Shown: piece after piece, positions 1 to 64,000 of the stretch
Layout: every line of letters begins with the position of its first letter
Numbering within the stretch: the first letter of the stretch is position 1
Source of the DNA: Escherichia coli
Lineage (GTDB): Bacteria > Pseudomonadota > Gammaproteobacteria > Enterobacterales > Enterobacteriaceae
Reading direction: 5' to 3' (one strand)
Length of the DNA: 64,000 bases
Assembly: GCF_003790525.1 (NCBI RefSeq)
Contig: NZ_CP033635.1
Made by a program: the position numbers and the translations under genes
The notes under the pieces: model-generated
What the model was told of the DNA's origin: nothing
Seen by the model: the letters and a program-made list of their open reading frames with translations, nothing else
Databases searched by the model: none

Positions 1-2309
<2,309 letters not shown>

Positions 2310-2401
2310 ACAACGCCGAAGATGTTTTGGCGGAAGAGAGAAGATTTTCAGCCTGATACAGATTAAATCAGAACGCAGAAGCGGTCTGATGAAACAGAAT
2401 T

Positions 2402-2521
2402 TGCCTGGCGGCCGTAGCGCGGTGGTCCCACCTGACCCCATGCCGAACTCAGAAGTGAAACGCCGTAGCGCCGATGGTAGTGTGGGGTCTCCCCATGCGA
2501 GAGTAGGGAACTGCCAGGCAT
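2402..2521 (+). rRNA. rrfG: 5S ribosomal RNA
   Basis: 120-nt sequence TGCCTGGCGGCCGTAGCGCGGTGGTCCCACCTGACCCCATGCCGAACTCAGAAGTGAAACGCCGTAGCGCCGATGGTAGTGTGGGGTCTCCCCATGCGAGAGTAGGGAACTGCCAGGCAT matches E. coli 5S rRNA; follows the 23S 3' end after a ~92-nt spacer. Confidence 0.97.
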
Positions 2522-2533
2522 CAAATTAAGCAG

Positions 2534-2561
2534 AAGGCCATCCGTCAGGATGGCCTTTTTG
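2534..2561 (+). terminator. rrn operon rho-independent terminator
   Basis: AGGCCATCC-GTCA-GGATGGCCT hairpin followed by TTTTTG, immediately after the 5S rRNA. Confidence 0.85.
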
Positions 2562-2580
2562 CATTGGTGCAGAAAAAAAT

Positions 2581-2612
2581 GCCTGATGCGATGCTGCGCG
2601 TCTTATACTCCC
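2581..2612. repeat. degenerate REP-like sequence
   Basis: GCCTGATGCGATGCTGCGCGTCTTATAC resembles the 5' two-thirds of the REP consensus (GCCTGATGCGACGCT...CGCGTCTTATCAGGCC) but lacks the 3' arm. Confidence 0.3.
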
Positions 2613-2843
2613 ACATATGCCAGATTCAGCAACGGATACGGTTTCCCCAACTTGCCTACTTCCATACGTGTCCTCCTTACCAGAAATTTATCCTTAAGCT
2701 CCTCAATAACCATTTTCCTGCTAACTAAATTCATGGTTAAGGTTGCATAATGATACGCAACAAATGTATAACATTTTTTTACCAAAAAAAATAAACAACA
2801 GCGACTGACAAAAGCATCGGATTACGGCAGGAGACATAATGGC

Positions 2844-4142
2844 ATGGCTGAAAGTACTGTAACGGCAGACAGCAAACTGACAAGTAGTGATACTCGTCGC
2901 CGCATTTGGGCGATTGTGGGGGCCTCTTCAGGTAATCTGGTCGAGTGGTTCGATTTCTATGTCTACTCGTTCTGTTCACTCTACTTTGCCCACATCTTCT
3001 TCCCTTCCGGGAACACGACGACTCAACTACTACAAACAGCAGGTGTTTTTGCTGCGGGATTTCTGATGCGCCCAATAGGCGGTTGGCTATTTGGCCGCAT
3101 AGCCGATAAACATGGTCGCAAAAAATCGATGCTATTATCGGTGTGTATGATGTGTTTCGGCTCACTGGTTATCGCCTGTTTGCCAGGCTACGAAACAATC
3201 GGTACCTGGGCTCCGGCATTATTGCTTCTTGCTCGTTTATTCCAGGGATTATCCGTTGGCGGAGAATATGGCACCAGCGCCACCTATATGAGTGAAGTTG
3301 CCGTTGAAGGGCGCAAAGGTTTTTACGCATCATTTCAGTATGTGACGTTGATCGGCGGGCAACTGCTAGCTCTACTGGTTGTCGTGGTTTTACAACACAC
3401 CATGGAAGACGCTGCACTCAGAGAGTGGGGATGGCGTATTCCTTTCGCGTTAGGAGCTGTGTTAGCTGTTGTGGCGTTGTGGTTACGTCGTCAGTTAGAT
3501 GAAACTTCACAACAAGAAACGCGCGCTTTAAAAGAAGCTGGATCTCTGAAAGGATTATGGCGCAATCGCCGTGCATTCATCATGGTTCTCGGTTTTACCG
3601 CTGCGGGCTCCCTTTGTTTCTATACCTTCACCACTTATATGCAGAAGTATCTGGTAAATACTGCGGGAATGCATGCCAACGTGGCGAGTGGCATTATGAC
3701 TGCCGCATTGTTTGTATTCATGCTTATTCAACCACTCATTGGCGCGCTGTCGGATAAGATTGGTCGCCGTACCTCAATGTTATGTTTCGGTTCGCTGGCA
3801 GCCATTTTTACCGTTCCTATTCTCTCAGCATTGCAGAACGTTTCCTCGCCTTATGCCGCTTTTGGTCTGGTGATGTGCGCCCTGCTGATAGTGAGTTTTT
3901 ATACTTCAATCAGTGGAATACTGAAGGCTGAGATGTTCCCGGCACAGGTTCGCGCATTAGGCGTTGGTCTGTCATATGCGGTCGCCAATGCTATATTTGG
4001 TGGGTCGGCGGAGTACGTAGCGTTGTCGCTGAAATCAATAGGAATGGAAACAGCCTTCTTCTGGTATGTGACCTTGATGGCCGTGGTGGCGTTTCTGGTT
4101 TCACTAACATTGCACCGTAAAGGAAAAGGGATGCGGCTTTAG
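2844..4142 (+). CDS. kgtP: alpha-ketoglutarate:H+ symporter (MFS)
   Basis: 432-aa [46 protein letters not shown]...; multi-pass membrane protein of the sugar-transporter MFS type; length and N-terminus match KgtP. Confidence 0.95.
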
Positions 4143-4462
4143 TGACGAGTCAGTTGCCAGACGGTATAGCCGGTGCTTGCACCGGCGATATCCCAGGCAA
4201 AATCCTTCCAGCTCCAGCCGCTCCCCTCAGGGCGGCTATCCCAAAGCTCTTTTGACGCCCCCAGACTGACAGAGAACATCAATCCAAACATGGCACTGCG
4301 ATCCCGGCTCATCCCCTGATGCTGTGCATATTCATTTCCGGCGGCGGAAAGCATCGCCGAGGCGATAAAGTGTTGAGCTTTATCCTGCCCGCTCCAGCTA
4401 TCGTTAGCCATATGGCTGCATCCAGAAAGTAACAATAGCGAGCAGACAAAAAGAATACGCAA
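4139..4462 (-). CDS. yfiM: small lipoprotein of unknown function
   Basis: ORF-track ORF is 114 aa (4139-4483). I favour the in-frame TTG 7 codons in (107 aa), because the pssA terminator hairpin at 4472-4503 overlaps the longer start. Signal peptide with lipobox LLSGC. Convergent with kgtP, overlapping its 3' end by 4 bp. Confidence 0.8.
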
Positions 4463-4471
4463 AACGTGGCC

Positions 4472-4503
4472 TCCAAAAAACAAACCCCGTACAGGACGGG
4501 GTT
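4472..4503 (-). terminator. rho-independent terminator downstream of pssA
   Basis: On the minus strand AACCCCGTcctgtACGGGGTT hairpin followed by TGTTTTTTGG; lies 5 nt after the pssA stop. Confidence 0.7.
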
Positions 4504-4507
4504 GTGA

Positions 4508-5863
4508 TTACAGGATGCGGCTAATTAATCGGTCGATGCGGATACGGCGCAAACGACGGATGAGTTTACGAACCTTCACCGGATAATCGGCAATACTTTG
4601 CAGATCGCGATAGTGCTTAACGATGGTGGTATGCTCGCGGATCAGCTCCAGTTCTTTCTCTCGCTGTGGCGCAAGCTCCAGTTGCGGATCGTGGATCAAA
4701 ATGGCGTTTTCCAGATCCAGACGCCAGGCGCGCGGGTTCAGGTTATTACCGGTGATCAACATCCACTTATCATCAACCCACATCCCTTTCAGGTGATAGG
4801 TGTTGTCGTCATCTTTCCATAACCGAACCACTAATTGGTCAGTATTGACGTAATACTGCAAACGGCTCAGGAAACGACGCAGATTGATCTCATAGAGATA
4901 AGGCAATGCGCCAATTATCTTGAAAGGTTCATCTTCCGGAATGTAGAAGTCATTCGCGGTTTTATCACCAACAATAATTTCGACCTTTTTCCCTTCGCGC
5001 AGCAACTGGATAATATTGCGCACAAGGATTGCTGGCAGGTTGAAGTAAGGTGTGCAGATGGTTAGTTTCTGCTCGGCACAAGGCATAAGATGGAAAATAG
5101 TCTTGTTCAACAGACTCGATTTCCCCAGCCCCACTAGCGGCGTTACGGAAAGCTGATCGTTGTCGGCATCGCCCTGGAAATGATAAGCGGCATCACGCAG
5201 CTCCTGGCGGAACAGGCGAATGTCGTTCTTGATTTCCGGGCTTTTTGGCCGATTAACATCATCCAGACGATTAACGCCGCGGCCATTCATAATATTCTGT
5301 GTAACCCATTCAAACATAATGTCTGACATCTTACGGTTACGGATCAGATGATAACGGTCGTAGCGATATTTATCGTGCTGATGCAGGTAAACATCGTTCA
5401 GGCTGGCACCGCTATAAAGTACGCTATCGTCGATGATAAAGCCTTTAAAGTGCAGAACACCAAGGGCTTCACGGGTATTGATTGGAACGCCATAAACCGG
5501 AACATCTACGCCCGGATTTTCCTGCGCCATGCGGCAGTACCAGTCAGCGTTAGTGTTAGATGCCGCAGCGCCAATGCGTCCACGTTGTGCACGATGCCAG
5601 TCGACCAGCACCCGCACATCCAGTTCCGGACGCTGCCTTTTAGCCTCATACAACGCGTTCAGAATGCCTTTGCCACCGTCATCCTGTTCGAGATACAGGG
5701 CGACAATGCAAATGCGCTGCTTCGCGCTGGCTATTTTTTCCAGCAGCGTCTCCCGGAAGTCGGCGGGAGCGTAAAAGAAATCGACATCATCAACTGATTG
5801 AGAAATCTTGGGTAGTTGGGCAAGGTGTTGTTGATGTTTATTACGCTTAAATTTTGACAACAT
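4508..5863 (-). CDS. pssA: CDP-diacylglycerol-serine O-phosphatidyltransferase (phosphatidylserine synthase)
   Basis: 451 aa from the second Met of the 452-aa ORF (MLSKFKRNKHQQHLAQLPKISQ...); two HxK-type phospholipase-D-like segments (LHFKGFIID..., HLKGMWVDD...). Confidence 0.95.
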   Translation of the reverse strand: MLSKFKRNKHQQHLAQLPKISQSVDDVDFFYAPADFRETLLEKIASAKQRICIVALYLEQDDGGKGILNALYEAKRQRPELDVRVLVDWHRAQRGRIGAAASNTNADWYCRMAQENPGVDVPVYGVPINTREALGVLHFKGFIIDDSVLYSGASLNDVYLHQHDKYRYDRYHLIRNRKMSDIMFEWVTQNIMNGRGVNRLDDVNRPKSPEIKNDIRLFRQELRDAAYHFQGDADNDQLSVTPLVGLGKSSLLNKTIFHLMPCAEQKLTICTPYFNLPAILVRNIIQLLREGKKVEIIVGDKTANDFYIPEDEPFKIIGALPYLYEINLRRFLSRLQYYVNTDQLVVRLWKDDDNTYHLKGMWVDDKWMLITGNNLNPRAWRLDLENAILIHDPQLELAPQREKELELIREHTTIVKHYRDLQSIADYPVKVRKLIRRLRRIRIDRLISRIL

Positions 5864-5976
5864 CACAGTGCATTTCTTCTCTGTTCATTGAAGGGTCCTC
5901 TGTGCAATGCAGACGACATAAGCGGGCAATAATAACACCAGTCCCGATTAAGTGGTCAACATTTCCAGTACCTTAC

Positions 5977-8637
5977 TCATGATTCCTCGCGCTGGGCAAG
6001 ATTTAGCGTAAGCCCAACGATCCCCTCTTCGAGCTGGATATCAACGTTAAACCCGAGCTTGCGGGCCAGCGCCACCATGCCACGATTGTTTGGCATCGTA
6101 ATACCATTCAGACGTTGCAGTCCGTGATCTCGCGTATAGGTAATCAACTTTTCCATTAAGCGTCGACCTAAGCCTAACCCTTTGAGATCCGAGCGAACCA
6201 GCACGGCAAATTCGGCATCGATGTTATCAGGGTCGGAGATCGCACGCGTGACGCCGAGGATCTCTTCCGTTTGATCAATACGTCGTACCGCTACAAATGC
6301 CATTTCCCGATCGTAGTCGATCTGCGTCATGTTGGCTAAATCTTCATGGGTAAATTCGTTGATCTCGCTAAAGTAGCGGTAATAAAGATCTTCTTTGGTG
6401 ACTCGCGAAATGAACTGCTGAAGTTGTGGCTCATCTTCTGGCAAAATCGGGCGGAACAAGCAGCGTTCACCGTTTTTCAATTCTACCCACTCTTCCAGCT
6501 GATGCGGATAAGGGCGCACTGCCAGCCGGCTCTCGTTATCGCCTTCAAACGGCGCGATATCCAGCGTGACATCCAGCGCGGTAAATTCACTGCCAGAAGC
6601 CAGCAAAGGATGAATATCCAGACGTTGAATTTCCGGACAATCGACAATCAAGTTGGAAACCTGTACCAGAAGCTGGCTCAAGCCTGCAACATCCAATGGG
6701 CGTAGCGCACTGCGCGCACGAATCTTTTTACTTTTGATCCCCTGAATAACCAGATAGCGGGCCAGGTTCATGTTCAGCGGTGGTAACGCGACGACGGCTT
6801 GATCTTCAGGACGCCACTCCACACCGCCTTCGCCCAGCATGATCAACGGCCCGAAAACCGGATCGTGCTCAACCACAACCCGCAACTCCTGAGCGCCAGC
6901 ACGGTTAGCCATACTTTGCACCAACAGGCCGTGGATCCGCGCCTGCGGCCAGGCCATTTTTACGCGATCGAAAATAGCGTTTGCCGCTTGCTGGACTTCA
7001 TTAGCTGTACGCAGGTAGAGCATGACGCCCTGAACTTCCGATTTATGTGGAATATCCGGCGAACGCAATTTCAGCGCCACCGGATAACCAATCTGTTCGG
7101 CAATATGCACCGCTTCGGTGCTATCGCTGGCAATCCAGGTGGGGAGCGTGTTCATGCCATATGCTTGCAGGATGGGCTGAACTTCATGGGTATCGAGTGA
7201 CGTTGCTCCTTCGGCAATCGCCTGTTGCAACAGAAGATGCGCTTCTGCGGTATTGGAGGTCAGATTGCTGGGCAACGCCGGCGTTTCGCGTAGTTGCTTC
7301 TGATTACGCCGGTACTCCACCATATGCATAAAAGCAGTGATGGTTCCTTCCGGCGTGCGATAGGTCGGCAGCCCGGCTTCACTGAATAATCGTCGTGCCT
7401 CTTGCGAGGAGTGCTCGCCACACCAGTTCGTCAGCAGAGAAACATACTTGCTGCGGGGATGATGCTTTACCGCTTCAATTAATGCTTGCGCGCTTTCTGT
7501 TGCGGGAGCAGCGGCGCTGGGCGAATGAATAACCATCAGCGCGTCAAAATCCTGGCTGTGGAGCAGGATATCCAGCGTTTTAATATAGTGCTCACTGCTG
7601 GCGTCATCGCGTAGATCGAGCGGGTTAGAGATTGCCACATGTTCTGGCAGTGCATCGCGCAGTTTCTGGCAGGTTTCTTCGCTTAGCGTTGCCAGCTTGC
7701 CATTGCGTGACCATAAGGCATCCAGCGCCAGCGCGGCAGGCGCAGCACCGTTGCTGATAATCATCAACCGGTCACCACGCAGCGGGCGCATATGGCTAAG
7801 GGTTTCCACCGCCGAAAACAGTTCGTGGGTATCCTGTACCCGCAACAAACCGGCACGCTGAATAGCCGCATCCCACGCTGGATCCATTCCTGCCGTGGTG
7901 TTCAACAGACGTTGAGCCGCCGGGCTACGTCCGCTTTTAATCACCAGAATCGGTTTATTGCGCGAGGCACTACGGGCCGCCGAAACAAAGCGTCGCGCGT
8001 CGCTTAACTGTTCGAGATAGAGCAGGATGGCGCTGGTTTTACTGTCGCGCGCCAGATAGTCGAGCAATTCATCAACGTCGATATCCAGGCTGTCGCCGAG
8101 CGCAATAAAGTAGGAAAAGCCCATCTCACGCTGTTGCGCCCAGTCGAGGATGGTGTTGGAGACAGCAGCCGATTGCGAAATAAACGCCAGCTTGCCGCGT
8201 TTAATCGGCACAGGCGAAAAGCTGGCATTCAGACCTTGCCAGGGAGCCAGTAAACCCAGACTGTTTGGTCCAAGCAGGCGCATGTTATGGCGCAGGGCGC
8301 AGGCGCGGAGATCTTCGTGTTGCGATGACGGGGCGGAAAGAATAATGCAGGTTTTACAGCCTTTCTCGCCGAGCTCTTCCAGAAGAGCAAGATTACGGCT
8401 GGCATTGGTACATAAAACCGCAAGGTCTGGTGTAAAGGGCAAGCTGGCAATATCCGGCCAGGCCAACACACCCAACACTGCTTTCCAGGCAGGCGTCACC
8501 GGGAGTACCGGTCCGTTAAAGCCTCCCGCCAGCAGGTTACGCATCATCAGGTAACCTGCGCGATTGGGTTTCATCGATGCGCCAATTACCGCAATCGATT
8601 TTGGTCGCAGTAGTGCTTCCAGTCCTCGCTGACTCAT
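5977..8637 (-). CDS. patZ: protein lysine acetyltransferase (NDP-forming acyl-CoA synthetase-like N-terminus plus C-terminal GNAT)
   Basis: 886-aa ORF MSQRGLEALLRPKSIAVIGASMKPNRAGY...; CoA-binding Rossmann start, C-terminal GNAT-like segment (...RGLGLGRRLMEKLITYTRDHG...). Confidence 0.93.
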   Translation of the reverse strand: MSQRGLEALLRPKSIAVIGASMKPNRAGYLMMRNLLAGGFNGPVLPVTPAWKAVLGVLAWPDIASLPFTPDLAVLCTNASRNLALLEELGEKGCKTCIILSAPSSQHEDLRACALRHNMRLLGPNSLGLLAPWQGLNASFSPVPIKRGKLAFISQSAAVSNTILDWAQQREMGFSYFIALGDSLDIDVDELLDYLARDSKTSAILLYLEQLSDARRFVSAARSASRNKPILVIKSGRSPAAQRLLNTTAGMDPAWDAAIQRAGLLRVQDTHELFSAVETLSHMRPLRGDRLMIISNGAAPAALALDALWSRNGKLATLSEETCQKLRDALPEHVAISNPLDLRDDASSEHYIKTLDILLHSQDFDALMVIHSPSAAAPATESAQALIEAVKHHPRSKYVSLLTNWCGEHSSQEARRLFSEAGLPTYRTPEGTITAFMHMVEYRRNQKQLRETPALPSNLTSNTAEAHLLLQQAIAEGATSLDTHEVQPILQAYGMNTLPTWIASDSTEAVHIAEQIGYPVALKLRSPDIPHKSEVQGVMLYLRTANEVQQAANAIFDRVKMAWPQARIHGLLVQSMANRAGAQELRVVVEHDPVFGPLIMLGEGGVEWRPEDQAVVALPPLNMNLARYLVIQGIKSKKIRARSALRPLDVAGLSQLLVQVSNLIVDCPEIQRLDIHPLLASGSEFTALDVTLDIAPFEGDNESRLAVRPYPHQLEEWVELKNGERCLFRPILPEDEPQLQQFISRVTKEDLYYRYFSEINEFTHEDLANMTQIDYDREMAFVAVRRIDQTEEILGVTRAISDPDNIDAEFAVLVRSDLKGLGLGRRLMEKLITYTRDHGLQRLNGITMPNNRGMVALARKLGFNVDIQLEEGIVGLTLNLAQREES

Positions 8638-8668
8638 ACCGGTCTCCCGCAGAAGTGACCGAATGATT

Positions 8669-9367
8669 TTAAACGCTTTCTAACTGTTCTGCTGTGATGC
8701 TACCCAGATGTTGCGTTTTTCCTGCCAGATAGCGTGTTTTAAAGCGGGTAAAATGCTCGCCTAACCCTGCCGCCGCCCCGGTATCGCCGACCATATCTAA
8801 CAGTGCGATGGCTACCTCGGCAGTACAATATTGGCCTTCAGCCTGGGCTTCACGCAGGCGATAGGCAGAAAGCCGGGAAAGATCGACGGAAATGACGGGA
8901 AGATTATCCAGATACGGACTTTTACGAAACATCTTGCGAGCTTCCGGCCAGGTACCATCGAGCATGATAAATAGCGGAGGCTTACCGGCAGGTGGTGTGA
9001 AGATCACTTCCCGTTGCTCATCAGCATACGAGGCGGGAAAGACCACCATTGGCTGATAGTCCGGGTTTTGTACCAGATCCAGCAAATCTAGCGAGGGTTC
9101 GGTACGCGACCATTGAAACGCAACGGTATCAGGCAAAATATCAGCAATCAGACGCCCGGTATTACTGGGCTTCATTGGCTCGGTGTCGAACATCAGCAAA
9201 CAGAAGCGACTTTTTGCTTGTGCTGGGGTAATTGTCGAACAGAGACATAATTTCTCTGGCAAAAGACAGCGTTGGCAGCGACGAACGCGATTACCGCGGG
9301 CAAGAAAAGGACGTGTTGCGCGCGCAATACGCTCGGCGCGTAACTGGAGAACAGCGTTTTCGGTCAT
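8669..9367 (-). CDS. tapT: DTW-domain tRNA-uridine aminocarboxypropyltransferase
   Basis: 232 aa from internal Met (MTENAVLQLRAERIARATRPFLARG...) of the 249-aa ORF; CxxC...C cluster and the DGTW motif (FIMLDGTWPEARKMF). Formerly yfiP. Confidence 0.88.
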   Translation of the reverse strand: MTENAVLQLRAERIARATRPFLARGNRVRRCQRCLLPEKLCLCSTITPAQAKSRFCLLMFDTEPMKPSNTGRLIADILPDTVAFQWSRTEPSLDLLDLVQNPDYQPMVVFPASYADEQREVIFTPPAGKPPLFIMLDGTWPEARKMFRKSPYLDNLPVISVDLSRLSAYRLREAQAEGQYCTAEVAIALLDMVGDTGAAAGLGEHFTRFKTRYLAGKTQHLGSITAEQLESV

Positions 9368-9435
9368 AAGAGAGCGTCGAAAAAACGCCATTGTCGCAGA
9401 GGAGAAAACGGGGCACAAGATGCGCCCCGGTAAGA

Positions 9436-9855
9436 TTAAAGAGATTCGTTCAGCCAGCTATCAAACGGCGCTTTCGGTACTGCGCCATTAAGCATGTCGA
9501 CAACCTGACCGTTTTTGAAAATCATGATCGTCGGTATACTACGAATTCCAAAGCGACTGCTTAATTCACGTTCAGCTTCGGTATTCACTTTCACAAAGCG
9601 CACTTTACCGCTACGCTCTTGCGCGACATCTTCAAAAATTGGTGCGAAATTACGGCAGGGGCCGCACCACGGTGCCCAGAAGTCGATCACCACAGGTAGA
9701 TCATCTTTCAGCAATTTGTCGAGCGTTTCACCGGTCGCATTAATCACCTCTCCGTCAAACAAGTCGTGACCGCAGCGTCCGCATTTTGCCGCATCTTCGA
9801 TCCGATCGTCGGGAATGCGATTGATGGCCTGACAATGGGTACAAACGGTATTCAT
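9436..9855 (-). CDS. trxC: thioredoxin 2
   Basis: 139-aa ORF with N-terminal zinc-finger cysteines (CTHCQ...CGRCGH) and thioredoxin active site WAPWCGPCR. Confidence 0.95.
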
Positions 9856-10061
9856 AACTAACCTCGGGATGAGTAAGGAGACTTATCGGCAACGACGCCG
9901 GTATGTTTCTAATATGTTACATATTATCGGGGACATTGTTCCAGACAACAATCTGTTTTATTCAATGGGTATGATAGACACAGGCTTTGGAACGAAATCA
10001 TGGCGAACCGCGCGGACTTCGGGTAATCTGCGCGCTTCGCGCAGCGCTGGTGGAGAAAAGC

Positions 10062-11099
10062 ATGAACGATGAAATGAAAGGTAAAAGCGGCAAGGTCAAA
10101 GTGATGTATGTCCGCAGTGATGATGATTCTGATAAACGTACCCACAACCCGCGTACCGGGAAAGGGGGCGGGCGTCCAGGAAAATCTCGTGCTGACGGTG
10201 GCCGTCGCCCCGCCCGCGATGACAAACAGAGTCAGCCCCGTGACCGCAAGTGGGAAGATTCGCCGTGGCGCACGGTTTCCCGCGCGCCGGGTGATGAGAC
10301 GCCGGAAAAGGCCGATCACGGTGGCATCAGTGGTAAAAGTTTTATTGATCCGGAAGTTTTGCGTCGTCAGCGTGCGGAAGAAACCCGCGTCTACGGAGAA
10401 AACGCCTGTCAGGCACTGTTCCAGAGCCGTCCGGAAGCGATTGTTCGCGCCTGGTTTATCCAGAGCGTAACGCCACGTTTTAAAGAAGCCTTGCGCTGGA
10501 TGGCGGCAAACCGCAAAGCGTACCATGTGGTGGATGAAGCGGAACTGACAAAAGCGTCAGGCACGGAACATCACGGCGGCGTTTGCTTCCTGATCAAAAA
10601 GCGTAACGGTACAACCGTGCAGCAGTGGGTAAGCCAGGCTGGCGCGCAGGATTGTGTACTGGCCCTGGAAAACGAATCTAACCCGCATAACCTGGGCGGC
10701 ATGATGCGTAGCTGTGCGCACTTCGGCGTGAAAGGTGTTGTGGTGCAGGATGCAGCACTGCTGGAGTCTGGGGCGGCTATCCGTACCGCAGAAGGCGGCG
10801 CAGAGCACGTTCAGCCGATTACTGGCGACAACATTGTTAACGTGCTGGATGATTTCCGTCAGGCGGGTTACACCGTAGTGACAACTTCCAGCGAGCAGGG
10901 TAAACCGCTGTTCAAAACCAGTCTGCCAGCGAAAATGGTACTGGTGCTGGGTCAGGAATATGAAGGGTTACCGGATGCCGCACGCGATCCGAACGATCTG
11001 CGCGTGAAGATTGATGGTACTGGCAACGTTGCCGGGCTGAATATCTCTGTCGCAACCGGCGTTCTTCTTGGCGAATGGTGGCGTCAGAATAAAGCCTGA
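10062..11099 (+). CDS. yfiF: SpoU/TrmH-family RNA 2'-O-methyltransferase (putative) with basic low-complexity N-terminal extension
   Basis: 345 aa from the Met at [14 protein letters not shown]... (ORF-track ORF starts 25 codons earlier at 9987); C-terminal SpoU-type methyltransferase region (...[16 protein letters not shown]...[18 protein letters not shown]). Confidence 0.88.
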
Positions 11100-11146
11100 T
11101 AAATCAGCCGGGTGGCAACTCTGCCATCCGGCATTTTCCCGCAAAT

Positions 11147-11836
11147 TTACTCACTCTCTGCCGGTAATACTGGCATCCAGTCAATCGGCGTCTCGCCACG
11201 TTGTTCCAGCCACTGATTTGCCAGCACAAAATGGTTGCAGCCAAAGAATCCACGATGCGCCGAAAGCGGCGACGGATGCGGTGCTTTCAGTACATGATGG
11301 CGTTGCTTATCTATAATCGCCCCTTTCTTTTGCGCATGCGATCCCCACAACAAAAACACCACGCCTTCGCGATGCTGGTTAATCAGGCTGATCACTTTAT
11401 CGGTGAAGGTTTCCCAGCCGAGGCTGGCGTGGGAATGCGCCTGACCTGCGCGTACCGTCAACACAGTATTGAGTAGCAGAACGCCCTGACGCGCCCAGCT
11501 TTCAAGATAACCATGATTAGGGCGGGTGAAACCGGGAATAGTATTTTCCAGCTCTTTATACATATTCAGCAGTGACGGCGGTGTCGCAATGCCGGGGCGA
11601 ACGGAAAATGCCAGACCATGCGCCTGTCCCGGTCCGTGATAAGGATCCTGGCCGAGAATCACCACTTTAACGTCACCCAACTCTGTAAAGCGGAACGCGT
11701 TAAAGACATCCTTTTGTGGCGGATAGATAGTGACGCCGGACTGCCGCTCGCTGGCGACGGTCTGAAGGGTATTAAGAAAATAGGGTTGCTGCTTCTCTTC
11801 AGCCAGCACATCATGCCAGGTTAATTCGTTAGCCAT
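11147..11836 (-). CDS. ung: uracil-DNA glycosylase
   Basis: 229-aa ORF with the UDG catalytic motif [18 protein letters not shown] and [11 protein letters not shown]. Confidence 0.96.
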
Positions 11837-11966
11837 CTCGCTCTCCTGCGAATCTTCAATCCGCCTAGCTTAACTGCTTCTTTCTACAGAACAAAATCAT
11901 GCTCATTTTTTAGACTTAAACGAGTGCAAAAAAATGTAAATTGGTAAAATTTCACACCTGCATAAG

Positions 11967-11980
11967 TTGATGTAAAACAA
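11967..11980 (+). promoter_or_regulatory. upstream FNR-type site (TTGAT-N4-AACAA) of the grcA promoter
   Basis: TTGATgtaaAACAA, centred 53 bp upstream of the perfect site; matches the reported two-site FNR arrangement for yfiD/grcA. Confidence 0.6.
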
Positions 11981-12019
11981 TAAAATCCATTTGTGACCAC
12001 ATTCGATATGTGGTTTCTA

Positions 12020-12033
12020 TTGATTTAAATCAA
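12020..12033 (+). promoter_or_regulatory. consensus FNR site (TTGAT-N4-ATCAA) of the grcA promoter
   Basis: Perfect TTGATttaaATCAA palindrome ~108 bp upstream of the grcA start codon. Confidence 0.8.
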
Positions 12034-12140
12034 AGAATCAAGGGTGTTTGAGGAGTATATATACACTCAAGCAACAATGGTTTTACCAATTGGCCGCGAC
12101 AGGCTGAACAAATCAAATAATTTTGCCGGGGAGGCATCAC

Positions 12141-12524
12141 ATGATTACAGGTATCCAGATTACTAAAGCCGCTAACGACGATCTGCTGAACTCTTTCTGG
12201 CTGCTGGACAGCGAAAAAGGCGAAGCGCGTTGCATCGTTGCGAAAGCAGGTTTTGCAGAAGACGAAGTGGTTGCAGTAAGCAAACTGGGTGACATTGAGT
12301 ACCGTGAAGTTCCAGTAGAAGTGAAACCAGAAGTTCGCGTTGAAGGTGGTCAACACCTGAACGTAAACGTTCTGCGTCGTGAAACTCTGGAAGATGCAGT
12401 TAAGCATCCGGAAAAATATCCGCAGCTGACCATCCGTGTATCCGGTTATGCAGTTCGCTTTAACTCTCTGACTCCGGAACAGCAGCGCGACGTTATCGCT
12501 CGTACCTTTACTGAAAGCCTGTAA
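12141..12524 (+). CDS. grcA: autonomous glycyl radical cofactor (PFL C-terminal domain-like)
   Basis: 127 aa from [20 protein letters not shown]...; glycyl-radical motif RVSGYAVRF near the C-terminus; ORF-track ORF starts 6 codons upstream. Confidence 0.95.
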
Positions 12525-12547
12525 GGCTTAAGTAGCAAGTTACTAAG

Positions 12548-12577
12548 CGGAAGAGGGCGACCTCTTCCGCTTTTTTC
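12548..12577. terminator. rho-independent terminator between convergent grcA and eamB
   Basis: GCGGAAGAGG-GCGA-CCTCTTCCGC hairpin followed by TTTTTT. Confidence 0.85.
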
Positions 12578-12578
12578 A

Positions 12579-13166
12579 TTAATAGAAAATGCGTACCGCG
12601 CAATAGACCAGCAGCAGCGCGAGCACGATATTTAACTGGCGACCATACTGGCGAAACAATCGCTGAAACAGGTGCCCCGCCAGCGCCCAGCACACATTGC
12701 CAAACGTCCCAATCATCGCCAGCAAAACGCTGACGCCAATCACCCAGCTTAACGCCTGCGTTTGTGGCAGGACAAATGTCGACAGTGCTGTAATGCCATA
12801 CAAAATGATTTTGACGTTCACAAACTGCAAAGCAAAGCTGGCCCAAAAACTGATTGGTTTTGTCTGAAGCCCATCTTCCTTTGTTGGACTGGTAGCGATT
12901 TTCCACGCCAGCCAGACAATATATGCCGCCCCCGCCCAACTCAAAAGGTGTACCACTGCCGGGTCAATCACTGCCAGTGAAAATGAAATGCCCGCACACA
13001 GTAACATCACAATCAAAAATCCCAGACTCATCCCTGCCAGCACGCGAGTACTTTGACGAAATCCATGCGACGTAGCAGAGCTAAGGGCGAGAATATTGTT
13101 CGGTCCTGGCGTCATGGCGGTAATCAGGGTGTAAGTCCAAAAAGCACTTAAAAGGGTCGGTGTCAC
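12579..13166 (-). CDS. eamB: cysteine/O-acetylserine exporter (LysE/RhtB family)
   Basis: 195-aa hydrophobic ORF MTPTLLSAFWTYTLITAMTPGPNNILALSS...; typical RhtB/LysE N-terminus. Confidence 0.92.
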   Translation of the reverse strand: MTPTLLSAFWTYTLITAMTPGPNNILALSSATSHGFRQSTRVLAGMSLGFLIVMLLCAGISFSLAVIDPAVVHLLSWAGAAYIVWLAWKIATSPTKEDGLQTKPISFWASFALQFVNVKIILYGITALSTFVLPQTQALSWVIGVSVLLAMIGTFGNVCWALAGHLFQRLFRQYGRQLNIVLALLLVYCAVRIFY

Positions 13167-13268
13167 TTGTTATCTCCTCTGTTTTGGTAGACAGTACCCG
13201 ACACGAAACATTTAAAAAAATGAATGTTTTAATATTCTAAATTCGATATTTTCGATAGGTTTGGGGTT

Positions 13269-14150
13269 ATGGATCTGCGCCGTTTTATTACACTTAAAAC
13301 CGTGGTGGAAGAGGGTTCCTTTTTGCGAGCTTCGCAAAAATTGTGCTGCACACAATCGACGGTGACTTTTCATATTCAGCAGCTTGAGCAGGAGTTCTCA
13401 GTCCAGTTATTTGAGAAAATTGGTCGACGAATGTGCCTTACCCGCGAAGGAAAAAAGCTGCTGCCGCACATCTATGAACTCACCAGAGTGATGGATACCC
13501 TTCGTGAGGCTGCCAAAAAAGAGTCGGATCCGGACGGGGAACTACGCGTTGTTTCAGGCGAAACGTTGCTTTCTTACCGAATGCCGCAGGTGTTGCAGCG
13601 TTTTCGGCAACGCGCACCAAAAGTGTGTTTATCGTTGCAGTCTCTGAACTGTTACGTGATCCGTGATGCGCTACTGAATGATGAGGCTGATGTCGGCGTC
13701 TTTTACCGCGTAGGGAATGATGATGCTCTGAACCGACGAGAGTTGGGTGAACAATCGCTGGTGCTGGTAGCTTCACCGCAAATTGCAGATGTCGATTTTA
13801 CTGAGCCGGGAAGACATAACGCCTGTAGTTTTATTATCAATGAACCGCAATGTGTCTTCCGCCAGATATTTGAGAGCACGCTGCGCCAGCGACGGATCAC
13901 GGTGGAAAACACCATTGAGCTTATAAGTATCGAAAGCATCAAGCGTTGTGTCGCGGCAAATATCGGGGTCAGTTACCTGCCGCGCTTTACAGTGGCAAAT
14001 GAACTTGCGAGTGGCGAATTAATCGAATTGCCTTTTGGCGAACAGTCGCAGACCATTACGGCAATGTGCGCTCACCATGCCGGAAAAGCGGTTAGCCCGG
14101 CGATGCACATTTTTATTCAGTGTGTTGAAGAGTGTTTTTTGCCGGGATAA
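13269..14150 (+). CDS. yfiE: LysR-family transcriptional regulator
   Basis: 293-aa ORF with N-terminal LysR HTH (LRRFITLKTVVEEGSFLRASQKLCCTQSTVTFHIQQLE); divergent from eamB. Confidence 0.9.
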   Translation: MDLRRFITLKTVVEEGSFLRASQKLCCTQSTVTFHIQQLEQEFSVQLFEKIGRRMCLTREGKKLLPHIYELTRVMDTLREAAKKESDPDGELRVVSGETLLSYRMPQVLQRFRQRAPKVCLSLQSLNCYVIRDALLNDEADVGVFYRVGNDDALNRRELGEQSLVLVASPQIADVDFTEPGRHNACSFIINEPQCVFRQIFESTLRQRRITVENTIELISIESIKRCVAANIGVSYLPRFTVANELASGELIELPFGEQSQTITAMCAHHAGKAVSPAMHIFIQCVEECFLPG

Positions 14151-14155
14151 AAATA

Positions 14156-14177
14156 ATGCCGGGCTTAAACCCGGCAT
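14156..14177. terminator. palindromic hairpin between convergent yfiE and srmB (putative bidirectional terminator)
   Basis: ATGCCGGGCTTAAACCCGGCAT perfect palindrome flanked by A-rich and T-containing sequence. Confidence 0.7.
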
Positions 14178-14182
14178 TGAGA

Positions 14183-15517
14183 TTACTCTTCTGTCGTTTG
14201 CGGTGGCACGCCCGTTCCGCTCGGTTTACGGCGCTTACCAATATTTTTGGTGTCGCGATGGCGTTTTTTCACCCGCGGCTTCTCTTTCTCTTTAGCTTTT
14301 TTCTTCTCGGCGCGTTTTGCCAGTACTTTCTTCGATGGCTTGCCGGTCTGCTTCTCGCTTGGCGCACGCGTTTTCGGGCGTAACTCGTCAATTACGCGAG
14401 CTTTAATTGGCTCTTCAATATAGCGACCAACTTTGCCCAGCAGCAGATGGTCATGGGCTTCCACCAGCGAAATCGCGGTGCCTTTACGACCGGCGCGCGC
14501 GGTACGTCCGATACGGTGCAAATAAGTATCGCCACTGCGCGGCATATCGAAGTTAAAGACGTGGCTGACGTCAGGAATGTCGATACCGCGCGCGGCAACA
14601 TCGGTTGCAACCAGTACGTTTACGCGACCTTCGGTCAAACGCTTGATCGCTTCGTTACGCTTGCCCTGTACCATCTCACCTTCGAGATAGCAGTTGTTGA
14701 TGCCCGCTTCGCGCAGCCAGTTTGCCAGCTCATGCACACGCTCACGCTTACGCACAAACACAATTGAGCGGGTCGCTTCCGGCTGTTTTAACAGGTGCAC
14801 CAGCAATGCGGTTTTATGTTCCAGGTCATCGGCGCGGTAATACCACTGATGAATTTTTTTGCGCTCACGGGTGGACGGATTGGCAGAAACCTCCACCGGA
14901 TCTTCCAGCAGACGCTCGGCAAAGTCCTGAATCGCATCGCCTTCCAGCGTTGCCGAAAAGAGCAGGGTCTGTTTACGCCAGCGCGTTTCGCCAGCAATAT
15001 GTTCGATATCCTGAGCGAAGCCCATATCCAGCATACGGTCTGCTTCGTCGAGGATCAGCGTTTCAACCGCGCGGCAATCGAAGTTCTCTTCTTTTATGTA
15101 TTGCAGCAGACGTCCGGTCGTGGCGACCACGATGTCCTGATTTTCGCTGAACACTTCCGCGTGGTTCATATAGGCCACGCCGCCGGTGATGGTGGCGATA
15201 TCCAGATGCGTATGTTTCGCCAGTTCGCGGGCATGATCGGCCACCTGCATCGCCAGCTCGCGAGTTGGGGTGAGGATCAAAATACGCGGCGGACCGGATT
15301 TCTTACGTGGGAAATCGAGCAGGTGCTGCAACGCTGGCAGCAGATACGCCGCCGTTTTACCGGTGCCTGTCGGCGCAGAACCGAGTACATCACGGCCATC
15401 GAGCGCAGGCGGAATGGCGGCAGCCTGAATGGCGGTCGGGCGAGTGAAACCTTTATCCTGGAGGGCTTCCAGCAGGCTTTCGTCGAGTTCAAGTTCGGAA
15501 AAAGTCGTTACAGTCAT
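14183..15517 (-). CDS. srmB: DEAD-box ATP-dependent RNA helicase
   Basis: 444-aa ORF with Q-motif, Walker [13 protein letters not shown] box ([14 protein letters not shown]), SAT, and a basic C-terminal tail. Confidence 0.95.
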
Positions 15518-15648
15518 GTTCTACCTCTGTGTGGGGCGCTGATTATAGACGTTACGGCTGCAATCTTCATCTGTTTGTATGGATATCGCTTCTCGGGTAT
15601 TGTTCTCACCCGGTGCTATCGCCGTTTTTCCTGCAAGGTTTTATTTTC

Positions 15649-18002
<2,354 letters not shown>

Positions 18003-18248
18003 TTAATTTACTAAACATGGTTTGGTCAGCATAGCATCATGTTGTGCGAATAAACACCTGCTATTTTAATATTTGTTACAGTTGCTAAACACGCTGACGC
18101 AGGGCGGCGAGAAAAAGAGAAGTTACTGGCTGGTGGAGGATTAGGTGGTGAAATAAAAAGGCCGTTGGGTTACTCTTCAGGCAGTTAAATGGGCATTTCT
18201 ACACAGATAATGCGATGTTCAGATTCTGTAGACTTATAATGATAGATA

Positions 18249-18404
18249 ATGATCCGTCTACAGCATGACAAACAAAAACAGATGCGTTACGGAACTTTAC
18301 AAAAACGAGACACTCTAACCCTTTGCTTGCTCAAATTGCAGCTAATGGAGTGGCGTTTCGATAGCGCGTGGAAATTTGGTTTGGGGAGACTTTACCTCGG
18401 ATGA
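18249..18404 (+). CDS. rseD: rpoE leader peptide (51-codon upstream ORF coupled to rpoE)
   Basis: ATG at 18249 opens a 51-codon frame (MIRLQHDKQKQMRYGTLQKRDTLTLCLLKLQLMEWRFDSAWKFGLGRLYLG) whose TGA overlaps the rpoE ATG as ATGA (18401-18404). Length matches the described ORF51/rseD. Confidence 0.65.
   Translation: MIRLQHDKQKQMRYGTLQKRDTLTLCLLKLQLMEWRFDSAWKFGLGRLYLG
18291..18318 (+). promoter_or_regulatory. sigmaE-dependent promoter (rpoE P2-type)
   Basis: GGAACTT (18291-18297), 16-bp spacer, TCTAA (18314-18318); fits the sigmaE consensus GGAACTT-N16-TCAAA. Confidence 0.75.
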
Positions 18405-18976
18405 GCGAGCAGTTAACGGACCAGGTCCTGGTTGAACGGGTCCAGAAGGGAGATCAGAAAGCCTTTAACTTACTGGTAGTGCGCTATCAGCATAAAGTGG
18501 CGAGTCTGGTTTCCCGCTATGTGCCGTCGGGTGATGTTCCCGATGTGGTACAAGAAGCTTTTATTAAAGCCTATCGTGCGCTGGATTCGTTCCGGGGAGA
18601 TAGCGCTTTTTATACATGGCTGTATCGGATTGCTGTAAATACAGCGAAAAATTACCTGGTTGCTCAGGGGCGTCGTCCACCTTCCAGTGATGTGGATGCC
18701 ATTGAAGCTGAAAACTTCGAAAGTGGCGGCGCGTTGAAAGAAATTTCGAACCCTGAGAACTTAATGTTGTCAGAAGAACTGAGACAGATAGTTTTCCGAA
18801 CTATTGAGTCCCTCCCGGAAGATTTACGCATGGCAATAACCTTGCGGGAGCTGGATGGCCTGAGCTATGAAGAGATAGCCGCTATCATGGATTGTCCGGT
18901 AGGTACGGTGCGTTCACGTATCTTCCGAGCGAGGGAAGCTATTGATAACAAAGTTCAACCGCTTATCAGGCGTTGA
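18401..18976 (+). CDS. rpoE: RNA polymerase sigma factor sigmaE (sigma-24)
   Basis: 191 aa from MSEQLTDQVLVERVQKGDQKAFNLLVVRYQHKV...; ECF sigma regions 2 and 4. Confidence 0.97.
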   Translation: MSEQLTDQVLVERVQKGDQKAFNLLVVRYQHKVASLVSRYVPSGDVPDVVQEAFIKAYRALDSFRGDSAFYTWLYRIAVNTAKNYLVAQGRRPPSSDVDAIEAENFESGGALKEISNPENLMLSEELRQIVFRTIESLPEDLRMAITLRELDGLSYEEIAAIMDCPVGTVRSRIFRAREAIDNKVQPLIRR

Positions 18977-19008
18977 CGATAGCGGGATACTGGATAAGGG
19001 TATTAGGC

Positions 19009-19659
19009 ATGCAGAAAGAACAACTTTCCGCTTTAATGGATGGCGAAACGCTGGATAGTGAGCTGCTTAACGAACTGGCTCATAACCCAGAAATGCAGAA
19101 AACCTGGGAAAGCTATCACTTAATCCGTGACTCAATGCGGGGTGATACTCCCGAGGTGCTCCATTTCGATATCTCTTCACGAGTGATGGCCGCCATTGAA
19201 GAAGAGCCAGTACGTCAACCGGCGACATTGATCCCGGAAGCCCAGCCTGCGCCGCATCAATGGCAGAAAATGCCATTCTGGCAGAAAGTACGTCCGTGGG
19301 CGGCACAGCTTACCCAAATGGGCGTAGCCGCATGCGTATCGCTTGCAGTTATCGTTGGCGTCCAGCACTATAATGGACAATCTGAAACGTCCCAGCAGCC
19401 CGAAACGCCGGTATTTAATACACTGCCGATGATGGGTAAAGCCAGCCCGGTAAGCCTGGGAGTACCTTCTGAAGCGACCGCAAACAATGGTCAACAGCAG
19501 CAGGTACAGGAGCAGCGTCGTCGCATTAATGCAATGTTGCAGGATTACGAACTGCAACGCCGACTCCACTCTGAACAGCTTCAGTTTGAGCAGGCGCAAA
19601 CCCAGCAAGCCGCTGTACAGGTGCCAGGAATTCAAACTTTAGGAACGCAATCGCAGTAA
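19009..19659 (+). CDS. rseA: anti-sigmaE factor
   Basis: 216 aa from MQKEQLSALMDGETLDSELLNELAHNPEMQKTWESYHLIRD...; single TM segment, Q-rich C-terminus. Confidence 0.95.
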   Translation: MQKEQLSALMDGETLDSELLNELAHNPEMQKTWESYHLIRDSMRGDTPEVLHFDISSRVMAAIEEEPVRQPATLIPEAQPAPHQWQKMPFWQKVRPWAAQLTQMGVAACVSLAVIVGVQHYNGQSETSQQPETPVFNTLPMMGKASPVSLGVPSEATANNGQQQQVQEQRRRINAMLQDYELQRRLHSEQLQFEQAQTQQAAVQVPGIQTLGTQSQ

Positions 19660-20615
19660 TGAAGCAACTTTGGTTTGCCATGTCATTAGTGACAGGTAGC
19701 CTGTTATTCTCTGCTAACGCCTCGGCCACTCCCGCGTCCGGGGCGTTATTACAGCAGATGAACCTGGCCAGTCAGTCACTGAATTACGAGCTGTCATTCA
19801 TCAGCATCAATAAACAGGGTGTTGAGTCTCTGCGTTATCGACATGCACGCCTCGATAACCGTCCTCTTGCACAATTGTTGCAAATGGATGGCCCGCGCCG
19901 GGAAGTGGTACAGCGCGGCAATGAGATCAGCTATTTTGAACCGGGACTTGAACCGTTCACGCTTAATGGCGATTACATTGTTGATTCTCTGCCATCGCTC
20001 ATCTATACCGATTTCAAACGCCTTTCTCCTTACTACGACTTTATCTCCGTCGGGCGCACGCGTATTGCTGATCGTCTTTGCGAAGTTATTCGCGTGGTTG
20101 CCCGAGATGGTACACGCTACAGCTACATCGTGTGGATGGACACCGAATCGAAATTACCGATGAGGGTTGATCTCCTTGATCGCGATGGTGAAACGCTGGA
20201 ACAATTTCGCGTGATTGCTTTTAATGTCAATCAGGATATCAGCAGCAGTATGCAGACGCTGGCGAAGGCAAATTTGCCGCCGTTGCTTTCTGTTCCTGTA
20301 GGTGAAAAAGCTAAATTCAGCTGGACGCCAACCTGGTTGCCACAGGGTTTTAGCGAAGTTTCCAGTAGTCGACGTCCGCTACCGACGATGGACAACATGC
20401 CTATTGAATCACGTCTCTATTCCGACGGATTATTCAGCTTCTCGGTAAACGTTAACCGCGCTACGCCATCGAGCACCGATCAGATGTTGCGCACCGGACG
20501 CAGAACCGTCAGTACAAGCGTACGTGATAACGCCGAAATCACCATTGTCGGTGAACTGCCGCCGCAAACGGCGAAACGCATTGCCGAGAATATTAAGTTC
20601 GGGGCAGCGCAATGA
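19659..20615 (+). CDS. rseB: sigmaE regulatory protein RseB
   Basis: 318-aa ORF with signal peptide (MKQLWFAMSLVTGSLLFSANASA); start overlaps the rseA stop by 1 nt (TAATG). Confidence 0.95.
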   Translation: MKQLWFAMSLVTGSLLFSANASATPASGALLQQMNLASQSLNYELSFISINKQGVESLRYRHARLDNRPLAQLLQMDGPRREVVQRGNEISYFEPGLEPFTLNGDYIVDSLPSLIYTDFKRLSPYYDFISVGRTRIADRLCEVIRVVARDGTRYSYIVWMDTESKLPMRVDLLDRDGETLEQFRVIAFNVNQDISSSMQTLAKANLPPLLSVPVGEKAKFSWTPTWLPQGFSEVSSSRRPLPTMDNMPIESRLYSDGLFSFSVNVNRATPSSTDQMLRTGRRTVSTSVRDNAEITIVGELPPQTAKRIAENIKFGAAQ

Positions 20616-21091
20616 TCAAAGAGTGGGCTACCGTCGTCTCCTGGGAAAACGGGCAGGCGCTGGTTAGTTGTGATGTTAAAGCCTCATGCAGCAGCTGCGC
20701 TTCACGCGCCGGTTGCGGTAGCCGCGTGTTGAATAAACTTGGCCCGCAAACCACGCATACCATTGTCGTACCCTGTGATGAACCGTTAGTGCCGGGGCAA
20801 AAAGTAGAATTAGGAATCGCCGAAGGCAGCCTGCTTAGCTCCGCATTACTGGTTTATATGTCGCCGTTGGTGGGACTATTCCTCATCGCTTCACTATTTC
20901 AGCTACTCTTTGCTTCAGATATTGCAGCATTATGCGGTGCGATTCTCGGTGGCGTTGGTGGATTCCTGATTGCACGTGGCTGCTCTCGAAAGTTTGCTGC
21001 CCGGTCTGAATGGCAACCGATCATCTTAAGCGTGGCCTTGCCGCCTGGCCTTGTGCGATTTGAAACATCTTCGGAAGACGCGAGCCAGTGA
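20612..21091 (+). CDS. rseC: sigmaE regulatory protein RseC
   Basis: 159-aa ORF, N-terminal cysteine cluster (CSSCASRAGC) and two TM segments; ATGA overlap with rseB. Confidence 0.93.
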   Translation: MIKEWATVVSWENGQALVSCDVKASCSSCASRAGCGSRVLNKLGPQTTHTIVVPCDEPLVPGQKVELGIAEGSLLSSALLVYMSPLVGLFLIASLFQLLFASDIAALCGAILGGVGGFLIARGCSRKFAARSEWQPIILSVALPPGLVRFETSSEDASQ

Positions 21092-21287
21092 TTTCACTGG
21101 CTTTGTTGCATTTTGCATAACAAATGCGAGGACGTTTCCAGATACCCAATCCATACGGTATGAACATTTCCTCGCCTCAATGTTGTAGTGTAGAATGCGG
21201 CGTTTCTATTAATACAGACGTTAAGCTCAGAACAGCGACTTCTAAAAGCCTGGTTAACCGGGCATTAAGGCACAATAATCATACTTT

Positions 21288-23087
<1,800 letters not shown>

Positions 23088-23102
23088 CCCTTAGGAGTTG
23101 GC

Positions 23103-24077
23103 ATGGCGAATATGTTTGCCCTGATTCTGGTGATTGCCACACTAGTGACGGGCATTTTATGGTGCGTGGATAAATTCTTTTTCGCACCTAAACGGCGGGA
23201 ACGTCAGGCAGCGGCGCAGGCGGCTGCCGGTGACTCACTGGATAAAGCAACGTTGAAAAAGGTTGCGCCGAAGCCTGGCTGGCTGGAAACCGGTGCTTCT
23301 GTTTTTCCGGTGCTGGCTATCGTATTGATTGTGCGTTCGTTTATTTATGAACCGTTCCAGATCCCGTCAGGTTCGATGATGCCGACTCTGTTAATCGGTG
23401 ATTTTATTCTGGTAGAGAAGTTTGCTTATGGCATTAAAGATCCTATCTACCAGAAAACGCTGATCGAAACCGGTCATCCGAAACGCGGCGATATCGTGGT
23501 CTTTAAATATCCGGAAGATCCAAAGCTTGATTACATCAAGCGCGCGGTGGGTTTACCGGGCGATAAAGTCACTTATGATCCGGTCTCGAAAGAGCTGACG
23601 ATTCAACCGGGATGCAGTTCCGGCCAGGCATGTGAAAACGCGCTGCCGGTCACCTACTCCAACGTGGAACCGAGCGATTTCGTTCAGACCTTCTCACGCC
23701 GTAATGGTGGGGAAGCGACCAGCGGATTCTTTGAAGTGCCGAAAAACGAAACCAAAGAAAATGGAATTCGTCTTTCCGAGCGTAAAGAGACACTGGGTGA
23801 TGTGACGCACCGCATTCTGACAGTGCCGATTGCGCAGGACCAGGTGGGGATGTATTACCAGCAGCCAGGGCAACAACTGGCAACCTGGATTGTTCCGCCG
23901 GGACAATACTTCATGATGGGTGACAACCGCGACAACAGCGCGGACAGCCGTTACTGGGGCTTTGTGCCGGAAGCGAATCTGGTCGGTCGGGCAACGGCTA
24001 TCTGGATGAGTTTCGATAAGCAAGAAGGCGAATGGCCGACAGGTGTGCGCTTAAGTCGCATTGGCGGCATCCATTAA
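23103..24077 (+). CDS. lepB: signal peptidase I
   Basis: 324-aa ORF; catalytic Ser region (IPSGSMMPTL) and conserved GDNRDNSADSRYWGFV box. Confidence 0.97.
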   Translation: MANMFALILVIATLVTGILWCVDKFFFAPKRRERQAAAQAAAGDSLDKATLKKVAPKPGWLETGASVFPVLAIVLIVRSFIYEPFQIPSGSMMPTLLIGDFILVEKFAYGIKDPIYQKTLIETGHPKRGDIVVFKYPEDPKLDYIKRAVGLPGDKVTYDPVSKELTIQPGCSSGQACENALPVTYSNVEPSDFVQTFSRRNGGEATSGFFEVPKNETKENGIRLSERKETLGDVTHRILTVPIAQDQVGMYYQQPGQQLATWIVPPGQYFMMGDNRDNSADSRYWGFVPEANLVGRATAIWMSFDKQEGEWPTGVRLSRIGGIH

Positions 24078-24091
24078 TAGCCCATCTTCGT

Positions 24092-24122
24092 TCACGTTGT
24101 CGCCGTTATGGCGACAACGTGA
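24092..24122 (+). terminator. hairpin downstream of lepB (probable terminator)
   Basis: 13-bp perfect stem TCACGTTGTCGCC-gttat-GGCGACAACGTGA followed by ATTATTTAT. Confidence 0.7.
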
Positions 24123-24223
24123 ATTATTTATGAGATAAATCTCCCGTGGCTAACGACATCCCCCGTCGTTGTGTATAGAATATTCCCCCGAAGTTTAAGG
24201 TTGGCACCTCCAGGTTGCCACGG

Positions 24224-24315
24224 CACACGAAACAGCGTTGGTCCCCATATACCGGTAAACTGAAACTGCAGCGAAGCAGTTAGCAGAACCATGTATATCA
24301 GGTCTGTTTCGTGTG
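24224..24315 (+). promoter_or_regulatory. rnc 5' leader long-range stem (candidate RNase III autoregulatory structure)
   Basis: 12-nt arms CACACGAAACAG (24224-24235) and CTGTTTCGTGTG (24304-24315) are exact reverse complements in the untranslated leader upstream of the rnc ATG. Confidence 0.55.
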
Positions 24316-24319
24316 CTGA

Positions 24320-25932
<1,613 letters not shown>

Positions 25933-25943
25933 GAGTAACTCCG

Positions 25944-26672
25944 ATGGAAGGCTGGCAGCGCGCATTTGTCCTGCATAGTCGCCCGTGGAGCGAAACCAGC
26001 CTGATGCTGGACGTCTTCACGGAGGAATCGGGTCGCGTGCGTCTGGTTGCCAAAGGCGCACGCTCTAAACGCTCTACTCTGAAAGGTGCATTACAGCCTT
26101 TCACCCCTCTCTTGCTACGTTTTGGCGGGCGTGGCGAAGTCAAAACGCTGCGCAGTGCTGAAGCTGTCTCGCTGGCGCTGCCATTAAGCGGTATCACGCT
26201 TTACAGCGGTCTGTACATCAACGAACTTCTCTCCCGCGTACTGGAATACGAGACGCGCTTCTCTGAACTCTTTTTCGATTACTTGCACTGCATTCAGTCA
26301 CTTGCAGGTGCCACTGGTACGCCAGAACCCGCGCTGCGCCGCTTTGAACTGGCACTGCTCGGGCATCTGGGCTATGGCGTCAATTTTACTCATTGTGCGG
26401 GTAGCGGCGAGCCGGTAGATGACACCATGACGTATCGTTATCGCGAAGAAAAAGGGTTTATCGCAAGCGTCGTTATCGACAATAAAACGTTCACCGGAAG
26501 GCAGTTAAAAGCGTTAAACGCGCGGGAATTTCCTGACGCAGACACACTGCGCGCCGCGAAACGCTTTACCCGCATGGCGCTTAAGCCGTATCTTGGCGGT
26601 AAACCATTAAAGAGCAGGGAACTGTTCCGGCAGTTTATGCCTAAGCGAACGGTGAAAACACATTATGAATGA
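25944..26672 (+). CDS. recO: DNA repair protein RecO
   Basis: 242-aa [44 protein letters not shown]... matching RecO. Confidence 0.95.
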
Positions 26673-26683
26673 TGAGGATTGTC

Positions 26684-27415
26684 ATGGCTGAATTACTGTT
26701 AGGCGTCAACATTGACCATATTGCAACGCTGCGTAACGCACGCGGTACTGCTTACCCAGATCCGGTGCAGGCGGCGTTTATTGCTGAGCAGGCGGGAGCG
26801 GACGGCATTACCGTGCATTTACGTGAAGATCGCCGCCACATTACCGACCGCGATGTGCGCATCCTGCGTCAGACGCTGGATACCCGCATGAATCTGGAGA
26901 TGGCGGTGACCGAAGAGATGCTGGCGATCGCCGTTGAGACGAAGCCACATTTTTGCTGTCTGGTACCGGAAAAGCGTCAGGAAGTAACAACCGAAGGCGG
27001 CCTGGACGTCGCTGGACAGCGTGAAAAAATGCGCGATGCCTGCAAACGTCTGGCGGAGGCCGGGATCCAGGTTTCTCTGTTTATCGACGCCGATGAAGAG
27101 CAGATCAAAGCTGCGGCAGAGGTTGGCGCACCGTTTATCGAGATCCACACAGGTTGCTATGCTGATGCCAAAACTGACGCCGAACAGGCGCAAGAGCTGG
27201 CGCGTATCGCCAAAGCCGCGACCTTTGCCGCTAGTCTCGGTCTGAAAGTTAACGCTGGTCACGGTCTGACCTATCACAACGTGAAAGCCATTGCCGCCAT
27301 CCCTGAGATGCATGAACTGAATATCGGTCATGCCATTATTGGTCGTGCAGTGATGACTGGACTGAAAGATGCGGTGGCAGAAATGAAGCGTTTGATGCTG
27401 GAAGCGCGTGGCTAA
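26684..27415 (+). CDS. pdxJ: pyridoxine 5'-phosphate synthase
   Basis: 243 aa from [21 protein letters not shown]...; ORF-track ORF begins 5 codons upstream. Confidence 0.95.
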
Positions 27416-27795
27416 TGGCAATATTAGGTTTAGGTACGGATATTGTGGAGATCGCTCGCATTGAATCGGTGATCGCCCGATCCGGTGAGCGCCTGGCACG
27501 CCGCGTATTAAGCGATAACGAATGGGCAATCTGGAAAACGCACCACCAGCCGGTGCGTTTTCTGGCGAAGCGTTTTGCTGTGAAAGAAGCGGCGGCAAAA
27601 GCGTTTGGCACCGGGATCCGCAATGGTCTGGCGTTTAATCAATTTGAAGTATTCAATGATGAGCTCGGCAAACCACGGCTACGGCTATGGGGTGAGGCAT
27701 TAAAACTGGCGGAAAAGCTCGGCGTTGTAAATATGCATGTAACGCTGGCAGATGAACGCCACTATGCTTGTGCCACGGTAATTATTGAAAGTTAA
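27415..27795 (+). CDS. acpS: holo-[acyl-carrier-protein] synthase
   Basis: 126-aa [20 protein letters not shown]...; 4'-phosphopantetheinyl transferase fold; start overlaps the pdxJ stop. Confidence 0.96.
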
Positions 27796-27811
27796 AAAAA
27801 TACCGTTCTCT

Positions 27812-27900
27812 TTATAAAGTAAAACCCCCGAACTGGTAAGGAACGGGGGTTTTACTTTACAACTTTAATTTTGTGCAGCACACGATTCCAACGGAAATGA
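27812..27900 (-). ncRNA. ohsC: OhsC antitoxin sRNA (approximate boundaries)
   Basis: Minus-strand segment between the bidirectional terminator and a candidate -10 (RC of 27899-27904 = CATAAT). Contains the antisense of GTGCAGCACACGATTCCAA (27873-27891), an 18/19 match to the shoB 5' UTR copy at 28122-28140. Ends are not determined. Confidence 0.5.
27818..27856. terminator. bidirectional rho-independent terminator (acpS on + strand, ohsC on - strand)
   Basis: AGTAAAACCCCCG-aactggtaaggaa-CGGGGGTTTTACT palindrome; both strands give a G/C stem followed by UUUUACUUUA. Confidence 0.8.
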
Positions 27901-28215
27901 TTATGGATCAATTTAGTTGACCTGTACAAGCAACTTGCAATCTCTGACATAAAAAACGCGAGCCTTTACGAAGAAATCGACATTGATGAAAAGATTAACG
28001 TGACCGCTTTTTGATAAGTACATTAAAATCGGTTTCGTTATTGGCAATTTTGCTGTGCTTTACACCATGCCACTGAATTCCCCCATTGAAACGAGTGGTG
28101 TCGTCAAAGCTCTGGTGTGGAGTGCAGCACTCGATTCCAATAACTCGCACGTTCAGTTTTGGGGTGATGTAAGGGCTAATCTGAACGGCTGCATTCCTTG
28201 TTTAAGGAAAAACGA

Positions 28216-28296
28216 ATGACTGATTGCCGATACCTGATTAAACGGGTTATCAAAATCATCATTGCTGTTTTACAGCTGCTCCTTTTGTTCTTATAA
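28216..28296 (+). CDS. shoB: ShoB small toxic membrane peptide (type I toxin), 26 aa
   Basis: ATG at 28216 preceded by AAGGA; encodes MTDCRYLIKRVIKIIIAVLQLLLLFL, a hydrophobic 26-mer; missed by the ORF track because of size. Confidence 0.85.
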   Translation: MTDCRYLIKRVIKIIIAVLQLLLLFL

Positions 28297-28315
28297 CACA
28301 AGGAAACGTACTTAA

Positions 28316-28352
28316 GGTGCGTCCGGTGAACCAATCGGACGCGCCTTTAATA
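28316..28352 (+). terminator. hairpin downstream of shoB (weak terminator)
   Basis: GGTGCGTCCG-gtgaaccaat-CGGACGCGCC followed by only TTT; weak U-tract. Confidence 0.45.
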
Positions 28353-28489
28353 ACTATAAATAAGTGTCTGGGCAGATACTATATAAATTTACTTAGTGAA
28401 TGATTATGCTAATTTCATCATTTAAATAAATATAATAGCGTTAAGGTTTCTCTATAAAATAATTAACACTCTACTTCCAGAGCAGAATA

Positions 28490-28786
<297 letters not shown>

Positions 28787-28805
28787 TTATACGCGCATTC
28801 TTTAC

Positions 28806-29654
28806 TCAGACCAGTTTTTTCACCAGCGCTTCACTATGACGAATACGTTCTGGTGCCAGTTCCAGATCCTGCTGAATCAGCGCAATGAACAGCAAATCCG
28901 TTAACATTCCCTGCGCGTGACAAGCAGAGATTGAAGCACTGTTTGTCGCTTGTTCTTCGGCAATGGTATACAGGCAATGAGAAGCACGCTGTTGCAGGGC
29001 ATTGGGAGTAAAGCCGGTAATCGCCAGCACTTTTCCGCCCACTCGCAGCATCTCATCTGCCGCCAGGTTTAACTCGCGTCGTACACCGGTGTAGGAAATG
29101 GCTAATAACAGATCGTCAGGGGACGACGCCTGTACTGTAGCGAGTAGCGCATGCATATCGCGCACTGCGGCAGCATTGAAGCCAATCTTCATCAGCTTCC
29201 AGGCAAAGTTTTGCGCCACCAGACCCGAAGCGCCAATACCGGTCAGAATTATCCGCCGCGCAGAGCGCAACATTGTTACGCATTCATGCAGTTTCTCTTC
29301 ACTATTAACGTTTAGCGTTGCGTACATGGCGGCAGTATTTTCTTTAATCAGTTTTTCGCCGACCAGCCGTAACGGATCATCACCGCGGATTTGGTTATGA
29401 ATGGGCACGGAGGGAGATTCCGGCTGGCTTGCCAGCGCTTCACTCAACGCCAACTTAAGTGCCGGAAAACCTTTATAGCCGAGTTTTTGCGCGAACTTCA
29501 CGACGCTGGACTGACTGACTCCGGCTTCGTTGGCCAGTTGCTGAGAGCTTAAATGGCGCGCCGTATCAGGTTGTAGCAGCAGATAATCCGCCAGTTTTTT
29601 ATCACTCTGGGCAAGCCCCTGGTAACGCTGACGGATACGAAGTAAGCCGTTCAT
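28806..29654 (-). CDS. yfhH: RpiR/SIS-family transcriptional regulator (uncharacterised)
   Basis: 282 aa from MNGLLRIRQRYQGLAQSDKKLADYLL...; N-terminal RpiR-type HTH (SSQQLANEAGVSQSSVVKFAQKLGYKGF) and C-terminal SIS domain; ORF-track start is 24 codons upstream. Confidence 0.85.
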   Translation of the reverse strand: MNGLLRIRQRYQGLAQSDKKLADYLLLQPDTARHLSSQQLANEAGVSQSSVVKFAQKLGYKGFPALKLALSEALASQPESPSVPIHNQIRGDDPLRLVGEKLIKENTAAMYATLNVNSEEKLHECVTMLRSARRIILTGIGASGLVAQNFAWKLMKIGFNAAAVRDMHALLATVQASSPDDLLLAISYTGVRRELNLAADEMLRVGGKVLAITGFTPNALQQRASHCLYTIAEEQATNSASISACHAQGMLTDLLFIALIQQDLELAPERIRHSEALVKKLV

Positions 29655-29862
29655 ATCTTTCCTCGCGATGAAATAGTGGCGACAACAGGCAATATGAGAC
29701 AAACGCGAGTGAATTTTATATTCCATTGCCGCTAATTGCCATGAATTAAAAATTCCAGTTAGCCATGATGCGGTCGATTGTTGCCGGAAAAGTGATGATC
29801 TATCTGTTAGGCTATGTAGTAGCGAAAATTAATCAGGATGTTTCAGTCCAGAGGAGTATGGT

Positions 29863-30498
29863 TTGGCAACTCACGAGCGTCGTGTGGTGTTTTTTGACTT
29901 AGATGGAACATTGCATCAGCAGGATATGTTCGGCAGTTTTTTGCGTTATTTACTGCGTCGCCAACCGCTGAATGCGTTGCTTGTCCTGCCGTTGTTGCCG
30001 ATCATAGCCATTGCGTTATTGATAAAAGGCCGTGCGGCACGCTGGCCGATGAGTCTGCTTCTGTGGGGATGCACTTTTGGTCACAATGAAGCGCGTTTGC
30101 AGGCGTTGCAGGCCGATTTCGTACGCTGGTTTCGTGACAATGTTACCGCCTTTCCGCTGGTTCAGGAGCGATTAACCACCTACCTGTTAAGTTCCGATGC
30201 TGATATCTGGTTGATTACCGGCTCTCCGCAGCCGCTGGTTGAAGCGGTTTATTTCGATACGCCCTGGTTGCCGCGGGTTAATCTTATCGCCAGTCAGATT
30301 CAGCGTGGCTATGGTGGTTGGGTATTGACGATGCGTTGCCTCGGGCATGAGAAGGTCGCGCAACTGGAGCGCAAAATCGGCACGCCGCTGCGGCTGTACA
30401 GTGGCTATAGCGACAGTAATCAGGACAACCCGCTGCTTTATTTCTGTCAGCATCGTTGGCGAGTAACCCCGCGCGGTGAACTCCAGCAACTGGAATAG
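29863..30498 (+). CDS. pgpC: phosphatidylglycerophosphatase C (HAD-like)
   Basis: 211-aa ORF with HAD motif I (VVFFDLDGTLHQQD) and TM segment. Confidence 0.88.
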   Translation: MATHERRVVFFDLDGTLHQQDMFGSFLRYLLRRQPLNALLVLPLLPIIAIALLIKGRAARWPMSLLLWGCTFGHNEARLQALQADFVRWFRDNVTAFPLVQERLTTYLLSSDADIWLITGSPQPLVEAVYFDTPWLPRVNLIASQIQRGYGGWVLTMRCLGHEKVAQLERKIGTPLRLYSGYSDSNQDNPLLYFCQHRWRVTPRGELQQLE

Positions 30499-30510
30499 AG
30501 TAAAGCATAG

Positions 30511-32612
<2,102 letters not shown>

Positions 32613-32777
32613 TTAGTTAATTCTCTGTGTCGTGCGCGTCCCAGCTTGAAAAAACGTAATAATAGTGAAAGGTTTACTCATAAATGAGCGGCATTTTGCG
32701 TAAACCTGCGCCAGTTGGCAACTTATTACAGCCATTGGCGGCACGCGTTGCTAATTCACGATGGTGATTTTATTTCC

Positions 32778-32793
32778 ACGCAAACGGTTTCGT
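32778..32793 (+). promoter_or_regulatory. PurR operator (pur box) of purL
   Basis: ACGCAAACGGTTTCGT matches the PurR consensus ACGCAAACGTTTGCGT at 14/16 positions, ~80 bp upstream of the purL start. Confidence 0.8.
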
Positions 32794-32871
32794 CAGCGCA
32801 TCAGATTCTTTATAATGACGCCCGTTTCCCCCCCCCTTGGGTACACCGAAAGCTTAGAAGACGAGAGACTT

Positions 32872-35800
32872 ATGATGGAAATTCTGCGTGGTTCGCCTGC
32901 ATTGTCGGCATTCCGAATCAACAAACTGCTGGCACGTTTTCAGGCTGCCAGGCTCCCGGTTCACACTATTTACGCCGAGTATGTCCATTTTGCTGACCTC
33001 AATGCGCCGTTAAACGATGATGAGCACGCACAACTTGAACGCCTGCTGAAATATGGCCCGGCACTCGCCAGCCACGCCCCGCAAGGCAAACTCCTGCTGG
33101 TGACCCCGCGTCCTGGCACCATCTCTCCCTGGTCTTCGAAAGCGACCGATATCGCCCATAATTGCGGTCTACAACAGGTAAACCGCCTTGAGCGCGGCGT
33201 GGCTTACTATATAGAAGCCGGTACGCTGACCAATGAACAATGGCAGCAGGTGACCGCTGAACTGCACGACCGCATGATGGAAACGGTCTTTTTTGCTTTA
33301 GATGATGCAGAGCAGTTGTTTGCTCATCATCAGCCAACCCCGGTCACCAGCATTGATTTGCTGGGGCAGGGCCGTCAGGCGCTAATCGACGCTAACCTGC
33401 GTCTTGGTCTGGCGCTGGCGGAAGATGAGATTGACTATCTGCAGGATGCGTTCACAAAGCTTGGTCGTAACCCGAACGACATCGAGCTGTATATGTTCGC
33501 GCAGGCGAACTCCGAGCACTGCCGTCACAAAATTTTTAACGCCGACTGGATTATCGACGGTGAACAGCAGCCGAAATCGCTGTTCAAGATGATCAAAAAC
33601 ACCTTCGAAACCACGCCAGACCACGTTCTCTCTGCTTATAAAGATAACGCCGCCGTAATGGAAGGTTCTGAAGTGGGTCGCTACTTTGCCGACCACGAAA
33701 CGGGCCGCTACGATTTCCATCAGGAACCGGCGCATATTCTGATGAAAGTTGAAACCCACAACCACCCGACGGCGATTTCTCCGTGGCCGGGCGCGGCGAC
33801 CGGTTCCGGCGGTGAAATCCGCGATGAAGGTGCCACCGGCCGCGGCGCGAAGCCGAAAGCTGGCCTGGTCGGTTTCTCCGTATCCAACCTGCGTATTCCT
33901 GGCTTTGAACAACCGTGGGAAGAAGATTTCGGTAAGCCTGAGCGCATTGTCACCGCGCTGGACATCATGACAGAAGGTCCGCTGGGCGGCGCGGCATTTA
34001 ACAACGAATTTGGTCGTCCGGCACTGAACGGCTACTTCCGTACCTATGAAGAAAAAGTGAACAGCCACAATGGCGAAGAGCTGCGCGGTTATCACAAACC
34101 GATCATGCTGGCGGGTGGGATCGGCAACATTCGCGCCGATCACGTACAAAAAGGCGAGATCAACGTTGGTGCGAAGCTGGTCGTTCTCGGCGGCCCGGCA
34201 ATGAACATCGGTCTTGGCGGCGGCGCGGCGTCTTCTATGGCATCTGGTCAGTCTGATGCGGACCTCGACTTTGCTTCCGTACAGCGCGACAACCCGGAGA
34301 TGGAGCGTCGCTGCCAGGAAGTGATCGACCGTTGCTGGCAGCTTGGTGATGCCAACCCAATCCTGTTTATCCACGACGTTGGCGCAGGCGGTCTTTCTAA
34401 CGCCATGCCGGAACTGGTGAGCGACGGCGGGCGCGGCGGTAAATTTGAACTGCGCGATATCCTGAGCGACGAGCCAGGCATGAGCCCGCTGGAGATCTGG
34501 TGTAACGAATCCCAGGAACGCTACGTGCTGGCGGTTGCTGCCGATCAGTTACCGCTGTTTGACGAACTGTGTAAGCGTGAACGAGCACCCTACGCGGTGA
34601 TTGGCGAGGCCACCGAAGAATTACATCTTTCTCTGCACGATCGTCATTTTGATAATCAACCCATCGATCTGCCGCTGGACGTACTGCTTGGTAAAACGCC
34701 GAAGATGACCCGCGAAGTACAAACGCTGAAAGCGAAGGGTGATGCGCTGGTTCGTGAAGGGATTACCATTGCTGACGCGGTGAAACGCGTGCTGCACCTG
34801 CCGACCGTGGCGGAGAAAACTTTCCTGGTGACCATTGGTGACCGCAGCGTAACCGGCATGGTAGCGCGCGATCAGATGGTGGGTCCGTGGCAGGTGCCGG
34901 TCGCTAACTGCGCGGTCACTTCCGCCAGCCTCGATAGCTACTACGGCGAAGCGATGGCGATTGGCGAGCGTGCGCCGGTTGCGCTGCTGGATTTCGCCGC
35001 CTCTGCCCGTCTGGCGGTCGGTGAAGCGTTAACCAATATTGCCGCAACACAGATTGGCGATATCAAACGCATTAAACTTTCCGCCAACTGGATGGCGGCG
35101 GCAGGCCACCCTGGTGAAGATGCGGGCCTGTATGAAGCCGTTAAAGCTGTGGGCGAAGAACTTTGTCCGGCGCTGGGCCTGACGATCCCGGTGGGTAAAG
35201 ACTCTATGTCGATGAAAACCCGCTGGCAGGAAGGTAACGAAGAGCGCGAAATGACGTCGCCGCTGTCGCTGGTGATTTCTGCATTTGCCCGTGTGGAAGA
35301 TGTGCGTCACACCATCACGCCGCAGCTTTCTACCGAAGATAACGCATTACTGCTGATTGATCTGGGCAAAGGCAATAACGCGCTGGGCGCAACGGCGCTG
35401 GCGCAGGTTTATCGTCAGCTTGGCGACAAACCGGCAGATGTACGCGACGTTGCCCAACTGAAAGGCTTCTATGACGCGATTCAGGCGCTGGTTGCACAGC
35501 GTAAGCTGCTCGCGTACCACGACCGCTCGGATGGCGGCCTGCTGGTAACGCTGGCGGAAATGGCGTTTGCTGGTCATTGTGGCATTGACGCAGATATCGC
35601 CTCTCTGGGTGACGATCGCCTGGCTGCGTTGTTTAACGAAGAACTGGGTGCGGTGATTCAGGTTCGTGCCGCTGACCGTGAAGCGGTCGAGTCCGTACTG
35701 GCACAGCATGGACTTGCGGATTGCGTCCATTATGTAGGGCAGGCGGTTTCCGGTGACCGTTTTGTGATTACCGCCAACGGGCAGACTGTATTCAGCGAAA

Positions 35801-36759
35801 GCCGCACTACGTTGCGTGTCTGGTGGGCAGAAACTACCTGGCAGATGCAGCGCCTGCGTGACAACCCGGAGTGTGCCGATCAGGAACATCAGGCGAAATC
35901 TAACGACGCCGATCCGGGCCTGAATGTGAAACTGTCGTTTGATATCAACGAAGATGTGGCAGCACCGTATATTGCCACCGGTGCGCGTCCGAAAGTTGCC
36001 GTGCTGCGTGAGCAGGGTGTGAACTCGCATGTTGAAATGGCGGCAGCTTTCCACCGTGCAGGCTTCGATGCAATCGATGTGCATATGAGCGACCTGCTGG
36101 CTGGACGCACGGGACTGGAGGATTTCCACGCCCTGGTCGCGTGCGGTGGTTTCTCCTACGGTGATGTACTGGGTGCCGGTGAAGGTTGGGCGAAGTCTAT
36201 CCTGTTCAATGACCGTGTACGCGATGAGTTTGCAACCTTCTTCCACCGTCCGCAAACGCTGGCGCTGGGGGTATGTAACGGTTGCCAGATGATGTCTAAT
36301 CTGCGCGAACTGATCCCAGGCAGTGAGTTGTGGCCACGTTTTGTGCGCAATACCTCCGATCGCTTTGAAGCGCGTTTCAGCCTGGTTGAAGTAACCCAAA
36401 GCCCGTCTCTGCTGTTGCAGGAGATGGTGGGCTCGCAAATGCCGATTGCTGTCTCTCATGGTGAAGGGCGCGTGGAAGTGCGTGATGCGGCGCATCTGGC
36501 GGCGCTGGAAAGTAAAGGGCTGGTGGCACTGCGCTATGTCGATAACTTCGGCAAAGTCACTGAAACCTACCCGGCTAACCCGAACGGTTCTCCGAATGGT
36601 ATTACGGCGGTCACGACTGAAAGTGGTCGAGTCACTATTATGATGCCGCACCCGGAACGTGTTTTCCGTACTGTCAGCAACTCCTGGCATCCGGAAAACT
36701 GGGGCGAGGATGGCCCATGGATGCGCATTTTCCGCAATGCACGTAAGCAGTTGGGGTAA
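32872..36759 (+). CDS. purL: phosphoribosylformylglycinamidine synthase
   Basis: 1295 aa from [26 protein letters not shown]...; large-type FGAM synthetase with C-terminal glutamine amidotransferase ([12 protein letters not shown]); the ORF-track ORF starts 37 codons upstream, across the pur box. Confidence 0.96.
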
Positions 36760-36783
36760 GCCGTCAAACTCATTGTTTTTGCA

Positions 36784-36816
36784 GCCCGGATGAGGCATTC
36801 ACGCCGCATCCGGCAT
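36784..36816. repeat. REP element
   Basis: GCCCGGATGAGGCATTCACGCCGCATCCGGCAT imperfect palindrome; shares TTCACGCCGCATCCGGCAT with the second REP at 54493-54526. Confidence 0.75.
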
Positions 36817-36837
36817 TAAGCACCAACCGCTATTATA

Positions 36838-36862
36838 AGCTCCCAACTTCGGGAGCTTTTTT
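36838..36862 (+). terminator. rho-independent terminator downstream of purL
   Basis: AGCTCCC-aacttc-GGGAGCT hairpin followed by TTTTT. Confidence 0.85.
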
Positions 36863-36863
36863 G

Positions 36864-36977
36864 TGTCTGTAAATCACGACAATGGGTGGTTTACCGTGTC
36901 GCTTTCTGGCGACACTTAACTGATTGATTTTAATATTATCTAATAAGTTTATCTTAAGTTGTCTCTTTTTAGCGACA
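36864..36977 (+). promoter_or_regulatory. upstream activating region with three TGTC-N10-GACA sites (GlrR/QseF-type)
   Basis: TGTCtgtaaatcacGACA (36864-36881), TGTCgctttctggcGACA (36897-36914), TGTCtctttttagcGACA (36960-36977), all upstream of the sigma54 promoter. Confidence 0.8.
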
Positions 36978-37066
36978 CAGTGGCTGATTTACATTCAAAT
37001 AGCGAAGAAGCCATAAATCCCTCAAAGCAGCGTATAATCAGTACGTTACCAAACTATTTTCTTTAT

Positions 37067-37082
37067 TGGCACAGTTACTGCA
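37067..37082 (+). promoter_or_regulatory. sigma54 promoter of glmY
   Basis: TGGCACagttaCTGCA: -24 GG and -12 GC with canonical spacing; overlaps a sigma70-like -10 (CATAAT). Confidence 0.85.
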
Positions 37083-37093
37083 TAATAGTAACC

Positions 37094-37277
37094 AGTGGCT
37101 CATTCACCGACTTATGTCAGCCCCTTCGGGACGTGCTACATAAAATTCGAATGACGCACAACAAGGTGCCTGCCGTCCAACTTCTGATATCAGCGTAGCT
37201 ATATCAACCCTCGGGCGAAACGTCGAGTTAGGCACCGCCTTATTCCATAACAAAGCCGGGTCATTCCCGGCTTTGTT
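37094..37277 (+). ncRNA. glmY: GlmY small regulatory RNA
   Basis: Starts ~12 nt after the -12 element (AGTGGCTCATTCACCGACTTATGTCAGCCCCTTCGGG...) and ends at the AAAGCCGGG-tcatt-CCCGGCTTT hairpin plus TGTTGTAT (37252-37277); no plausible ORF. 3' end approximate. Confidence 0.8.
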
Positions 37278-37335
37278 GTATCTGAACTTCCCCTCGGTTA
37301 GCATCAGGCTATTCGCGTCTGACGAGAGTAACACC

Positions 37336-38763
37336 TTGAAACGCTGGCCCGTTTTTCCCCGCTCATTACGACAACTGGTAATGCTGGCATTTTTGCTGAT
37401 TCTGCTACCCCTGTTGGTGCTGGCATGGCAAGCCTGGCAAAGCCTGAATGCGCTTAGCGATCAGGCGGCGCTGGTTAACCGCACTACGCTTATTGATGCC
37501 CGGCGCAGTGAAGCGATGACCAACGCGGCGCTGGAGATGGAGCGTAGCTACCGTCAGTATTGCGTGTTGGACGACCCAACCCTGGCGAAGGTTTATCAAA
37601 GCCAGCGCAAGCGTTACAGCGAAATGCTCGATGCCCACGCAGGCGTGCTGCCGGACGATAAACTCTACCAGGCATTACGTCAGGACTTGAACAATCTGGC
37701 TCAACTTCAGTGTAACAACAGCGGTCCCGATGCCGCCGCCGCCGCGCGTCTGGAAGCCTTTGCCAGTGCCAATACCGAAATGGTGCAGGCCACGCGCACA
37801 GTGGTGTTCTCTCGTGGGCAGCAACTTCAGCGTGAAATCGCCGAACGTGGGCAATATTTTGGTTGGCAATCGCTGGTGCTATTTCTGGTGAGTCTGGTGA
37901 TGGTGCTACTTTTCACGCGGATGATTATCGGGCCGGTGAAAAATATCGAGCGCATGATCAACCGGCTGGGGGAAGGGCGTTCTCTGGGCAATAGCGTCTC
38001 GTTCAGTGGACCGAGCGAGTTACGCTCGGTTGGGCAACGTATTCTTTGGTTAAGTGAGCGCCTGTCATGGCTGGAATCCCAACGCCATCAATTTTTAAGA
38101 CATTTATCTCATGAATTAAAAACCCCGCTGGCGAGTATGCGCGAGGGCACTGAATTACTGGCAGACCAGGTTGTCGGGCCGCTTACGCCCGAGCAAAAAG
38201 AGGTGGTGAGCATCCTTGATAGCAGCAGCCGCAATTTGCAAAAACTGATCGAACAACTGCTTGATTACAACCGTAAACAAGCGGACAGTGCGGTGGAACT
38301 GGAGAATGTTGAGTTAGCACCGCTGGTGGAGACAGTAGTTTCTGCTCATAGCCTGCCCGCACGGGCTAAAATGATGCATACCGACGTTGATCTCAAAGCA
38401 ACAGCTTGCCTGGCGGAGCCAATGCTGCTGATGAGCGTACTGGATAATCTTTACTCCAATGCGGTGCACTACGGGGCTGAATCCGGTAACATTTGCCTCC
38501 GCAGCAGTTTACATGGTGCGCGGGTTTATATTGATGTCATCAATACAGGCACGCCCATTCCGCAAGAGGAACGCGCCATGATCTTCGAACCCTTTTTTCA
38601 GGGAAGCCACCAGCGAAAAGGGGCGGTGAAGGGCAGCGGTCTGGGATTAAGCATTGCCAGGGATTGTATTCGCCGTATGCAAGGGGAACTGTATCTGGTC
38701 GACGAGAGCGGGCAAGATGTTTGTTTCCGCATTGAATTACCGTCGTCGAAAAACACGAAATAA
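37336..38763 (+). CDS. glrK: two-component sensor histidine kinase
   Basis: 475 aa assuming the TTG start at 37336 (…KRWPVFPRSLRQLVMLAFLLI…); HisKA H-box LSHELKTPLASM and HATPase region (GSGLGLSIARD). Also called qseE. Confidence 0.9.
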   Translation: MKRWPVFPRSLRQLVMLAFLLILLPLLVLAWQAWQSLNALSDQAALVNRTTLIDARRSEAMTNAALEMERSYRQYCVLDDPTLAKVYQSQRKRYSEMLDAHAGVLPDDKLYQALRQDLNNLAQLQCNNSGPDAAAAARLEAFASANTEMVQATRTVVFSRGQQLQREIAERGQYFGWQSLVLFLVSLVMVLLFTRMIIGPVKNIERMINRLGEGRSLGNSVSFSGPSELRSVGQRILWLSERLSWLESQRHQFLRHLSHELKTPLASMREGTELLADQVVGPLTPEQKEVVSILDSSSRNLQKLIEQLLDYNRKQADSAVELENVELAPLVETVVSAHSLPARAKMMHTDVDLKATACLAEPMLLMSVLDNLYSNAVHYGAESGNICLRSSLHGARVYIDVINTGTPIPQEERAMIFEPFFQGSHQRKGAVKGSGLGLSIARDCIRRMQGELYLVDESGQDVCFRIELPSSKNTK

Positions 38764-38927
38764 TGCTAACAGCCTATCCCATCAGGCTATTTTATTTGCC
38801 AGTTTGGCCCCGGGCAGTGCTCGAAATCTTCACGTACGACATGTACGCTCCGGTTTCTCCGCGCTGTCCATGTCCAAACTGCCTGCAACAATTACGCCCA
38901 CTGGGATAGGCTTTAAGTCTGGTGAAT

Positions 38928-39641
38928 ATGCGACACATTTTTCAACGATTATTGCCCCGACGGCTGTGGCTGGCAGGGCTGCCATGTCTGGCATTGCTGG
39001 GTTGCGTGCAGAGTCACAATAAGCCAGCCATTGATACGCCAGCAGAAGAAAAAATTCCGGTTTATCAACTGGCTGACTATCTTTCTACTGAATGTAGCGA
39101 CATCTGGGCGCTGCAAGGTAAATCAACCGAAACCAATCCGCTTTACTGGCTGCGGGCGATGGATTGTGCTGATCGTTTAATGCCTGCGCAGTCGCGTCAG
39201 CAAGCCCGCCAATATGACGACGGCAGCTGGCAAAATACCTTTAAACAAGGGATTTTGCTCGCCGACGCCAAAATTACGCCGTATGAGCGCCGCCAGCTGG
39301 TCGCGCGCATTGATGCGCTAAGTACCAAGATCCCGGCACAGGTTCGCCCTCTGTATCAACTCTGGCGCGACGGTCAGGCGCTGCAACTGCAACTGGCGGA
39401 AGAGCGCCAACGCTACAGTAAACTCCAGCAGTCCAGCGACAGCGAGCTGGATACTTTGCGCCAGCAACATCACGTTCTACAACAGCAACTGGAACTCACC
39501 ACCCGCAAGCTGGAAAACCTGACTGATATTGAACGCCAGCTCTCGACCCGCAAACCGGCTGGAAATTTCTCGCCGGATACGCCACACGAGAGTGAAAAGC
39601 CCGCGCCATCCACCGATGAGGTCACTCCTGATGAGCCATAA
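38928..39641 (+). CDS. qseG: outer-membrane lipoprotein of the GlrK/GlrR system
   Basis: 237 aa from MRHIFQRLLPRRLWLAGLPCLALLGCVQ...; lipobox LLGC; Q/L-rich coiled-coil C-terminus. Formerly yfhG. Confidence 0.88.
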   Translation: MRHIFQRLLPRRLWLAGLPCLALLGCVQSHNKPAIDTPAEEKIPVYQLADYLSTECSDIWALQGKSTETNPLYWLRAMDCADRLMPAQSRQQARQYDDGSWQNTFKQGILLADAKITPYERRQLVARIDALSTKIPAQVRPLYQLWRDGQALQLQLAEERQRYSKLQQSSDSELDTLRQQHHVLQQQLELTTRKLENLTDIERQLSTRKPAGNFSPDTPHESEKPAPSTDEVTPDEP

Positions 39642-40965
39642 ACCTGCGCATTTATTATTGGTCGATGACGATCCGGGATTGCTGAAACTGCTTGGCCTGC
39701 GTCTGACCAGCGAAGGCTACAGCGTGGTCACAGCGGAAAGTGGCGCTGAAGGATTACGGGTACTGAATCGCGAAAAAGTAGATTTAGTCATCAGCGACCT
39801 GCGGATGGATGAAATGGACGGTATGCAGCTGTTTGCTGAAATCCAGAAAGTGCAGCCGGGAATGCCAGTAATTATTCTTACCGCGCATGGTTCTATTCCT
39901 GATGCCGTTGCTGCAACACAGCAGGGCGTGTTCAGTTTTCTCACCAAGCCTGTCGATAAAGATGCGCTATATCAGGCAATTGACGATGCGCTGGAACAAT
40001 CCGCGCCAGCCACCGACGAACGCTGGCGCGAGGCGATTGTCACCCGCAGCCCGCTGATGCTGCGCTTGCTGGAACAGGCGCGGCTGGTGGCACAATCAGA
40101 CGTTAGCGTTTTGATTAACGGCCAGAGCGGCACCGGGAAAGAGATTTTCGCCCAGGCTATCCACAACGCGAGCCCGCGCAACAGCAAACCATTTATTGCT
40201 ATTAACTGTGGCGCATTGCCCGAGCAGTTGCTGGAGTCGGAGCTGTTTGGTCATGCACGTGGCGCGTTTACTGGCGCTGTCAGCAATCGCGAAGGTTTAT
40301 TCCAGGCGGCGGAAGGCGGTACGCTATTTCTTGATGAGATTGGCGATATGCCTGCACCGTTGCAGGTCAAACTGCTGCGCGTGTTGCAGGAGCGTAAAGT
40401 GCGCCCGCTGGGCAGTAACCGCGATATTGATATCGACGTGCGGATTATTTCTGCCACTCACCGCGACCTGCCAAAAGCGATGGCGCGCGGGGAATTCCGC
40501 GAAGATCTCTATTACCGCCTCAACGTTGTCAGCCTGAAAATTCCGGCACTGGCGGAGCGCACAGAAGACATTCCGCTACTGGCAAATCACCTGTTGCGCC
40601 AGGCGGCAGAGCGACATAAACCGTTTGTCCGCGCGTTCTCCACCGATGCGATGAAACGTCTGATGACCGCTAGCTGGCCGGGTAATGTGCGCCAGTTGGT
40701 CAACGTGATTGAACAGTGCGTGGCGCTGACCTCATCTCCGGTGATTAGTGATGCGCTGGTGGAGCAGGCGCTGGAGGGTGAAAATACGGCGCTGCCAACC
40801 TTTGTTGAGGCACGTAATCAGTTTGAACTCAACTATTTGCGTAAGCTGCTGCAAATTACCAAAGGCAACGTCACCCACGCGGCGAGAATGGCGGGGCGCA
40901 ACCGGACAGAATTTTATAAACTGCTTTCCCGACACGAGCTGGATGCAAACGATTTCAAGGAATGA
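39631..40965 (+). CDS. glrR: sigma54-dependent response regulator
   Basis: 444 aa from [21 protein letters not shown]...; receiver domain, AAA+ sigma54-activator motifs ([15 protein letters not shown]) and C-terminal HTH. Overlaps the qseG 3' end by 11 bp. Also called qseF. Confidence 0.93.
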
Positions 40966-40989
40966 ATTGGCGTTATGTGTTACGTTTAG

Positions 40990-41364
<375 letters not shown>

Positions 41365-41376
41365 ACCGCGTCAAGG

Positions 41377-41402
41377 GTTGCCGGATGTTTCCATCCGGCA
41401 AC
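41377..41402. terminator. palindromic hairpin between convergent glnB and hmp
   Basis: GTTGCCGGATG-tttc-CATCCGGCAAC perfect 11-bp stem; flanking U-tracts are weak on both strands. Confidence 0.55.
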
Positions 41403-41408
41403 ATCAAA

Positions 41409-42599
41409 TCACAGCACCTTATGCGGGCCAAAGCATTCGTAATGAATGTTTTCCTGCTTCACGCCCAGATCCACTAACTGTTTCGCGGCAAACTGCATGA
41501 AGCCAACCGGGCCGCAGAGATAGAACTGCATTGTCGGATCGCTGAACGCACCTTCCAGTTTGCTCAAATCCATCAGACCTTCGCTATCAAACTGACCTTT
41601 AGCGCGATCGGCTTCGCTTGGCTGACGATACCAGGTGTGCGCGGTAAAGCGCGGCAGTGCTTGCCCCAGTTCCTTAACTTCATCGGCAAAGGCGTGAACA
41701 TCGCCATTTTCTGCCGCATGGAACCAGTTCACTTGTGCTGTGTGGCCAGCTTTTGCCAGCGTGTCGAGCATTGCCAGCATTGGCGTTTGACCGACACCGG
41801 CAGAGATTAACGTCACTGGTGTGTCATCTGCGACAGCCATAAAGAAATCACCTGCTGGAGCAACCAGTTTCACGACATCGCCAACATTGGCGTGATTGTG
41901 CAGCCAGTTGGATACCTGCCCGCCATCTTCGCGTTTCACCGCAATACGATAGCCTTTGCCATCCGGTTTGCGAGTCAAAGAGTACTGACGAATTTCCTGA
42001 TGCGGGAAACCTTCCGGCTTCAGCCAGACGCCGAGATATTGCCCCGGACGGTATTCTGCCACTGCGCCACCGTCGACCGGCTCCAGTTCGAAGCTGGTGA
42101 TAAGCGCGCTGCGCGGTGTTTTAGCCACAATGCGGAAATCGCGAGTACCTTCCCAGCCACCGGCTTTGCTGGCGTTTTCGTTATAGATTTCCGCCTCGCG
42201 ATTGATAAATACATTAGCCAGGACGCCATAGGCTTTACCCCACGCGTCCAGCACTTCCTGCCCCGGGCTGAACATTTCGTCCAGCGTTGCCAACAGGTGT
42301 TCACCGACGATGTTGTACTGTTCCGGTTTGATCTGGAAACTGGTGTGCTTCTGCGCGATTTTTTCTACCGCTGGCAGCAGCGCAGGCAGGTTTTCAATAT
42401 TGCTGGCGTAGGCGGCAATAGCGTTAAACAGGGCTTCACGTTGATCGCCATTGCGCTGGTTACTCATGTTAAAAATTTCTTTGAGTTCTGGGTTATGAGT
42501 AAACATACGGTCGTAGAAATGGGCGGTTAACTTTGGTCCCGTTTCCACCAGTAAAGGGATGGTGGCTTTTACTGTAGCGATGGTTTGAGCGTCAAGCAT
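41409..42599 (-). CDS. hmp: flavohemoglobin (nitric oxide dioxygenase)
   Basis: 396 aa from [17 protein letters not shown]...; globin domain followed by FAD/NAD-binding reductase domain. Confidence 0.95.
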
Positions 42600-42625
42600 A
42601 TGGTCTTCCTTTTTTTGCATCTTAA

Positions 42626-42648
42626 TTGATGTATCTCAAATGCATCTT
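42626..42648. promoter_or_regulatory. NsrR-type operator at the hmp promoter
   Basis: Minus-strand AAGATGCATTTGAGATACATCAA is close to the NsrR consensus AAGATGCATTTAAAATACATCTT; starts 27 bp upstream of the hmp start codon. Confidence 0.7.
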
Positions 42649-42926
42649 ATAAAAAATAGCCCTGCAATGTAAATGGTTCTTTGGTGTTTTTCAGAAAGAA
42701 TGTGATGAAGTGAAAAATTTGCATCACAAACCTGAAAAGAAATCCGTTTCCGGTTGCAAGCTCTTTATTCTCCAAAGCCTTGCGTAGCCTGAAGGTAATC
42801 GTTTGCGTAAATTCCTTTGTCAAGACCTGTTATCGCACAATGATTCGGTTATACTGTTCGCCGTTGTCCAACAGGACCGCCTATAAAGGCCAAAAATTTT
42901 ATTGTTAGCTGAGTCAGGAGATGCGG

Positions 42927-44180
42927 ATGTTAAAGCGTGAAATGAACATTGCCGATTATGATGCCGAACTGTGGCAGGCTATGGAGCAGGAAAAAGTACG
43001 TCAGGAAGAGCACATCGAACTGATCGCCTCCGAAAACTACACCAGCCCGCGCGTAATGCAGGCGCAGGGTTCTCAGCTGACCAACAAATATGCTGAAGGT
43101 TATCCGGGCAAACGCTACTACGGCGGTTGCGAGTATGTTGATATCGTTGAACAACTGGCGATCGATCGTGCGAAAGAACTGTTCGGCGCTGACTACGCTA
43201 ACGTCCAGCCGCACTCCGGCTCCCAGGCTAACTTTGCGGTGTACACTGCGTTGCTGGAACCAGGCGATACCGTTCTGGGTATGAATCTGGCGCATGGCGG
43301 TCACCTGACTCACGGTTCTCCGGTTAACTTCTCCGGTAAACTGTACAACATCGTTCCTTACGGTATCGATGCTACCGGTCATATCGACTACGCCGATCTG
43401 GAAAAACAAGCCAAAGAACACAAACCGAAAATGATTATCGGTGGCTTCTCTGCATATTCCGGCGTGGTGGACTGGGCGAAAATGCGTGAAATCGCTGACA
43501 GCATCGGTGCTTACCTGTTCGTTGATATGGCGCACGTTGCGGGCCTGGTTGCTGCTGGCGTCTACCCGAACCCGGTTCCTCATGCTCACGTTGTTACTAC
43601 CACCACTCACAAAACCCTGGCGGGTCCGCGCGGCGGCCTGATCCTGGCGAAAGGTGGTAGCGAAGAGCTGTACAAAAAACTGAACTCTGCCGTTTTCCCT
43701 GGTGGTCAGGGCGGCCCGTTGATGCACGTAATCGCTGGTAAAGCGGTTGCTCTGAAAGAAGCGATGGAGCCTGAGTTCAAAACTTACCAGCAGCAGGTCG
43801 CTAAAAACGCTAAAGCGATGGTAGAAGTGTTCCTGGAACGCGGCTACAAAGTGGTTTCCGGCGGCACTGATAACCACCTGTTCCTGGTTGATCTGGTTGA
43901 TAAAAACCTGACCGGTAAAGAAGCTGACGCCGCTCTGGGCCGTGCTAACATCACCGTCAACAAAAACAGCGTACCGAACGATCCGAAGAGCCCGTTTGTG
44001 ACCTCCGGTATTCGTGTAGGTACTCCGGCGATTACCCGTCGTGGCTTTAAAGAAGCCGAAGCGAAAGAACTGGCTGGCTGGATGTGTGACGTGCTGGACA
44101 GCATCAATGATGAAGCTGTTATCGAGCGCATCAAAGGTAAAGTTCTCGACATCTGCGCACGTTATCCGGTTTACGCATAA
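42927..44180 (+). CDS. glyA: serine hydroxymethyltransferase
   Basis: 417 aa from [22 protein letters not shown]...; PLP-lysine region [14 protein letters not shown]. Confidence 0.97.
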
Positions 44181-44200
44181 GCGAAACGGTTAATCTGTTG

Positions 44201-44228
44201 AAAAAAGGCTTCCTTCGGGAAGCCTTTC
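44201..44228. terminator. rho-independent terminator between convergent glyA and yphH
   Basis: AAAAAA-GGCTTCC-ttcg-GGAAGCC-TTTC; A-tract on one side and T-tract on the other. Confidence 0.8.
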
Positions 44229-44243
44229 TACGTTATTGCGCCA

Positions 44244-45437
44244 TCAAATCTGCCGTAACTGCGCCTCAACATACAAATAGCCAATTCCCAGCACCTGCTG
44301 TGCGCGGCTTAATTGCCCAAAGCCAATTTGCGTCGCTTTCACGCTCGGTCCTTCGTCGCGGTCGAACGGGTTAAATCCCGTCTGGCGAATAATGGTATTA
44401 AGCCAGTTCTCACCAAAGGCACAACTGCGACCGTACAACCAAATCTGATTAATATTGAGGATGTTGAGGAAGTTATACAGACTCAAACCAATGGCGTTGG
44501 CAGAGCGATCAACCCAACTGGTGATCCACGGTTCTCCACTCTGCCAGGCAGCGATTAACTGCGCGGTAGTCAGTTTTTCAGGATCAAGCTGAGTATTAAC
44601 CGGTTGTGATTTTAGCCATACCCGCGCCTGTTTTTTTAATGCGCTTAACGAGGCGACGGTTTCCAGGCAGCCGTAACGCCCGCAGTCGCAGACGACGCCA
44701 TCCGGATTAACGATGGTGTGACCAATTTGCCCGCTACCATACAAACTGCCGCGATAAATTTGCTCGTTAATCACGAACGACGAGCCAATGCCGTAATCAA
44801 CGTTGATCACGCAGAAATCCCGTTCCTGCGAATTATTTTGCCATTTCTCCGCCAGCGCCAGCATCACGCAGTCATTATCGACCATCACCCGAATGCCGAG
44901 CTTCTCTTCCAGCAGATACTTTACCTCAACCGGCGTTGTCCACGGCGCTTGCGGCATGGTTTGCGACACGCCAGTCACCGGATCAACCTGACCGTGGATT
45001 GCCAGCGCCAGGTTGATGGTACGGTCCGGCCACAATTTACGGTGGCGATGCCAGCATTTTTCGATTTCGGACAGCAGCGCCTGCGGCGTCGGTGCATCAA
45101 TCTGTAAATACTCAAATTCACCTTTCGGACTTAAACAGGCGTTAGCGACCTGACACTCAATACTGGTGGGCGTCACGTTCAGGCACAGCGTCCAGTCACC
45201 TTCCGGCGCAATCAGCCATGTACCGCTACTATGCCCGCGCGTCTGGCTTTCATCGTCGATATTTACCACCCGTTTTTCGCTTTCCAGTTCCTGCAAAATA
45301 TTACTGACTGCCGGAATCGAAATTTGCGCCAGCCGGGCCAGCGTTGATTTATTGGCGCGCTTTTGCCGGTACAGCAGTTCCAGAATCACGCATTTGTTAT
45401 GGTGGCGAATCTGTTGATTATTAATGCAGGCTCTCAT
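44244..45437 (-). CDS. yphH: ROK/NagC-family transcriptional regulator (uncharacterised)
   Basis: 397 aa from the ATG at 45437 (the ORF track uses a GTG two codons upstream); N-terminal HTH (KSTLARLAQISIPAVSNILQELE) plus ROK sugar-kinase-like domain with CxCGxxGC zinc motif (CDCGRYGCLE). Confidence 0.85.
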   Translation of the reverse strand: MRACINNQQIRHHNKCVILELLYRQKRANKSTLARLAQISIPAVSNILQELESEKRVVNIDDESQTRGHSSGTWLIAPEGDWTLCLNVTPTSIECQVANACLSPKGEFEYLQIDAPTPQALLSEIEKCWHRHRKLWPDRTINLALAIHGQVDPVTGVSQTMPQAPWTTPVEVKYLLEEKLGIRVMVDNDCVMLALAEKWQNNSQERDFCVINVDYGIGSSFVINEQIYRGSLYGSGQIGHTIVNPDGVVCDCGRYGCLETVASLSALKKQARVWLKSQPVNTQLDPEKLTTAQLIAAWQSGEPWITSWVDRSANAIGLSLYNFLNILNINQIWLYGRSCAFGENWLNTIIRQTGFNPFDRDEGPSVKATQIGFGQLSRAQQVLGIGYLYVEAQLRQI

Positions 45438-45554
45438 CTTCACTAAACCTTGTTTAGTTAATTGCGTGATTATTCCGCGAAAACATTGCCAGATTGTTCA
45501 ATACACTGCCACAAATCTTTTAATTCAGTATGTCTTGTTAATATTGAGGGCACC

Positions 45555-48500
45555 ATGACTCCAGTAAAAGTGTGGCAAGAGCGCGTTGAGATCCCGACCT
45601 ATGAAACCGGGCCGCAGGATATACATCCCATGTTCCTGGAAAATCGCGTTTATCAGGGATCGTCCGGCGCGGTTTATCCCTACGGCGTGACCGATACGCT
45701 GAGCGAGCAGAAAACCCTGAAATCCTGGCAGGCGGTGTGGCTGGAAAATGACTACATCAAAGTGATGATCCTGCCGGAACTGGGCGGTCGGGTGCATCGC
45801 GCATGGGATAAAGTGAAACAGCGCGATTTTGTCTATCACAATGAAGTCATTAAACCTGCGCTGGTGGGGCTGCTGGGACCGTGGATCTCCGGCGGGATTG
45901 AGTTTAACTGGCCGCAACACCATCGCCCGACCACCTTTATGCCCGTTGATTTCACCCTCGAAGCCCATGACGACGGCGCACAGACGGTGTGGGTCGGCGA
46001 AACGGAGCCGATGCACGGTTTACAGGTGATGACAGGTTTCACCCTGCGTCCTGACCGGGCGGCGCTGGAAATCGCCAGTCGCGTCTATAACGGCAACGCC
46101 ACGCCGCGTCATTTCTTGTGGTGGGCCAACCCGGCAGTGAAAGGGGGTGAAGGGCATCAGAGCGTCTTCCCGCCGGATGTAACGGCGGTGTTTGATCACG
46201 GCAAACGGGCCGTCTCCGCTTTCCCCATCGCCACCGGCACTTACTACAAAGTGGACTACTCCGCCGGAGTGGACATTTCTCGCTATAAAAATGTGCCCGT
46301 TCCAACCTCATATATGGCTGAAAAATCACAGTACGATTTTGTTGGCGCGTGGTGTCACGATGAAGATGGTGGTTTGCTACACGTTGCCAACCACCATATT
46401 GCGCCAGGTAAAAAACAGTGGAGCTGGGGACACAGTGAATTTGGCCAGGCGTGGGATAAGAGCCTGACTGACAATAACGGCCCGTATATCGAACTGATGA
46501 CCGGTATTTTTGCCGATAACCAGCCTGATTTTACCTGGCTTGATGCTTACGAGGAGAAGCGTTTCGAGCAGTATTTCCTGCCTTATCATTCTCTGGGCAT
46601 GGTGCAAAATGCCTCCCGCGATGCGGTGATAAAACTCCAGCGTAGTGAGCGGGGGATTGAGTGGGGGCTGTATGCCATCTCTCCGTTGAACGGATACCGC
46701 CTGGCGATCCGCGAAATCGGCAAATGCAACGCGTTGCTCGATGATGCCGTGGCCCTGACACCAGCGACCGCCATCCAGGGCGTGTTGCACGGTATCAATC
46801 CTGACAGACTGACCATTGAGCTCTCCGATGCCGACGGCAATATTGTACTGAGTTATCATGAACATCAGCCGCAAGCGTTGCCGTTGCCGGACGTCGCCAA
46901 AGCGCCACTGTCAGCACAAGACATTACCAGTACAGATGAAGCCTGGTTTATCGGTCAGCATCTGGAGCAATATCATCACGCCAGCCGTTCACCGTTCGAT
47001 TACTACCTGCGCGGCGTGGCGCTGGATCCGCTGGATTATCGCTGTAACCTGGCGCTGGCGATGCTGGAATATAACCGCGCCGATTTCCCGCAAGCGGTGG
47101 CGTATGCCACTCAGGCGCTGAAACGCGCACATGCGCTGAACAAAAATCCGCAGTGCGGACAGGCCAGTTTGATTCGCGCCAGTGCTTACGAACGTCAGGG
47201 ACAATATCAACAAGCCGAAGAGGATTTCTGGCGGGCGGTCTGGAGCGGCAATAGTAAAGCAGGTGGCTATTATGGTCTGGCACGACTGGCGGCGCGTAAT
47301 GGTCACTTCGATGCTGGTCTGGATTTTTGCCAACAAAGTCTTCGCGCCTGCCCAACCAATCAGGAAGTGCTTTGCCTGCATAATCTGCTGCTGGTGTTAA
47401 GTGGTCGTCAGGACAACGCGCGTTTGCAGCGCGAGAAACTGCTGCGCGATTATCCGCTGAACGCCACTCTGTGGTGGCTGAACTGGTTCGATGGTCGTAG
47501 CGAATCAGCCCTCGCGCAGTGGCGCGGTCTGTGTCAGGGACGCGACGTTAACGCCCTGATGACCGCCGGGCAACTGATTAACTGGGGAATGCCTACCCTG
47601 GCGGCAGAGATGCTGAACGCACTGGACTGCCAGCGCACGCTGCCGCTTTATCTGCAGGCGAGTTTATTGCCGAAAGCCGAACGCGGCGAACTGGTCGCAA
47701 AAGCCATTGATGTCTTCCCGCAGTTTGTCCGTTTCCCGAATACGCTGGAAGAAGTGGCGGCGCTGGAGAGTATTGAAGAGTGCTGGTTTGCCCGTCATTT
47801 ATTGGCCTGCTTCTACTACAACAAGCGTAGCTACGGCAAAGCCATTGCCTTATGGCAACGTTGCGTAGAGATGTCGCCGGAGTTTGCCGACGGCTGGCGC
47901 GGGTTAGCGATCCATGCGTGGAATAAGCAACACGATTATGAGCTGGCCGCGCGTTATCTTGATAATGCTTATCAGCTTGCGCCGCAGGATGCACGTCTGC
48001 TTTTCGAACGGGATTTGCTGGATAAGTTAAGTGGAGCCACACCGGAGAAACGACTGGCGCGTCTGGAAAATAATCTGGAAATTGCGCTGAAACGCGACGA
48101 CATGACCGCAGAACTGCTCAATTTGTGGCATCTCACGGGTCAGGCAGACAAAGCGGCGGACATTCTCGCCACGCGCAAATTCCACCCGTGGGAAGGCGGG
48201 GAAGGGAAGATCACCAGTCAGTTTATCCTCAACCAGTTATTACGCGCCTGGCAGCATCTTGATGCCAGAGAGCCGCAGCAGGCCAGCGAACTGCTTCATG
48301 CCGCGCTGCATTATCCGGAGAATTTAAGCGAAGGCCGTTTACCGGGGCAAACTGATAACGACATCTGGTTCTGGCAGGCGATATGCGCCAACGCGCAGGG
48401 AGATGAAACTGAAGCGATGCGTTGTTTACGTCTGGCGGCGACTGGCGATCGCACCATTAACATTCACAGTTATTACAACGATCAGCCGGTTGATTATCTC

Positions 48501-48836
48501 TTCTGGCAAGGAATGGCGCTGCGACTGCTGGGCGAACAACAAATCGCACAGCAACTGTTTAGTGAAATGAAACAGTGGGCGCAAGAGATGGCGAAAACCA
48601 GTATTGAGGCGGATTTCTTTGCTGTTTCACAACCTGACCTGTTGTCGCTGTATGGCGATTTACAACAGCAGCATAAAGAAAAATGCCTGATGGTGGCGAT
48701 GCTGGCGTCCGCGGGACTCGGGGAGGTTGCGCACTATGAATCTGCTCGCGCTGAATTGACGGCGATTAATCCGGCCTGGCCGAAAGCGGCATTATTCACC
48801 ACTGTGATGCCTTTTATTTTTAACTACGTTCACTAA
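45555..48836 (+). CDS. yphG: large uncharacterised protein, N-terminal DUF5107-type domain plus C-terminal TPR-like repeats
   Basis: 1093 aa from MTPVKVWQERVEIPTYETGPQD... (ATG at 45555 preceded by GAGGG); C-terminal half shows repeated helical TPR-like motifs; no signal peptide. ORF-track ORF extends 31 codons further upstream. Confidence 0.85.
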   Translation: MTPVKVWQERVEIPTYETGPQDIHPMFLENRVYQGSSGAVYPYGVTDTLSEQKTLKSWQAVWLENDYIKVMILPELGGRVHRAWDKVKQRDFVYHNEVIKPALVGLLGPWISGGIEFNWPQHHRPTTFMPVDFTLEAHDDGAQTVWVGETEPMHGLQVMTGFTLRPDRAALEIASRVYNGNATPRHFLWWANPAVKGGEGHQSVFPPDVTAVFDHGKRAVSAFPIATGTYYKVDYSAGVDISRYKNVPVPTSYMAEKSQYDFVGAWCHDEDGGLLHVANHHIAPGKKQWSWGHSEFGQAWDKSLTDNNGPYIELMTGIFADNQPDFTWLDAYEEKRFEQYFLPYHSLGMVQNASRDAVIKLQRSERGIEWGLYAISPLNGYRLAIREIGKCNALLDDAVALTPATAIQGVLHGINPDRLTIELSDADGNIVLSYHEHQPQALPLPDVAKAPLSAQDITSTDEAWFIGQHLEQYHHASRSPFDYYLRGVALDPLDYRCNLALAMLEYNRADFPQAVAYATQALKRAHALNKNPQCGQASLIRASAYERQGQYQQAEEDFWRAVWSGNSKAGGYYGLARLAARNGHFDAGLDFCQQSLRACPTNQEVLCLHNLLLVLSGRQDNARLQREKLLRDYPLNATLWWLNWFDGRSESALAQWRGLCQGRDVNALMTAGQLINWGMPTLAAEMLNALDCQRTLPLYLQASLLPKAERGELVAKAIDVFPQFVRFPNTLEEVAALESIEECWFARHLLACFYYNKRSYGKAIALWQRCVEMSPEFADGWRGLAIHAWNKQHDYELAARYLDNAYQLAPQDARLLFERDLLDKLSGATPEKRLARLENNLEIALKRDDMTAELLNLWHLTGQADKAADILATRKFHPWEGGEGKITSQFILNQLLRAWQHLDAREPQQASELLHAALHYPENLSEGRLPGQTDNDIWFWQAICANAQGDETEAMRCLRLAATGDRTINIHSYYNDQPVDYLFWQGMALRLLGEQQIAQQLFSEMKQWAQEMAKTSIEADFFAVSQPDLLSLYGDLQQQHKEKCLMVAMLASAGLGEVAHYESARAELTAINPAWPKAALFTTVMPFIFNYVH

Positions 48837-48932
48837 ACCCTATTAACTGTAATATTTGAGCGGCACGCGCTGCCGCTCACGCTCAAATAATTAAAATAAG
48901 CCGTTGTAAATAAAAACCCTACAGGAGGCACT

Positions 48933-49916
48933 ATGCCTAAAAAAATGAGAACAACCCGTAATCTATTATTAATGGCTACGCTATTAGGTAGCGCACTATT
49001 TGCCAGGGCTGCGGATAAAGAAATGACCATTGGCGCAATATACCTTGATACCCAGGGATATTACGCTGGCGTGCGTCAGGGTGTTCAGGATGCGGCAAAA
49101 GATTCTTCAGTACAGGTACAGTTAATTGAAACTAACGCCCAGGGTGATATTTCGAAAGAAAGTACCTTTGTTGATACCCTCGTGGCGCGTAATGTCGATG
49201 CCATTATTTTATCGGCAGTGTCTGAAAATGGCAGTAGCCGTACCGTTCGTCGCGCCAGTGAAGCGGGTATTCCGGTGATTTGCTACAACACCTGTATTAA
49301 TCAAAAAGGCGTCGATAAATATGTCTCGGCGTATCTGGTCGGCGATCCGCTGGAATTTGGTAAAAAACTGGGTAATGCTGCCGCCGATTATTTTATTGCC
49401 AACAAAATTGACCAGCCGAAAATTGCCGTCATCAATTGCGAAGCCTTTGAAGTTTGTGTGCAGCGACGTAAAGGGTTTGAAGAAGTATTAAAAGCCCGCG
49501 TTCCCGGCGCGCAAATTGTCGCTAATCAGGAAGGGACTGTTTTAGATAAAGCGATTTCCGTTGGTGAAAAACTAATTATCTCCAGGCCGGATCTCAACGC
49601 CATTATGGGTGAATCGGGCGGAGCGACACTCGGCGCGGTAAAAGCGGTACGTAATCAAAATCAGGCCGGAAAAATTGCTGTTTTCGGTTCGGATATGACC
49701 ACTGAAATTGCTCAGGAGCTGGAAAACAATCAGGTGCTGAAAGCGGTAGTGGATATTTCCGGCAAGAAAATGGGCAATGCTGTTTTCGCGCAAACATTGA
49801 AGGTTATCAATAAACAAGCCGACGGTGAAAAAGTGATTCAGGTGCCTATCGATCTCTATACCAAAACGGAAGACGGTAAACAGTGGCTGGCAACGCACGT
49901 TGATGGTCTGCCCTAA
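48933..49916 (+). CDS. yphF: ABC transporter periplasmic sugar-binding protein (uncharacterised)
   Basis: 327-aa ORF with signal peptide (MPKKMRTTRNLLLMATLLGSALFARA); periplasmic-binding-protein type I fold typical of monosaccharide ABC systems. Confidence 0.88.
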   Translation: MPKKMRTTRNLLLMATLLGSALFARAADKEMTIGAIYLDTQGYYAGVRQGVQDAAKDSSVQVQLIETNAQGDISKESTFVDTLVARNVDAIILSAVSENGSSRTVRRASEAGIPVICYNTCINQKGVDKYVSAYLVGDPLEFGKKLGNAAADYFIANKIDQPKIAVINCEAFEVCVQRRKGFEEVLKARVPGAQIVANQEGTVLDKAISVGEKLIISRPDLNAIMGESGGATLGAVKAVRNQNQAGKIAVFGSDMTTEIAQELENNQVLKAVVDISGKKMGNAVFAQTLKVINKQADGEKVIQVPIDLYTKTEDGKQWLATHVDGLP

Positions 49917-49938
49917 TCGCTGATTCGCAGAGGTCCCT

Positions 49939-51450
49939 ATGTTCACGGCAACAGAGGCAGTCCCGGTAGCAAAAGTGGTGGCAGGAAATAAGCGTTATCC
50001 CGGCGTCGTTGCGTTGGATAACGTTAACTTCACGCTCAATAAAGGCGAAGTTCGTGCGCTGTTAGGCAAAAACGGCGCGGGCAAATCGACCCTCATTCGA
50101 ATGCTTACCGGTAGCGAACGTCCGGATAGCGGTGATATCTGGATTGGCGAGACGCGACTGGAAGGTGACGAAACTACGCTGACTCGCCGTGCCGCTGAAC
50201 TGGGGGTTCGTGCGGTTTATCAGGAATTAAGTCTGGTGGAAGGGCTGACGGTGGCGGAAAACCTCTGCCTCGGTCAGTGGCCCCGCCGCAACGGCATGAT
50301 TGATTACCTGCAAATGGCGCAGGATGCCCAACGTTGCTTACAGGCGCTGGGCGTTGACGTTAGCCCTGAACAACTTGTTTCAACGCTAAGCCCGGCGCAA
50401 AAGCAACTGGTGGAAATTGCGCGGGTGATGAAGGGCGAGCCGCGCGTGGTCATTCTTGATGAACCCACCAGCTCGCTTGCCAGTGCGGAAGTTGAACTGG
50501 TGATCAGCGCGGTGAAAAAGATGTCGGCACTGGGCGTGGCGGTGATTTATGTCAGCCACCGGATGGAAGAAATTCGCCGCATTGCCTCCTGTGCCACCGT
50601 TATGCGCGATGGTCAGGTGGCGGGCGATGTGATGCTCGAAAACACCTCTACGCATCATATTGTGTCGCTAATGCTCGGGTGCGATCACGTTGATATTGCG
50701 CCGGTTGCCCCTCAGGAAATTATGGATCAGGCCGTGCTGGAAGTCCGTGCGTTACGCCATAAGCCCAAGCTGGAGGATATCAGCTTTACGCTACGTCGCG
50801 GCGAAGTGCTCGGCATTGCTGGCCTGCTGGGGGCAGGGCGCAGTGAATTGTTGAAAGCCATAGTTGGGCTGGAGACGTATGAACAGGGCGAAATTGTTAT
50901 CAACGGCGAGAAAATCACGTGCCCCGATTACGGCGACATGCTGAAACGCGGCATTGGATATACGCCAGAAAACCGCAAAGAAGCGGGGATCATTCCCTGG
51001 CTGGGCGTTGACGAAAATACAGTGCTGACCAATCGGCAAAAAATCAGCGCCAACGGTGTGCTGCAATGGTCCACCATCCGCCGCCTGACCGAAGAGGTGA
51101 TGCAGCGGATGACGGTCAAGGCCGCCAGTAGCGAAACGCCCATCGGCACGCTTTCTGGCGGCAATCAGCAAAAAGTGGTGATCGGTCGTTGGGTCTATGC
51201 CGCCAGCCAGATTTTGTTGCTCGACGAGCCAACGCGTGGCGTCGATATCGAAGCCAAACAGCAGATTTACCGTATTGTCCGCGAGCTGGCTGCCGAAGGA
51301 AAAAGCGTGGTGTTTATCTCCAGTGAAGTGGAGGAGTTACCGTTGGTGTGCGACCGCATTCTGTTGTTACAGCACGGTACGTTCTCGCAGGAGTTTCACT
51401 CTCCGGTCAATGTGGATGAGCTGATGTCCGCCATTCTGTCTGTGCACTGA
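49939..51450 (+). CDS. yphE: ABC transporter ATP-binding protein, tandem ATPase domains (uncharacterised)
   Basis: 503-aa ORF with two Walker A motifs (GKNGAGKST; GLLGAGRSEL) and two signature motifs (LSPAQKQL; LSGGNQQK), as in ribose/xylose-type importers. Confidence 0.9.
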   Translation: MFTATEAVPVAKVVAGNKRYPGVVALDNVNFTLNKGEVRALLGKNGAGKSTLIRMLTGSERPDSGDIWIGETRLEGDETTLTRRAAELGVRAVYQELSLVEGLTVAENLCLGQWPRRNGMIDYLQMAQDAQRCLQALGVDVSPEQLVSTLSPAQKQLVEIARVMKGEPRVVILDEPTSSLASAEVELVISAVKKMSALGVAVIYVSHRMEEIRRIASCATVMRDGQVAGDVMLENTSTHHIVSLMLGCDHVDIAPVAPQEIMDQAVLEVRALRHKPKLEDISFTLRRGEVLGIAGLLGAGRSELLKAIVGLETYEQGEIVINGEKITCPDYGDMLKRGIGYTPENRKEAGIIPWLGVDENTVLTNRQKISANGVLQWSTIRRLTEEVMQRMTVKAASSETPIGTLSGGNQQKVVIGRWVYAASQILLLDEPTRGVDIEAKQQIYRIVRELAAEGKSVVFISSEVEELPLVCDRILLLQHGTFSQEFHSPVNVDELMSAILSVH

Positions 51451-51474
51451 TGAATTTTACCGAGGAACCTGAAG

Positions 51475-52473
51475 ATGTCTGCTTCGTCATTACCATTGCC
51501 GCAGGGCAAGAGCGTCTCGCTCAAACAATTTGTCAGTCGCCATATTAATGAGATCGGTTTGCTGGTGGTGATTGCCATTTTGTATCTGGTCTTCTCCCTG
51601 AACGCGCCGGGTTTTATCTCATTGAATAACCAGATGAACGTGCTGCGTGATGCCGCCACCATTGGGATCGCCGCCTGGGCGATGACGCTGATTATTATCT
51701 CCGGTGAAATTGATGTCAGCGTTGGGCCGATGGTGGCTTTTGTCTCGGTGTGCCTGGCATTTTTGCTGCAATTTGACGTTCCGCTGGCGATTGCTTGTCT
51801 GCTGGTGTTGCTGTTAGGTGCGCTGATGGGAACGCTCGCCGGGGTGCTGCGCGGCGTGTTTAACGTGCCAAGTTTTGTTGCCACGCTGGGTTTATGGAGC
51901 GCCCTGCGCGGAATGGGGCTGTTTATGACGAACGCCTTGCCAGTGCCAATTAACGAAAACGAAGTGCTGGACTGGCTGGGCGGACAATTTCTCGGTGTGC
52001 CGGTATCCGCGCTGATCATGATGGTGTTATTTGCGCTGTTTGTGTTCATTAGCCGCAAAACCGCCTTCGGGCGCTCGGTTTTTGCTGTTGGCGGTAATGC
52101 CACTGCAGCGCAGTTGTGCGGTATTAACGTTCGTCGGGTACGCATTCTTATTTTTACCCTTTCGGGATTATTAGCGGCGGTGACCGGCATTTTGTTGGCG
52201 GCGCGCCTCGGTTCCGGTAACGCAGGTGCCGCAAACGGTCTGGAGTTTGACGTCATCGCCGCGGTCGTCGTCGGCGGTACGGCGCTTTCCGGTGGTCGCG
52301 GCTCGTTGTTCGGTACGCTGCTTGGCGTACTGGTGATTACGCTAATCGGTAACGGTCTGGTGCTGCTCGGGATTAACTCCTTTTTCCAGCAGGTGGTGCG
52401 CGGCGTCATCATCGTGGTGGCGGTGCTGGCGAATATCTTGCTGACCCAGCGTAGCAGTAAAGCGAAACGCTAA
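51475..52473 (+). CDS. yphD: ABC transporter permease (uncharacterised)
   Basis: 332-aa polytopic membrane protein of the RbsC/AraH permease family. Confidence 0.9.
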   Translation: MSASSLPLPQGKSVSLKQFVSRHINEIGLLVVIAILYLVFSLNAPGFISLNNQMNVLRDAATIGIAAWAMTLIIISGEIDVSVGPMVAFVSVCLAFLLQFDVPLAIACLLVLLLGALMGTLAGVLRGVFNVPSFVATLGLWSALRGMGLFMTNALPVPINENEVLDWLGGQFLGVPVSALIMMVLFALFVFISRKTAFGRSVFAVGGNATAAQLCGINVRRVRILIFTLSGLLAAVTGILLAARLGSGNAGAANGLEFDVIAAVVVGGTALSGGRGSLFGTLLGVLVITLIGNGLVLLGINSFFQQVVRGVIIVVAVLANILLTQRSSKAKR

Positions 52474-52538
52474 ACCTTAACGCCCCTGGCGCGGGTGCGG
52501 CAGGGATGAAAATTAATCGTATTGTTAATGAGGGATTT

Positions 52539-53600
52539 ATGAAAACGATGCTGGCAGCTTATTTACCAGGAAATTCGACCGTCGATCTGCGGGAAGTTGC
52601 GGTGCCGACGCCGGGTATTAACCAGGTACTGATCAAAATGAAATCCTCCGGAATTTGCGGAAGCGATGTCCACTATATCTACCACCAGCACCGCGCTACG
52701 GCGGCGGCACCCGATAAACCGTTATACCAGGGATTTATCAACGGTCATGAACCGTGCGGGCAAATTGTGGCGATGGGGCAAGGCTGCCGCCATTTTAAAG
52801 AGGGCGACCGTGTGCTGGTGTATCACATTTCTGGCTGTGGTTTTTGCCCGAACTGCCGTCGTGGTTTTCCTATCTCTTGTACTGGCGAAGGAAAAGCGGC
52901 TTACGGCTGGCAGCGTGACGGCGGCCATGCTGAATACCTGCTGGCGGAAGAAAAAGATCTGATCCTCCTGCCGGATGCACTGAGTTACGAAGATGGTGCG
53001 TTTATCAGTTGCGGCGTTGGTACAGCGTATGAAGGGATTTTGCGCGGCGAAGTTTCCGGCAGTGATAACGTGCTGGTGGTCGGTCTGGGGCCGGTCGGCA
53101 TGATGGCGATGATGCTGGCAAAAGGTCGCGGTGCAAAAAGGATCATCGGCGTTGATATGTTGCCGGAACGTCTGGCGATGGCGAAACAGTTAGGAGTGAT
53201 GGATCACGGCTATTTAGCGACTACCGAAGGTCTGCCGCAGATAATCGCCGAACTCACTCACGGCGGCGCGGATGTTGCGCTTGATTGTTCCGGTAATGCC
53301 GCAGGTCGCTTACTGGCACTGCAATCCACCGCTGACTGGGGACGGGTGGTTTACATCGGGGAAACCGGAAAAGTGGAGTTCGAGGTTAGCGCTGATCTGA
53401 TGCATCATCAACGGCGGATTATTGGCTCCTGGGTGACCAGTCTGTTCCATATGGAAAAATGCGCCCACGATTTAACGGACTGGAAACTGTGGCCGCGTAA
53501 TGCCATTACCCATCGCTTCTCACTGGAACAGGCAGGAGATGCCTATGCGCTGATGGCGAGCGGCAAATGCGGGAAAGTTGTGATTAACTTCCCGGATTAA
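52539..53600 (+). CDS. yphC: zinc-dependent alcohol/polyol dehydrogenase (uncharacterised)
   Basis: 353 aa from MKTMLAAYLPGNSTVDLREV...; catalytic zinc motif GHEPCGQIVAMG, structural zinc cysteines (CGFCPNCRRG), Rossmann GLGPVG. Confidence 0.88.
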   Translation: MKTMLAAYLPGNSTVDLREVAVPTPGINQVLIKMKSSGICGSDVHYIYHQHRATAAAPDKPLYQGFINGHEPCGQIVAMGQGCRHFKEGDRVLVYHISGCGFCPNCRRGFPISCTGEGKAAYGWQRDGGHAEYLLAEEKDLILLPDALSYEDGAFISCGVGTAYEGILRGEVSGSDNVLVVGLGPVGMMAMMLAKGRGAKRIIGVDMLPERLAMAKQLGVMDHGYLATTEGLPQIIAELTHGGADVALDCSGNAAGRLLALQSTADWGRVVYIGETGKVEFEVSADLMHHQRRIIGSWVTSLFHMEKCAHDLTDWKLWPRNAITHRFSLEQAGDAYALMASGKCGKVVINFPD

Positions 53601-53611
53601 GGAGTTAGCGG

Positions 53612-54484
53612 ATGACCATCTATACCTTATCTCACGGGCCGCTAAAGCTGGACGTTTCTGACCGGGGCGGCGTCATCGAAGGCTTCTGGCGTGACGCGAC
53701 GCCGCTCTTACGTCCCGGTAAAAAAAGCGGTGTGGCAACCGATGCCTCTTGTTTTCCGCTGGTGCCGTTTGCAAACCGGGTGAGCGGCAATCGTTTTGTC
53801 TGGCAGGGGCGTGAGTATCAACTGCAACCGAATGTTGAGTGGGATGCGCATTATCTACACGGCGATGGCTGGTTGGGCGAGTGGCAATGTGTCTCGCGCA
53901 GCGATGATAGCTTGTGTCTGGTGTATGAACATCTCAGCGGTGTTTATCACTATCGGGTAAGCCAGGCATTTCATTTAACGGCGGATACGCTGACAGTGAC
54001 GCTCGCTGTCACCAATCAAGGGGCAGAGACGCTGCCATTTGGTACCGGCTGGCATCCTTATTTTCCGTTGTCGCCGCAAACGCGGATTCAGGCACAGGCG
54101 AGCGGTTACTGGCTGGAGCGGGAGCAGTGGCTGGCGGGTGAGTTTTGCGAGCAGCTACCGCAGGAACTGGATTTTAACCAGCTCACGCCGTTGCCGCGCC
54201 AGTGGGTAAACAATGGTTTTGCCGGATGGAATGGTAAGGCCCGCATCGAGCAGCCGCAGGAGGGTTATGCCATCATCATGGAAACGACGCGGCCTGCACC
54301 GTGTTATTTCATCTTTGTTTCCGACCCGGCGTTTGATAAAGGATATGCGTTTGATTTCTTCTGTCTGGAACCGATGAGCCATGCGCCAGATGATCATCAT
54401 CGCCCGGAAGGTGGTGATCTCATTGCGCTTGCACCAGGGGAATCAACAACTTCAGAGATGTCGTTGCGGGTTGCGTTACTGTAA
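53612..54484 (+). CDS. yphB: aldose 1-epimerase (mutarotase)-like protein (uncharacterised)
   Basis: 290-aa ORF; mutarotase-family features (…NQGAETLPFGTGWHPYFPL…, C-terminal FCLEPMS). Confidence 0.85.
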   Translation: MTIYTLSHGPLKLDVSDRGGVIEGFWRDATPLLRPGKKSGVATDASCFPLVPFANRVSGNRFVWQGREYQLQPNVEWDAHYLHGDGWLGEWQCVSRSDDSLCLVYEHLSGVYHYRVSQAFHLTADTLTVTLAVTNQGAETLPFGTGWHPYFPLSPQTRIQAQASGYWLEREQWLAGEFCEQLPQELDFNQLTPLPRQWVNNGFAGWNGKARIEQPQEGYAIIMETTRPAPCYFIFVSDPAFDKGYAFDFFCLEPMSHAPDDHHRPEGGDLIALAPGESTTSEMSLRVALL

Positions 54485-54492
54485 TTTATAAA

Positions 54493-54526
54493 ATGCCGGA
54501 TAAGGCGTTCACGCCGCATCCGGCAT
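54493..54526. repeat. REP element
   Basis: ATGCCGGATAAGGCGTTCACGCCGCATCCGGCAT palindrome between convergent yphB and yphA. Confidence 0.8.
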
Positions 54527-54531
54527 CTTTC

Positions 54532-54954
54532 CTAACGCCGATCGAGAGAAATCGCCCCCGGCCCGGTAATTGCCAACAGCAGGAATGCGCCAGCGATACT
54601 GACATTCTTCCAGAAATTAATCATATTTGGCCCAACCGCATCGCCGGTCATATCCCAGTAATGGTGACCAATTACCGCTGTACCCAGCGTGTAGAAAATA
54701 AACAGCACCGCCAGCGGACGGGTGAAAAAGCCAAGCACGATTAATATCGCGGCGGGCACTTCCATAACTACCGCAATAATCGCTGCCAGCATCGGCATTG
54801 GCGCGCCCAGCGAGGCCATATATTGGACCGTACCGTCAAAGCCCATCATTTTGGGAAAACCAAAAATAATGAAAATTAAGACCACGGCGATACGGGCAAT
54901 TAATAACAAAACGGGGCGTGCAGCACCAAAATCAAAATAACGTAGTGAGTTCAT
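54532..54954 (-). CDS. yphA: DoxX-family inner membrane protein (uncharacterised)
   Basis: 140 aa from [29 protein letters not shown]...; four predicted TM helices. Confidence 0.85.
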
Positions 54955-55050
54955 AACCAATCCCTTTGCAAGATAATGTGATTTAAACGTAATACACACT
55001 CTGGCACCTCGCCACGCCCCAGGAGTTTAGATATTCGCTAATTATCCTGG

Positions 55051-56262
<1,212 letters not shown>

Positions 56263-57075
56263 TTAAAGATCCAGCCCAGCCGCTACGTGGCGAATGCCGC
56301 GAATCGCTAAACCCGCATCAGCGTTGATCATCACACCGCTTAATGCGCGATTATTGCGCCGCGATGCCAACATCACATACGGACCCGTAAAATCCGCCGG
56401 TTGCGGGAAAAATTGCAGCGGTAATATGGCGGCAATTTTCTCCGGCGTCAGAGACTGCATTATCGAGGTTTCACTTTGCCCGAGCGCCTGTGGGCCGCGC
56501 AGGTCGCTGGCCATACCACACGGGCCGACGCCATTCACCCGCACTTTCGGTGCCAGTTCATAAGCCAGTTGGCGAATAAGTCCGGTTGCGGCATGTTTAC
56601 TGGCGGTGTACAGCGGGCCACCGCCGCCGGGATACCAGGCGGCATTTGACAGTGTGAAAATCATGCTGCCTTCACTGGCGATTAACGCCGGAGCGCAGGC
56701 TTTTGCGCCCAGCAGGTAACCGAGTACGTTGACGTTAAACAGCTCGTGGAAGCCGGTTTCGAGCGTCTCTGCGGGAGTATTAACCAGTGAGGCATTGTGA
56801 TCCCAGATGCCCGCATTGCCGATAAAACAATCCAGTTTGCCAGAACGAGTCAGGATCTGATCGAGCGCGCGTTGATAATCGGCATAACAGGTCACGTTGC
56901 CTTCCACCGCCAGAATATGTTCACCAAATCGCTGACGCAGACTGGCGACTTTCGCCGCCGACAGTTCCAGCGTGGCAACCTGCGCGCCTTCTTCGATAAA
57001 TCGCTCGACCAGCGCCAGGCCTAATCCCGATCCGCCGCCGGTAATAAAGATGGACTCGTTATGCAGATCGCTCAT
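56263..57075 (-). CDS. hcaB: cis-2,3-dihydrodiol dehydrogenase (SDR family)
   Basis: 270-aa ORF; SDR motifs [12 protein letters not shown] and YTASKHA. Confidence 0.93.
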
Positions 57076-57391
57076 GGCTGCGCCTCCGGTAAGTCGATGA
57101 AGATGTCACCACCTTCAACGTGTACTGGATAAGTGGTTAGCGGATCGGTGGCGGGCAGGCATAATGCTTTCCCCGTTTTCAGGCAAAAACTGGCGGCGTG
57201 CAGCGGGCACTCCACCGTGGCGTCATCTTCCAGATACCCTTCTGACATCGACGCATTACCATGGCTGCAACGATCGTTAATGGCATAAAACTCGCCGCCT
57301 ACGTTGAACAGGGCGATGACGGGCGAGGTATCGATCCGGAGAGCCTCACCCTCCGGCACATCCGCAACGGGACACGCATAAATTCGATTCA

Positions 57392-57392
<1 letters not shown>
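57072..57392 (-). CDS. hcaC: Rieske-type ferredoxin of the dioxygenase
   Basis: 106-aa ORF; Rieske ligands CSHGNASM...CPLHAASF. Confidence 0.93.
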
Positions 57393-59304
<1,912 letters not shown>

Positions 59305-59403
59305 CTATTTTTGTGCCATAAGGATGTTGCTGGTTGGTTGCTGATATGTGAAATAGTTAATTTCTACCAGCTGAGACGTTTTTTCGATAACAAGGGGAAG
59401 GTG

Positions 59404-60294
59404 ATGGAACTACGGCATTTACGCTATTTCGTCGCAGTGGCGCAGGCACTGAACTTTACCCGTGCGGCGGAAAAACTGCATACCTCACAGCCTTCGTTAA
59501 GCAGCCAGATCCGCGATCTTGAAAACTGTGTCGGTGTTCCGTTACTGGTGAGGGATAAGCGCAAAGTCGCGTTGACGGCGGCGGGAGAATGTTTTCTCCA
59601 GGACGCGCTGGCAATCCTCGAACAAGCGGAAAATGCCAAATTACGGGCGCGGAAAATTGTTCAGGAAGACAGACAATTAACCATTGGCTTTGTGCCATCG
59701 GCGGAAGTGAATTTACTGCCAAAAGTATTACCGATGTTTCGTCTCAGACAGCCAGACACCTTAATTGAGCTGGTGAGTTTAATCACCACGGAACAGGAAG
59801 AAAAAATTCGCCGTGGTGAACTCGACGTCGGCTTAATGCGCCATCCCGTTTATAGCCCGGAGATTGATTATCTGGAGCTTTTTGACGAACCATTAGTGGT
59901 GGTGTTACCGGTTGATCACCCTTTAGCACATGAAAAAGAGATCACTGCCGCGCAACTGGATGGCGTGAATTTCGTCAGTACTGATCCAGCGTATTCCGGT
60001 TCGCTTGCGCCGATCGTTAAAGCGTGGTTTGCGCAAGAAAACAGCCAGCCAAATATCGTCCAGGTGGCAACGAATATTCTGGTGACCATGAATCTGGTGG
60101 GGATGGGGCTGGGCGTCACTTTGATACCCGGTTATATGAATAATTTTAATACCGGCCAGGTGGTATTTCGACCCATTGCCGGAAATGTGCCTGCCATTGC
60201 TTTACTGATGGCGTGGAAGAAAGGGGAGATGAAGCCGGCATTACGCGATTTCATCGCCATTGTGCAGGAACGTTTGGCAAGCGTAACGGCATAA
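59404..60294 (+). CDS. hcaR: LysR-family activator of the hca operon
   Basis: 296 aa from MELRHLRYFVAVAQALNFTRAAEKLHTSQPSLSSQIRDLE...; divergent from hcaE; ORF-track ORF starts 31 codons upstream. Confidence 0.93.
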   Translation: MELRHLRYFVAVAQALNFTRAAEKLHTSQPSLSSQIRDLENCVGVPLLVRDKRKVALTAAGECFLQDALAILEQAENAKLRARKIVQEDRQLTIGFVPSAEVNLLPKVLPMFRLRQPDTLIELVSLITTEQEEKIRRGELDVGLMRHPVYSPEIDYLELFDEPLVVVLPVDHPLAHEKEITAAQLDGVNFVSTDPAYSGSLAPIVKAWFAQENSQPNIVQVATNILVTMNLVGMGLGVTLIPGYMNNFNTGQVVFRPIAGNVPAIALLMAWKKGEMKPALRDFIAIVQERLASVTA

Positions 60295-60453
60295 TTACGC
60301 ATTATTTTTGCAACATGCGTCGCGGATCGCAGTTTTTTAGTGCTTGTGAACTGGTGTTACAGACATCGGGAAGCAGGCTCGAATATTCTTATTTTTCAAC
60401 TTGCACCAACATTCGATTAACCCCAGACTAACGCCTCCTGACGGGAGGGACTC

Positions 60454-61593
60454 ATGGTTTTGCAATCCACGCGCTGGTTGGCGCTCGGCTATTTCACATA
60501 CTTTTTTAGTTACGGCATTTTTCTACCTTTCTGGAGCGTCTGGCTTAAAGGTATTGGTTTAACGCCAGAAACCATCGGCCTGTTATTGGGGGCGGGTCTG
60601 GTTGCCCGTTTCCTCGGGAGTTTGCTCATCGCGCCCCGCGTCAGCGATCCTTCCCGCCTGATTTCCGCCTTGCGCGTGCTGGCACTGCTGACACTTCTCT
60701 TTGCTGTCGCCTTCTGGGCGGGGGCGCACGTAGCGTGGCTGATGCTGGTGATGATTGGCTTTAACCTCTTTTTCTCACCGCTGGTACCGTTGACCGATGC
60801 ACTGGCGAATACGTGGCAAAAGCAGTTCCCGCTTGATTACGGCAAAGTGAGACTGTGGGGCTCGGTAGCGTTTGTCATTGGCTCGGCGCTGACGGGCAAA
60901 CTGGTCAGTATGTTTGATTATCGGGTGATCCTCGCGCTGTTGACGTTGGGCGTGGCATCCATGCTGCTCGGCTTTCTCATCCGTCCGACGATTCAGCCAC
61001 AAGGGGCAAGCCGCCAGCAGGAGAGCACCGGTTGGTCTGCGTGGTTGGCGTTGGTTCGCCAGAACTGGCGCTTTCTGGCCTGCGTTTGTTTATTGCAGGG
61101 GGCACATGCGGCCTATTACGGTTTTAGCGCCATTTACTGGCAGGCAGCTGGCTACTCGGCCTCGGCGGTGGGCTATTTGTGGTCGCTGGGCGTGGTGGCA
61201 GAAGTCATTATCTTTGCGCTGAGTAATAAGCTTTTCCGCCGTTGTAGCGCCCGTGATATGTTGCTGATCTCGGCAGTATGTGGGGTATTGCGTTGGGGAA
61301 TTATGGGGGCAACCACTGAGCTACTGTGGTTGATTATGGTGCAAATTTTGCATTGCGGCACCTTCACCGTGTGCCATCTGACCGCTATGCGCTACATTGC
61401 TGCTCGCCAGGGTAGCGAAGTCATCCGTTTACAGGCGGTTTACTCTGCCGTCGCGATGGGCGGCAGTATCGCCATCATGACCGTTTTCGCCGGTTTCCTG
61501 TATCAATATCTCGGCCACGGCGTGTTCTGGGTGATGGCGCTGGTGGCGCTTCCGGCAATGTTTTTGCGCCCGAAAGTTGTTCCCTCATGCTGA
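60454..61593 (+). CDS. hcaT: MFS transporter (putative 3-phenylpropionate transporter)
   Basis: 379-aa polytopic membrane ORF; 3' end overlaps the convergent csiE by 9 bp. Confidence 0.9.
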   Translation: MVLQSTRWLALGYFTYFFSYGIFLPFWSVWLKGIGLTPETIGLLLGAGLVARFLGSLLIAPRVSDPSRLISALRVLALLTLLFAVAFWAGAHVAWLMLVMIGFNLFFSPLVPLTDALANTWQKQFPLDYGKVRLWGSVAFVIGSALTGKLVSMFDYRVILALLTLGVASMLLGFLIRPTIQPQGASRQQESTGWSAWLALVRQNWRFLACVCLLQGAHAAYYGFSAIYWQAAGYSASAVGYLWSLGVVAEVIIFALSNKLFRRCSARDMLLISAVCGVLRWGIMGATTELLWLIMVQILHCGTFTVCHLTAMRYIAARQGSEVIRLQAVYSAVAMGGSIAIMTVFAGFLYQYLGHGVFWVMALVALPAMFLRPKVVPSC

Positions 61594-62865
61594 TTCGAGC
61601 ATTTTGCGGATCTGCTCCTGTTGATGTGTTGTCAACGTCAGGTCCGTATAGATCAGCGGTGGTGAAAAGAGCGGTAACGGCATGGTATAAGGAGCAATAA
61701 TCAGTGCCGCGCCGCGCGGAGCGCCTGTCTGCAAAAATGCCTTTACCGACATATGTTTAATGTTGAGCGGCAGTAACGTTAGTTCGCGTAGCTGCTGCTC
61801 AATCTGCGCTTCTCGCTCGCTATCATTCCCGGTCAGTAGAATAATCTGTTTCTCATGCAGGTCGTTTTCCTGCATTAGCCAGGCACCGAAAATCACCGCG
61901 ACCAGACCGCTTTCCTCATCAGAAAGATGGACGCCGTATTCACTTTCAAATCCGGCCAGCGCCGCGCGGGTGGTGCGCACCAGGCGTGGATACAGGCGGG
62001 CGAACTCTTCCGGCAGGGTGTTATCAATACCGATGGCAAACAAACTGCGATTTAACGCCTGGGCGAGGTGGGTATAAAGCTGATCGCACAACCCCTGTTC
62101 ATCATAAAAACGAACATTTCCCAGCTCACGAAAATGGTTTACCAGACGTTTGATAGACTGACGCAGTTGTCTGTCCCGCTGATGCGCATCCCGCAGTGGA
62201 TCGGGAACCCGCAACATGGAAAAAAGTAATGCCATGAACAGTGGCTCATCAGGCGGTACAGGCTGGAGCGCCCGACGCTGCCAGTGGCGTCCAATTTCCT
62301 GCGCTACCTGAAATTCAAGGCAGGATTCCGCCCAGCGACGTTGGAGCGGATTAAACTGAGGCGTAATTCCAGCGTGGTGTTGCAGCAAACAATATTGCAG
62401 ATACAGACACAGGAAATGAATATCGCGCGTTTCAAAGCGTTTTTGCAGCCGTCGGGAGCAGAGATTCACTAACGCTTGTAGATTGGTATCGTCGTAAAAG
62501 TTACGCGCAATTCCGCGCCGCTTCAGTTCACTCTTCAGGGCGGGGGTGAAATGGCTGGTAATAAATGACGGACACAGACGGAAACCACGTCGTAGCCAGT
62601 GAAATAAACACAAACGTTGGTTAAGCACTGTACCTTCAACCCGGTAGCTACCGTCATAACCAGTAGTCAGTGTGAGTTGATGATAGCGCAGGATCTCCCG
62701 TCCTGTTTCGCTGATATCAAGACTGGCAATATCATCATCCACACCATTAAGCTCGCTGAAAGTTGCCGTGGTGGCGGTCAACCCCGGCTGAAAGAGTGTC
62801 AGCAAGATCTGGCAGCGGCGCTGGGGAGCCGAAAGGACAGATGGTGGAGCAAGCGTAGGCATCAT
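61585..62865 (-). CDS. csiE: stationary-phase-inducible protein CsiE
   Basis: 426 aa from MMPTLAPPSVLSAPQRRCQILLTLFQPGL...; ORF-track ORF begins 7 codons upstream. Confidence 0.88.
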   Translation of the reverse strand: MMPTLAPPSVLSAPQRRCQILLTLFQPGLTATTATFSELNGVDDDIASLDISETGREILRYHQLTLTTGYDGSYRVEGTVLNQRLCLFHWLRRGFRLCPSFITSHFTPALKSELKRRGIARNFYDDTNLQALVNLCSRRLQKRFETRDIHFLCLYLQYCLLQHHAGITPQFNPLQRRWAESCLEFQVAQEIGRHWQRRALQPVPPDEPLFMALLFSMLRVPDPLRDAHQRDRQLRQSIKRLVNHFRELGNVRFYDEQGLCDQLYTHLAQALNRSLFAIGIDNTLPEEFARLYPRLVRTTRAALAGFESEYGVHLSDEESGLVAVIFGAWLMQENDLHEKQIILLTGNDSEREAQIEQQLRELTLLPLNIKHMSVKAFLQTGAPRGAALIIAPYTMPLPLFSPPLIYTDLTLTTHQQEQIRKMLESA

Positions 62866-63055
62866 CTGTAGATCTCCCATAAGCATAATTGATAAGAATA
62901 GCTAAAGTTTGCTCAGGGAAATGGCGAAGGGAATGCTAATCATCAGAAATGTTGGCAAGCGTCACAGAATTTTTCTCATCTTAAACTGTTCTGACCAGTG
63001 GATTAGCATGTCTTAAGGTGGTTTTGTGAATGATTATCGTGCTAGCGATCATGGG

Positions 63056-63910
63056 TTAGTTCTGCGGATTCAACGCGCTAAGGATAAAATCCACCATCTG
63101 TTCGCGATAAACATCGCCGTGACGATCAGAAAAAGCATCAATGTGTTCGCCATCCGGGATTAGGATCAACCGTTTTGGCTCTTTTGCCAGGCTATACAAC
63201 TTTTCGCTGTGCTGCCATGGGATAACGTGATCAGCTTTACCGTGAATGAGTAAAAGCGGGATCGGGCTGACGCTGGCGATGTAATTTTCGCCGCTGTAAC
63301 TCTCATCAAGTAAGTAGCCACTGCCGGGGATCATCTGGTTGGCGATGGTCGCATAAGAGGCAAATGTGGAGTCGAGGATCACCGCACGTATGCCTTCACG
63401 ATCACCCTGACCAATAACATCAAGAATATTCGCCCCGCCAATACTCTGCCCGAACAGCACCAGCCGTTGTGGGTTTACATCACTGCGATGGCGCGCCACA
63501 TTGATGGCACTTTGCGTATCGTCTAATAACCCTGCCTGAGAAGGTTTTCCTTTTGATTTACCAAACCCGCGATAATCAAACATAAAAACGTTGAAATTAC
63601 GCTCGGGTAACCAACTGACCAGCGGCCAGTGGGCGGACATATTTCCGGCATTGCCGTGAGCATGAATAATGGTAGCAATGGCGTTATCAGCAGGGCCCGT
63701 CGAAGAAGGAATAAACCAGCCTTGCAGACGAGTACCGTCCTTAGCCGTAAATTCGACGGATTCCGCCGACCAGGGGTCGGGACCGTATATTTTATCGTCA
63801 GGATAATAGAAGAAGTTGATGGCGACGCGCGGCACTAAATAAACGCAGAAGGCAACAACAAAGAGAATAAACAGAATTTTGAGAACGCGTTTGTTCACTG
63901 GCAGCGCCAT
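63056..63910 (-). CDS. yfhR: alpha/beta-hydrolase-fold serine hydrolase (uncharacterised)
   Basis: 284 aa from MALPVNKRVLKILFILFVVAF... (ATG at 63910 preceded by AAGGAAAGG); N-terminal TM anchor, nucleophile elbow GQSIGG; ORF-track ORF starts 9 codons upstream. Confidence 0.85.
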   Translation of the reverse strand: MALPVNKRVLKILFILFVVAFCVYLVPRVAINFFYYPDDKIYGPDPWSAESVEFTAKDGTRLQGWFIPSSTGPADNAIATIIHAHGNAGNMSAHWPLVSWLPERNFNVFMFDYRGFGKSKGKPSQAGLLDDTQSAINVARHRSDVNPQRLVLFGQSIGGANILDVIGQGDREGIRAVILDSTFASYATIANQMIPGSGYLLDESYSGENYIASVSPIPLLLIHGKADHVIPWQHSEKLYSLAKEPKRLILIPDGEHIDAFSDRHGDVYREQMVDFILSALNPQN

Positions 63911-64000
63911 AACCTTTCCTTGCGACTTCTTTATCATCCATTAATCGGGGAAAGATGGTGGGAGAGTGACGAAAGAAAGTAAAGCGGTGAGGAAGTATTT

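Follow-up and report, generated by a model that had tools for sequence, protein, structure and literature searches.

The four-base convergent overlap of kgtP and yfiM in Escherichia coli and the 3' ends of kgtP transcripts within yfiM

Background

Bidirectional intrinsic terminators placed between convergent genes, reportedly described by Ju et al. in 2019, solve the same problem that is posed at the junction of the kgtP and yfiM genes of Escherichia coli, namely that two convergent transcription units have to be ended within little space. The kgtP/yfiM junction differs from them in that it lacks both intergenic space and a hairpin with flanking runs of A and T.

Overlaps between convergent genes have been described as a class by Lillo and Krakauer (2007, Biol Direct), who counted 58 of them in E. 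coli and reported that the distribution of overlap lengths jumps at 4, owing to the tetranucleotides CTAA, TTAA, CTAG and TTAG (PMC2174442). In genes with such YTAR overlaps a rho-independent terminator must fall within coding sequence and is seldom to be expected (PMC2174442). The kgtP/yfiM pair has exactly the same configuration and is not categorically different from the members of this class. What it adds to the earlier description is the retention of a spacing of -4 or 0-8 bp in 72 species, with all the four tetranucleotides represented.

Rho-dependent termination has been described by Dar and Sorek (2018, NAR) as diffuse and located downstream, with PNPase and RNase II trimming the RNA back to a stem-loop that is not followed by a U tract (PMC6061677). 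The sequence with an excess of C over G comes after this protective stem-loop (PMC6061677). The 3' region of kgtP likewise has a stem-loop free of a U tract, an end just past it, an excess of C over G and a read-through that is sensitive to the Rho inhibitor bicyclomycin (BCM). Unlike the intergenic 3' UTRs of that study (PMC6061677), the stem-loops and the C-rich stretch of kgtP are the antisense of the codons of another gene, and one of the three kgtP ends (4224) departs from the pattern in lying within a stem.

Convergent pairs with overlapping transcripts have also been catalogued with ExcludonFinder (NAR 2025), in which a listing means that overlap of the transcripts is seen in half or more of 58 MG1655 transcriptomes (PMC12288877). 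The yfiM-kgtP pair is itself among the 165 convergent pairs listed for MG1655 and is alike to the other convergent excludons in its overlapping transcription (PMC12288877); this membership rests on RNA-seq coverage only, the hallmark of the excludon being mutual exclusion through interference or RNase III. The overlap of kgtP and yfiM is present in every annotation, its class dates from 2007, and the kgtP 3' ends and the transcriptional overlap of the pair are contained in supplementary datasets of 2021 and 2025.

The junction of kgtP and yfiM

The stretch of DNA considered in the current analysis, referred to as the window, is 64,000 nucleotides long, and all positions are counted from its first letter. 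Its bases 2500-6000 are 100% identical to those of E. coli SMS-3-5 and other strains, and the RefSeq annotation of SMS-3-5 has been used as the source of matching coordinates. Along the + strand the order of genes, obtained from the list of open reading frames (ORFs) and the annotation, is the end of the rrnG operon, kgtP, yfiM, pssA and patZ. The features that make up the junction are as follows.

2844-4142, + strand: kgtP coding sequence, alpha-ketoglutarate:H+ symporter, 432 aa (ORF list; SMS-3-5 RefSeq)
4139-4462, - strand: yfiM coding sequence, DUF2279/YfiM-family lipoprotein, 107 aa (ORF list; RefSeq; Pfam; periodicity)
4139-4142, both strands: TTAG common to both coding sequences, stop codons included (sequence; RefSeq; alignment)
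4508-5863, - strand: pssA coding sequence, phosphatidylserine synthase, upstream of yfiM and co-directional with it (ORF list; RefSeq)

The stop codon of kgtP is TAG at 4140-4142 on the + strand and that of yfiM is TAA, the complement of 4141-4139, so that the TTAG at 4139-4142 is read as TAG for kgtP on one strand and as TAA for yfiM on the other. The junction is a 4-bp convergent stop-to-stop overlap of the YTAR class, in which two protein-coding genes meet tail to tail. The first-pass annotation of the window had reported that kgtP and yfiM converge with a 4-bp overlap at these positions, and this has been confirmed by the sequence, the ORFs and the RefSeq annotation. As the stops share four bases, no terminator can be fitted between the two genes. 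The KgtP protein has matches to the Pfam families MFS_1 and Sugar_tr.

An identical 4-bp overlap is annotated in SMS-3-5, K-12 C600, MG1655 (yfiM, 2724128..2724451; kgtP, 2724448..2725746), O157:H7 and two divergent strains. The TTAG is unchanged across the alignment of these E. coli strains and the stop codon of yfiM stands unrevised in all the annotations examined. Among 5426 complete E. coli genomes, the region is present in all but one (5425). Most of them share only 93.6-96% identity with the window over 561 bp, the value for K-12 MG1655 being about 96%.

The 3' end of kgtP contains a patch (window 4103-4136) in which the SMS-3-5 lineage has 12 differences in 34 nt from K-12 and O157, resulting in a single amino-acid change (T versus M). 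The yfiM gene also diverges among E. coli strains in a mosaic fashion, in the window region 4170-4310. From the sequence comparison it looks as if recombination tracts meet at the kgtP/yfiM junction.

Conservation and commonness of the overlap

A scan for YfiM with one genome per species has provided 80 loci. In 72 of them, all from species of Enterobacteriaceae, kgtP is the convergent neighbour of yfiM. A YTAR tetranucleotide is common to both stops in 52 of these 72 species, with CTAA, CTAG, TTAG and TTAA each represented among the 72, and the stops lie 0-8 bp apart in the remaining 20. Space for a terminator between kgtP and yfiM has not been found in any of the 72 species, and the non-overlapping convergent pairs of the same 64-kb window are mostly 32-63 bp apart. 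By these comparisons the junction is old and stably conserved.

In six further species a gene of the DUF4385 family replaces kgtP opposite yfiM and lies -4 to +17 bp from its stop. The DUF4385 genes (loci L043, L050, L052, L054, L056 and L083) are situated just past yfiM, at about 3318-3342, and their hosts include Atlantibacter, Silvania, 'Escherichia sp. ESNIH1' and one Citrobacter freundii. The tight packing at the yfiM stop is independent of kgtP, because the DUF4385 genes are placed equally close to it.

Eleven convergent junctions are present in the 64-kb window, of which four are overlapping and two are 4-bp YTAR overlaps. Apart from kgtP/yfiM the overlapping junctions are the following, and all three of them are also found in the ExcludonFinder list (PMC12288877).

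31056-31059, convergent: mltF/tadA overlap of 4 bp, TTAA
16371-16386, convergent: nadB/trmN(yfiC) overlap of 16 bp
61585-61593, convergent: csiE/hcaT overlap of 9 bp

The kgtP/yfiM overlap is not a rare one, since the 4-bp YTAR overlap is the commonest among convergent overlaps and occurs twice in the 11 junctions of the window.

yfiM as a protein-coding gene

The annotated start of yfiM is a TTG at 4462-4460, which gives a protein of 107 aa; the longest ORF call carries the gene out to another TTG at 4483 (114 aa). A ribosome-binding sequence precedes the annotated TTG.

4460-4474, - strand: yfiM ribosome-binding site GGAGG (4474-4470), 7-nt spacer and TTG start (4462-4460) (sequence; annotated start)

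The GGAG and the start codon are conserved across species. In total 411 homologues of YfiM have been identified; among the matches listed they are mostly of 106-111 aa, span many genera of Enterobacteriaceae, with 107 aa in most of this family, and nearly all have a full-length match to Pfam DUF2279. The protein has a lipobox, LSGC. The YfiM clade has been assigned to the Lipocone superfamily (PMC12419801). Burroughs et al. (2025) have described a conserved five-gene operon that contains a gene of the YfiM-1 family along with those for a thioredoxin, a DTW-domain enzyme, an acyl-CoA ligase/GNAT/ATP-grasp protein and a PssA-like synthase (PMC12419801). The counterparts in E. coli are trxC, tapT, patZ, pssA and yfiM.

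The last 37 codons of yfiM, compared in 72 rows, are 69% identical at the third position versus 93% at the first and 98% at the second, and the position of the stop is the same in 72 of 74 aligned sequences. The three-base periodicity is strong comparative evidence that yfiM is coding right up to its stop. There would be no true overlap if yfiM were an artefact of annotation or ended elsewhere, as might be suspected from its non-ATG start, from its weak transcription and from the fact that the function of YfiM has not been shown experimentally. The large number of homologues with DUF2279 matches, the fixed stop, the periodicity in the frame of yfiM that reaches it, the lipobox and GGAGG sequence, and the prior description of the family as a clade of the Lipocone superfamily leave hardly any room for such an interpretation. 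The homologues, the fixed stop and the periodicity effectively rule it out.

In E. coli HCP5S3_I4 (L004:1640-2644) yfiM is truncated by IS100, with its 3' 159 bp remaining beside an intact kgtP. This strain is a natural yfiM knockout, and the part of yfiM that it retains carries both the stem-loops of the kgtP 3' UTR (HP1 and HP2) that are described below.

3' ends of kgtP transcripts and their dependence on Rho

The 3' ends of MG1655 transcripts have been mapped by Term-seq by Adams et al. (2021, eLife; PMC7815308). All the experimental data considered here are from K-12 MG1655, which shares about 96% identity with the window over 561 bp. MG1655 coordinates (x) have been converted by the relation window = 4142 + (2724448 - x), which was checked on the MG1655 annotation, and the 3' end has been taken as position 51 of the sequence strings printed in the tables of Adams et al., which was also checked. 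Three ends are reported on the kgtP strand, one in each growth-condition sheet, and each of them is classed as 'antisense yfiM' (PMC7815308, Supplementary file 1).

4193 (MG1655 2724397), + strand: kgtP mRNA 3' end, 51 nt past the stop; 128,177 reads in the second sheet (PMC7815308)
4224 (MG1655 2724366), + strand: kgtP mRNA 3' end, 82 nt past the stop; 228,703 reads, LB OD 0.4 (PMC7815308)
4241 (MG1655 2724349), + strand: kgtP mRNA 3' end, 99 nt past the stop; 109,832 reads, third sheet (PMC7815308)

All three ends are located within yfiM, past the stop of kgtP and outside its coding sequence. It had been proposed in the first-pass annotation that transcription of kgtP necessarily extends antisense into yfiM, and the Term-seq ends together with the excludon listing bear this out. 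The corresponding run of yfiM transcripts into kgtP, proposed at the same time, would be expected from the arrangement of the two genes.

A Rho-dependent termination region on the kgtP strand has a score of 18.97 (p = 8.7e-91), with 576 reads upstream and 24 downstream without BCM and 1045 and 826 with BCM (PMC7815308). The region peaks at MG1655 2723742, about window 4848, antisense to pssA (PMC7815308, Supplementary file 2), and the termination zone is only roughly placed by this coordinate, the score being a coarse one computed over 800-nt windows. An antisense promoter, and not kgtP, could be the source of some of the signal antisense to pssA. Literature specific to the locus that describes kgtP as Rho-dependent or as antisense has not been found; a RIL-seq paper has kgtP solely as a target of sRNA.

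Stem-loops and C-rich stretches in the kgtP 3' UTR

Folding of the RNA downstream of the kgtP stop has revealed two stem-loops.

4169-4186, + strand: HP1 of the kgtP 3' UTR, GCCGGUG-CUUG-CACCGGC, without a U tract; antisense to the yfiM codons A-G-A-S-T-G (folding)
4216-4237, + strand: HP2 of the kgtP 3' UTR, 8 pairs in the window and 9 in K-12 (AGCCGCUCC-CUUC-GGGGCGGCU), without a U tract (folding)

The bases after HP1 are GAUAUCC (GACAUCC in K-12) and those after HP2 are AUCCCAAAG, neither of which is a U tract. The end at 4193 is 7 nt past HP1 and that at 4241 is 4 nt past HP2. The end at 4224, which is the commonest one in LB at OD 0.4, coincides with the final base of the 5' arm of HP2 and departs from what a trimming model predicts.

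In an alignment of 74 sequences the stem of HP1 can be formed in 79% of the cells and that of HP2 in 92%. Considering both, the positions are paired in 85.8% of the cells versus 27-50% in slid controls and 85.5% in shuffles. The covariation analysis of the same sequences gives HP1 and HP2 no support beyond that expected from coding conservation, with 3 compensatory cells, and natural E. coli variants have mismatches that weaken HP1 (GCCAGTAGTTGCACCGGC). As the pairing equals the shuffled expectation, it does not support the view that HP1 and HP2 are selected for as RNA structures. The yfiM codons behind the stems are themselves conserved (A-G-A-x-T-G and the G-S-G...R-P region), and the stem-loops are probably by-products of the YfiM protein sequence.

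The kgtP-sense RNA of this region is rich in C and poor in G, and a second C-rich stretch is present further downstream.

4173-4340, + strand: C-rich, G-poor kgtP-sense RNA; C/G of 1.6-2.1 in 78-nt windows, 92nd-99th percentile of the 64 kb
4713-4850, + strand: further C-rich stretch of the kgtP strand, lying antisense to pssA; adjoins the peak Rho-score coordinate of about 4848

From its composition the first stretch is a candidate rut-like region for the loading of Rho. Over the 200 nt past the stops in 72 species the median C/G is 1.40 on the kgtP side and 1.46 on the yfiM side; as controls, the remainder of antisense kgtP has 1.14 and antisense pssA has 0.96. Within the window, the C/G ratio directly after each of the two stops ranks in the top few percent. 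The antisense RNA owes its richness in C partly to the amino acids of which the encoded proteins are composed.

A consensus scan of both strands of the window has not identified any intrinsic terminator-like site downstream of either stop. Within 700 nt past each stop in the 72 species there is no conserved intrinsic terminator and only scattered weak matches are seen. A recurrent match at about +345 is the terminator of pssA read backwards, which has a T-rich tail in few genera and not in E. coli. An intrinsic or bidirectional terminator serving kgtP or yfiM has been considered and rejected, as no hairpin with a U tract is present downstream of the stops. The suggestion that neither gene has a private terminator therefore holds for intrinsic, intergenic terminators. 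It does not hold in a wider sense for kgtP, which has signals for 3'-end formation of its own lying antisense in yfiM and pssA, namely the two stem-loops, the stretch rich in C and a region of strong Rho-dependent termination.

HP1, HP2 or both might also be non-canonical factor-independent terminators of kgtP hidden within yfiM, with Rho only clearing the read-through. The placing of the ends 4193 and 4241 at an intrinsic-like spacing from stable GC-rich stems is consistent with this, as is the high proportion of cells in which the stems are formable, and the possible existence of mixed or transitional terminators has been noted by Dar and Sorek (PMC6061677). We nevertheless consider such termination very unlikely: the consensus scan calls neither stem-loop and neither has a U tract after it, the stems lack covariation and HP1 is mismatched in natural variants, and the read-through is strongly sensitive to BCM, the ratio of downstream to upstream reads changing from 24/576 to 826/1045.

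The pssA terminator and the transcription of yfiM

On the strand of yfiM, the intergenic region upstream of the gene is occupied by the terminator of pssA, which is the sole convincing intrinsic terminator that the consensus scan gives for this region.

4473-4503, - strand: intrinsic terminator of pssA, stem-loop AACCCCGUCCUGUACGGGGUU with UGUUUUUUGG after it (consensus scan)

The stem covers 4503-4483 and is followed by TGTTTTTTGG in the consensus scan. A terminator hairpin of pssA at 4472-4503 just upstream of yfiM had been noticed earlier, and the scan agrees in placing it directly before the yfiM ribosome-binding site. The terminator is kept in 57 species, with pair-preserving changes on both sides at 3 of 7 pairs, and an invariant T run followed by the ribosome-binding site of yfiM is found in every species examined. 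The layout of pssA, intrinsic terminator, yfiM, shared stops and kgtP is thus a conserved one. The terminator is one-directional in E. coli, since GTGATT comes next on the kgtP strand. A few genera, including Kluyvera, have a T-rich tail of this hairpin on the opposite strand as well, which suggests that it might be bidirectional there.

No promoter-like site has been found near yfiM by the consensus scan, the nearest match (5038-5010) being within pssA, and yfiM may be expressed only by read-through of the pssA terminator. A Rho-sensitive region on the yfiM strand is centred at this terminator (MG1655 2724116, about window 4474; Rho score 3.05), with 179 reads upstream and 30 downstream without BCM and 90 and 46 with BCM (Adams et al., PMC7815308). 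From these counts and their shift with BCM, only about one-sixth of the pssA-level coverage goes on into yfiM and beyond, and Rho accounts for a part of the stopping downstream of pssA.

No 3' end in the sense of yfiM is reported in the Term-seq data of Adams et al. (PMC7815308). Folding of the RNA past the yfiM stop has given nothing significant, with z of about 0 both in the window and in K-12. The region is nevertheless C-rich.

3941-4138, - strand: C-rich, G-poor yfiM-sense RNA directly past the yfiM stop, antisense to the 3' end of kgtP; C/G of 1.4-1.96

By its composition this stretch is a candidate for the loading of Rho on the yfiM read-through.

Proposed mode of 3'-end formation

We hold it to be highly probable that kgtP/yfiM is an ordinary tight convergent junction at which the 3' end of each gene is formed within its partner, with Rho and trimming responsible for that of kgtP. 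RNA polymerase runs past the stop of kgtP and copies the antisense strand of yfiM. The read-through RNA so produced is untranslated and rich in C, and Rho could load on it and end transcription diffusely in the region antisense to yfiM and pssA. Exonucleases acting in the 3'-to-5' direction would then cut the RNA back to HP1 and HP2, giving the steady-state ends 51-99 nt past the stop. The yfiM gene, being the last of the conserved patZ-pssA-yfiM string, would receive only the read-through of the pssA intrinsic terminator. Its transcripts probably end within the C-rich sequence antisense to the 3' end of kgtP, either by Rho or by collision with the polymerases coming from kgtP. The data show the overlap and its conservation, the absence of intrinsic terminators, the 3' ends of kgtP and the dependence on Rho on the kgtP strand; the trimming by exonucleases, the loading of Rho at the C-rich stretch and all that concerns the 3' end of yfiM are inferred from them.

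On this account kgtP provides a worked example of how a 3' end can be formed without intergenic space by means of Rho and stem-loops borrowed from the codons of the partner gene.

A possible regulatory role of the overlap

The location of the kgtP 3' ends within yfiM and the entry of the pair in the ExcludonFinder core list agree with the definition of an excludon as a pair of convergent transcripts that overlap. A functional excludon would go beyond this. The 3' UTR of kgtP and its read-through RNA would be a dedicated antisense regulator of yfiM, possibly also vice versa; high transcription of kgtP would lower YfiM by interference or by cleavage of the duplex by RNase III, and the zero-gap junction would have been selected for. 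Apart from the core-set membership (PMC12288877) and the ends within yfiM, this possibility draws on the coverage of the kgtP strand, which is about 20 times that downstream of pssA (576 vs 30 reads), and on the presence of the zero-gap junction in 72 of the 72 species sampled.

Several observations speak against it. Purifying selection on two stops and two C-termini explains the conservation of the junction, 20 of the species have gaps of 0-8 bp and the six with a DUF4385 partner are equally close. The pssA terminator upstream already accounts for the low level of yfiM RNA. The stable 3' UTR of kgtP spans just the last 17-33 codons of yfiM, and the pair is one of 165 such pairs of E. coli, most of which are without a known function (PMC12288877). 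A search for literature linking the expression of kgtP and yfiM, including that in rnc mutants, has not found any. A functional excludon is in our opinion unlikely, and the chance that the overlap of the two transcripts regulates anything at all appears to be small. A reciprocal version, in which the role of the kgtP 3' UTR as a built-in antisense regulator maintains the zero-gap junction and the stem-loops encoded by yfiM in turn set the stability of the kgtP mRNA, is likewise unlikely.

If such a role were true, high transcription of the alpha-ketoglutarate transporter would shut off YfiM, a member of the Lipocone family, through duplex formation or polymerase collision. Carbon uptake and the lipid chemistry of the envelope would then be coupled reciprocally through a shared sequence.

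The junction as a site of integration

The 'yfiM-kgtP intergenic region' serves as the chromosomal integration site for synthetic operons in two recent papers. Because no intergenic region exists, an insertion at 4139-4142 cuts kgtP off from its stem-loops and its Rho region. Unless it duplicates the four bases, such an insertion also alters one or both of the C-termini or stops.

Other 3' ends near kgtP

The Term-seq data of Adams et al. also contain abundant 3' ends internal to the kgtP ORF, one of them at MG1655 2725589, about window 3001 on the + strand and 157 nt into the ORF, which is seen in all the three growth conditions with 105,000-193,000 reads and a Rho score below 1 (PMC7815308). 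A second internal end is reported in the third sheet at MG1655 2725142, about window 3448 on the + strand (PMC7815308). These ends may represent an attenuation or processing site in the 5' coding region of kgtP.

A small protein, YfiS (b4783), is annotated in MG1655 in the interval that separates kgtP from rrfG, on the opposite strand from kgtP, corresponding to window 2603-2665 on the - strand. A Term-seq end classed as 'antisense rrfG' (MG1655 2726060) is present on the strand of YfiS at the hairpin of the rrnG terminator (window 2535-2560), which suggests that this hairpin acts in both directions.

Follow-up and report, generated by a model that had tools for sequence, protein, structure and literature searches.

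The N-terminal extension of Escherichia coli YfiF is a predicted disordered, modular arm with conserved motifs around a variable spacer

YfiF of Escherichia coli carries, ahead of its folded core, a net-basic arm of ~95 residues that is predicted from its composition and from structure models to be intrinsically disordered. Judging from its pattern of conservation this tail is modular, with conserved short motifs placed around a variable Arg/Asp spacer. The existence of the extension has been known since 2007, when a positively charged, presumably disordered segment was described in YfiF, its orthologs and its eukaryotic relatives (Tkaczuk et al., 2007; PMC1829167). What we add is a modest refinement: the modular organization of the tail, three motifs under selection, a near-neutral repeat spacer and a 5' end that is constrained at the nucleotide level. 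Among the disordered, charged extensions of RNA enzymes, the YfiF tail is an ordinary example and not a surprising one.

The yfiF coding sequence lies on the plus strand of the 64-kb stretch of DNA analysed here (the window), between positions 10062 and 11099, and encodes 345 amino acids plus a stop. Its product is an RlmB-paralogous, SpoU-class putative 2'-O-ribose RNA methyltransferase, ~100% identical to E. coli YfiF, and the local gene order (patZ, tapT (yfiP), trxC, yfiF, ung) matches that of E. coli. The NCBIfam equivalog PRK10864 covered the whole protein with 667.6 bits (cutoff 267, model positions 1-344), and residues 1-113 alone scored 157.6 bits against it (model positions 1-112). 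Of 5426 complete E. coli genomes, 5425 carry the first 339 bp of the gene in a single copy, and positions 10062-10360 correspond to codons 1-100. The RefSeq annotation uses the identical start, the ATG at 10062, which is preceded at a distance of 6 nt by a GGAG Shine-Dalgarno sequence (10052-10055). Since N-terminomics in E. coli has recorded a YfiF N-terminal peptide beginning at position 1 (PMC8902505), translation starts where annotated and includes the extension. This peptide and the start methionine, invariant in 85 sequences, both count against the idea that the extension has no function at the protein level, being instead a mis-annotated start, evolutionary junk or a stretch conserved for a 5' DNA or RNA regulatory element; we regard that idea as very improbable.

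Downstream of the tail we identified two Pfam domains, an L30e-like SpoU_sub_bind domain at residues 110-181 (10389-10604, plus strand; PF08032, E = 5.7e-15, 55.8 bits, cutoff 22.8) and a SPOUT (SpoU_methylase) catalytic domain at residues 199-336 (10656-11069, plus strand; PF00588, E = 1.1e-31, 110.3 bits, cutoff 29.7). SpoU motifs 1 to 3 (N-P-H-N-x-G...R, G-x-E-x-x-G and G...L-N-x-S) are present, and in an alignment of 125 homologues the residues N207, P208, H209, N210, G212, R216, G297, E299, G302, G319, L326 and N327 were invariant or conserved in at least 90%. AF2 modelled the core with pLDDT >93. The best Foldseek match of the model was RlmB (1gz0; E = 1e-20, TM (target) 0.75, ~250 aligned columns), and other L30e-SPOUT rRNA methyltransferases also aligned with the core. 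Judged by sequence and model together, the core is a SpoU/TrmH-class SPOUT enzyme of the RlmB-like subgroup (COG0566B). The 2007 classification likewise placed YfiF and RlmB in COG0566B and regarded YfiF as having arisen by duplication of RlmB in Gammaproteobacteria, with all 2'-O-methyltransferase residues kept (Tkaczuk et al., 2007; PMC1829167). E. coli RlmB (YjfH), which methylates the 2'-O of Gm2251 in 23S rRNA, is the closest solved paralogue (best sequence match E = 2.7e-19 over YfiF residues 108-342). It shares the L30e-like plus SpoU/SPOUT core, begins at the position that matches YfiF residue 108 and lacks an N-terminal extension.

The original prediction, made from the sequence, described a highly charged, K/R/D/G-rich extension of ~100 residues ahead of the SpoU domain. 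Composition agrees with this, and the Pfam domains start at residue 110. Residues 1-108 contain 13.9% R, 12% D, 12% G and 10.2% K, in sum 48%, with 26 K+R and 20 D+E (net +6), 13 G and 15 hydrophobic residues (14%, vs 75 of 237 in the core). Counted by segment, the charge is +4 in residues 1-18, -4 in 19-24, +9 in 25-52 and about -1 in 53-66. We compared the YfiF N-terminus with 13,657 segments of 95 aa taken from the 45 ORFs of at least 200 aa in the window. Its hydrophobic fraction (0.105-0.14) was the lowest (mean 0.35, sd 0.05), and its charged fraction of 0.41 stood ~3 sd above the mean of 0.22 (sd 0.06). Elsewhere in the window a charged fraction of this order (0.46) was seen only at the C-terminal end of SrmB, a DEAD-box helicase acting in assembly, whose gene srmB lies 4 kb from yfiF on the minus strand (14183-15517). 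A long, charged, hydrophobic-poor terminal tail is common to YfiF and the ribosome-assembly enzymes SrmB, DeaD and RluB, which act on RNA and have theirs at the C-terminus. The tail of SrmB is rich in Lys; that of YfiF is Arg/Asp/Gly-rich, lies at the N-terminus and has conserved motifs. Homology between the two was rejected (BLASTP E = 2.2).

The charge-hydropathy plot classed residues 1-108 as disordered (0.310 < 0.433) and the core as folded. AF2 run with the 125-sequence family alignment gave residues 1-95 a pLDDT of 44-55 without secondary structure; run with 85 close orthologues, it gave residues 1-92 a pLDDT of 31-42 (<50), with a sole low-confidence strand at 12-16. A helix at residues 97-106, over which pLDDT rises, leads into the core. 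The intrinsic disorder that had been suspected from the sequence is thus upheld by prediction, both by charge-hydropathy and by two AF2 runs (pLDDT 31-55), and no confident secondary structure was modelled before residue 97. According to these models, the disordered stretch comprises ~95 residues (1-95; 10062-10346, plus strand) rather than 100-108, and residues 97-108 are already part of the folded domain. Pfam and NCBIfam returned no domain on residues 1-108 except the YfiF equivalog PRK10864, a PDB sequence search with residues 1-108 gave 0 matches at E <= 10, and Foldseek aligned no structure to the N-terminus, its matches being confined to the ~250-residue core. Since the tail drew no Pfam, PDB or Foldseek match, no known fold was recognised in it. 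We also considered an arrangement with the conserved motifs docked on the core, and rejected it: with the 85 orthologues, residues 1-92 still had pLDDT <50.

Next, we studied the conservation of the tail, first in 18 Enterobacteriaceae genera and then in 81 Enterobacteriaceae and Erwiniaceae species from a genome scan, the best 80 loci of which came from these two families only. Four conserved blocks and a spacer could be delimited, all on the plus strand. Block N1a (residues 6-24; 10077-10133) combines a strand-prone stretch, in which basic and hydrophobic residues alternate, with the acidic patch SDDDSD behind it. Its residues K8, V12, M15, Y16, V17 and R18 were invariant in 85 sequences, and an HMM found the motif down to ~46% core identity. 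Block N1b (residues 25-52; 10134-10217) is basic and Arg/Gly-rich and contains a nearly invariant NPRTGKG; its synonymous variation is normal, and therefore the constraint acts at the protein level. After the hypervariable polyampholyte spacer (residues 53-66; 10218-10259) comes the SPW block (residues 67-77; 10260-10292), in which P68 was invariant in two alignments (A3 and A5). Block N2b (residues 85-108; 10314-10385), which includes the helix leading to the folded domain, had 21 of 24 residues invariant (alignment A1).

The frequency of the majority residue in the 81 species followed this division. It reached 0.89 in residues 6-38, 0.94 in the SPW block and 0.90 in residues 85-108, values to be compared with 0.84 in the SPOUT domain (199-336), and was 0.69 in residues 39-52, 0.49 in the spacer and 0.46 in the variable residues 78-84 (DETPEKA). 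Pairwise dN/dS against ten species was 0.04-0.25 for residues 6-52 and 0.02-0.24 for residues 67-108; the corresponding ranges were 0.035-0.17 in the core and 0.2-1.2 in the spacer. The low values in the blocks indicate that about two thirds of the tail are under purifying selection as strong as that on the enzyme; the spacer, on these ratios, appears to evolve almost neutrally. In other genera it is 10-46 aa long and made of RD/RE/RKRDD repeats, and in E. cloacae it is encoded by a 15-bp tandem DNA repeat present 3.5 times; we found no tandem repeat in the E. coli spacer. The description of the extension as low-complexity consequently holds for about a third of the region and fails for residues 6-38, 67-77 and 85-108, which are specific, near-invariant motifs under strong purifying selection.

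Conservation at the 5' end also extends to the nucleotide level. A conserved block between 10017 and 10124 on the plus strand comprises a 45-nt leader and the synonymously constrained codons 2-21. The 45 nt upstream of the yfiF ATG, GGTAATCTGCGCGCTTCGCGCAGCGCTGGTGGAGAAAAGC, are at least 95% conserved in the 81 species. They hold the Shine-Dalgarno sequence and a perfect 7-bp hairpin (CTGCGCG-CTT-CGCGCAG, 10028-10044). Synonymous variation was 0.21 in codons 2-21 vs 0.47 in the rest of the gene (Mann-Whitney p = 4e-7), and for Val codons 0.15 vs 0.62. Because of this low variation, the amino-acid invariance of residues 9-19 may partly be driven by the nucleic acid. Rfam had no family matching the leader and codons 2-21, the MFE of the leader and 5' coding region was no better than that of shuffles (z = 0.56), and RNAalifold gave for the same region a weak local hairpin only, without compensatory changes. 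A hand-specified structure, combining the leader hairpin with a helix between the Shine-Dalgarno sequence and codons 17-20, gained no support, its pairing and covariation being equal to those of shuffled controls; Pantoea and Mixta are without its 3' arm. A sigma-70 promoter scan of positions 9800-10200 found no site. Candidate roles of the conserved 5' block are a promoter/discriminator, a constraint on the initiation of translation and a site at which YfiF binds its own mRNA, to which the protein has been crosslinked (PMC11066096).

The conserved leader, the low synonymous variation of codons 2-21 and the crosslink to the yfiF mRNA could be read in favour of an extension without a function at the protein level, and so could the tails of <40 aa in 45 of the 107 YfiF-like representatives described below. 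Nevertheless, synonymous variation is normal and dN/dS very low in residues 25-52, 67-77 and 85-108, and distant relatives with different nucleotides still keep KPTVFY- and SPW-type motifs. For residues 25-108, the notion of junk or of a mis-annotated start is largely refuted.

To survey the wider family we searched 1.84 billion cluster representatives exhaustively, and 107 full-core relatives were found among the best 150. All 107 were closer to the core of YfiF than to RlmB (median 174 vs 87 bits). An N-terminal extension of 60-368 aa, with a median charged fraction of 0.37, was present in 57 of them and had a net positive charge in 55. Many of these long extensions are tandem repeats of the DRPRF or GGDRGPR type, and one 90%-identity cluster spans lengths of 421, 590 and 617 aa. 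The statement that typical SpoU/TrmH enzymes lack such an extension needs correcting for this subfamily, in which such tails are nothing exceptional; they had also been described in eukaryotic relatives (PMC1829167). Segment HMMs recovered the E. coli-type tail motifs down to ~46-57% core identity, for example in Sodalis and Symbiopectobacterium. Orbales-type proteins have a weaker version, K-P-T-V-F-Y, at the N-terminus, and [ST]PW occurs in 11 of the 57 long extensions, where 0.55 would be expected and 1000 shuffles reached at most 4. The tails of more distant relatives keep the composition and not the sequence. As the motifs fade with distance and the composition stays, composition and net charge are a deep property of the family; the specific E. 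coli-type motifs appear, from their distribution, to be a family-level elaboration.

In the literature YfiF emerges as an RNA-binding protein. It was recovered as such by OOPS in 2024, iCLIP crosslinked it to rRNA, tRNA and sRNAs, its RNA binding differs between growth phases and a yfiF knockout grows slowly (PMC11066096). Since the iCLIP was done with plasmid-expressed YfiF (PMC11066096), the breadth of targets may be inflated. YfiF was also purified together with ribosomal proteins and enzymes that modify rRNA (PMC3384335), and by crosslinking SEC-MS it was enriched with a set comprising RNase E, DeaD, SrmB and RluB (PMC13106914). Its function as an rRNA/tRNA methyltransferase was still only hypothesised in 2024, in a report that does not discuss the tail (PMC11066096), in concordance with the original prediction that the substrate is not firmly established. 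In the papers searched that mention yfiF or its UniProt accession we found no RNA substrate assigned. A 2021 study by GeZi et al. is cited in PMC11066096 as concerning YfiF and replication timing. As far as we know, an enzyme other than YfiF has by now been assigned to every ribose methylation known in the rRNA and tRNA of E. coli. Four of them, unassigned in 2007 and at that time hoped to find their enzyme through the classification, have since been given to RlmM, RsmI and TrmL, and YfiF has thereby been left an orphan.

For the role of the tail, our confidence is about evenly divided on the reading that we favour, in which it is a tethering arm for large structured RNAs on an RlmB-like dimeric SpoU core. 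Its main target would be the rRNA within intermediates of ribosome assembly, with tRNA or sRNAs as further ones. The Arg/Gly-rich residues 25-52, together with the basic strand-prone motif at 9-18, would capture RNA rapidly by electrostatics; the Trp-containing SPW block and residues 85-108, beside the L30e-like domain, would make specific contacts and become ordered on binding; and the reach would be set by the Arg/Asp spacer, a flexible linker whose variation in length is tolerated. The tail would then supply the RNA binding seen with the whole protein, for substrate recruitment or for a role as an assembly factor. This reading is the best supported one: in its favour are the predicted disorder, the translation of the extension, the selection on its blocks, the recurrence of charged, mostly net-positive extensions in homologues, and the RNA binding and ribosomal associations of the whole protein. 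The likeness of the tail to RNA- and ribosome-binding tails may be taken as a resemblance.

Several observations weigh against such a tether. The L30e-like domain and the groove of the SPOUT dimer could supply all of the RNA binding. Taken over all 108 residues, the tail has little net basic charge, and it includes acidic patches. The canonical RGG repeat is absent from the E. coli tail, which contains GGGR and GGRR but no RGG tripeptide; RGG/GGR-rich repeats do occur in the tails of some distant homologues. Tightly conserved motifs that include a Trp are more typical of linear motifs for protein docking than of generic tails that bind RNA, and the conservation of residues 2-21 may in part reflect the nucleotide-level constraint.

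A precedent for a tethering arm is found in Trm10, the SPOUT tRNA m1G9 methyltransferase, which has a flexible basic N-extension like the one proposed for YfiF. That extension alone binds tRNA with a Kd of 0.86 uM, contributes to activity and is needed for it (PMC3874184). The YfiF tail shares with extensions of this type its predicted disorder and its net positive charge. Trm10, however, is a monomeric base methyltransferase from another clade of the SPOUT enzymes, and its extension is poorly conserved (PMC3874184), whereas three blocks of the YfiF tail are near-invariant across the Enterobacteriaceae. Eukaryotic and mitochondrial relatives are MRM1/Pet56, MRM3 (RNMTL1) and the SpoU-type assembly factors of the trypanosome mitoribosome; fold matches in this group were 7oi6, 6yxy and 9hcd. 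The N-termini of these mitochondrial proteins include mitochondrial targeting sequences, and we saw in them no sequence similarity to the YfiF tail; YfiF, for its part, keeps all the SpoU motifs. Mitoribosomal SpoU-type enzymes bind assembly intermediates of the large subunit, sometimes in a structural role that is independent of catalysis (PMC7957421).

Alternatively, the conserved blocks could be short linear motifs that dock YfiF on a protein partner, such as RNase E and the degradosome, a ribosomal protein or an assembly factor, leaving contact with RNA to the folded domains. Near-invariant short motifs in a disordered context, W69 among them, are what such docking would look like; the strand-prone KVKVMYVR could pair with a partner by beta-augmentation, and [ST]PW is ~20-fold enriched over shuffles in the tails of distant homologues. 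Rne, Rnr, RluC and PhoL are cited in PMC11066096 as physical interactors of YfiF, the enrichment with the RNase E set (PMC13106914) points the same way, and YfiF is among the listed substrates of the PPIase FkpB. RNA, however, often bridges the co-purification of RNA-binding proteins, and the E. coli-type motifs are detectable only in Enterobacterales-level relatives, beyond which the sequence of the tail is lost. Docking is the main rival of the tether; we consider it somewhat unlikely, although the Trp-centred motif and the tight conservation fit it at least as well as they fit tethering.

The segregation of charge in this polyampholyte, with the acidic SDDDSD and the Arg/Asp spacer set against basic patches, could also mean that these patches fold back on the RNA-binding groove or on each other and hold activity in check until the right substrate or growth condition lifts the block, so that the tail would be regulatory or autoinhibitory, or that it drives partitioning into RNA-rich condensates. 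The growth-phase dependence of RNA binding (PMC11066096) and the enrichment of YfiF in large particles with RNase E (PMC13106914) would be congruent with either. On the other hand, neither AF2 run docked the tail on the core with confidence, and the acidic spacer, as the least conserved segment and one of such variable length, is hard to square with autoinhibition by a precise fit. Such a regulatory role, like one in condensates, is possible but less supported than the tether or the docking, and in our estimate quite unlikely.

We also considered a more specific proposal, unlikely as it stands, that draws together the motifs and the 5' block. The KVKVMYVR strand, NPRTGKG and SPW would be docking motifs that deliver an orphan SpoU enzyme, possibly in a non-catalytic role, to one particular ribosome-assembly or RNA-decay complex, in place of a generic electrostatic arm, and the Arg/Asp spacer would serve as a ruler whose length can evolve. 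At the same time, the leader hairpin and codons 2-21 would form an autoregulatory operator by which YfiF controls its own translation.

YfiF is among the last E. coli SPOUT enzymes without a known target. If the tail selects the RNA or the particle, as the tethering reading would have it, then the map of constraint obtained here, with residues 6-52, 67-77 and 85-108 constrained and the spacer (53-66) dispensable, would guide the construction of mutants that may reveal the substrate of the enzyme or a non-catalytic role in assembly.

At the nucleotide level, the 5' end of yfiF carries a conserved block on the plus strand (10017-10124), encompassing a 45-nt leader and codons 2-21, which was delineated from conservation in 81 species. 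Within these species, the synonymous heterozygosity of codons 2-21 was 0.21 vs. 0.47 in the remainder of the gene (p = 4e-7), and the leader sequence contains a perfect hairpin located between nucleotides 10028 and 10044. A search of the leader and codons 2-21 against Rfam returned no match, and covariation gave no support for an RNA structure in this segment. The conservation could be caused by a promoter/discriminator, a constraint on translation initiation or an autoregulatory site.

Next to this block, trxC lies upstream of yfiF in the divergent orientation (window 9436-10061) in 79 of the best 80 loci of our genome scan, all from Enterobacteriaceae and Erwiniaceae (L002-L081), with an intergenic distance of ~205 bp. 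In a Dub-seq study (PMC6338753), yfiF-trxC fragments reportedly had a combined, unexplained effect on fitness on potassium acetate. Four kb from yfiF, on the minus strand, lies srmB (14183-15517), encoding a DEAD-box 50S assembly helicase whose Lys-rich C-terminal tail (residues ~337-444) has a charged fraction of 0.46 and is the only other segment within the window comparable in this respect to the YfiF tail; sequence similarity between the two tails was absent (E = 2.2).

The tail also varies among distant homologues. One cluster defined at 90% identity (P0163, with one member named Corallincola sp.) contains proteins of 421, 590 and 617 aa, which implies that its repeat-built N-terminal tail expands and contracts rapidly. 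A separate YfiF-like subgroup (cluster representatives P0177, P0182, P0186, P0209 and P0253) shows a reversed motif order, in which the low-complexity region comes first and is followed by G-S/N-V-K-V-V-V-K and KKTGPLSPRAPEKIKKNRAEE, directly preceding the core; these motifs loosely resemble the KVKVMYVR and 11-residue blocks of E. coli.

Turning to the SpoU motifs, Escherichia, Intestinirhabdus and Kluyvera carry G-L-N in motif 3, while 15 of the 18 orthologues in the Enterobacteriaceae alignment (A1) carry S-L-N (VAGLNISV vs. VESLNVSV; residue 325, window 11034-11036). In the alignment including more distant homologues (A3), the Orbales-type proteins (P0157, P0164, P0175 and P0229), e.g., that of Zophobihabitans entericus, retain the N-terminal K-P-T-V-F-Y and SPW motifs, and FQQ---VN replaces GQEYEGL of motif 2. 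With this replacement, SAM binding or catalysis may have disappeared from these homologues, even though the tail is retained.

What the first reader, a model, noticed from the sequence alone, without database searches (positions are those of the whole stretch)
11967..12033. Two FNR-type sites 53 bp apart upstream of grcA
A perfect TTGAT-N4-ATCAA palindrome (12020-12033) and a weaker TTGAT-N4-AACAA (11967-11980) are spaced about five helical turns apart, the classic dual-FNR arrangement of the yfiD/grcA promoter. It is a clean sequence-level confirmation of locus identity.
Basis: partly seen in the sequence, partly recalled or inferred. Interest (0 to 1): 0.2.

Follow-up and report, generated by a model that had tools for sequence, protein, structure and literature searches.

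The report
Known dual-FNR promoter of E. coli grcA

Summary
The window is E. coli, with 5 mismatches in 64 kb to strain SMS-3-5. TTGATTTAAATCAA (12020-12033) is the only perfect FNR consensus in the window (0.06 expected by chance). TTGATGTAAAACAA (11967-11980) lies exactly 53 bp upstream, centre to centre. Both motifs are 100% identical to K-12, where they are the published yfiD/grcA FNR sites at -40.5 (activating) and -93.5 (down-regulating), described by Green 1998 and Marshall 2001. Myers 2013 lists both motifs under an FNR ChIP peak. Constructs that mutate or delete the upstream site on the K-12 version of this promoter give higher anaerobic output. New here, but only confirmatory: the pair sits at 52-53 bp in 62 of 81 sequences (the window plus 80 species loci). 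The upstream site is never a perfect consensus. The -10 element keeps a fixed offset in all 62 and a PdhR box does so in 50 of 62. Within E. coli both sites are invariant, while the spacer between them is a polymorphism hotspot holding a quasi-palindrome. Novelty: already known. Interest: low.

The parts
11967..11980 (.). FNR II, the upstream lower-affinity FNR site (TTGATGTAAAACAA), centred at -93.5 relative to the grcA transcription start. It down-regulates the promoter.
   Evidence: Sequence read; one mismatch to consensus; identical to K-12. Listed as TTGTTTTACATCAA at 2714632, 13.87 bits, ChIP-positive, in PMC3688515 supplement file 6, which maps to window 11980. It lies 52-53 bp upstream of FNR I in 62 of 81 sequences and is never a perfect consensus. 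It is invariant in 10 E. coli haplotypes.
12020..12033 (.). FNR I, the perfect-consensus FNR site (TTGATTTAAATCAA), centred at -40.5. It is a class II activator site overlapping the -35 region.
   Evidence: Only perfect match in the window, 0.06 expected; identical to K-12. PMC3688515 gives -40.5 in its main table and 2714579, 17.25 bits, ChIP-positive in the supplement. Perfect in 36 of 62 sequences and one mismatch in 25.
11996..12014 (.). Quasi-palindrome ACCACAT-tcgat-ATGTGGT inside the 39-bp spacer between the two FNR sites. It is polymorphic in E. coli and its role is unknown.
   Evidence: Flagged as a stem. The DNA fold is -5.9 kcal/mol, z = -4.3. Eight of the 10 differences from K-12 fall at 11994-12017, and 13 of 32 spacer columns vary among 10 haplotypes. 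ACCAC...GTGGT recurs in Citrobacter, Enterobacter and Pseudocitrobacter.
12056..12061 (+). The -10 element TATATA of the grcA promoter. There is no -35 hexamer, as expected for a class II FNR promoter.
   Evidence: TATA is the most conserved block outside the FNR sites. A TATAxx hexamer sits at the same offset from FNR I in all 62 sequences. The sigma70 consensus scan finds no -35/-10 pair.
12067..12067 (+). Inferred grcA transcription start (+1).
   Evidence: FNR I centre 12026.5 plus the published 40.5 gives 12067. This is 6 nt after the -10 element. The sigma70 ChIP peak at 2714546 maps to 12066. The base-level start is inferred, not measured here.
12075..12091 (-). PdhR box (AATTGGTaaaACCAtTg on the minus strand), centred about +17. 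It is the pyruvate-responsive repressor site.
   Evidence: PMC7660256 Table 1 gives a grcA/ung PdhR box with 12 of 14 matches at 2714529, which maps to window 12083. A box with 4 or fewer of 14 mismatches sits at a fixed 56.5-57.5 bp from FNR I in 50 of 62 sequences.
12130..12134 (+). Shine-Dalgarno sequence GGAGG, 6 nt before the ATG.
   Evidence: Read directly from the sequence.
12141..12524 (+). grcA (yfiD) coding sequence, 127 aa, autonomous glycyl radical cofactor.
   Evidence: ORF; TIGR04365 at 233.9 bits; RefSeq annotation WP_000627804.1.
12545..12581 (+). Intrinsic terminator-like hairpin with a T-run after grcA.
   Evidence: Twelve-pair stem, 7 of them G-C, followed by TTTTTCATTA.
11147..11836 (-). 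ung, the divergent neighbour that shares the 304-bp intergenic region.

Best explanation
This is the oxygen-responsive promoter of E. coli grcA (yfiD). Under low oxygen, the [4Fe-4S] FNR dimer binds the perfect site FNR I (12020-12033), centred at -40.5. There it acts as a class II activator, standing in for the missing -35 element and recruiting sigma70 RNA polymerase to start at about 12067. The weaker site FNR II (11967-11980, centred at -93.5) lies five helical turns upstream on the same face of the DNA. It fills only when active FNR is abundant, that is, under strict anaerobiosis. FNR bound there then dampens the activation from FNR I, so output peaks under microaerobic conditions. Microaerobiosis is when GrcA is needed to repair oxygen-cleaved pyruvate formate-lyase. 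PdhR bound at about +17 (12075-12091) adds repression that pyruvate relieves, and ArcA counteracts the FNR II effect. What is shown here: the sequence, its identity to K-12, the positions of the elements, and their conservation. What is taken from the literature on the identical K-12 sequence: FNR occupancy, activation and down-regulation, and the PdhR and ArcA effects. What is inferred: that this strain behaves the same way, and the exact start base.
For: Both motifs are at the stated coordinates, and the perfect site is unique in the window against 0.06 expected. The locus is ung-grcA-eamB of E. coli, and GrcA is confirmed by TIGR04365. Both FNR sites, the -10 element and the PdhR box are identical to K-12. 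PMC3688515 lists yfiD with an FNR site at -40.5, FNR-activated and ChIP-bound. Its supplement lists both 14-mers 53 bp apart, at 17.25 and 13.87 bits, both bound. Mapped to the window, the FNR ChIP peak falls at 12005-12007, between the two sites, and the sigma70 peak falls at 12066. [quoted passage not shown] In PMC10208419, yfiD-m (point mutations in FNR II) and yfiD-P1 (FNR II deleted) were much stronger anaerobically than the wild type, which that paper ranked among the candidates too weak to pursue; it also cites Marshall 2001 for higher wild-type activity under microaerobic than under fully anaerobic conditions. The primers show these constructs are built on the K-12 version of this promoter. 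PMC3181329 tabulates yfiD as ArcA (+), FNR (+/-), PdhR (-), and as induced on an anaerobic-to-microaerobic shift. PMC3798270 says ArcA activates yfiD by disrupting FNR binding. The PdhR box is in PMC7660256. Conservation: the pair sits at exactly 53 bp in 55 sequences and at 52 bp in 6-7 more, of 81 sequences counting the window. FNR II has at least one mismatch in all 62, whereas FNR I is perfect in 36. Information content is near 2 bits at both sites and at the -10 element, against 0 to about 1.3 bits in the spacer. Neither site has a variable column among 10 E. coli haplotypes.
Against: None of substance. The primary papers (Green 1998, Marshall 2001, Wyborn 2002) are not held, so their details come second-hand. 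No base-resolution transcription-start dataset could be read for this locus. The sigma70 ChIP peak has only tens-of-bp resolution and was recorded for an aerobic sample. The window's spacer allele differs from K-12 at 8 positions between the sites, so quantitative behaviour in this strain is untested. The strongly conserved TAAAACAA half of FNR II could reflect an overlapping site for another factor rather than selection on FNR affinity.
Confidence: 0.94

Rival explanations
1. The upstream motif (11967-11980) is a chance near-match with no function, and only the perfect site matters.
For: One-mismatch matches are common: 6 in the window against 2.6 expected, and three of them lie inside genes.
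Against: The motif is kept 52-53 bp upstream of FNR I in 62 of 81 sequences while the spacer diverges. It is invariant in E. coli and listed as ChIP-bound. Mutating or deleting it raises anaerobic output.
Confidence: 0.02
2. The upstream site mainly serves the divergent ung gene, for example as a class I FNR site for an ung promoter, rather than grcA.
For: The site lies 137.5 bp upstream of the ung ATG, in a shared 304-bp intergenic region. ChIP peaks are labelled yfiD/ung.
Against: Neither ung nor b2580 appears in the FNR-dependent expression tables of PMC3688515, whereas yfiD is listed as activated. Mutation or deletion of FNR II changes yfiD promoter output directly. The spacing to FNR I, not to ung, is what is conserved.
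Confidence: 0.04
3. The conserved imperfect half-site (TAAAACAA) of FNR II is conserved because it overlaps an ArcA site or the site of another factor, and not because low FNR affinity is selected.
For: Conservation extends beyond the FNR core, since TAAAACAA is nearly invariant. ArcA is reported to act at yfiD by disrupting FNR binding. IHF ChIP-chip signal overlaps both motifs.
Against: I could not locate a convincing ArcA direct repeat by eye, and the paper that maps the ArcA sites is not held. This reading is compatible with the main explanation rather than an alternative to it.
Confidence: 0.15
4. The motifs are sites for CRP, not FNR.
For: CRP and FNR recognise related inverted repeats.
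Against: Both motifs carry the FNR-type TTGA core, where the CRP consensus has GTGA (direct reading). FNR ChIP and fnr-dependent expression are reported.
Confidence: 0.01

Closest known systems
E. coli K-12 yfiD (grcA) promoter: FNR I at -40.5, FNR II at -93.5 (Green et al. 1998; Marshall et al. 2001)
   Same: Same locus and same gene. Both 14-mers, the -10 element, the PdhR box and the 53-bp spacing are identical. It is the same object.
   Different: There are ten substitutions in the 304-bp intergenic region, 8 of them in the spacer between the FNR sites. The window's allele is rare: 33 of 5425 genomes are at least 99% identical.
Simple class II FNR-activated promoters with a single site at -41.5 or -40.5 (e.g. 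narG, dmsA, nirB, pykA)
   Same: A consensus FNR site overlaps the -35 region, there is no -35 hexamer, and induction is anaerobic (table).
   Different: grcA has a second, weaker FNR site five turns upstream that represses, which gives a microaerobic optimum.
Tandem-CRP promoters in which upstream-bound CRP represses at a distance (PMC3445967)
   Same: An upstream-bound activator-family dimer decreases the activity of a promoter that is activated by the same factor bound closer in.
   Different: In the CRP case, repression works through the alpha C-terminal domain. At yfiD, the same paper states that the alpha C-terminal domain is not involved.
Pasteurellaceae grcA upstream regions (loci L046, L049, L053, L054, L056, L061, L067)
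   Same: They are orthologous genes with two FNR-type sites upstream.
   Different: The spacing is 42-44 bp rather than 53 bp. In most of them the better site is the distal one. The promoter has its own TTGAAA-type -35 and an extended -10 (TGATAAAAT), which puts the proximal site near -48.5 by my count. This variant is uncharacterised as far as I could check.

Membership tests
yfiD/grcA dual-FNR promoter (class II FNR promoter with an upstream down-regulating FNR site) | An FNR consensus site (TTGAT-N4-ATCAA) centred about 40.5-41.5 bp upstream of the transcription start | tested here: met
   Perfect site at 12020-12033. The conserved -10 element at 12056-12061 and the sigma70 ChIP peak mapped to 12066 place +1 at about 12067. 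The published position is -40.5.
yfiD/grcA dual-FNR promoter (class II FNR promoter with an upstream down-regulating FNR site) | A second, weaker FNR site 53 bp further upstream (-93.5), on the same helical face | tested here: met
   TTGATGTAAAACAA at 11967-11980, centres 53 bp apart. It scores 13.87 bits against 17.25 bits for FNR I. It is conserved at 52-53 bp in 62 of 81 sequences and is never a perfect consensus.
yfiD/grcA dual-FNR promoter (class II FNR promoter with an upstream down-regulating FNR site) | The downstream gene is grcA/yfiD | tested here: met
   TIGR04365 equivalog at 233.9 bits against a cutoff of 170; RefSeq annotation.
yfiD/grcA dual-FNR promoter (class II FNR promoter with an upstream down-regulating FNR site) | Sequence identity of the functional elements to the experimentally dissected K-12 promoter | tested here: met
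   The alignment shows both FNR sites, the -10 element, the 5' UTR and the PdhR box to be identical. Differences are confined to the spacer and a few flanking bases.
yfiD/grcA dual-FNR promoter (class II FNR promoter with an upstream down-regulating FNR site) | In vivo FNR occupancy and fnr-dependent anaerobic activation | not testable with these tools
   Reported for K-12: a ChIP-seq peak, both motifs marked as bound, and yfiD listed as activated. Not measured in this strain.
yfiD/grcA dual-FNR promoter (class II FNR promoter with an upstream down-regulating FNR site) | Occupation of the upstream site lowers expression, giving a microaerobic optimum | not testable with these tools
   Reported in the literature: with the constructs yfiD-m and yfiD-P1. 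The exact 53-bp spacing and the invariably imperfect FNR II seen here are consistent with it but do not prove it.
PdhR-repressed promoters | A PdhR box AATTGGTnnnACCAATT overlapping or downstream of the promoter | tested here: met
   Window 12075-12091, minus strand, AATTGGTaaaACCAtTg, 12 of 14 matches. The same box is listed in PMC7660256. It sits at a fixed offset in 50 of 62 sequences. Repression itself comes from the literature.
CRP-dependent promoter | The CRP core TGTGA-N6-TCACA | tested here: not met
   Both motifs have TTGA/TCAA cores, which is FNR-type (direct reading).
Known structured RNA (Rfam) in the intergenic region or 5' UTR | A match reaching a family's gathering score | tested here: not met
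   The best hits were 18-20 bits against gathering scores of 86-111, with E-values of 0.5-1.

The most novel reading that the evidence does not exclude
The polymorphic quasi-palindrome ACCAC(A/T)(T/C)-N5-(A/G)TGTGGT in the 39-bp spacer between the two FNR sites (11996-12014) may not be neutral filler. It recurs as ACCAC...GTGGT in Citrobacter, Enterobacter and Pseudocitrobacter. It could be the site of an unidentified factor, or a structural or bending element, that tunes the interplay between the two FNR dimers. If so, the distinct E. coli spacer alleles, including the rare perfect-palindrome allele in this window, would set different microaerobic and anaerobic grcA expression levels.
Probability: 0.1. 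Interest if true: 0.35.

Novelty: already known. Interest (0 to 1): 0.08.

Why it matters
It matters little for discovery. It confirms that the window is the E. coli ung-grcA locus and that the textbook yfiD promoter is intact in this strain. The comparative results add modest support to the published model that a deliberately weak upstream FNR site gives a microaerobic expression optimum. Those results are the exact 53-bp spacing, an upstream site that is never a perfect consensus, and the fixed -10 and PdhR-box offsets across Enterobacterales. They also show that this architecture is ancestral to the order and not a K-12 peculiarity. The yfiD promoter is used as an oxygen-responsive part in metabolic engineering, so natural spacer alleles might be a small source of tuning variants.

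Tried and rejected
- The primary papers (Green 1998, PubMed 9767578; Marshall 2001, by DOI; Ogasawara 2007, PMC1951801; Thomason 2015, PMC4288677) are not held, so their content is cited only through papers that are held.
- Genome-wide transcription-start tables were of no use. Table S1 of PMC3415461 and the GTF of PMC4782308 were truncated when stored and do not reach this locus. PMC4161252 has no supplements held. No base-resolution start was therefore obtained, and I used the sigma70 ChIP peak and the conserved -10 element instead.
- The generic sigma70 promoter scan found nothing in 11700-12700. That is expected for a class II activator-dependent promoter without a -35 hexamer, and I do not count it as evidence against a promoter.
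- The stem at 11995-12015, which one search flagged as terminator-like, is rejected as a terminator. It lies upstream of the grcA start with no upstream gene on that strand, and its T-run is interrupted.
- I looked by eye for ArcA direct repeats overlapping FNR II and found no convincing match, so I make no claim about the ArcA site position.
- The upstream AATTGGT half-site at 11939-11945 was considered as a second PdhR box. Its other half matches 1 of 7 positions and the region is poorly conserved, so it is not claimed.
- The Rfam scan of the region returned nothing meaningful.

Full report
**Observation.** Direct reading of the window shows TTGATGTAAAACAA at 11967-11980 and TTGATTTAAATCAA at 12020-12033. 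The centres are 11973.5 and 12026.5, which is 53 bp or about 5.05 helical turns. The perfect FNR palindrome TTGAT-N4-ATCAA occurs once in the 64 kb window, against 0.06 expected from dinucleotide-preserving shuffles. Allowing one mismatch gives 6 matches against 2.6 expected, so the upstream motif would not be remarkable on its own. Its position is what makes it remarkable. From the rate, a one-mismatch site within 60 bp of the perfect one is expected about 0.5% of the time (my arithmetic).

The other four one-mismatch matches account for the background. Three lie inside genes: patZ at 7754, rseB at 19797 and yphF at 49797. The fourth, at 42626-42639, lies 27 bp upstream of hmpA and is the hmp FNR box TTGAGATACATCAA listed by Myers et al.. 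So about three real sites plus three chance ones match the expectation of 2.6 chance hits.

**Locus identity.** The window is E. coli. A 1.5 kb segment around the finding is 100% identical to strain SMS-3-5 and others. The whole window is colinear with SMS-3-5, with 5 mismatches in 64 kb. The annotated neighbours are yfiF, ung (minus strand, 11147-11836), grcA (plus strand, 12141-12524), eamB and yfiE. The grcA product matches the NCBIfam equivalog TIGR04365 (autonomous glycyl radical cofactor GrcA) at 233.9 bits against a cutoff of 170. My first attempt to translate it was off by one base; the ATG is at 12141.

**Comparison with the characterised promoter.** I aligned the window's ung-grcA intergenic region with that of K-12 MG1655. 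Both FNR motifs, the TATATA element, the 5' UTR and the ribosome-binding site are identical. Ten positions differ, and 8 of them cluster at 11994-12017, inside the spacer between the two motifs.

The primary papers are not held, but several held papers report their content.
- PMC3688515 (Myers 2013) lists yfiD with an FNR site at -40.5, FNR-activated, with a ChIP-seq peak at 2,714,605.
- Its supplement file 6 lists both motifs: TTGATTTAAATCAA at 2714579 (17.25 bits) and TTGTTTTACATCAA at 2714632 (13.87 bits). The second is the reverse complement of the window's upstream motif. They are 53 bp apart, and both are marked as bound.
- PMC10208419 rebuilt the promoter. Its primers cover the K-12 equivalent of about window 11958-12084. 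One construct changes the key G/C pairs of FNR II (yfiD-m) and another deletes FNR II (yfiD-P1). Both were far stronger anaerobically than the wild type, which the authors ranked among the candidates too weak to pursue. They cite Marshall 2001 for higher wild-type activity under microaerobic than under fully anaerobic conditions.
- PMC3181329 tabulates yfiD as ArcA (+), FNR (+/-), PdhR (-), and shows that it is induced on a shift from anaerobic to microaerobic conditions.
- PMC3798270 attributes ArcA activation of yfiD to disruption of FNR binding.

I used the two motif coordinates in Myers file 6 to calibrate U00096.2 coordinates to the window. The calibration is self-consistent, since 2714632 maps to 11980 as required.
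- The FNR ChIP peak maps to 12005-12007, between the two sites.
- The sigma70 ChIP peak at 2714546 maps to 12066.
- The PdhR box position from PMC7660256 (2714529) maps to 12083.

The published -40.5 position puts +1 at 12067. The conserved TATATA lies at 12056-12061, 6 nt upstream of that. The generic sigma70 scan finds no -35/-10 pair, as expected for a class II promoter in which FNR takes the place of the -35 element. I could not obtain a base-resolution start, because the stored start tables were truncated or absent. All available evidence places the start about 40 bp downstream of 12020-12033, so the refutation condition is not met.

**Related sequences.** A scan of one genome per species with the GrcA protein returned 80 loci from Enterobacterales and Pasteurellales. 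I scanned the 400 bp upstream of each grcA.
- Two FNR-type sites lie exactly 53 bp apart in 55 sequences, and 52 bp apart in 6 or 7 more, out of 81 sequences counting the window.
- These span Escherichia, Citrobacter, Enterobacter, Klebsiella, Kosakonia, Cedecea, Hafnia, Edwardsiella, Yersinia, Serratia, Rahnella, Dickeya, Pectobacterium, Brenneria, Erwinia and Mixta.
- In an ungapped stack anchored on the proximal site, information content is near the 2-bit maximum at both TTGAT/TCAA cores and at TATA. It is mostly 0 to about 1.3 bits in the spacer.
- The proximal site is a perfect consensus in 36 of 62 sequences. The upstream site is never perfect: it has one mismatch in 49 and two in 13. 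Its right half is AACAA in 43 and AACAT in 10.
- A TATAxx hexamer sits at the same offset in all 62 sequences.
- A PdhR box with 4 or fewer of 14 mismatches sits 56.5-57.5 bp downstream of the FNR I centre in 50 of 62 sequences.

The whole architecture (FNR II, 53 bp, FNR I, -10 element, PdhR box at about +17) is therefore conserved across the order. A persistently sub-optimal upstream site fits the published model that it fills only at high levels of active FNR. An earlier comparative study had already predicted FNR regulation of yfiD in nine of ten gamma-proteobacterial genomes (PMC1805755). This is therefore an extension of known work and not a discovery.

**Within E. coli.** The 304-bp intergenic region is present once in 5425 of 5426 complete genomes. 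All 40 sampled matches span exactly 304 bp, so the spacing carries no indels in the sample. Only 33 genomes are at least 99% identical to the window's allele; nearly all the rest are 96-98% identical. In ten haplotypes (the window, K-12 and eight sampled across the identity range), neither FNR site nor the -10 element has a variable column. In the 32 columns from 11988 to 12019, 13 vary.

**The spacer quasi-palindrome.** The window has a perfect ACCACAT-tcgat-ATGTGGT. O157:H7 has a perfect ACCACAC-ttgat-GTGTGGT. K-12, Nissle and others have one or two mispairs. Folded as single-stranded DNA, the window allele gives -5.9 kcal/mol (z = -4.3) and the K-12 allele gives -3.6 kcal/mol (z = -4.5). 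Across species, an ACCAC...GTGGT inverted repeat recurs in Citrobacter, Enterobacter, Lelliottia and Pseudocitrobacter. Inverted repeats of at least 6 bp occur in 11 of 64 spacers, against 4.5% of shuffled spacers. The pattern is not strictly compensatory. It could equally reflect template-switch mutation at a quasi-palindrome (my inference), a site for another factor, or chance. IHF ChIP-chip signal is recorded over both motifs. I leave this as an unexplained side observation. Rfam finds nothing in the region.

**Mechanism.** The following steps are established by the literature on the identical K-12 sequence.
1. FNR at -40.5 activates as a class II activator.
2. FNR at the weaker -93.5 site down-regulates, through the face of FNR that carries activating region 1 (title of Green 1998).
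3. The result is a microaerobic optimum (title of Marshall 2001).
4. PdhR represses and ArcA relieves the FNR II effect.

The following are shown here: the elements are present, correctly placed, identical to K-12, and conserved with exact spacing. The following are inferred: the exact start base, and that this strain, with its rare spacer allele, behaves quantitatively like K-12.

**Rivals.**
- The upstream motif as a chance match is excluded by conservation, ChIP and mutational data.
- A role mainly for the divergent ung gene is unlikely. ung does not appear in the FNR expression tables, and it is the spacing to FNR I that is conserved.
- CRP is excluded by the TTGA cores.
- The conserved TAAAACAA half-site may partly reflect an overlapping ArcA or other site. 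This is compatible with the main model, and I could not test it.

**Verdict.** This is the well-known yfiD/grcA dual-FNR promoter. Novelty: already known. Interest: low.

Noticed in passing
window 11988-12019 (quasi-palindrome 11996-12014): The spacer between the two FNR sites is a polymorphism hotspot in E. coli. Eight of the 10 differences from K-12 fall here, and 13 of 32 columns vary among 10 haplotypes, while both FNR sites are invariant. It holds a quasi-palindrome ACCACAT-N5-ATGTGGT. The palindrome is perfect in the window and, with a C:G pair in place of T:A, in O157:H7; it is imperfect in K-12 and Nissle. ACCAC...GTGGT recurs in Citrobacter, Enterobacter and Pseudocitrobacter. Its function is unknown; it may be a template-switch mutational hotspot.
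   Followed up: partly
window 11837-12140: The window's ung-grcA intergenic allele is rare. Only 33 of 5425 complete E. coli genomes are at least 99% identical to it, and nearly all others are 96-98% identical. All sampled matches are exactly 304 bp long, with no indels.
   Followed up: partly
window 42626-42639: A one-mismatch FNR site TTGATGTATCTCAA (TTGAGATACATCAA on the gene strand) lies 27 bp upstream of the hmpA start, in the glyA-hmpA intergenic region. It is the known hmp FNR box. Myers 2013 lists it as a high-scoring motif without a ChIP peak, and lists hmp as FNR-repressed.
   Followed up: partly
window 7754-7767, 19797-19810, 49797-49810: Three further one-mismatch FNR-like motifs lie inside the genes patZ, rseB and yphF. 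This number is consistent with the chance expectation of 2.6 per window. The rseB motif is listed by Myers 2013 as an unbound motif.
   Followed up: yes
window 12075-12091: A PdhR box (AATTGGTaaaACCAtTg on the minus strand, centred about +17 of grcA) is kept at a fixed 56.5-57.5 bp from the FNR I centre in 50 of 62 sequences. The pyruvate input is therefore as conserved as the FNR inputs.
   Followed up: yes
loci L046, L049, L053, L054, L056, L061, L067 (about 85-140 bp upstream of grcA): Pasteurellaceae grcA genes also have two FNR-type sites, but they are 42-44 bp apart and in most of them the better site is the distal one. The promoter there has its own TTGAAA-type -35 and an extended -10 (TGATAAAAT). 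By my count this puts the proximal site near -48.5 and the distal one near -92. A TTGA-N5-TCAA palindrome overlaps the -35 region.
   Followed up: partly
window 11897-11927: A second cluster of variable positions (13 of 31 columns among 10 E. coli haplotypes) lies in the ung-proximal part of the intergenic region, where the ung promoter should be. I did not check which strains contribute to it.
   Followed up: no
window 11939-11945: A perfect PdhR half-site AATTGGT lies upstream of FNR II. The other half matches only 1 of 7 positions, and the region is poorly conserved across species. It is probably not a functional second box, but I could not check this against Wyborn 2002.
   Followed up: partly
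window 11960-12040: Myers 2013 supplement file 6 flags both grcA FNR motifs as overlapping IHF ChIP-chip signal. I did not identify an IHF site in the sequence.
   Followed up: no
window 1-2519: By colinearity with SMS-3-5, the window starts inside an rRNA operon: 23S rRNA to about position 2309 and 5S rRNA at about 2404-2519, both on the window's plus strand.
   Followed up: no

Follow-up and report, generated by a model that had tools for sequence, protein, structure and literature searches.

In Escherichia coli, the rpoE operon has been described as rseD-rpoE-rseA-rseB-rseC, with RseD as a leader peptide (PMC8595263 and other open-access papers), and all of the rpoE promoters have been placed upstream of or within rseD (PMC8595263). 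Six rpoE promoters have been described, the proximal one, P6, being sigmaE-dependent. Translation of rseD has been picked up by PIRT-Seq, in a report that also cites an earlier validation by a lacZ translational reporter (PMC12350097), and three CsrA-binding sites have been reported in the rpoE leader, of which two overlap the Shine-Dalgarno sequence (SD) and the start codon (review, PMC7652899). In the polyamine literature (PMC4191411), rpoE is presented as a gene with a distant SD and a U-rich stem joining the SD to the AUG. A similar arrangement occurs in evgL-evgA and in the upstream ORF (uORF) of iraD (PMC11210196; PMC5574718), where the stop codon of a short uORF likewise overlaps the start of a stress-regulator gene or lies directly next to it, where downstream translation needs the translation of the uORF, and where CsrA binds the leader. 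The 5' leaders of amino-acid operons subject to attenuation (trpL, hisL and others) also contain a short ORF that is translated. With respect to rpoE itself, the name rseD was reportedly given to ORF51 by Yakhnin et al. in 2017, and the loss of coupling is said to cut rpoE translation by more than 50%.

The window analysed here, a continuous stretch of 64 kb (64,000 nucleotides) of E. coli DNA, covers the nadB / rpoE-rseA-rseB-rseC / lepA locus of this species. According to the ORF listing, an ATG-started ORF of 51 codons plus a TGA occupies positions 18249-18404 and encodes the 51-aa peptide MIRLQHDKQKQMRYGTLQKRDTLTLCLLKLQLMEWRFDSAWKFGLGRLYLG; this ORF and the other features of the rseD-rpoE region given below are all located on the plus strand. 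It lies in the nadB-rpoE intergenic region, directly 5' of the rpoE coding sequence (18401-18976, sigmaE, 191 aa, from the ORF listing and annotation), and read directly from the bases the two genes share an ATGA at 18401-18404, in which the rpoE ATG corresponds to 18401-18403 and the rseD TGA to 18402-18404. The sequence-only reading from which this analysis started had placed the ORF and its overlap at these very positions, and both the bases and the ORF listing agree with it to the nucleotide. Its identification of the ORF as the rpoE leader peptide ORF51/rseD proved equally correct, as the RefSeq CDS WP_001303621.1, "rpoE leader peptide RseD", has identical coordinates, the K-12 MG1655 counterpart is b4725 (2,710,009-2,710,164), and the NCBIfam equivalog model NF033697 (leader_RseD) recognizes the peptide with 104.2 bits (E = 3e-30), above the curated cut-off of 35 bits, by aligning residues 7-51 of RseD with profile positions 1-45. 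Two in-frame internal ATG codons occur further down, Met12 (18282-18284), which is common to Escherichia, Salmonella and Citrobacter, and Met33 (18345-18347); a 40-aa version starting from Met12 is annotated in certain E. coli records. A search against Pfam gave no domain in the RseD peptide. The 51-codon ORF is thus rseD, a published and annotated gene that has been correctly re-discovered and was already known. Elsewhere in the window, other RNA features include the 3' part of a 23S rRNA followed by a 5S rRNA (1-2519), the rncO leader (24190-24404), the ohsC antitoxin sRNA (27816-27892, minus strand), the GlmY sRNA (37094-37241), and AsrC, the antisense RNA of the rseC mRNA (Rfam, 505 bits, 20576-21406, minus strand), which spans rseC and the rseC-lepA spacer.

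How much weight an ORF of this length can bear depends on the chance expectation. The nadB-rpoE intergenic region was submitted to 5000 dinucleotide shuffles with the stop codon kept in place, and 0.9% of them gave an ATG ORF of 51 codons or more; in the window as a whole, an ORF of this kind precedes 4% of the stop codons. The rseD ORF is moderately unlikely by chance, and not overwhelmingly so. The overlap is even less informative. The ATGA occurs at the rpoE start in nearly all of the approximately 80 gamma-proteobacterial rpoE loci compared, because RpoE begins with Met-Ser or Met-Asn (ATG AGC or ATG AAC), codon 2 being AGC, AAC or AGT. Being forced by the rpoE coding sequence, the overlap is by itself no evidence for a uORF; it is not a designed feature and should not count as an independent argument in favour of one.

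The sequence-only reading had also located a sigmaE-dependent promoter inside the ORF, with its -35 element at 18291, and this holds. The -35 box GGAACTT occupies 18291-18297 (rseD codons 15-17) and the -10 box TCTAA, 16 nt further, occupies 18314-18318; the resulting arrangement, GGAACTT-N16-TCTAA, matches the consensus and is kept in 32 Enterobacterales, in which the -35 core is invariant. A Tn10 insertion at -90 has been described as lying "3 nt upstream of the -10 rpoEP6 promoter element" (PMC7461557); since -90 corresponds to window position 18311, the -10 element should begin at 18314, exactly as read from the sequence. The degenerate pattern GAACTT-N15-17-TCNAA has two matches in the 64 kb for 0.3 expected. 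The second match, at 14001-14027 (plus strand), falls in the 3' end of a yfiE-like ORF (13269-14150), points towards the 3' end of srmB, and may be due to chance, given the 0.3 matches expected per window. In the same area, the yfiE-like ORF and srmB converge with a gap of 32 nt (14151-14182) versus 208 nt in K-12 MG1655, so that approximately 176 nt of the K-12 sequence, possibly a repetitive element, are missing in this strain.

From the position of the -10 box, the 5' end of the sigmaE transcript is predicted at about G18325, some 6 nt downstream. As the promoter resides inside rseD, its transcripts lack the full uORF. On this point the earlier claim, that only transcripts from upstream promoters can translate the uORF, stands for the complete frame, which geometry excludes from the sigmaE transcripts, and perhaps not for its last part, since Met33 lies 3' of the predicted start site and a remnant of 19 codons, devoid of SD, could in principle be read. 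The remaining promoters, P1-P5, are taken here to be distal promoters whose transcripts begin upstream of 18249. Just before the rseD start, a conserved -10-like TATAAT box (18235-18240) ends 8 nt before the ATG, and the ACTTATAATGA box is perfectly conserved there and is a putative promoter. A transcript initiated from the ACTTATAATGA box would start at or beside the rseD ATG and would possibly be leaderless; as a secondary possibility, rseD might be translated from such a leaderless transcript of the conserved TATAAT box. A consensus scan of positions 17900-18500 for sigma70 promoters and terminators found nothing; the TATAAT box was missed because the scan demands both hexamers and the box has no accompanying -35 element.

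The region where rpoE translation starts displays the characters of a weak initiation region. The SD, GGGGAG (18383-18388), pairs with the anti-SD at -8.5 kcal/mol, lies 12 nt from the AUG, and in the minimum-free-energy fold of the sigmaE isoform the SD region is engaged in a local hairpin (18379-18386 with 18395-18402). Moreover, the SD overlaps candidate CsrA sites. Three conserved GGA motifs are read from the bases, one at 18370-18372 (candidate site 1), another inside the SD at 18385-18387 and a third overlapping the AUG at 18399-18401, and the three CsrA sites reported in the literature probably correspond to them. With respect to rseD itself, no complementarity to the anti-SD was found at any of the three in-frame AUG codons (18249, 18282 and 18345), a lack that counts against the coupling model.

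The substitution pattern of rseD is not that of a conserved protein. In comparisons with Citrobacter, Enterobacter and Pseudescherichia, the rseD substitutions are spread flatly over the three codon positions (6/7/7, 9/12/11 and 11/15/11, respectively), whereas those of rpoE concentrate in the third position (3/1/31, 5/0/52 and 3/3/58). Similarly, the dN/dS ratio of the rseD frame, 0.51-0.85, is the same as that of two out-of-frame controls and contrasts with the 0.01-0.04 of rpoE. No excess of third-position or synonymous changes, the mark of purifying selection, was found in rseD. As judged from these comparisons, the sequence of the RseD peptide does not seem to be under selection, and the ORF, if important, would matter by being translated.

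Within the species, the 221 bp around rseD were found in all but one of the 5426 complete E. coli genomes, with an identity of 99% or more in each of the 5425; however, this invariance does not single out rseD, as the rpoE coding sequence varies just as little. A boundary of diversity runs through this region, the distal part of the nadB-rseD intergenic sequence (17994-18199) reaching 99% identity in only 1872 of 5424 genomes, versus all 5425 for rseD and the start of rpoE (18200-18641). Outside the species, protein searches detected RseD exclusively in Escherichia, Shigella and Citrobacter. Direct inspection of the Salmonella (L082, L083) and Citrobacter (L085, L007) loci revealed an ORF of 54 codons in the same frame, which starts at an ATG contained in a conserved TATAATG; an extra T in Escherichia creates the ATG at 18249 and puts the older ATG out of frame, this 1-nt indel (GATAATGATC versus GATAA-GACC) switching which ATG is in frame. 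In the Salmonella locus L083, a 59-aa ORF predicted by the gene caller (861-1040) ends where the 54-aa rseD-like ORF begins (1040). Klebsiella pneumoniae, Enterobacter and most other Enterobacterales possess only short or ATG-less frames, and among the 31 Enterobacterales loci just 6 have an ATG ORF that reaches 40 codons. The long ORF is retained only in Escherichia, Salmonella and Citrobacter, with differing start codons. Its absence from Klebsiella, Enterobacter and most of the Enterobacterales implies that coupling is not essential for the expression of rpoE in general.

Conservation at this locus sits in nucleotide blocks, which include the -35 and -10 boxes of the sigmaE promoter. One block, GCTTGCTCA, starts exactly at the predicted +1 (G18325), and further blocks consist of ...GAGTGGCGTTTCGAT.ACGCGTGGA..., of TTTGGGGAGAC.TTACCTCGGATGAGCGAGCAG, and of the ACTTATAATGA box already mentioned, 8 nt 5' of the rseD ATG. 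The segment lying at the predicted 5' end of the sigmaE transcript, GCUUGCUC (18325-18332, rseD codons 26-29), is complementary to GAGCGAGC (18403-18410), which comprises the G of the rpoE AUG and codons 2-4, and the two arms pair with each other both in the minimum-free-energy fold of the sigmaE isoform and in the RNAalifold consensus; the complementarity extends up to 18325-18333 with 18402-18410. In the Enterobacterales, 95.7-98.4% of the alignment cells are paired, and each of the 13 changes that affect one arm alone still allows wobble pairing; no compensatory double changes occur, and shuffled controls score equally, covariation being uninformative within this order because the columns hardly vary. 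The free-energy z-scores of the leader are unremarkable (-0.8 and -0.4), and Rfam, including a permissive scan, has no family that covers the leader region.

The predicted pairing depends on where the transcript begins. When the transcript begins at 18325, the stem formed by the 5' arm and the AUG region reaches a probability of 1.0 and the AUG is unpaired with a probability of 0.09, versus 0.01-0.15 and 0.5-0.9, respectively, for 5' ends at 18247, 18183, 18074 and 18020. Altering the 5' arm in silico frees the AUG (unpaired 0.89). The prediction is robust to differing 3' ends and sensitive to the exact 5' end, being weaker at 18327. According to these models, the sigmaE transcript would start at the conserved block GCUUGCUCA (18325-18333) and would clamp the rpoE AUG and codons 2-4 in a conserved, isoform-dependent manner; that such a clamp is real and functional is a tentative proposal, and we consider it rather doubtful. 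An isoform switch in the rpoE mRNA is not described in the literature examined, so that the clamp and its dependence on the isoform are possibly new. The folding of the isoforms agrees with the prediction, already put forward by the sequence-only reading, of a promoter-specific translational control of rpoE, which would operate through the structure of the RNA as well as through the uORF.

Across the clades, the segment of roughly 25 nt that follows the predicted sigmaE start is, in most loci, the best or nearly the best partner of the rpoE initiation region among some 280 upstream windows. When the complementarity was compared with composition-matched shuffles in ten clades and the loci reaching p <= 0.05 were counted, 30 of the 35 Enterobacterales loci qualified, as did all five of Aeromonas, four of six in Shewanella, all four in the Alteromonadaceae/Colwellia group and both members of a Zobellella-like group. 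The five clades without significant complementarity are Vibrio (2/8), Idiomarinaceae (1/4), Pasteurellaceae (0/5), Pseudoalteromonas (0/4) and Rheinheimera/Alishewanella (0/6). Complementarity between the leader and the initiation region thus occurs in five of the ten clades, with sequences that differ from one clade to another (e.g., loci L046, L048, L050, L057 and L063). The clamp may accordingly be an old principle, for which Aeromonas, Shewanella, the Alteromonadaceae and the Zobellella-like group would possess equivalents of different sequence.

We consider it very probable that rseD is a leader ORF acting by translational coupling to rpoE, in which the act of translation counts and not the peptide. 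Ribosomes on the transcripts of the distal promoters P1-P5 would read the 51 codons through the sequence of the sigmaE promoter and the rpoE leader, and would terminate at the UGA overlapping the rpoE AUG. The passage of these ribosomes would presumably melt both leader arms together with the SD hairpin, bring a ribosome to the AUG and raise the translation of rpoE; in addition, the block 18325-18333 of these transcripts is predicted to pair elsewhere and to leave the initiation region open. The P6 transcripts, starting inside rseD at about G18325, would lack the uORF start and have their 5' end clamped on the rpoE AUG, so that a direct and less efficient initiation of rpoE would be expected from them. 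An alternative is that the ORF is fortuitous, its frame having stayed open only because the constrained nucleotides of the promoter and leader happen to contain no stop codon, with a translation that is incidental and has little control over rpoE, which would be governed by the promoters, the RNA structure, CsrA and RseA. Many of the features reported above would fit such a situation: the frame has neither coding signature nor SD, its length and start vary highly among the Enterobacterales, its ATGA is imposed by rpoE, and a chance probability of 1-4% is not negligible for a single locus. However, the translation of rseD has been seen experimentally by PIRT-Seq, an ATG frame has stayed open in Escherichia, Salmonella and Citrobacter despite an indel that switched the start, a coupling effect was reportedly published by Yakhnin et al. 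(2017), and the curators of RefSeq and EcoCyc accept the leader peptide. A purely fortuitous ORF thus seems improbable to us.

Still less credit is given to a functional RseD, namely a small protein with a trans-acting role in the response to envelope stress, as suggested by its rse name. The discoverers reportedly raised this possibility themselves in the abstract of their 2017 article, and both the co-transcription of rseD with the regulators rseA, rseB and rseC and its 100% conservation within E. coli would agree with it; nevertheless, the promoter and leader elements that overlap the ORF are just as conserved, as is rpoE, the peptide of Escherichia has a different N-terminus from that of Salmonella/Citrobacter, the ORF is missing from Klebsiella and Enterobacter, no Pfam domain occurs in the peptide, and the codon positions are flat. 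Such a role is very unlikely, and as the main explanation it was rejected on the dN/dS values, which equal those of the out-of-frame controls. Finally, a leader of the attenuation type, in which stalling in the uORF would select between a terminator and an antiterminator hairpin upstream of rpoE, could be suspected from a short ORF preceding a leader with alternative predicted pairings. This explanation is rejected because no intrinsic terminator-like site is present in 17900-18500; the peptide shows no run of regulatory codons either, and a stop codon overlapping the downstream start is the geometry of coupling, not of attenuation, which leaves this last reading with hardly any probability at all. 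Translational coupling by rseD thus remains by far the preferred explanation.

Since E. coli cannot do without sigmaE, an excess of which is nevertheless toxic, each layer of control over the amount of sigmaE bears on envelope homeostasis and virulence, and the rseD uORF represents one of these layers, already present in the literature and in the annotation. As no selection is seen on the RseD peptide, experiments should address the act of translation and the RNA rather than a trans-acting protein. In this respect, the testable prediction offered here is that the translation efficiency of rpoE would depend on the promoter from which the mRNA originates, by means of the clamping of the 5' end onto the start codon. 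If true, the transcript by which sigmaE positively autoregulates its own synthesis would be intrinsically poorly translated, and the positive feedback would be damped at the level of translation.

Compared to the systems from which we started, the locus is no different from rseD/ORF51 of E. coli K-12 (b4725, NF033697): the gene is the same, as are its coordinates relative to rpoE, its 51-aa product and its ATGA. The polyamine-modulon regions of rpoE, rmf, oppA and cpxR (Terui et al. 2009, reviewed in PMC4191411) combine a distant SD with a bulged U-rich stem to the AUG, which for rpoE corresponds to the predicted hairpin 18379-18386/18395-18402; that work deals with the local SD-AUG stem, and the passages of the review considered here mention neither the uORF nor a long-range pairing between the 5' end and the AUG. 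Unlike trpL and hisL, rseD has no terminator and no run of regulatory codons, and would act by coupling instead of transcription attenuation. The uORFs of the evgL-evgA and iraD leaders, the latter in a paper that does not mention rpoE, come closer and differ in the position of their CsrA sites. In iraD, CsrA acts wholly at the start of the uORF, and in evgL-evgA its sites are located near the uORF start with one on the evgA SD, whereas those reported for rpoE reside on the rpoE SD and AUG, within the 3' end of rseD. Above all, unlike the evgL and iraD uORFs, rseD harbours an internal promoter, so that one class of its transcripts is devoid of the uORF start.

Follow-up and report, generated by a model that had tools for sequence, protein, structure and literature searches.

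The inverted repeat analyzed here sits in the 5′ UTR of rnc, between the stop codon of lepB (24077) and the ATG of rnc (24350), in a stretch of 64,000 nucleotides of Escherichia coli DNA that we call the window and to which all positions refer. According to the ORF list, the genes around the repeat are ordered lepA, lepB, rnc, era, recO, pdxJ, and acpS. The coordinates of the leader, its structural parts, and its flanks are collected in Table 1, together with the Rfam matches to AsrC, ohsC, GlmY, and the 23S/5S rRNA, which are known E. coli features.

Table 1. Genes, RNA elements, and structural parts of the rnc leader in the window.
Feature	Position	Strand	Basis
3′ 2.3 kb of 23S rRNA and 5S rRNA	1–2519	+	Rfam
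AsrC, antisense RNA of rseC	20576–21406	−	Rfam, 504.6 bits
lepB	23103–24077		ORF list
Promoter-like site of the rnc operon: −35 ACGACA, 17-nt spacer, −10 TAGAAT within TATAGAAT	24153–24181	+	Consensus scan
rncO, whole post-transcriptional operator (160-nt 5′ UTR and first 18 rnc codons)	24190–24404	+	Full-length RF00552 match; MG1655 identity
Stem-loop I, small 5′ hairpin	24202–24220	+	Rfam consensus structure; MFE of 129-nt fragment
Stem-loop II basal helix, 5′ arm (holds CACACGAAACAG)	24221–24235	+	Repeat, folding, Rfam structure
Stem-loop II interior: conserved part beside the basal helix, lineage-variable irregular hairpin distally	24236–24303	+	MFE and Rfam structures
Stem-loop II basal helix, 3′ arm (holds CTGTTTCGTGTG)	24304–24318	+	Repeat, folding, Rfam structure
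Linker, A/U-rich, predicted single-stranded, with the translation initiation region (AAUUGUUGACGCAUUUAUUUAUUGGUAUCGC)	24319–24349	+	Rfam structure and centroid
rnc coding sequence (RNase III, 226 aa)	24350–25030	+	ORF list; annotated rnc in E. coli genomes
Stem-loop III, rnc codons 7–14	24370–24389	+	Rfam structure; centroid fold
era	25027–25932		ORF list
recO	25944–26672		ORF list
ohsC antitoxin sRNA	27816–27892	−	Rfam, 101.7 bits
GlmY	37094–37241	+	Rfam, 145.2 bits

A direct string check confirmed that CACACGAAACAG (24224–24235) is the exact reverse complement of CTGTTTCGTGTG (24304–24315), with a gap of 68 nt, and a repeat search extended the perfect match to 13 nt (24223–24235 and 24304–24316). 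With the addition of G24222–U24317 and C24221–G24318, the 13 perfect pairs become a 15-bp helix (24221–24235 paired with 24304–24318) that closes an irregular 98-nt hairpin directly 3′ of stem I. By calculation, the 15-mers form a duplex of −24.4 kcal/mol and the 12-mers one of −17.5 kcal/mol. Across the window, five perfect inverted repeats reach 12 nt or more with arms no further than 150 nt apart, where 0.58 would be expected. Besides the one in the rnc leader, they comprise the hairpin of the lepB terminator, a terminator at 12545–12572, a repeat in the ohsC region, and a hairpin that closely follows the GlmY match on its 3′ side. The one at 12545–12572 is a perfect 12-bp, GC-rich hairpin (AAGCGGAAGAGG-GCGA-CCTCTTCCGCTT) followed by TTTTTCA, as is typical of intrinsic terminators.

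The arms find each other regardless of how much of the transcript is folded. Partition functions were computed in six transcript contexts: three began at +1 and ran to the end of stem II, to +511, or to the end of rnc, and the others were the complete UTR, the span of the Rfam match, and a transcript reading through from lepB. Each of the 12 arm pairs formed with a probability of at least 0.97 (mean of 0.99 over the 15 pairs), and sequestration of the arms in other pairings, for which all six contexts were inspected, was not seen, the probability of a competing partner being at most 0.08 for every arm base. When 24190–24404 is folded, the minimum free energy (MFE) and centroid structures both join the arms to each other, with a z-score of −2.5 relative to shuffled sequences. 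The centroid of this span recovers stems II and III and the greater part of stem I. In the MFE structure, stem II is recovered and stems I and III are partly paired elsewhere, and the MFE of the 129-nt fragment consists of stem I and stem II. The Rfam structure laid on the window sequence has an energy of −52.7 kcal/mol. In both the MFE and the Rfam structures, the distal part of the E. coli stem II adds approximately 20 pairs to the hairpin. The preliminary description, made from the letters of the DNA, had proposed a 12-nt inverted repeat with arms 68 nt apart in the rnc leader, able to close a large structured domain; the first statement is confirmed, and the second is supported by the pairing probabilities and by the place of the arms in the Rfam structure described below.

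The domain closed by the repeat belongs to a curated RNA family. The Rfam model of rncO (RF00552) matches 24190–24404 on the plus strand over its full length (model positions 1–214 of 214) with a score of 258.8 bits, compared with a gathering score of 43 (E = 7e-62), and gives the same result when the whole window is scanned. In the RF00552 consensus structure, the arms correspond to the 15 pairs at the base of stem-loop II (model positions 32–46 and 114–128). The matched segment is identical to K-12 MG1655 (NC_000913.3, 2704223–2704009, minus strand), the genetic background of the original work on rncO, and the larger interval 24078–24420 has 100% identity to many complete E. coli genomes and was found in 5425 of 5426. 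The RefSeq annotation beneath the match reads "rnc: ribonuclease III". The rnc 5′ UTR has been described as nucleotides 1–160 (PMC10037077), which therefore places the rnc +1 at 24190, the first base of the RF00552 match. Nucleotides 1–129 of the same UTR have been used as an in vivo RNase III-cleavable reporter module (PMC10037077); transcript nucleotide 129 corresponds to 24318, so that the module ends on the last base of the 15-bp helix.

On this evidence, the inverted repeat almost certainly forms the base of stem-loop II in rncO, the post-transcriptional operator already known from the E. coli rnc-era-recO operon. The element in the window is rncO itself, base for base in its K-12 form, and not a mere relative: it shares the position, the full-length model match, the layout of stems I, II, and III, and the sequence of the operator described by Bardwell et al. 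(1989, EMBO J 8:3401) and Matsunaga, Simons & Simons (1996, RNA 2:1228), from which it shows no difference. In the relatives, by contrast, the length of the distal stem II departs strongly, in either direction, from that of the E. coli form, around which the consensus of the RF00552 model appears to be centered. The features of rncO membership that can be computed, namely model score, genomic position, predicted stem layout, and conservation, are all present, and no evidence against the identification was found in the sequence, folding, or family comparisons. The earlier suggestion that the repeat matches the RNase III-cleaved autoregulatory leader of rnc-era-recO is thus supported by the full-length match of 258.8 bits and by the MG1655 identity. 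The functional element exceeds the two arms: it takes in stems I and II, the single-stranded linker, and, within the first codons, stem III. Identifying rncO here adds no new biology.

The conservation of the leader was analyzed by scanning a collection of species-representative genomes with the conserved linker motif, searched as plain DNA. The scan returned 75 loci, nearly all from Enterobacteriaceae; two chance matches to the pattern that lack an rnc leader, in a 'Bacteroides' MAG (L037) and a Balneolaceae MAG (L061), were left out. The resulting alignment (A1) holds 71 leaders, the window and 70 other Enterobacteriaceae, of which 60 distinct sequences were used for pair counts; as a sample drawn by a pattern from the same leader, it reaches the Enterobacteriaceae only. 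The helix closed by the repeat is conserved throughout: on the Rfam structure, 98.7% of the basal-helix cells in the 60 distinct sequences are paired, and the MFE folds of leaders from 16 species all consist of stem I followed by the same basal helix. RF00552 was matched by all 20 scanned loci from other species (15 genera), at 159–231 bits. Sliding the 3′ partners by 1–3 columns lowers the pairing of the whole 30-pair structure (stem I, the base of stem II, and stem III) from 95.1% to 35–45%.

Covariation gives the basal helix genuine but slender support, since most of its conservation is at the level of sequence. One pair shows a clean compensatory change (C–G in 37 sequences, A–U in 22, broken in 1) and pair 24222/24317 alternates between G–U (42) and A–U (13); 10 of the 15 pairs are invariant and so uninformative for or against pairing. 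Stem I has compensatory changes on both sides in 4 of its 7 pairs across genera, and stem III is invariant across genera. Within the coding region, the fraction of the majority base at third (synonymous-site) positions in 65 Enterobacteriaceae rnc genes is 0.978 for codons 1–18, versus 0.748 for codons 19–226. These near-frozen synonymous sites in 24350–24404 indicate a constraint at the RNA level on stem III and its flanks, and they agree with the reach of RF00552 into the rnc coding region. The linker (24319–24349) is also highly conserved, with only a weak Shine-Dalgarno-like GG, although its near-invariance in A1 arises partly by construction, the linker motif having supplied the search pattern.

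Upstream of the operator lie several features of the lepB–rnc junction. The promoter-like site in Table 1 is the candidate rnc promoter, to judge from its location, 8 nt upstream of the point at which both the Rfam model and the 160-nt UTR begin, and the TATAGAAT segment holding its −10 hexamer does not vary among 72 aligned Enterobacteriaceae rows. A conserved inverted repeat, AACGAC-N7-GTCGTT (24152–24170), overlaps the −35 hexamer and spacer upstream of TATAGAAT; its 3′ half is altered without compensation in a few genera, and it could be a protein-binding site or simply reflect conservation of the promoter. Directly 3′ of the lepB stop codon, a perfect 14-bp hairpin (16 pairs with extensions) at 24090–24124 is followed by the conserved AATTATTT. 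The sequence of its stem varies by genus while its self-complementarity is kept, which makes the hairpin the probable lepAB terminator, a short way before the rnc promoter. A match of this hairpin to mir-2001 (20.1 bits) is below threshold and explained by hairpin symmetry. The sole difference from MG1655 within 24078–24404 consists of four mismatched bases (24078–24081) directly after the lepB stop codon, which probably reflect a 1-nt indel or a local variant. A further 12-nt pair of 92% complementarity, 24078–24089 with 24382–24393, was taken as chance; the first of these segments precedes the start of rnc transcription, and the second makes up the 3′ side of stem III.

The analysis thus shows a real, conserved helix that dominates thermodynamically and forms part of rncO; cleavage of the leader by RNase III and the effect on mRNA decay are taken from the literature. 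There, an irregular hairpin in the rnc 5′ UTR is cut by RNase III itself, which leaves an unstructured, 5′-monophosphorylated end that is recognized by RNase E and leads to rapid mRNA decay, and rRNA precursors, when abundant, titrate RNase III and relieve the feedback (PMC3867540). The same account of autoregulation is given in PMC5371410, PMC10037077, PMC8708148, and PMC10582724, all of which cite Bardwell et al. (1989) and Matsunaga et al. (1996). Carried over to the window, the sequence of events would be as follows. In the nascent rnc mRNA (+1 at ~24190), the arms pair, 24221–24235 with 24304–24318, and RNase III would bind and cleave the leader hairpin, as reported for the identical K-12 sequence. 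Cleavage would strip the structured 5′ end from the message and expose a 5′-monophosphorylated, unstructured end, which would admit RNase E, possibly through the linker, a plausible entry region once RNase III has cleaved; the rnc-era message would then be degraded. Synthesis of RNase III, and of Era with it, would fall when free RNase III is abundant and rise when rRNA precursors titrate the enzyme.

Comparison among genera divides stem II into a constant and a variable part. Its interior, 68 nt long in E. coli, ranges from 16 to 92 nt in the 71 aligned leaders: 16–22 nt in Enterobacter, Klebsiella, Kosakonia, Yokenella, Trabulsiella, and Citrobacter koseri, 34 nt in Citrobacter youngae, 58–74 nt in Salmonella, most Citrobacter, and Phytobacter (a range that also includes Escherichia), and 90–92 nt in Raoultella. 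The leaders of Enterobacter, Klebsiella, and Kosakonia thus lack the distal segment, and Raoultella has an enlarged one. Kept everywhere are the 15-bp helix, a 2 × 2 internal loop (GC/GU), and 4–5 further pairs, UUGG(U)/(A)UCAG, for a total of ~21 helical positions. Such a length is close to the two helical turns that a dimer of bacterial RNase III covers. In its distal two-thirds, stem II is hypervariable between genera and unalignable between Escherichia, Citrobacter, and Salmonella, so that the RNAalifold consensus of 18 long-form leaders retains only the core of 15 bp and 5 bp. The leaders with short interiors still match RF00552, at 159–187 bits.

It is an even call whether the scissile bonds lie in or beside this conserved core (the basal helix, the 2 × 2 loop, and the 4–5 bp above it). 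Two considerations led us to place the cut there. First, the core is the sole double-stranded segment common to all genera. Second, a cut above an intact 15-bp helix would leave the 5′ end paired, unlike the "unstructured 5′ end" of the published account (PMC3867540). Published descriptions of the leader speak of an "irregular hairpin" (PMC3867540) or a "long stem-loop" (PMC10582724) and give no coordinates. Altuvia (2018) dropped the rnc sites from a refined RNase III set because of the transposon allele, and the supplements of Gordon (2017), looked up for cleavage sites, have no lepB–rnc entry. A stronger version of the argument, which we regard as possible but would not bet on, holds that the part of rncO recognized by RNase III is only the core of ~21 positions, with the scissile bonds within the arms; the distal two-thirds would be a dispensable, fast-evolving expansion, and the short leaders would be natural minimal operators.

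The most serious competitor assigns the arms a purely structural role, in which the basal helix serves as a clamp that holds the substrate together and RNase III cuts the distal, E. coli-specific part of stem II (24236–24303). The ~20 additional pairs of the E. coli form are long enough to be an RNase III substrate alone, and the published wording names only a hairpin or stem-loop, with no coordinates. The comparative data point the other way, since the distal part is missing in Enterobacter, Klebsiella, and Kosakonia and cannot be aligned among Escherichia, Citrobacter, and Salmonella, while the basal helix, the 2 × 2 loop, and the 4–5 bp are kept everywhere. Moreover, a 15-bp helix of −24.4 kcal/mol would retain the 5′ fragment after a distal cut, at odds with an unstructured 5′ end (PMC3867540). 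We therefore hold a clamp without cleavage in the arms to be a minority possibility, though one with a fair share of the probability; it concerns a detail of the mechanism and leaves the identity of the element as rncO untouched.

The other alternatives concern the nature of the element and fare much worse. A perfect inverted repeat is symmetric, and it could in principle act at the DNA level, as a protein-binding palindrome or a cruciform, or in a transcript of the minus strand, where the rncO model finds a weak match of 23.9 bits. This score falls short of the gathering score of 43 and is accounted for by the symmetry of the hairpin, and half-sites 68 nt apart, with a spacing that ranges from 16 to 92 nt between genera, do not fit a DNA-binding site. 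The only minus-strand ORF there, a hypothetical one of 92 aa (24128–24406), overlaps the rncO element. The pairs themselves also discriminate between strands: the G–U pair found in 42 sequences (A–U in 13) and the U–G and G–U pairs above the internal loop become C–A and A–C mismatches on the other strand. Pairs of this type fit a plus-strand RNA only, and the helix is therefore a feature of the plus-strand RNA and not a DNA palindrome, an alternative that we consider very improbable. It is likewise highly unlikely that stem II is a transcription terminator or attenuator governing read-through into rnc. It has the stability and the 5′-leader position of such a hairpin, but the 3′ arm is not followed by a U-tract (CUGAAUUGUUGACG), a terminator scan of the region reported only the lepB hairpin at 24090–24124 and none at stem II, and the literature places the control in mRNA decay, not transcription (PMC3867540, PMC10037077). 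Finally, a functionless chance repeat, in favor of which there is nothing beyond the fact that short inverted repeats can arise by chance, is refuted by conservation and the family match and retains a negligible probability: when the 160-nt leader was shuffled 5000 times with its dinucleotide content preserved, a perfect inverted repeat of 12 nt or more turned up in only 2 shuffles (analytic expectation 5e-4), the arms are kept, with compensatory change, in approximately 20 genera, and they belong to a match to a curated Rfam family.

Read as the plus-strand operator rncO, the element can be compared with two other leaders through which E. coli ribonucleases restrain their own synthesis. The pnp leader (the rpsO–pnp intergenic hairpin, used in PNPase autoregulation) resembles rncO in having a long irregular 5′-leader hairpin in which an RNase III cut sets off degradation of the message downstream (PMC5371410, PMC8708148). 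It differs in gene, sequence, and Rfam family, and its feedback needs PNPase to act on the RNase III-processed duplex, whereas in rncO the cutting enzyme is the product of the regulated gene. In the rne 5′ UTR, which mediates RNase E autoregulation, a ribonuclease similarly curbs its own synthesis via its own structured 5′ UTR (PMC3997798). In contrast to rncO, no double-strand cleavage is involved: the single-strand-specific RNase E recognizes the hairpin hp2 and cuts elsewhere.

In the case analyzed here, the key helix of a real regulatory RNA was located from sequence alone. The combination of a small invariant core and a hypervariable distal stem could guide the design of a minimal RNase III reporter or operator, an incremental gain. 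For the biology of the organism, rncO remains the classic example of a ribonuclease that sets its own level by cutting its own mRNA, and it also couples expression of the Era GTPase to RNase III activity.

Follow-up and report, generated by a model that had tools for sequence, protein, structure and literature searches.

The spacer between acpS and yfhL in the 64,000-nt stretch of Escherichia coli DNA analyzed here (the window) poses two questions: whether it carries a type I toxin-antitoxin pair, as proposed in a first-pass annotation, and what part a short repeat within it might play in bringing the toxin mRNA and the antitoxin RNA together.

The shoB and ohsC genes and their genomic setting

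The spacer, previously put at about 700 bp, measures 694 bp (27796-28489) and is bounded by the stop codons of acpS (27795) and yfhL (28490). Sequence comparison showed the shoB/ohsC region of the window to be 100% identical to that of E. coli strain SMS-3-5, and the RefSeq annotation of this identical sequence gives the gene order recO-pdxJ-acpS / shoB / yfhL-yfhH. On the plus strand, the 26-codon open reading frame that had been singled out runs from an ATG at 28216 to a stop at 28296 and shares both ends with the SMS-3-5 shoB coding sequence, which RefSeq names "type I toxin-antitoxin system toxin ShoB" (WP_000128777.1). The product is a 26-aa hydrophobic toxin (MTDCRYLIKRVIKIIIAVLQLLLLFL) with a GRAVY of 1.57 over the whole peptide and 2.9 over residues 11 to 26. 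It is identical to K-12 ShoB at 25 of 26 residues, the sole change being I22L; an NCBIfam search with the 26-aa peptide gave zero matches for so short a query. The Shine-Dalgarno (SD) sequence, rated good in the first pass, is AAGGAA (28204-28209), located 6 nt 5' of the ATG and in agreement with the published ribosome-binding site (PMC11264685). The shoB promoter (28000-28029, plus strand) consists of a -35 hexamer GTGACC (28000-28005), an 18-nt spacer, and a -10 hexamer TAAAAT (28024-28029), both hexamers being kept in >99% of loci (PMC11264685). Placing the mRNA start 7 nt past the -10 hexamer and the end just beyond the terminator hairpin yields a predicted primary shoB mRNA of about 315 to 320 nt (28036-28352, plus strand), the ends of which we infer from promoter spacing and the K-12 annotation. 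This length agrees with the published full-length form of ~320 nt (PMC5668327, PMC5397157); in K-12, shoB RNA occurs as ~320- and ~280-nt forms, and only the processed form is translated (PMC5397157, PMC5668327). The shoB terminator (28314-28352, plus strand) is an inverted repeat that forms a GC-rich hairpin (arms 28314-28325 and 28336-28347) followed by UUUAAUAA, and in the consensus fold its pair 283-308 varies among C-G, U-G, and U-A across strains. A further terminator call inside the shoB reading frame (28264-28276) was the sole match of a consensus scan that missed both real terminators, and it is probably spurious.

The minus strand carries ohsC (27814-27892). Over 27816-27892, the Rfam model RF02495 (ohsC_RNA) aligns in full (model positions 1-77 of 77) and scores 101.7 bits, the gathering score being 50 bits; this gives an RNA of 77 nt, and homology to K-12 b4608 gives one of 79 nt, in agreement with the published size of ~77 nt. 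The window gene begins at the same G as the K-12 ncRNA, and the predicted OhsC fold has a free energy of -25.5 kcal/mol (z = -4.1). Its promoter (27900-27929, minus strand) comprises a -10 hexamer CATAAT (27905-27900), an 18-nt spacer, and a -35 hexamer TTGTAC (27929-27924). Across loci, the -10 hexamer CATAAT is found in 100% and the -35 hexamer is TTGTAA in 66.8% and TTGTAC in 33.1% (PMC11264685, Table 2), so the window has the minority variant, whereas K-12 has TTGTAA. The bidirectional terminator postulated in the first pass is a near-palindromic hairpin at 27812-27862 (arms 27812-27830 and 27844-27862) that ends acpS on the plus strand and ohsC on the minus strand. Its 19-nt arms are 95% complementary and enclose a 13-nt loop, the ohsC terminator model matches both strands, and a palindromic ohsC 3' end is noted in the literature (PMC11264685).

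The K-12 record annotates both genes, shoB as b4687 and ohsC as b4608, and places them between acpS and yfhL in matching geometry. The MG1655 pair (RF02495) resembles that of the window in position, divergent layout, ribosome-binding site (RBS), shoB promoter hexamers, and ohsC -10 hexamer; both have a 180-nt leader and a 77-nt small RNA (sRNA) with no indels between them and with the pairing sites at the same positions. Between the two strains, the divergent-promoter region is 80% identical and the adjoining part of acpS 97%. Of 5,426 complete E. coli genomes, 5,425 have the locus between acpS and yfhL, and no plasmid-borne shoB/ohsC occurred in this set. Through the Rfam match, the RefSeq name, the K-12 geometry, the promoters, and the co-varying repeat described below, the assignment of the spacer to the ShoB toxin/OhsC antitoxin locus is upheld. 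We consider it very probable that this is a chromosomal shoB/ohsC type I toxin-antitoxin module, with the whole of the explanation proposed below, and nothing speaks against the identity of the locus.

The shoB/ohsC pair has been known since 2005 to 2008, and the locus is already described, its K-12 pair having been characterized experimentally; the identification here is correct but ordinary. As a finding, the locus matters little, being in Rfam and having its shoB annotated in RefSeq. The view that protein-only annotation misses it fails for the shoB coding sequence, which RefSeq includes here, but stands for ohsC, which is absent from this genome's RefSeq record, so that RNA-aware annotation adds something. 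In K-12, overproduced ShoB is toxic through membrane depolarization, and this toxicity is relieved by OhsC (Fozo 2008, as cited in PMC5668327 and PMC8309996).

The 19-nt repeat and its pairing potential

The repeat described in the first pass is present with its one mismatch as GTGCAGCACTCGATTCCAA at 28122-28140 and GTGCAGCACACGATTCCAA at 27873-27891. A search of the 64-kb window that tolerated up to three mismatches gave these two sites and no others, where 0.02 matches would be expected by chance, and two matches arose in none of 100 shuffles. The upstream copy falls in the OhsC 5' recognition segment (27873-27892, minus strand; OhsC nt 1 to 20) and the other in its target in the shoB 5' untranslated region (28122-28141, plus strand; mRNA +87 to +106), 75 nt 5' of the AUG. 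The proposal that OhsC is antisense to the shoB leader through this repeat is borne out, with OhsC nt 2 to 20 lying opposite leader +87 to +105. OhsC G1 may add a G.U pair with U28141, so that the duplex spans 20 positions, 19 of which pair in the window; the exception is a single internal U.U mismatch of OhsC U11 with shoB U28131. The predicted duplex energy is -34.2 kcal/mol, as against -16.4 ± 2.3 kcal/mol for shuffled OhsC 5' ends. A candidate third copy at 28055-28073 (68% match) was rejected; it offers no third pairing site and coincides in part with the 5' arm of a long-range helix described below.

Comparable systems are ZorO/OrzO and ZorP/OrzP of E. coli O157:H7, which, like shoB/ohsC, are divergently arranged and in which 18 nt pair between the sRNA 5' end and the leader (PMC3919570; PMC11264685). 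In these systems, the pairing region varies between copies and thereby sets target specificity, and repression survives a single internal mismatch in the duplex (PMC3919570; PMC11264685). For OrzO, a discontinuous stretch of 17 paired nt, interrupted by one internal mismatch, is enough (PMC11264685), and by analogy the window OhsC-shoB pair, with its 19 of 20 positions, would qualify. The latest survey holds that the pairing potential of shoB and ohsC "cannot yet be said" to be validated (PMC11264685), and it is this stated gap that the analysis of alleles addresses.

Allelic variation of the recognition segment

Among the 5,426 complete E. coli genomes, the pairing segment occurs as two co-varying alleles, A and B; in each partner, 7 of the 19 positions differ between them (recognition segment GUUGGAAUCGUGUGCUGCAC in the window versus GUUGAGGGUGCAUGCUGCAC in K-12). 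Allele A, that of the window and of strains such as SMS-3-5, 536, and O157:H7, is the less common and is found in 1,689 genomes; allele B, the K-12 type, is found in 3,128, or in about 3,635 when its wobble variant B2 (507 genomes) is counted, and a cognate pair is retained in at least 5,324 of the 5,426. Leader positions 28130-28137 change together with 27881-27888 between the alleles, and six of the seven differing pairs are compensated. When the 7 distinct haplotypes were tabulated by position, 95.7% of the cells paired in register, compared with 21 to 53% in slid controls, and three of the four single changes inside allele B preserve pairing (as G.U or A-U). Repair of the U.U mismatch of allele A was seen in none of the genomes searched. 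At the level of sequence, OhsC-shoB pairing is thus supported by concerted change at both copies of the repeat across E. coli. The same observations bear on the reading that no functional pair exists, in which the repeat is a vestige or a duplication of chance origin and the hairpin on the minus strand is just the acpS terminator. The concerted alteration of seven positions at both copies refutes it, and it is further countered by the low chance expectation for the repeat, by a full-length covariance-model match that takes in the non-terminator 5' half of ohsC, by the conserved ohsC -10 hexamer, and by the experimental work on K-12; we regard it as next to impossible.

The differences are concentrated in a small part of the leader. 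The leaders of the two alleles show 13 differences, seven of which sit within 8 nt, as happened in 0 of 200,000 simulations, and the flanks of this 8-nt core are invariant for 61 nt before and 27 nt after it. Seven changes on both RNAs within such a core, with invariant leader flanks, suggest that it was selection for pairing specificity, and not drift, that shaped the segment. The predicted energies of the cognate duplexes are -34 kcal/mol for A and -41 kcal/mol for B, allele A being about 7 kcal/mol weaker (-34.2 versus -41.4), and the cross pairs come to about -22 kcal/mol. Whether the segment should be described not merely as variable, as published, but as a set of distinct specificity alleles that co-evolved at a single-copy locus and are predicted to be mutually noncognate is in our judgment evenly poised. 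Such variants would differ from those of zor/orz, which are paralogues within one genome whose specificity avoids cross-talk, whereas those of shoB/ohsC are alleles of one single-copy locus.

If the alleles do determine specificity, recombination that parts the partners would be disfavored. A mixed, noncognate pair of ohsC and shoB was found in 1 of the 5,426 genomes, the natural recombinant strain Z1323CEC0015 with contig NZ_CP148423.1, and this rarity could be explained by tight linkage alone. The recombinant is evidently viable with its mismatched pair, which implies that OhsC pairing is not essential under all conditions. Three further apparent recombinants, recovered with a chimeric query joining a B-type ohsC to an A-type shoB, turned out on inspection to be ordinary allele B in which the shoB side carries a single T-to-C change; they were rejected because this change had by chance created a 28-nt seed. 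The other Escherichia species sampled have B-like sequences (for E. albertii and E. whittamii, the sequence covers the shoB side only, reaching 200 to 230 nt 5' of the ATG), and allele A therefore appears to be derived. The experimental work on K-12 concerns allele B, and the window carries allele A; in the literature searched, a set that excludes Fozo et al. 2008, we found no experiments on the window's allele.

Predicted leader folding and the proposed mode of repression

These features suggest the following course of events. Plus-strand transcription of shoB would start at a weak sigma-70 promoter and yield an mRNA of ~320 nt, of which 180 nt are leader, and the 26-residue hydrophobic product of shoB would depolarize the inner membrane on overproduction. 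The ohsC gene, transcribed divergently from a promoter ~130 bp upstream of that of shoB, would give a 77- to 79-nt RNA ending at the hairpin that also terminates acpS, and its first 20 nt would pair with the leader at +87 to +106. On the same numbering, the SD sequence lies at +169 to +174, and the AUG follows at +181. Direct masking of the RBS by OhsC seems unlikely because 75 nt separate the OhsC site from the start codon and because the SD sequence is enclosed in a hairpin of its own. OhsC would more plausibly block an upstream ribosome standby site, such as has been proposed for shoB (PMC5397157, PMC5668327), and the duplex is probably also an RNase III substrate, as are those of IstR-1 on tisB and OrzO on zorO.

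Two predicted structures shape this proposal. The first is the anti-SD/SD hairpin (28194-28209, plus strand), in which UUCCUU (28194-28199) pairs with AAGGAA (28204-28209). Every predicted fold includes it; across 13 sequences, five of the six pairs never vary and hence show no covariation. The SD sequence is ~8 to 24% unpaired in most modeled transcript forms; it is mostly paired in the modeled processed forms too, and folding alone thus fails to explain activation by processing. The second is a long-range helix with its 5' arm at 28037-28067 (plus strand), where mRNA nt 2 to 9 and 16 to 32 are predicted to pair with nt 102 to 109 and 78 to 94. The 111-nt 5' domain has a predicted energy of -45.4 kcal/mol (z = -6.07), and the helix recurs when 13 Escherichia sequences are folded to a consensus, with pair 9-102 appearing as G-C, A-U, or G.U. 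Covariation backs that pair only, since the 5' helix is almost invariant, and a covariation test of the mRNA fold is nearly uninformative, as 96% of the columns are identical; two lineages carry single disruptive changes in the helix. In the full-length leader, the flanks of the OhsC target are predicted to be 0% unpaired, and its core (nt 95 to 101) occupies an internal loop that is 45 to 87% unpaired. With 30 to 40 nt removed from the 5' end, the predicted unpaired fraction of the flanks is 34 to 48% at nt 87 to 94 and 37 to 92% at nt 102 to 106. As a second layer of control, the helix over the OhsC site would keep the full-length mRNA inert until ~40 nt are trimmed away.

The role of processing admits another reading, namely that OhsC binds the primary transcript and blocks the 5' processing that renders shoB mRNA translatable. 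The processed form alone is translated (PMC5397157), and the partly open target core could nucleate binding of OhsC to the full-length RNA. However, the flanks that provide 13 of the 20 pairs are ~0% unpaired in that form, which makes the processed RNA the better target, and the putative cleavage site near +40 lies ~45 nt from the OhsC site; we judge this reading unlikely. The modeled fold, in which both the OhsC site and the SD sequence are hidden, fits a standby mechanism like that of tisB/IstR-1 of E. coli. In that system, as in shoB/ohsC, the sRNA gene is divergent and the sRNA 5' end pairs over ~20 nt at a site well upstream of the RBS; the RBS is sequestered and the primary toxin transcript inactive until activated by 5' processing (PMC5668327, PMC5397157), as the modeled fold would have it for shoB. 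The standby mechanism of tisB has been demonstrated (PMC7708055; PMC5668327; PMC5397157), whereas the standby site of shoB is hypothesized. The two systems have no sequence relationship and also differ in their control: LexA/SOS governs tisB, and regulation by CpxR is reported for shoB/ohsC (PMC9600279).

A more serious competitor, which we hold as a tentative possibility and nonetheless a good deal less probable than not, dispenses with the standby site: OhsC would act mainly by triggering degradation, RNase III cutting the 20-bp duplex so that shoB mRNA is destroyed. At ~20 bp, the duplex has sufficient length for RNase III, and it is predicted to be strong (-34 to -41 kcal/mol), and OrzO and IstR-1 each provoke RNase III cleavage of their targets (PMC5668327). 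For tisB and zorO, however, cleavage accompanies repression and is not its only cause (PMC5668327; PMC3919570), and the conserved SD hairpin needs a route for ribosome loading, which degradation alone does not offer. The U.U mismatch of allele A should not prevent cleavage and so does not discriminate between the standby and degradation models. The natural alleles, together with the one natural recombinant strain, make the questions of the standby site and of specificity directly testable.

The SD hairpin could also be opened by translation. In a scheme like that of hok and mok, ribosomes translating a leader frame of 50 to 54 codons would open the hairpin, and OhsC, binding within the frame, would stop this. 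Such a frame (28055/28067-28219) is open in 13 of 13 Escherichia sequences and closes with a stop codon that overlaps the start of shoB (ATGA, 28216-28219). Yet neither of its starts is preceded by an SD sequence, its ATG is lost in two lineages, a stop stands at codon 3 in one, and its substitutions are almost all nonsynonymous, including an allelic LDS / CTL / RIL block. Moreover, an antisense RNA inside an open reading frame does not normally halt elongating ribosomes, and we regard such coupling as highly improbable. In other respects, shoB/ohsC as modeled here resembles Hok/Sok (plasmid R1 and chromosomal copies), likewise a type I system with a small membrane toxin, in which long-range pairing with its own end locks the mRNA until processing activates it. 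Sok is cis-encoded and overlaps the mok start, and hok is activated by 3' trimming; hok translation is coupled to that of mok, whereas the shoB leader frame bears no signs of translation.

Identity and layout of the shoB/ohsC locus

The first-pass annotation had read the acpS-yfhL spacer (694 bp, from the acpS stop at 27795 to the yfhL stop at 28490) as a shoB/ohsC type I toxin-antitoxin pair, and this reading is supported by a noncoding-RNA family match, the RefSeq and K-12 annotations, and published promoter elements. The Rfam family ohsC_RNA (RF02495) matched at full length on the minus strand (27816-27892; 101.7 bits; gathering score, 50), and a weaker plus-strand match spans the terminator half only, because the terminator is palindromic, as was also remarked on in PMC11264685. 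In the RefSeq record of strain SMS-3-5, whose sequence is identical, the ORF is named "type I toxin-antitoxin system toxin ShoB" (WP_000128777.1) and ohsC is not annotated at the locus; in K-12, shoB (b4687) and the ncRNA gene ohsC (b4608) are both annotated in the same spacer, with the 5' end of the annotated OhsC at the G equivalent to 27892. The promoter elements of shoB (plus strand; -35 GTGACC, 28000-28005; -10 TAAAAT, 28024-28029) and ohsC (minus strand; -35 TTGTAC, 27929-27924; -10 CATAAT, 27905-27900) match those in Table 2 of PMC11264685, where TTGTAC is the variant found in 33.1% of loci. The locus itself has been described before. Novel beyond that are a recognition segment that exists as two co-evolved alleles, a U.U left unrepaired in the window allele, and one natural mismatched recombinant, although the allelic compensation may already have been noted in Fozo et al. 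2008.

On reanalysis we recovered the features proposed from the sequence: the 26-codon ORF (28216-28296; product MTDCRYLIKRVIKIIIAVLQLLLLFL), its Shine-Dalgarno sequence (AAGGAA, 28204-28209), the near-palindromic hairpin at 27812-27862, and the 19-mer at 28122-28140, whose second copy, at 27873-27891, has one mismatch. No further match to this 19-mer with up to three mismatches occurs within the 64-kb window (chance expectation, 0.02). The U-tract past the OhsC terminator (27812-27816, minus strand) is interrupted in the window strain (…UUUUACUUUAUAAAG); that of K-12 reads …UUUUACUUUUUAAAG. The region 27700-28500 is 100% identical to SMS-3-5 and at least 11 other genomes among the matches listed, and the locus, in some version, is present as a single copy in 5,425 of 5,426 complete E. 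coli genomes, chromosomal every time.

Two alleles of the OhsC-shoB recognition segment

If shoB transcription starts at 28036, 7 nt past its -10 hexamer, and stops directly beyond the GC-rich hairpin (28314-28347), the primary mRNA is ~315 to 320 nt long with a 180-nt leader, in agreement with the published full-length species of ~320 nt (PMC5668327, PMC5397157). Nucleotides 1 to 20 of OhsC are complementary to leader nt +87 to +106 (28122-28141), forming in the window a duplex with 18 Watson-Crick pairs, a G.U at the end, and a single U.U mismatch in the interior (OhsC U11 against U28131), with a predicted energy of -34.2 kcal/mol versus -16.4 +/- 2.3 for shuffled OhsC 5' ends.

An alignment of 15 E. 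coli haplotypes, taken at even steps of the similarity ranking, plus K-12 revealed two forms of this segment. In allele A (the window, 536, and O157:H7), the ohsC copy is GTGCAGCACACGATTCCAA and the shoB copy GTGCAGCACTCGATTCCAA; in allele B (K-12 and O104:H4), both copies are GTGCAGCATGCACCCTCAA. The alleles differ at 7 of 19 positions in an identical manner at two sites 250 bp apart, leaving six base pairs with full compensation and duplex position 11 as U.U in allele A. Across the seven distinct ohsC/shoB combinations, 95.7% of cells are paired and five pairs have changed on both sides, counts that reflect essentially one historical split and so amount to compensation at six positions, not to six independent events. 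The co-variation holds in register only, sliding the partner by 1 to 3 columns leaving 21 to 53% paired. Seven of the 13 leader differences between allele A and K-12 are packed into 8 nt, flanked by 61 invariant nt before and 27 after, a clustering seen in 0 of 200,000 random placements. Identity between the alleles is 77% in OhsC nt 1 to 30, 80% in the divergent-promoter region and 97% in the adjoining acpS 3' end.

Most of the single changes seen in allele B keep RNA pairing rather than DNA identity: T-to-C on the ohsC side in the wobble variant B2 yields a G.U, C-to-T on the shoB side in strain E69 yields a second G.U, and G-to-A at OhsC nt 1 replaces the terminal G.U with an A-U. The sole disruptive change within B is an A.C mismatch in the three genomes examined (predicted duplex, -36.6 kcal/mol). 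The shoB sites of E. albertii, E. whittamii, and three further Escherichia lineages are B-like, so that allele A appears to have been derived within E. coli. The E. albertii NBRC 107761 site equivalent to 28122-28140 reads GTGCAGCACGCATCCTCAA, two changes from allele B.

We then counted the combinations with 128-nt chimeric queries, in which the wrong allele is unable to supply a 28-nt megablast seed. Allele A at both sites was found in 1,689 genomes, B at both in 3,128, and B2 ohsC with B shoB in 507, a cognate pair being kept in at least 5,324 of 5,426. A-type ohsC is combined with B-type shoB in just one of the 5,426, E. coli Z1323CEC0015 (NZ_CP148423.1; breakpoint equivalent to window ~27935-27945), whose duplex is predicted at only -21.5 kcal/mol. 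The census held no true converse recombinant (B ohsC with A shoB), three apparent cases being rejected as allele B with a single SNP, and no "repaired" allele A, on either side, was present in the genomes searched. Cross-allele duplexes, predicted at -21.5 to -26.5 kcal/mol, are about as strong as the strongest formed by shuffled sequences (best of 500, -24.8 kcal/mol). By the pairing rule for OrzO, the antitoxin RNA of zorO (15 contiguous pairs, or 17 with one mismatch; PMC11264685), cross-allele pairs would fail and the cognate A pair would pass.

Leader structure and the mode of repression

From a site 75 nt upstream of the AUG, OhsC would be unable to mask the ribosome-binding site directly. 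Leader nt 1 to 111 are predicted to fold far better than shuffled sequences (-45.4 kcal/mol, z = -6.07), nt 2 to 9 pairing with nt 102 to 109 and nt 16 to 32 with nt 78 to 94. These 5' helix pairs would close the flanks of the OhsC site in the primary transcript, where the model leaves them ~0% unpaired, with the variable core alone in an internal loop; with 30 to 40 nt removed from the 5' end, the unpaired probability of the flanks is 0.34 to 0.92, depending on flank and allele. A consensus fold of 13 Escherichia sequences recovered the same helix. Its pair 9-102 is G-C (allele A), A-U (K-12 type), or G.U, and the remainder is invariant, hence without covariation, apart from single disruptive changes in two lineages. 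The Shine-Dalgarno sequence is predicted to pair with UUCCUU ten bases upstream in all 13 sequences and is mostly paired in the modeled processed forms too.

Only the processed form (~280 nt) is reported to be translated (PMC5397157), and this, together with the folding predictions, fits a tisB/IstR-1-like standby scheme, as proposed for shoB by the authors of PMC5397157. The shoB primary transcript would be inert, and 5' processing would uncover an upstream single-stranded site; ribosome loading there would give access to the structured ribosome-binding site, and OhsC would compete for the upstream site, probably drawing RNase III. We put the chance that standby competition is the main effect of OhsC at about even. 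Repression dominated by decay is possible, if somewhat doubtful, and we think it quite improbable that OhsC acts by blocking 5' processing of the shoB mRNA.

A leader reading frame at 28055-28219 (plus strand; 54 codons from GTG, or 50 from the ATG at 28067) spans the OhsC target. Its TGA overlaps the shoB ATG (ATGA), and it is open in 13 of 13 Escherichia sequences, as coupling of shoB translation to it would have it; however, it has no Shine-Dalgarno sequence, two lineages have lost its ATG, codon 3 is a stop in one lineage, and its substitutions are almost all non-synonymous. Judged from the sequence, the frame is probably not coding, and we regard such coupling as very unlikely. As regards standby competition, the two alleles, the unrepaired U.U and the natural recombinant together make both this question and that of specificity easy to test.

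Variation around the module and other features of the window

The acpS 3' haplotype (27600-27795) does not follow the toxin-antitoxin allele (compared over 27863-28035). O157:H7 (allele A) and haplotypes L012 and L013 (B2) have a common acpS variant pattern, 96.9% identical, versus 78 to 80% identity across the ohsC 5' part and promoter region, which suggests exchange of the module as a unit. The AT-rich, mosaic stretch from the shoB terminator to yfhL (28353-28489) is far more divergent than its surroundings, with 58 to 67% haplotype identity versus 89 to 97% in the yfhL 3' end; haplotype L006 has allele A upstream yet is like haplotype L014 downstream, placing recombination breakpoints near the shoB terminator.

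In EC96 (NZ_CP060748.1), an IS1 directly precedes the ohsC -10 hexamer, and the shoB annotation is lost; in 2017.10.01CC (NZ_AP027800.1), an IS1 follows ohsC and shoB is unannotated in the stretch examined. Both seem to be antitoxin-only strains such as those mentioned in PMC11264685.

ARAGORN found no tRNA genes anywhere in the window, not even past the 5S gene. Other above-threshold Rfam matches were the 23S rRNA 3' part and 5S rRNA (1-2519), AsrC, antisense to rseC (20576-21406, minus strand), the rncO leader of the rnc-era-recO operon (24190-24404), and the GlmY sRNA (37094-37241).

Follow-up and report, generated by a model that had tools for sequence, protein, structure and literature searches.

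Rho-dependent termination of untranslated 3' trailers and of antisense read-through was reportedly described by Peters et al. in 2012, and the 'switching' of intergenic regions between strains is said to have been described by Oren et al. in 2014. Two further systems bear on the locus studied here: the type I toxin-antitoxin pair shoB/ohsC (Fozo et al. 2008, 2010; PMC11264685), whose toxin ShoB is restricted to E. coli and close relatives (Fozo et al. 2010), and the acquired AT-rich DNA bound by H-NS (Higashi et al. 2016, PMC4720273). The subject of this analysis is an AT-rich tract (28350-28489) in a 64,000-nucleotide stretch of the E. coli chromosome (contig NZ_CP033635.1; hereafter the window, whose positions are used as coordinates). 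As a non-coding spacer the tract is ordinary; it lies in a thoroughly studied region of the E. coli chromosome, for which genome-wide data on transcript ends and H-NS status have already been published. We consider it probable that it is the non-coding, yfhL-side end of the acquired shoB/ohsC segment, consisting of the yfhL trailer and the tail of the shoB terminator and likely to act as an H-NS seed.

The DNA around the tract matches that of E. coli SC516 at 100% identity and that of K-12 at about 93.5%; the first difference from SC516 to the right of the tract is a poly-C run (32825-32836, mltF-purL spacer) that is one base longer in the window. The ORF list and the RefSeq annotation (that of the identical strain SC516 in the case of acpS) place the coding sequences as follows: acpS, holo-ACP synthase and left ancestral neighbour of the tract (27415-27795, + strand); shoB, the 26-aa type I toxin (28216-28296, + strand); yfhL, a 2x[4Fe-4S] ferredoxin and the right ancestral neighbour (28750-28490, - strand); and yfhH (29654-28806, - strand). 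The antitoxin sRNA ohsC (27816-27892, - strand) is matched by Rfam RF02495 (101.7 bits, E=7e-17); its terminator hairpin (27812-27862, inverted repeat I1) also stands behind acpS, and the published ohsC 3' end at 2700594(+) corresponds to about 27820 (Adams et al. 2021, PMC7815308). The promoter scan placed the shoB promoter at 28000-28029 (+ strand; -35 GTGACC, -10 TAAAAT), and PMC11264685 (Table 2) gives identical hexamers. Behind shoB, folds and inverted repeat I2 define the terminator hairpin (28317-28346), which reaches -25.3 kcal/mol in + strand RNA and -19.2 kcal/mol in - strand RNA, and which is followed by the tail TTTAATAAC (28347-28355, + strand).

An earlier note, made from the letters alone, had described the sequence between shoB and the end of yfhL as strongly AT-rich, and both this claim and the gene context given for it were confirmed. 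The tract has 25.0% G+C (A+T 75%), compared with 52.2% for the window (A+T 47.8%) and 42.7% for the pooled annotated intergenic sequence. Only 18 of the 63,861 sliding 140-bp intervals are as low or lower in G+C, and all of them overlap the tract site; the minimum of the whole 64 kb is found at 28358-28497 (24.3%), and the second independent low-G+C site lies in the ung-grcA spacer (11903-12042, 27.9%). The windowed calculation thus puts the A+T content above that of the other intergenic regions. The three A/T runs quoted in the note are present as placed: TATATAAATTTACTTAG (28380-28396), TTTAAATAAATATAATAG (28421-28438) and AATATTAAATTTTA (28487-28500), the last of which extends into the stop codon (28490-28492) and the final codons of yfhL, a gene of 261 bp and 45% G+C that abuts the tract. 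The first six bases of the tract (28350-28355) are the tail of the shoB terminator; the remainder (28356-28489) has no assigned gene or RNA end.

The origin of the spacer was analysed at 80 loci for relatives of YfhL, from a collection with a single genome for each species; acpS and shoB were located in them and the junctions read. Across most of the remaining enterobacterial genera in this sample, the stop codons of the convergent acpS and yfhL overlap and there is zero spacer (e.g. ..AAACTTTAACTTTCGATAAT..), an arrangement seen in about 30 genera (including Citrobacter, Enterobacter, Kluyvera, Kosakonia, Pluralibacter and Pseudescherichia); a few genera have short, unrelated acpS-yfhL spacers of 20-150 bp. 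Among the 80 loci, shoB together with a spacer of several hundred bp was found only in the two Escherichia loci (E. coli L007 and E. albertii L008). Because the other genera sampled lack this spacer or shoB, the 694 bp between the acpS and yfhL stop codons (27796-28489) constitute an Escherichia-specific insertion, with 37.9% G+C as against 45-52% for the flanking genes, and the tract is therefore the yfhL-side end of a lineage-specific insertion. The ancestor of Escherichia would have acquired this low-G+C segment of about 694 bp, carrying shoB/ohsC, between convergent acpS and yfhL genes whose stop codons overlapped. The motif TTAAA occurs at each border (27792-27796 and 28490-28494); in other genera the overlapping stops form one region only. 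The two copies could be a 5-bp target-site duplication, or just as well the product of selection to keep both stop codons intact. Searches of plasmid and phage collections for related DNA gave zero phage matches and, on the plasmid side, four E. coli records of several megabases, clearly chromosomes deposited as plasmids. A repeat search of the insertion found neither terminal inverted repeats nor a degenerate shoB/ohsC copy, and blastn of the tract sequence against the window and the rest of the insertion found none either. The acpS-yfhL spacer is thus a datable, Escherichia-only insertion, of possible interest for work on type I toxin-antitoxin systems and on intergenic evolution.

Mobile elements were also observed at the locus. 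In E. coli SCPM-O-B-9504 (L006), an IS5-family element, ISKpn26, lies at a CTAA site within the tract (28409) and replaces 27999-28408. Gone with this interval are the shoB promoter, 5' UTR, coding sequence and terminator, as well as the left half of the tract, and the locus is reduced to ohsC, an 'antitoxin-only' state. E. coli AF20 (L092) carries an integrative element with a tyrosine integrase at the yfhL 5' end (about 28740), and yfhL is a reported prophage integration site, Stx2b prophages included (PMC12029490, PMC3603311).

The sequence of the tract varies strongly at nearly constant length and composition. A 224-bp query (28297-28520, the tract with its flanks) was matched in 5,425 of 5,426 complete E. 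coli genomes (at least 80% covered in 5,397), and the tract measures 140-141 bp in the 10 alleles aligned. The mean pairwise difference, calculated from nine E. coli-labelled sequences of which one is a probable cryptic lineage, was 0.21 in the tract, 0.02 in shoB, 0.03 in yfhL and 0.04 in yfhH. SCPM-O-B-8794 (L007), recorded as E. coli, is probably such a cryptic Escherichia lineage: its yfhL/yfhH DNA differs by 9-10% from other E. coli, about the distance of E. albertii. The alleles are bimodal: some 530 genomes are at least 95% identical to the allele of strain Ec-2939 and 4,881 only 60-80% identical to it (over the 224 bp, conserved flanks included). Within the tract, the Ec-2939-type allele differs by 31-36% from all others, compared with 13-18% between the typical E. 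coli tract and that of E. albertii or the cryptic Escherichia lineage, and next to it its carriers have genes of the ordinary E. coli type. The stem of the shoB terminator (28317-28346) exists in two forms, GGTGCGTCCGG...CGGACGCGCC and GGCGCGTCAGG...CCAGGCGCGCC, the second of which occurs in E. albertii as well as in the divergent E. coli allele; by eye, it can still be drawn as a terminator-like hairpin. These comparisons, which covered two Escherichia lineages besides typical E. coli, suggest that the divergent allele is either an old polymorphism or a short stretch imported from another lineage of Escherichia.

A separate variation was observed at the pairing sites of the module. The ohsC 5' end (27873-27891) and its target in the shoB 5' UTR (28122-28140) form a 19-nt direct repeat, GTGCAGCAC[A/T]CGATTCCAA. 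At each of the two sites, the block of K-12 (GCAGCATGCACCCTCAA) and of Ec-2939 is another one, of the K-12 type, and the block through which sRNA and target pair has therefore changed in concert between lineages. The pairing region was also found to vary widely in PMC11264685, a study in which pairing itself was untested.

Whatever the allele, the G+C content of the tract stays at 21-28%, and strong-to-weak and weak-to-strong differences are roughly balanced. Composition appears to be held while the sequence drifts, which fits either a composition-dependent role (H-NS binding, unstructured RNA) or a local AT-biased equilibrium. Three blocks do not vary even at species-level divergence: 28344-28363 (CCTTTAATAA/TATAAATAA behind the terminator, with CCTTTAATAA kept in 10 alleles), 28425-28435 (AATAAATATAA in the middle of an otherwise variable core) and 28487-28504 (ATATTAAATTTTATCCGC at the yfhL end). 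Together with the hairpin predicted at the yfhL stop (see below), they hint at some sequence-specific function. These data bear directly on the view that the tract is functionless filler, whose A+T content comes from relaxed selection and AT-biased mutation and at which H-NS and Rho are incidental, a view that we find rather doubtful. It would account for the very high diversity of the tract, for the lack of any element identified by the Rfam, sORF and repeat searches and for the tolerance, in one strain, of an IS5-family insertion at the CTAA of 28409 with loss of 27999-28408. It is opposed by a G+C content far below the pooled intergenic value, held at 21-28% in all alleles and in other species with balanced substitution directions, by the constant length, by the presence of the 224-bp tract with flanks in all but one of the complete genomes and by the three invariant blocks. 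In the same data one might also read two ancient haplotypes, kept for composition and not for sequence, because the tract acts as RNA or chromatin on the toxin module; we give this conjecture very little credence. If true, the dimorphism would reflect selection and not chance import, and the tract could act either as a yfhL 3' UTR or tract-initiated antisense RNA overlapping the shoB 3' end, or as an H-NS nucleation site setting shoB/ohsC expression.

The search for genes and RNAs within the tract found no gene-like content. The Rfam 15 covariance models (27000-29500, E<=1) returned ohsC as the sole credible match, leaving the tract empty; no conserved sORF of at least 8 codons with a ribosome-binding site was found across the 10 alleles; the supplement of the ribosome-profiling sORF survey of Stringer et al. 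2021 has no sORF or other entry at the genes or coordinates of the tract; and no repeat or paralogue of the tract was found in the insertion or the window (repeat search, blastn). A gene of its own, be it a small or antisense RNA started from a -10-like hexamer (such as one complementary to the shoB 3' end, as a second toxin regulator) or a very small protein, therefore seems to us highly improbable. There is a TATAAT at 28431-28436, present in most alleles and overlapping the invariant block 28425-28435, and there are consensus promoter matches on both strands (28458-28429, - strand; 28463-28491, + strand); however, such matches are no commoner than in shuffled sequence (4 found, 3.7 expected), and terminator-like consensus matches are likewise at chance level. 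A 9-codon ORF, MIMLISSFK (alignment positions 185-214), is in frame in 7 of the 10 alleles, but it has no Shine-Dalgarno sequence and is gone in EDL933, SCAID and E. albertii. Antisense transcription over shoB does exist, limited by Rho; yet the Term-seq list holds no orphan 3' end inside the tract, and the variable core differs by a third between alleles and has no visible partner site. The SMRT-Cappable-seq and Cappable-seq supplements list neither the genes nor the coordinates of the locus and speak neither for nor against a promoter inside the tract, which may exist.

The earlier note had also proposed that the tract is intrinsically curved DNA, which the calculations do not support. In the wedge model (approximate, with angles after Bolshoy et al. 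1991), the tract has a mean curvature of 14.0 degrees, the window 14.3, and the tract maximum of 22.4 degrees falls at the 85th percentile; independently of these angles, the AA/TT power at 10-11 bp is 0.26 compared with a shuffle mean of 0.45. The high A+T content and the several short A/T runs might suggest an architectural element, but with curvature that is average for the window and A-tracts that are not phased we find that idea scarcely credible. A predicted curved site lies near 28725, on the yfhL 5' side.

The proposal of a 3' UTR or terminator zone for both convergent transcripts, made in the same note, largely held. In K-12, a strong Term-seq 3' end, 2700059(-), was reported in all three growth conditions (Adams et al. 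2021, PMC7815308, Supplementary file 1); flanking sequence places it at CACCTTTAATAA^C, about 28355, and it is the 3' end of a shoB mRNA of about 320 nt that starts from the promoter at 28000-28029. Except for the last six nucleotides of this mRNA, the tract lies outside both transcripts of the module, and the pairing blocks at 27873-27891 and 28122-28140 and the promoters at 27900-27928 and 28000-28029 are all outside it. For yfhL, no sense-strand 3' end was reported in or near the tract in the three Term-seq conditions, where low yfhL expression could hide one (PMC7815308).

We considered whether yfhL might nevertheless have an intrinsic terminator at its stop codon, and judge this distinctly unlikely. 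An A/U-rich hairpin spanning the stop codon is predicted in the yfhL-sense RNA (28500-28454, - strand; MFE folds) which, with the U-rich sequence, would end the mRNA about 40 nt past the stop. All alleles tested are predicted to form it, at -15.1 kcal/mol (z -4.3) for the window, -12.9 for K-12, -10.0 for the divergent allele and -10.9 for E. albertii, and 28468-28500 is largely conserved in E. coli, the cryptic Escherichia lineage and E. albertii, allele (c) being the most different. However, z-scores are weak in two of the four alleles, only two of the 20 pairs are G-C, and the consensus fold (-13.4 kcal/mol) contains zero compensatory pairs in the covariation test, several pairs being broken in the divergent allele. 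The U-richness that speaks for a terminator (UGUUAAUUAUUUUAU) is that of the 3' arm of the hairpin itself, and AGAGAAACC comes after the full stem; the 5' arm is constrained in any case, as it codes for the YfhL C-terminus. The terminator scan made no call at 28500-28454, no K-12 + strand 3' end occurs there in the three Term-seq conditions, and farther along there is read-through that responds to Rho.

According to published bicyclomycin data, transcription that runs out of yfhL passes through the tract and is kept in check by Rho. The Rho region 2700120(+), classed as 'antisense shoB', has a score of 3.75 (p=2.3e-8), with 90/29 reads upstream/downstream in untreated cells and 120/145 with bicyclomycin (PMC7815308, Supplementary file 2). 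Mapped by means of the shoB 3'-end sequence, it falls at about 28294 (taken here as a termination region at 28290-28300, - strand), some 195 nt past the yfhL stop (28490); this position is coarse and the termination point imprecise, as the scoring uses 800-nt windows and the downstream one includes ohsC on the same strand. The approximately 195 nt contain no conserved ORF and exceed the 50-80 nt of untranslated RNA taken as the criterion for Rho. The yfhL-sense RNA of the tract has 9-15% G and 8-15% C, with a C/G ratio of at most 1.5 (peak at 28440-28363), and being C-poor as well as G-poor it is not a textbook C-rich rut, which weighs somewhat against our interpretation. The shoB hairpin also folds in this antisense RNA (-19.2 kcal/mol, without a U-tail), and it probably protects a trimmed yfhL-sense 3' end. 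We infer that the tract forms the yfhL 3' UTR, and that since the insertion yfhL has relied on Rho instead of a distinct terminator.

A published study of Nac (PMC5217608) assigned one ChIP-seq peak at yfhL (U00096.2 2697790; about 28645, approximate mapping) to shoB and yfhL alike. On induction of Nac, shoB rose 82-fold and yfhL fell 50-fold, so that the convergent pair is regulated in opposite directions.

A nucleoid-protein binding region, the remaining proposal for the tract, finds indirect support, at the level of the gene rather than of the tract. In the ChAP-seq data of Higashi et al. (PMC4720273, S2 Table), yfhL is scored as H-NS-bound, by overlap with a bound region in at least one of SE11, SE15 and K-12, and this call, made per gene, survives the removal of genes whose binding is confined to their extreme 3' end; recO, rnc, yfhK and further genes that the table lists near it are unbound. 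The high-affinity H-NS nucleation motif tCGATAAATT has only two-mismatch matches here (28380, 28451 and 28521), a class barely enriched in the window (73 found, 57 expected). From the composition and the yfhL-level call, the tract, or the spacer as a whole, is most likely the H-NS nucleation site, and the tract is probably H-NS-coated, although binding could centre elsewhere, for instance at the predicted curved site near 28725.

Composition, insertion, absence of a gene and hypervariable sequence at constant composition are direct observations, and the preferred reading, the yfhL-side end of an acquired segment, would join them as follows. The tract would have no gene of its own; its first six bases would serve as the tail of the shoB intrinsic terminator, and the remainder would be transcribed only as an untranslated yfhL trailer. 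RNA polymerase coming from yfhL would cross it, and Rho would halt the enzyme at or shortly past the hairpin of the shoB terminator, which, read antisense, would guard the trimmed 3' end, and by its composition the tract would seed the H-NS binding reported at yfhL. The three invariant blocks and the predicted hairpin at the yfhL stop sit less easily with this scheme. Beyond the claims of the earlier note, of which the 3' zone stood and the curvature did not, the tract is thus placed within an Escherichia-specific insertion and combines hypervariable sequence with conserved composition. It matters little for new biology, but it is a clean example of conserved composition with free sequence and of a sharp two-allele split within a species.

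Compared with the known systems, the locus resembles the Rho termination of 3' trailers and antisense read-through (PMC7815308) in its bicyclomycin-sensitive read-through on the yfhL-sense strand, antisense to shoB; classic Rho sites are C-rich and G-poor, whereas the yfhL-sense RNA of the tract is poor in both. With the acquired AT-rich DNA bound by H-NS (PMC4720273) it shares low G+C, lineage restriction, an H-NS-bound neighbour gene and raised diversity; however, the segment is only about 0.7 kb long and lies downstream of both flanking genes, whereas the faster evolution reported by Higashi et al. is found mainly upstream of genes. The two sharply distinct haplotypes of one segment beside nearly identical flanking genes recall intergenic 'switching', but switching is a swap for unrelated DNA, whereas the forms of the tract are homologous, of equal length and of similar composition, as in deep divergence or a short import. 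As to the shoB/ohsC type I locus (Fozo et al. 2008, 2010; PMC11264685), the query of its conservation survey (PMC11264685) ended at the shoB ORF and the tract lies beyond it; the tract nevertheless shares the segment with the toxin-antitoxin pair, begins with the shoB terminator and accompanies every intact copy of the locus.
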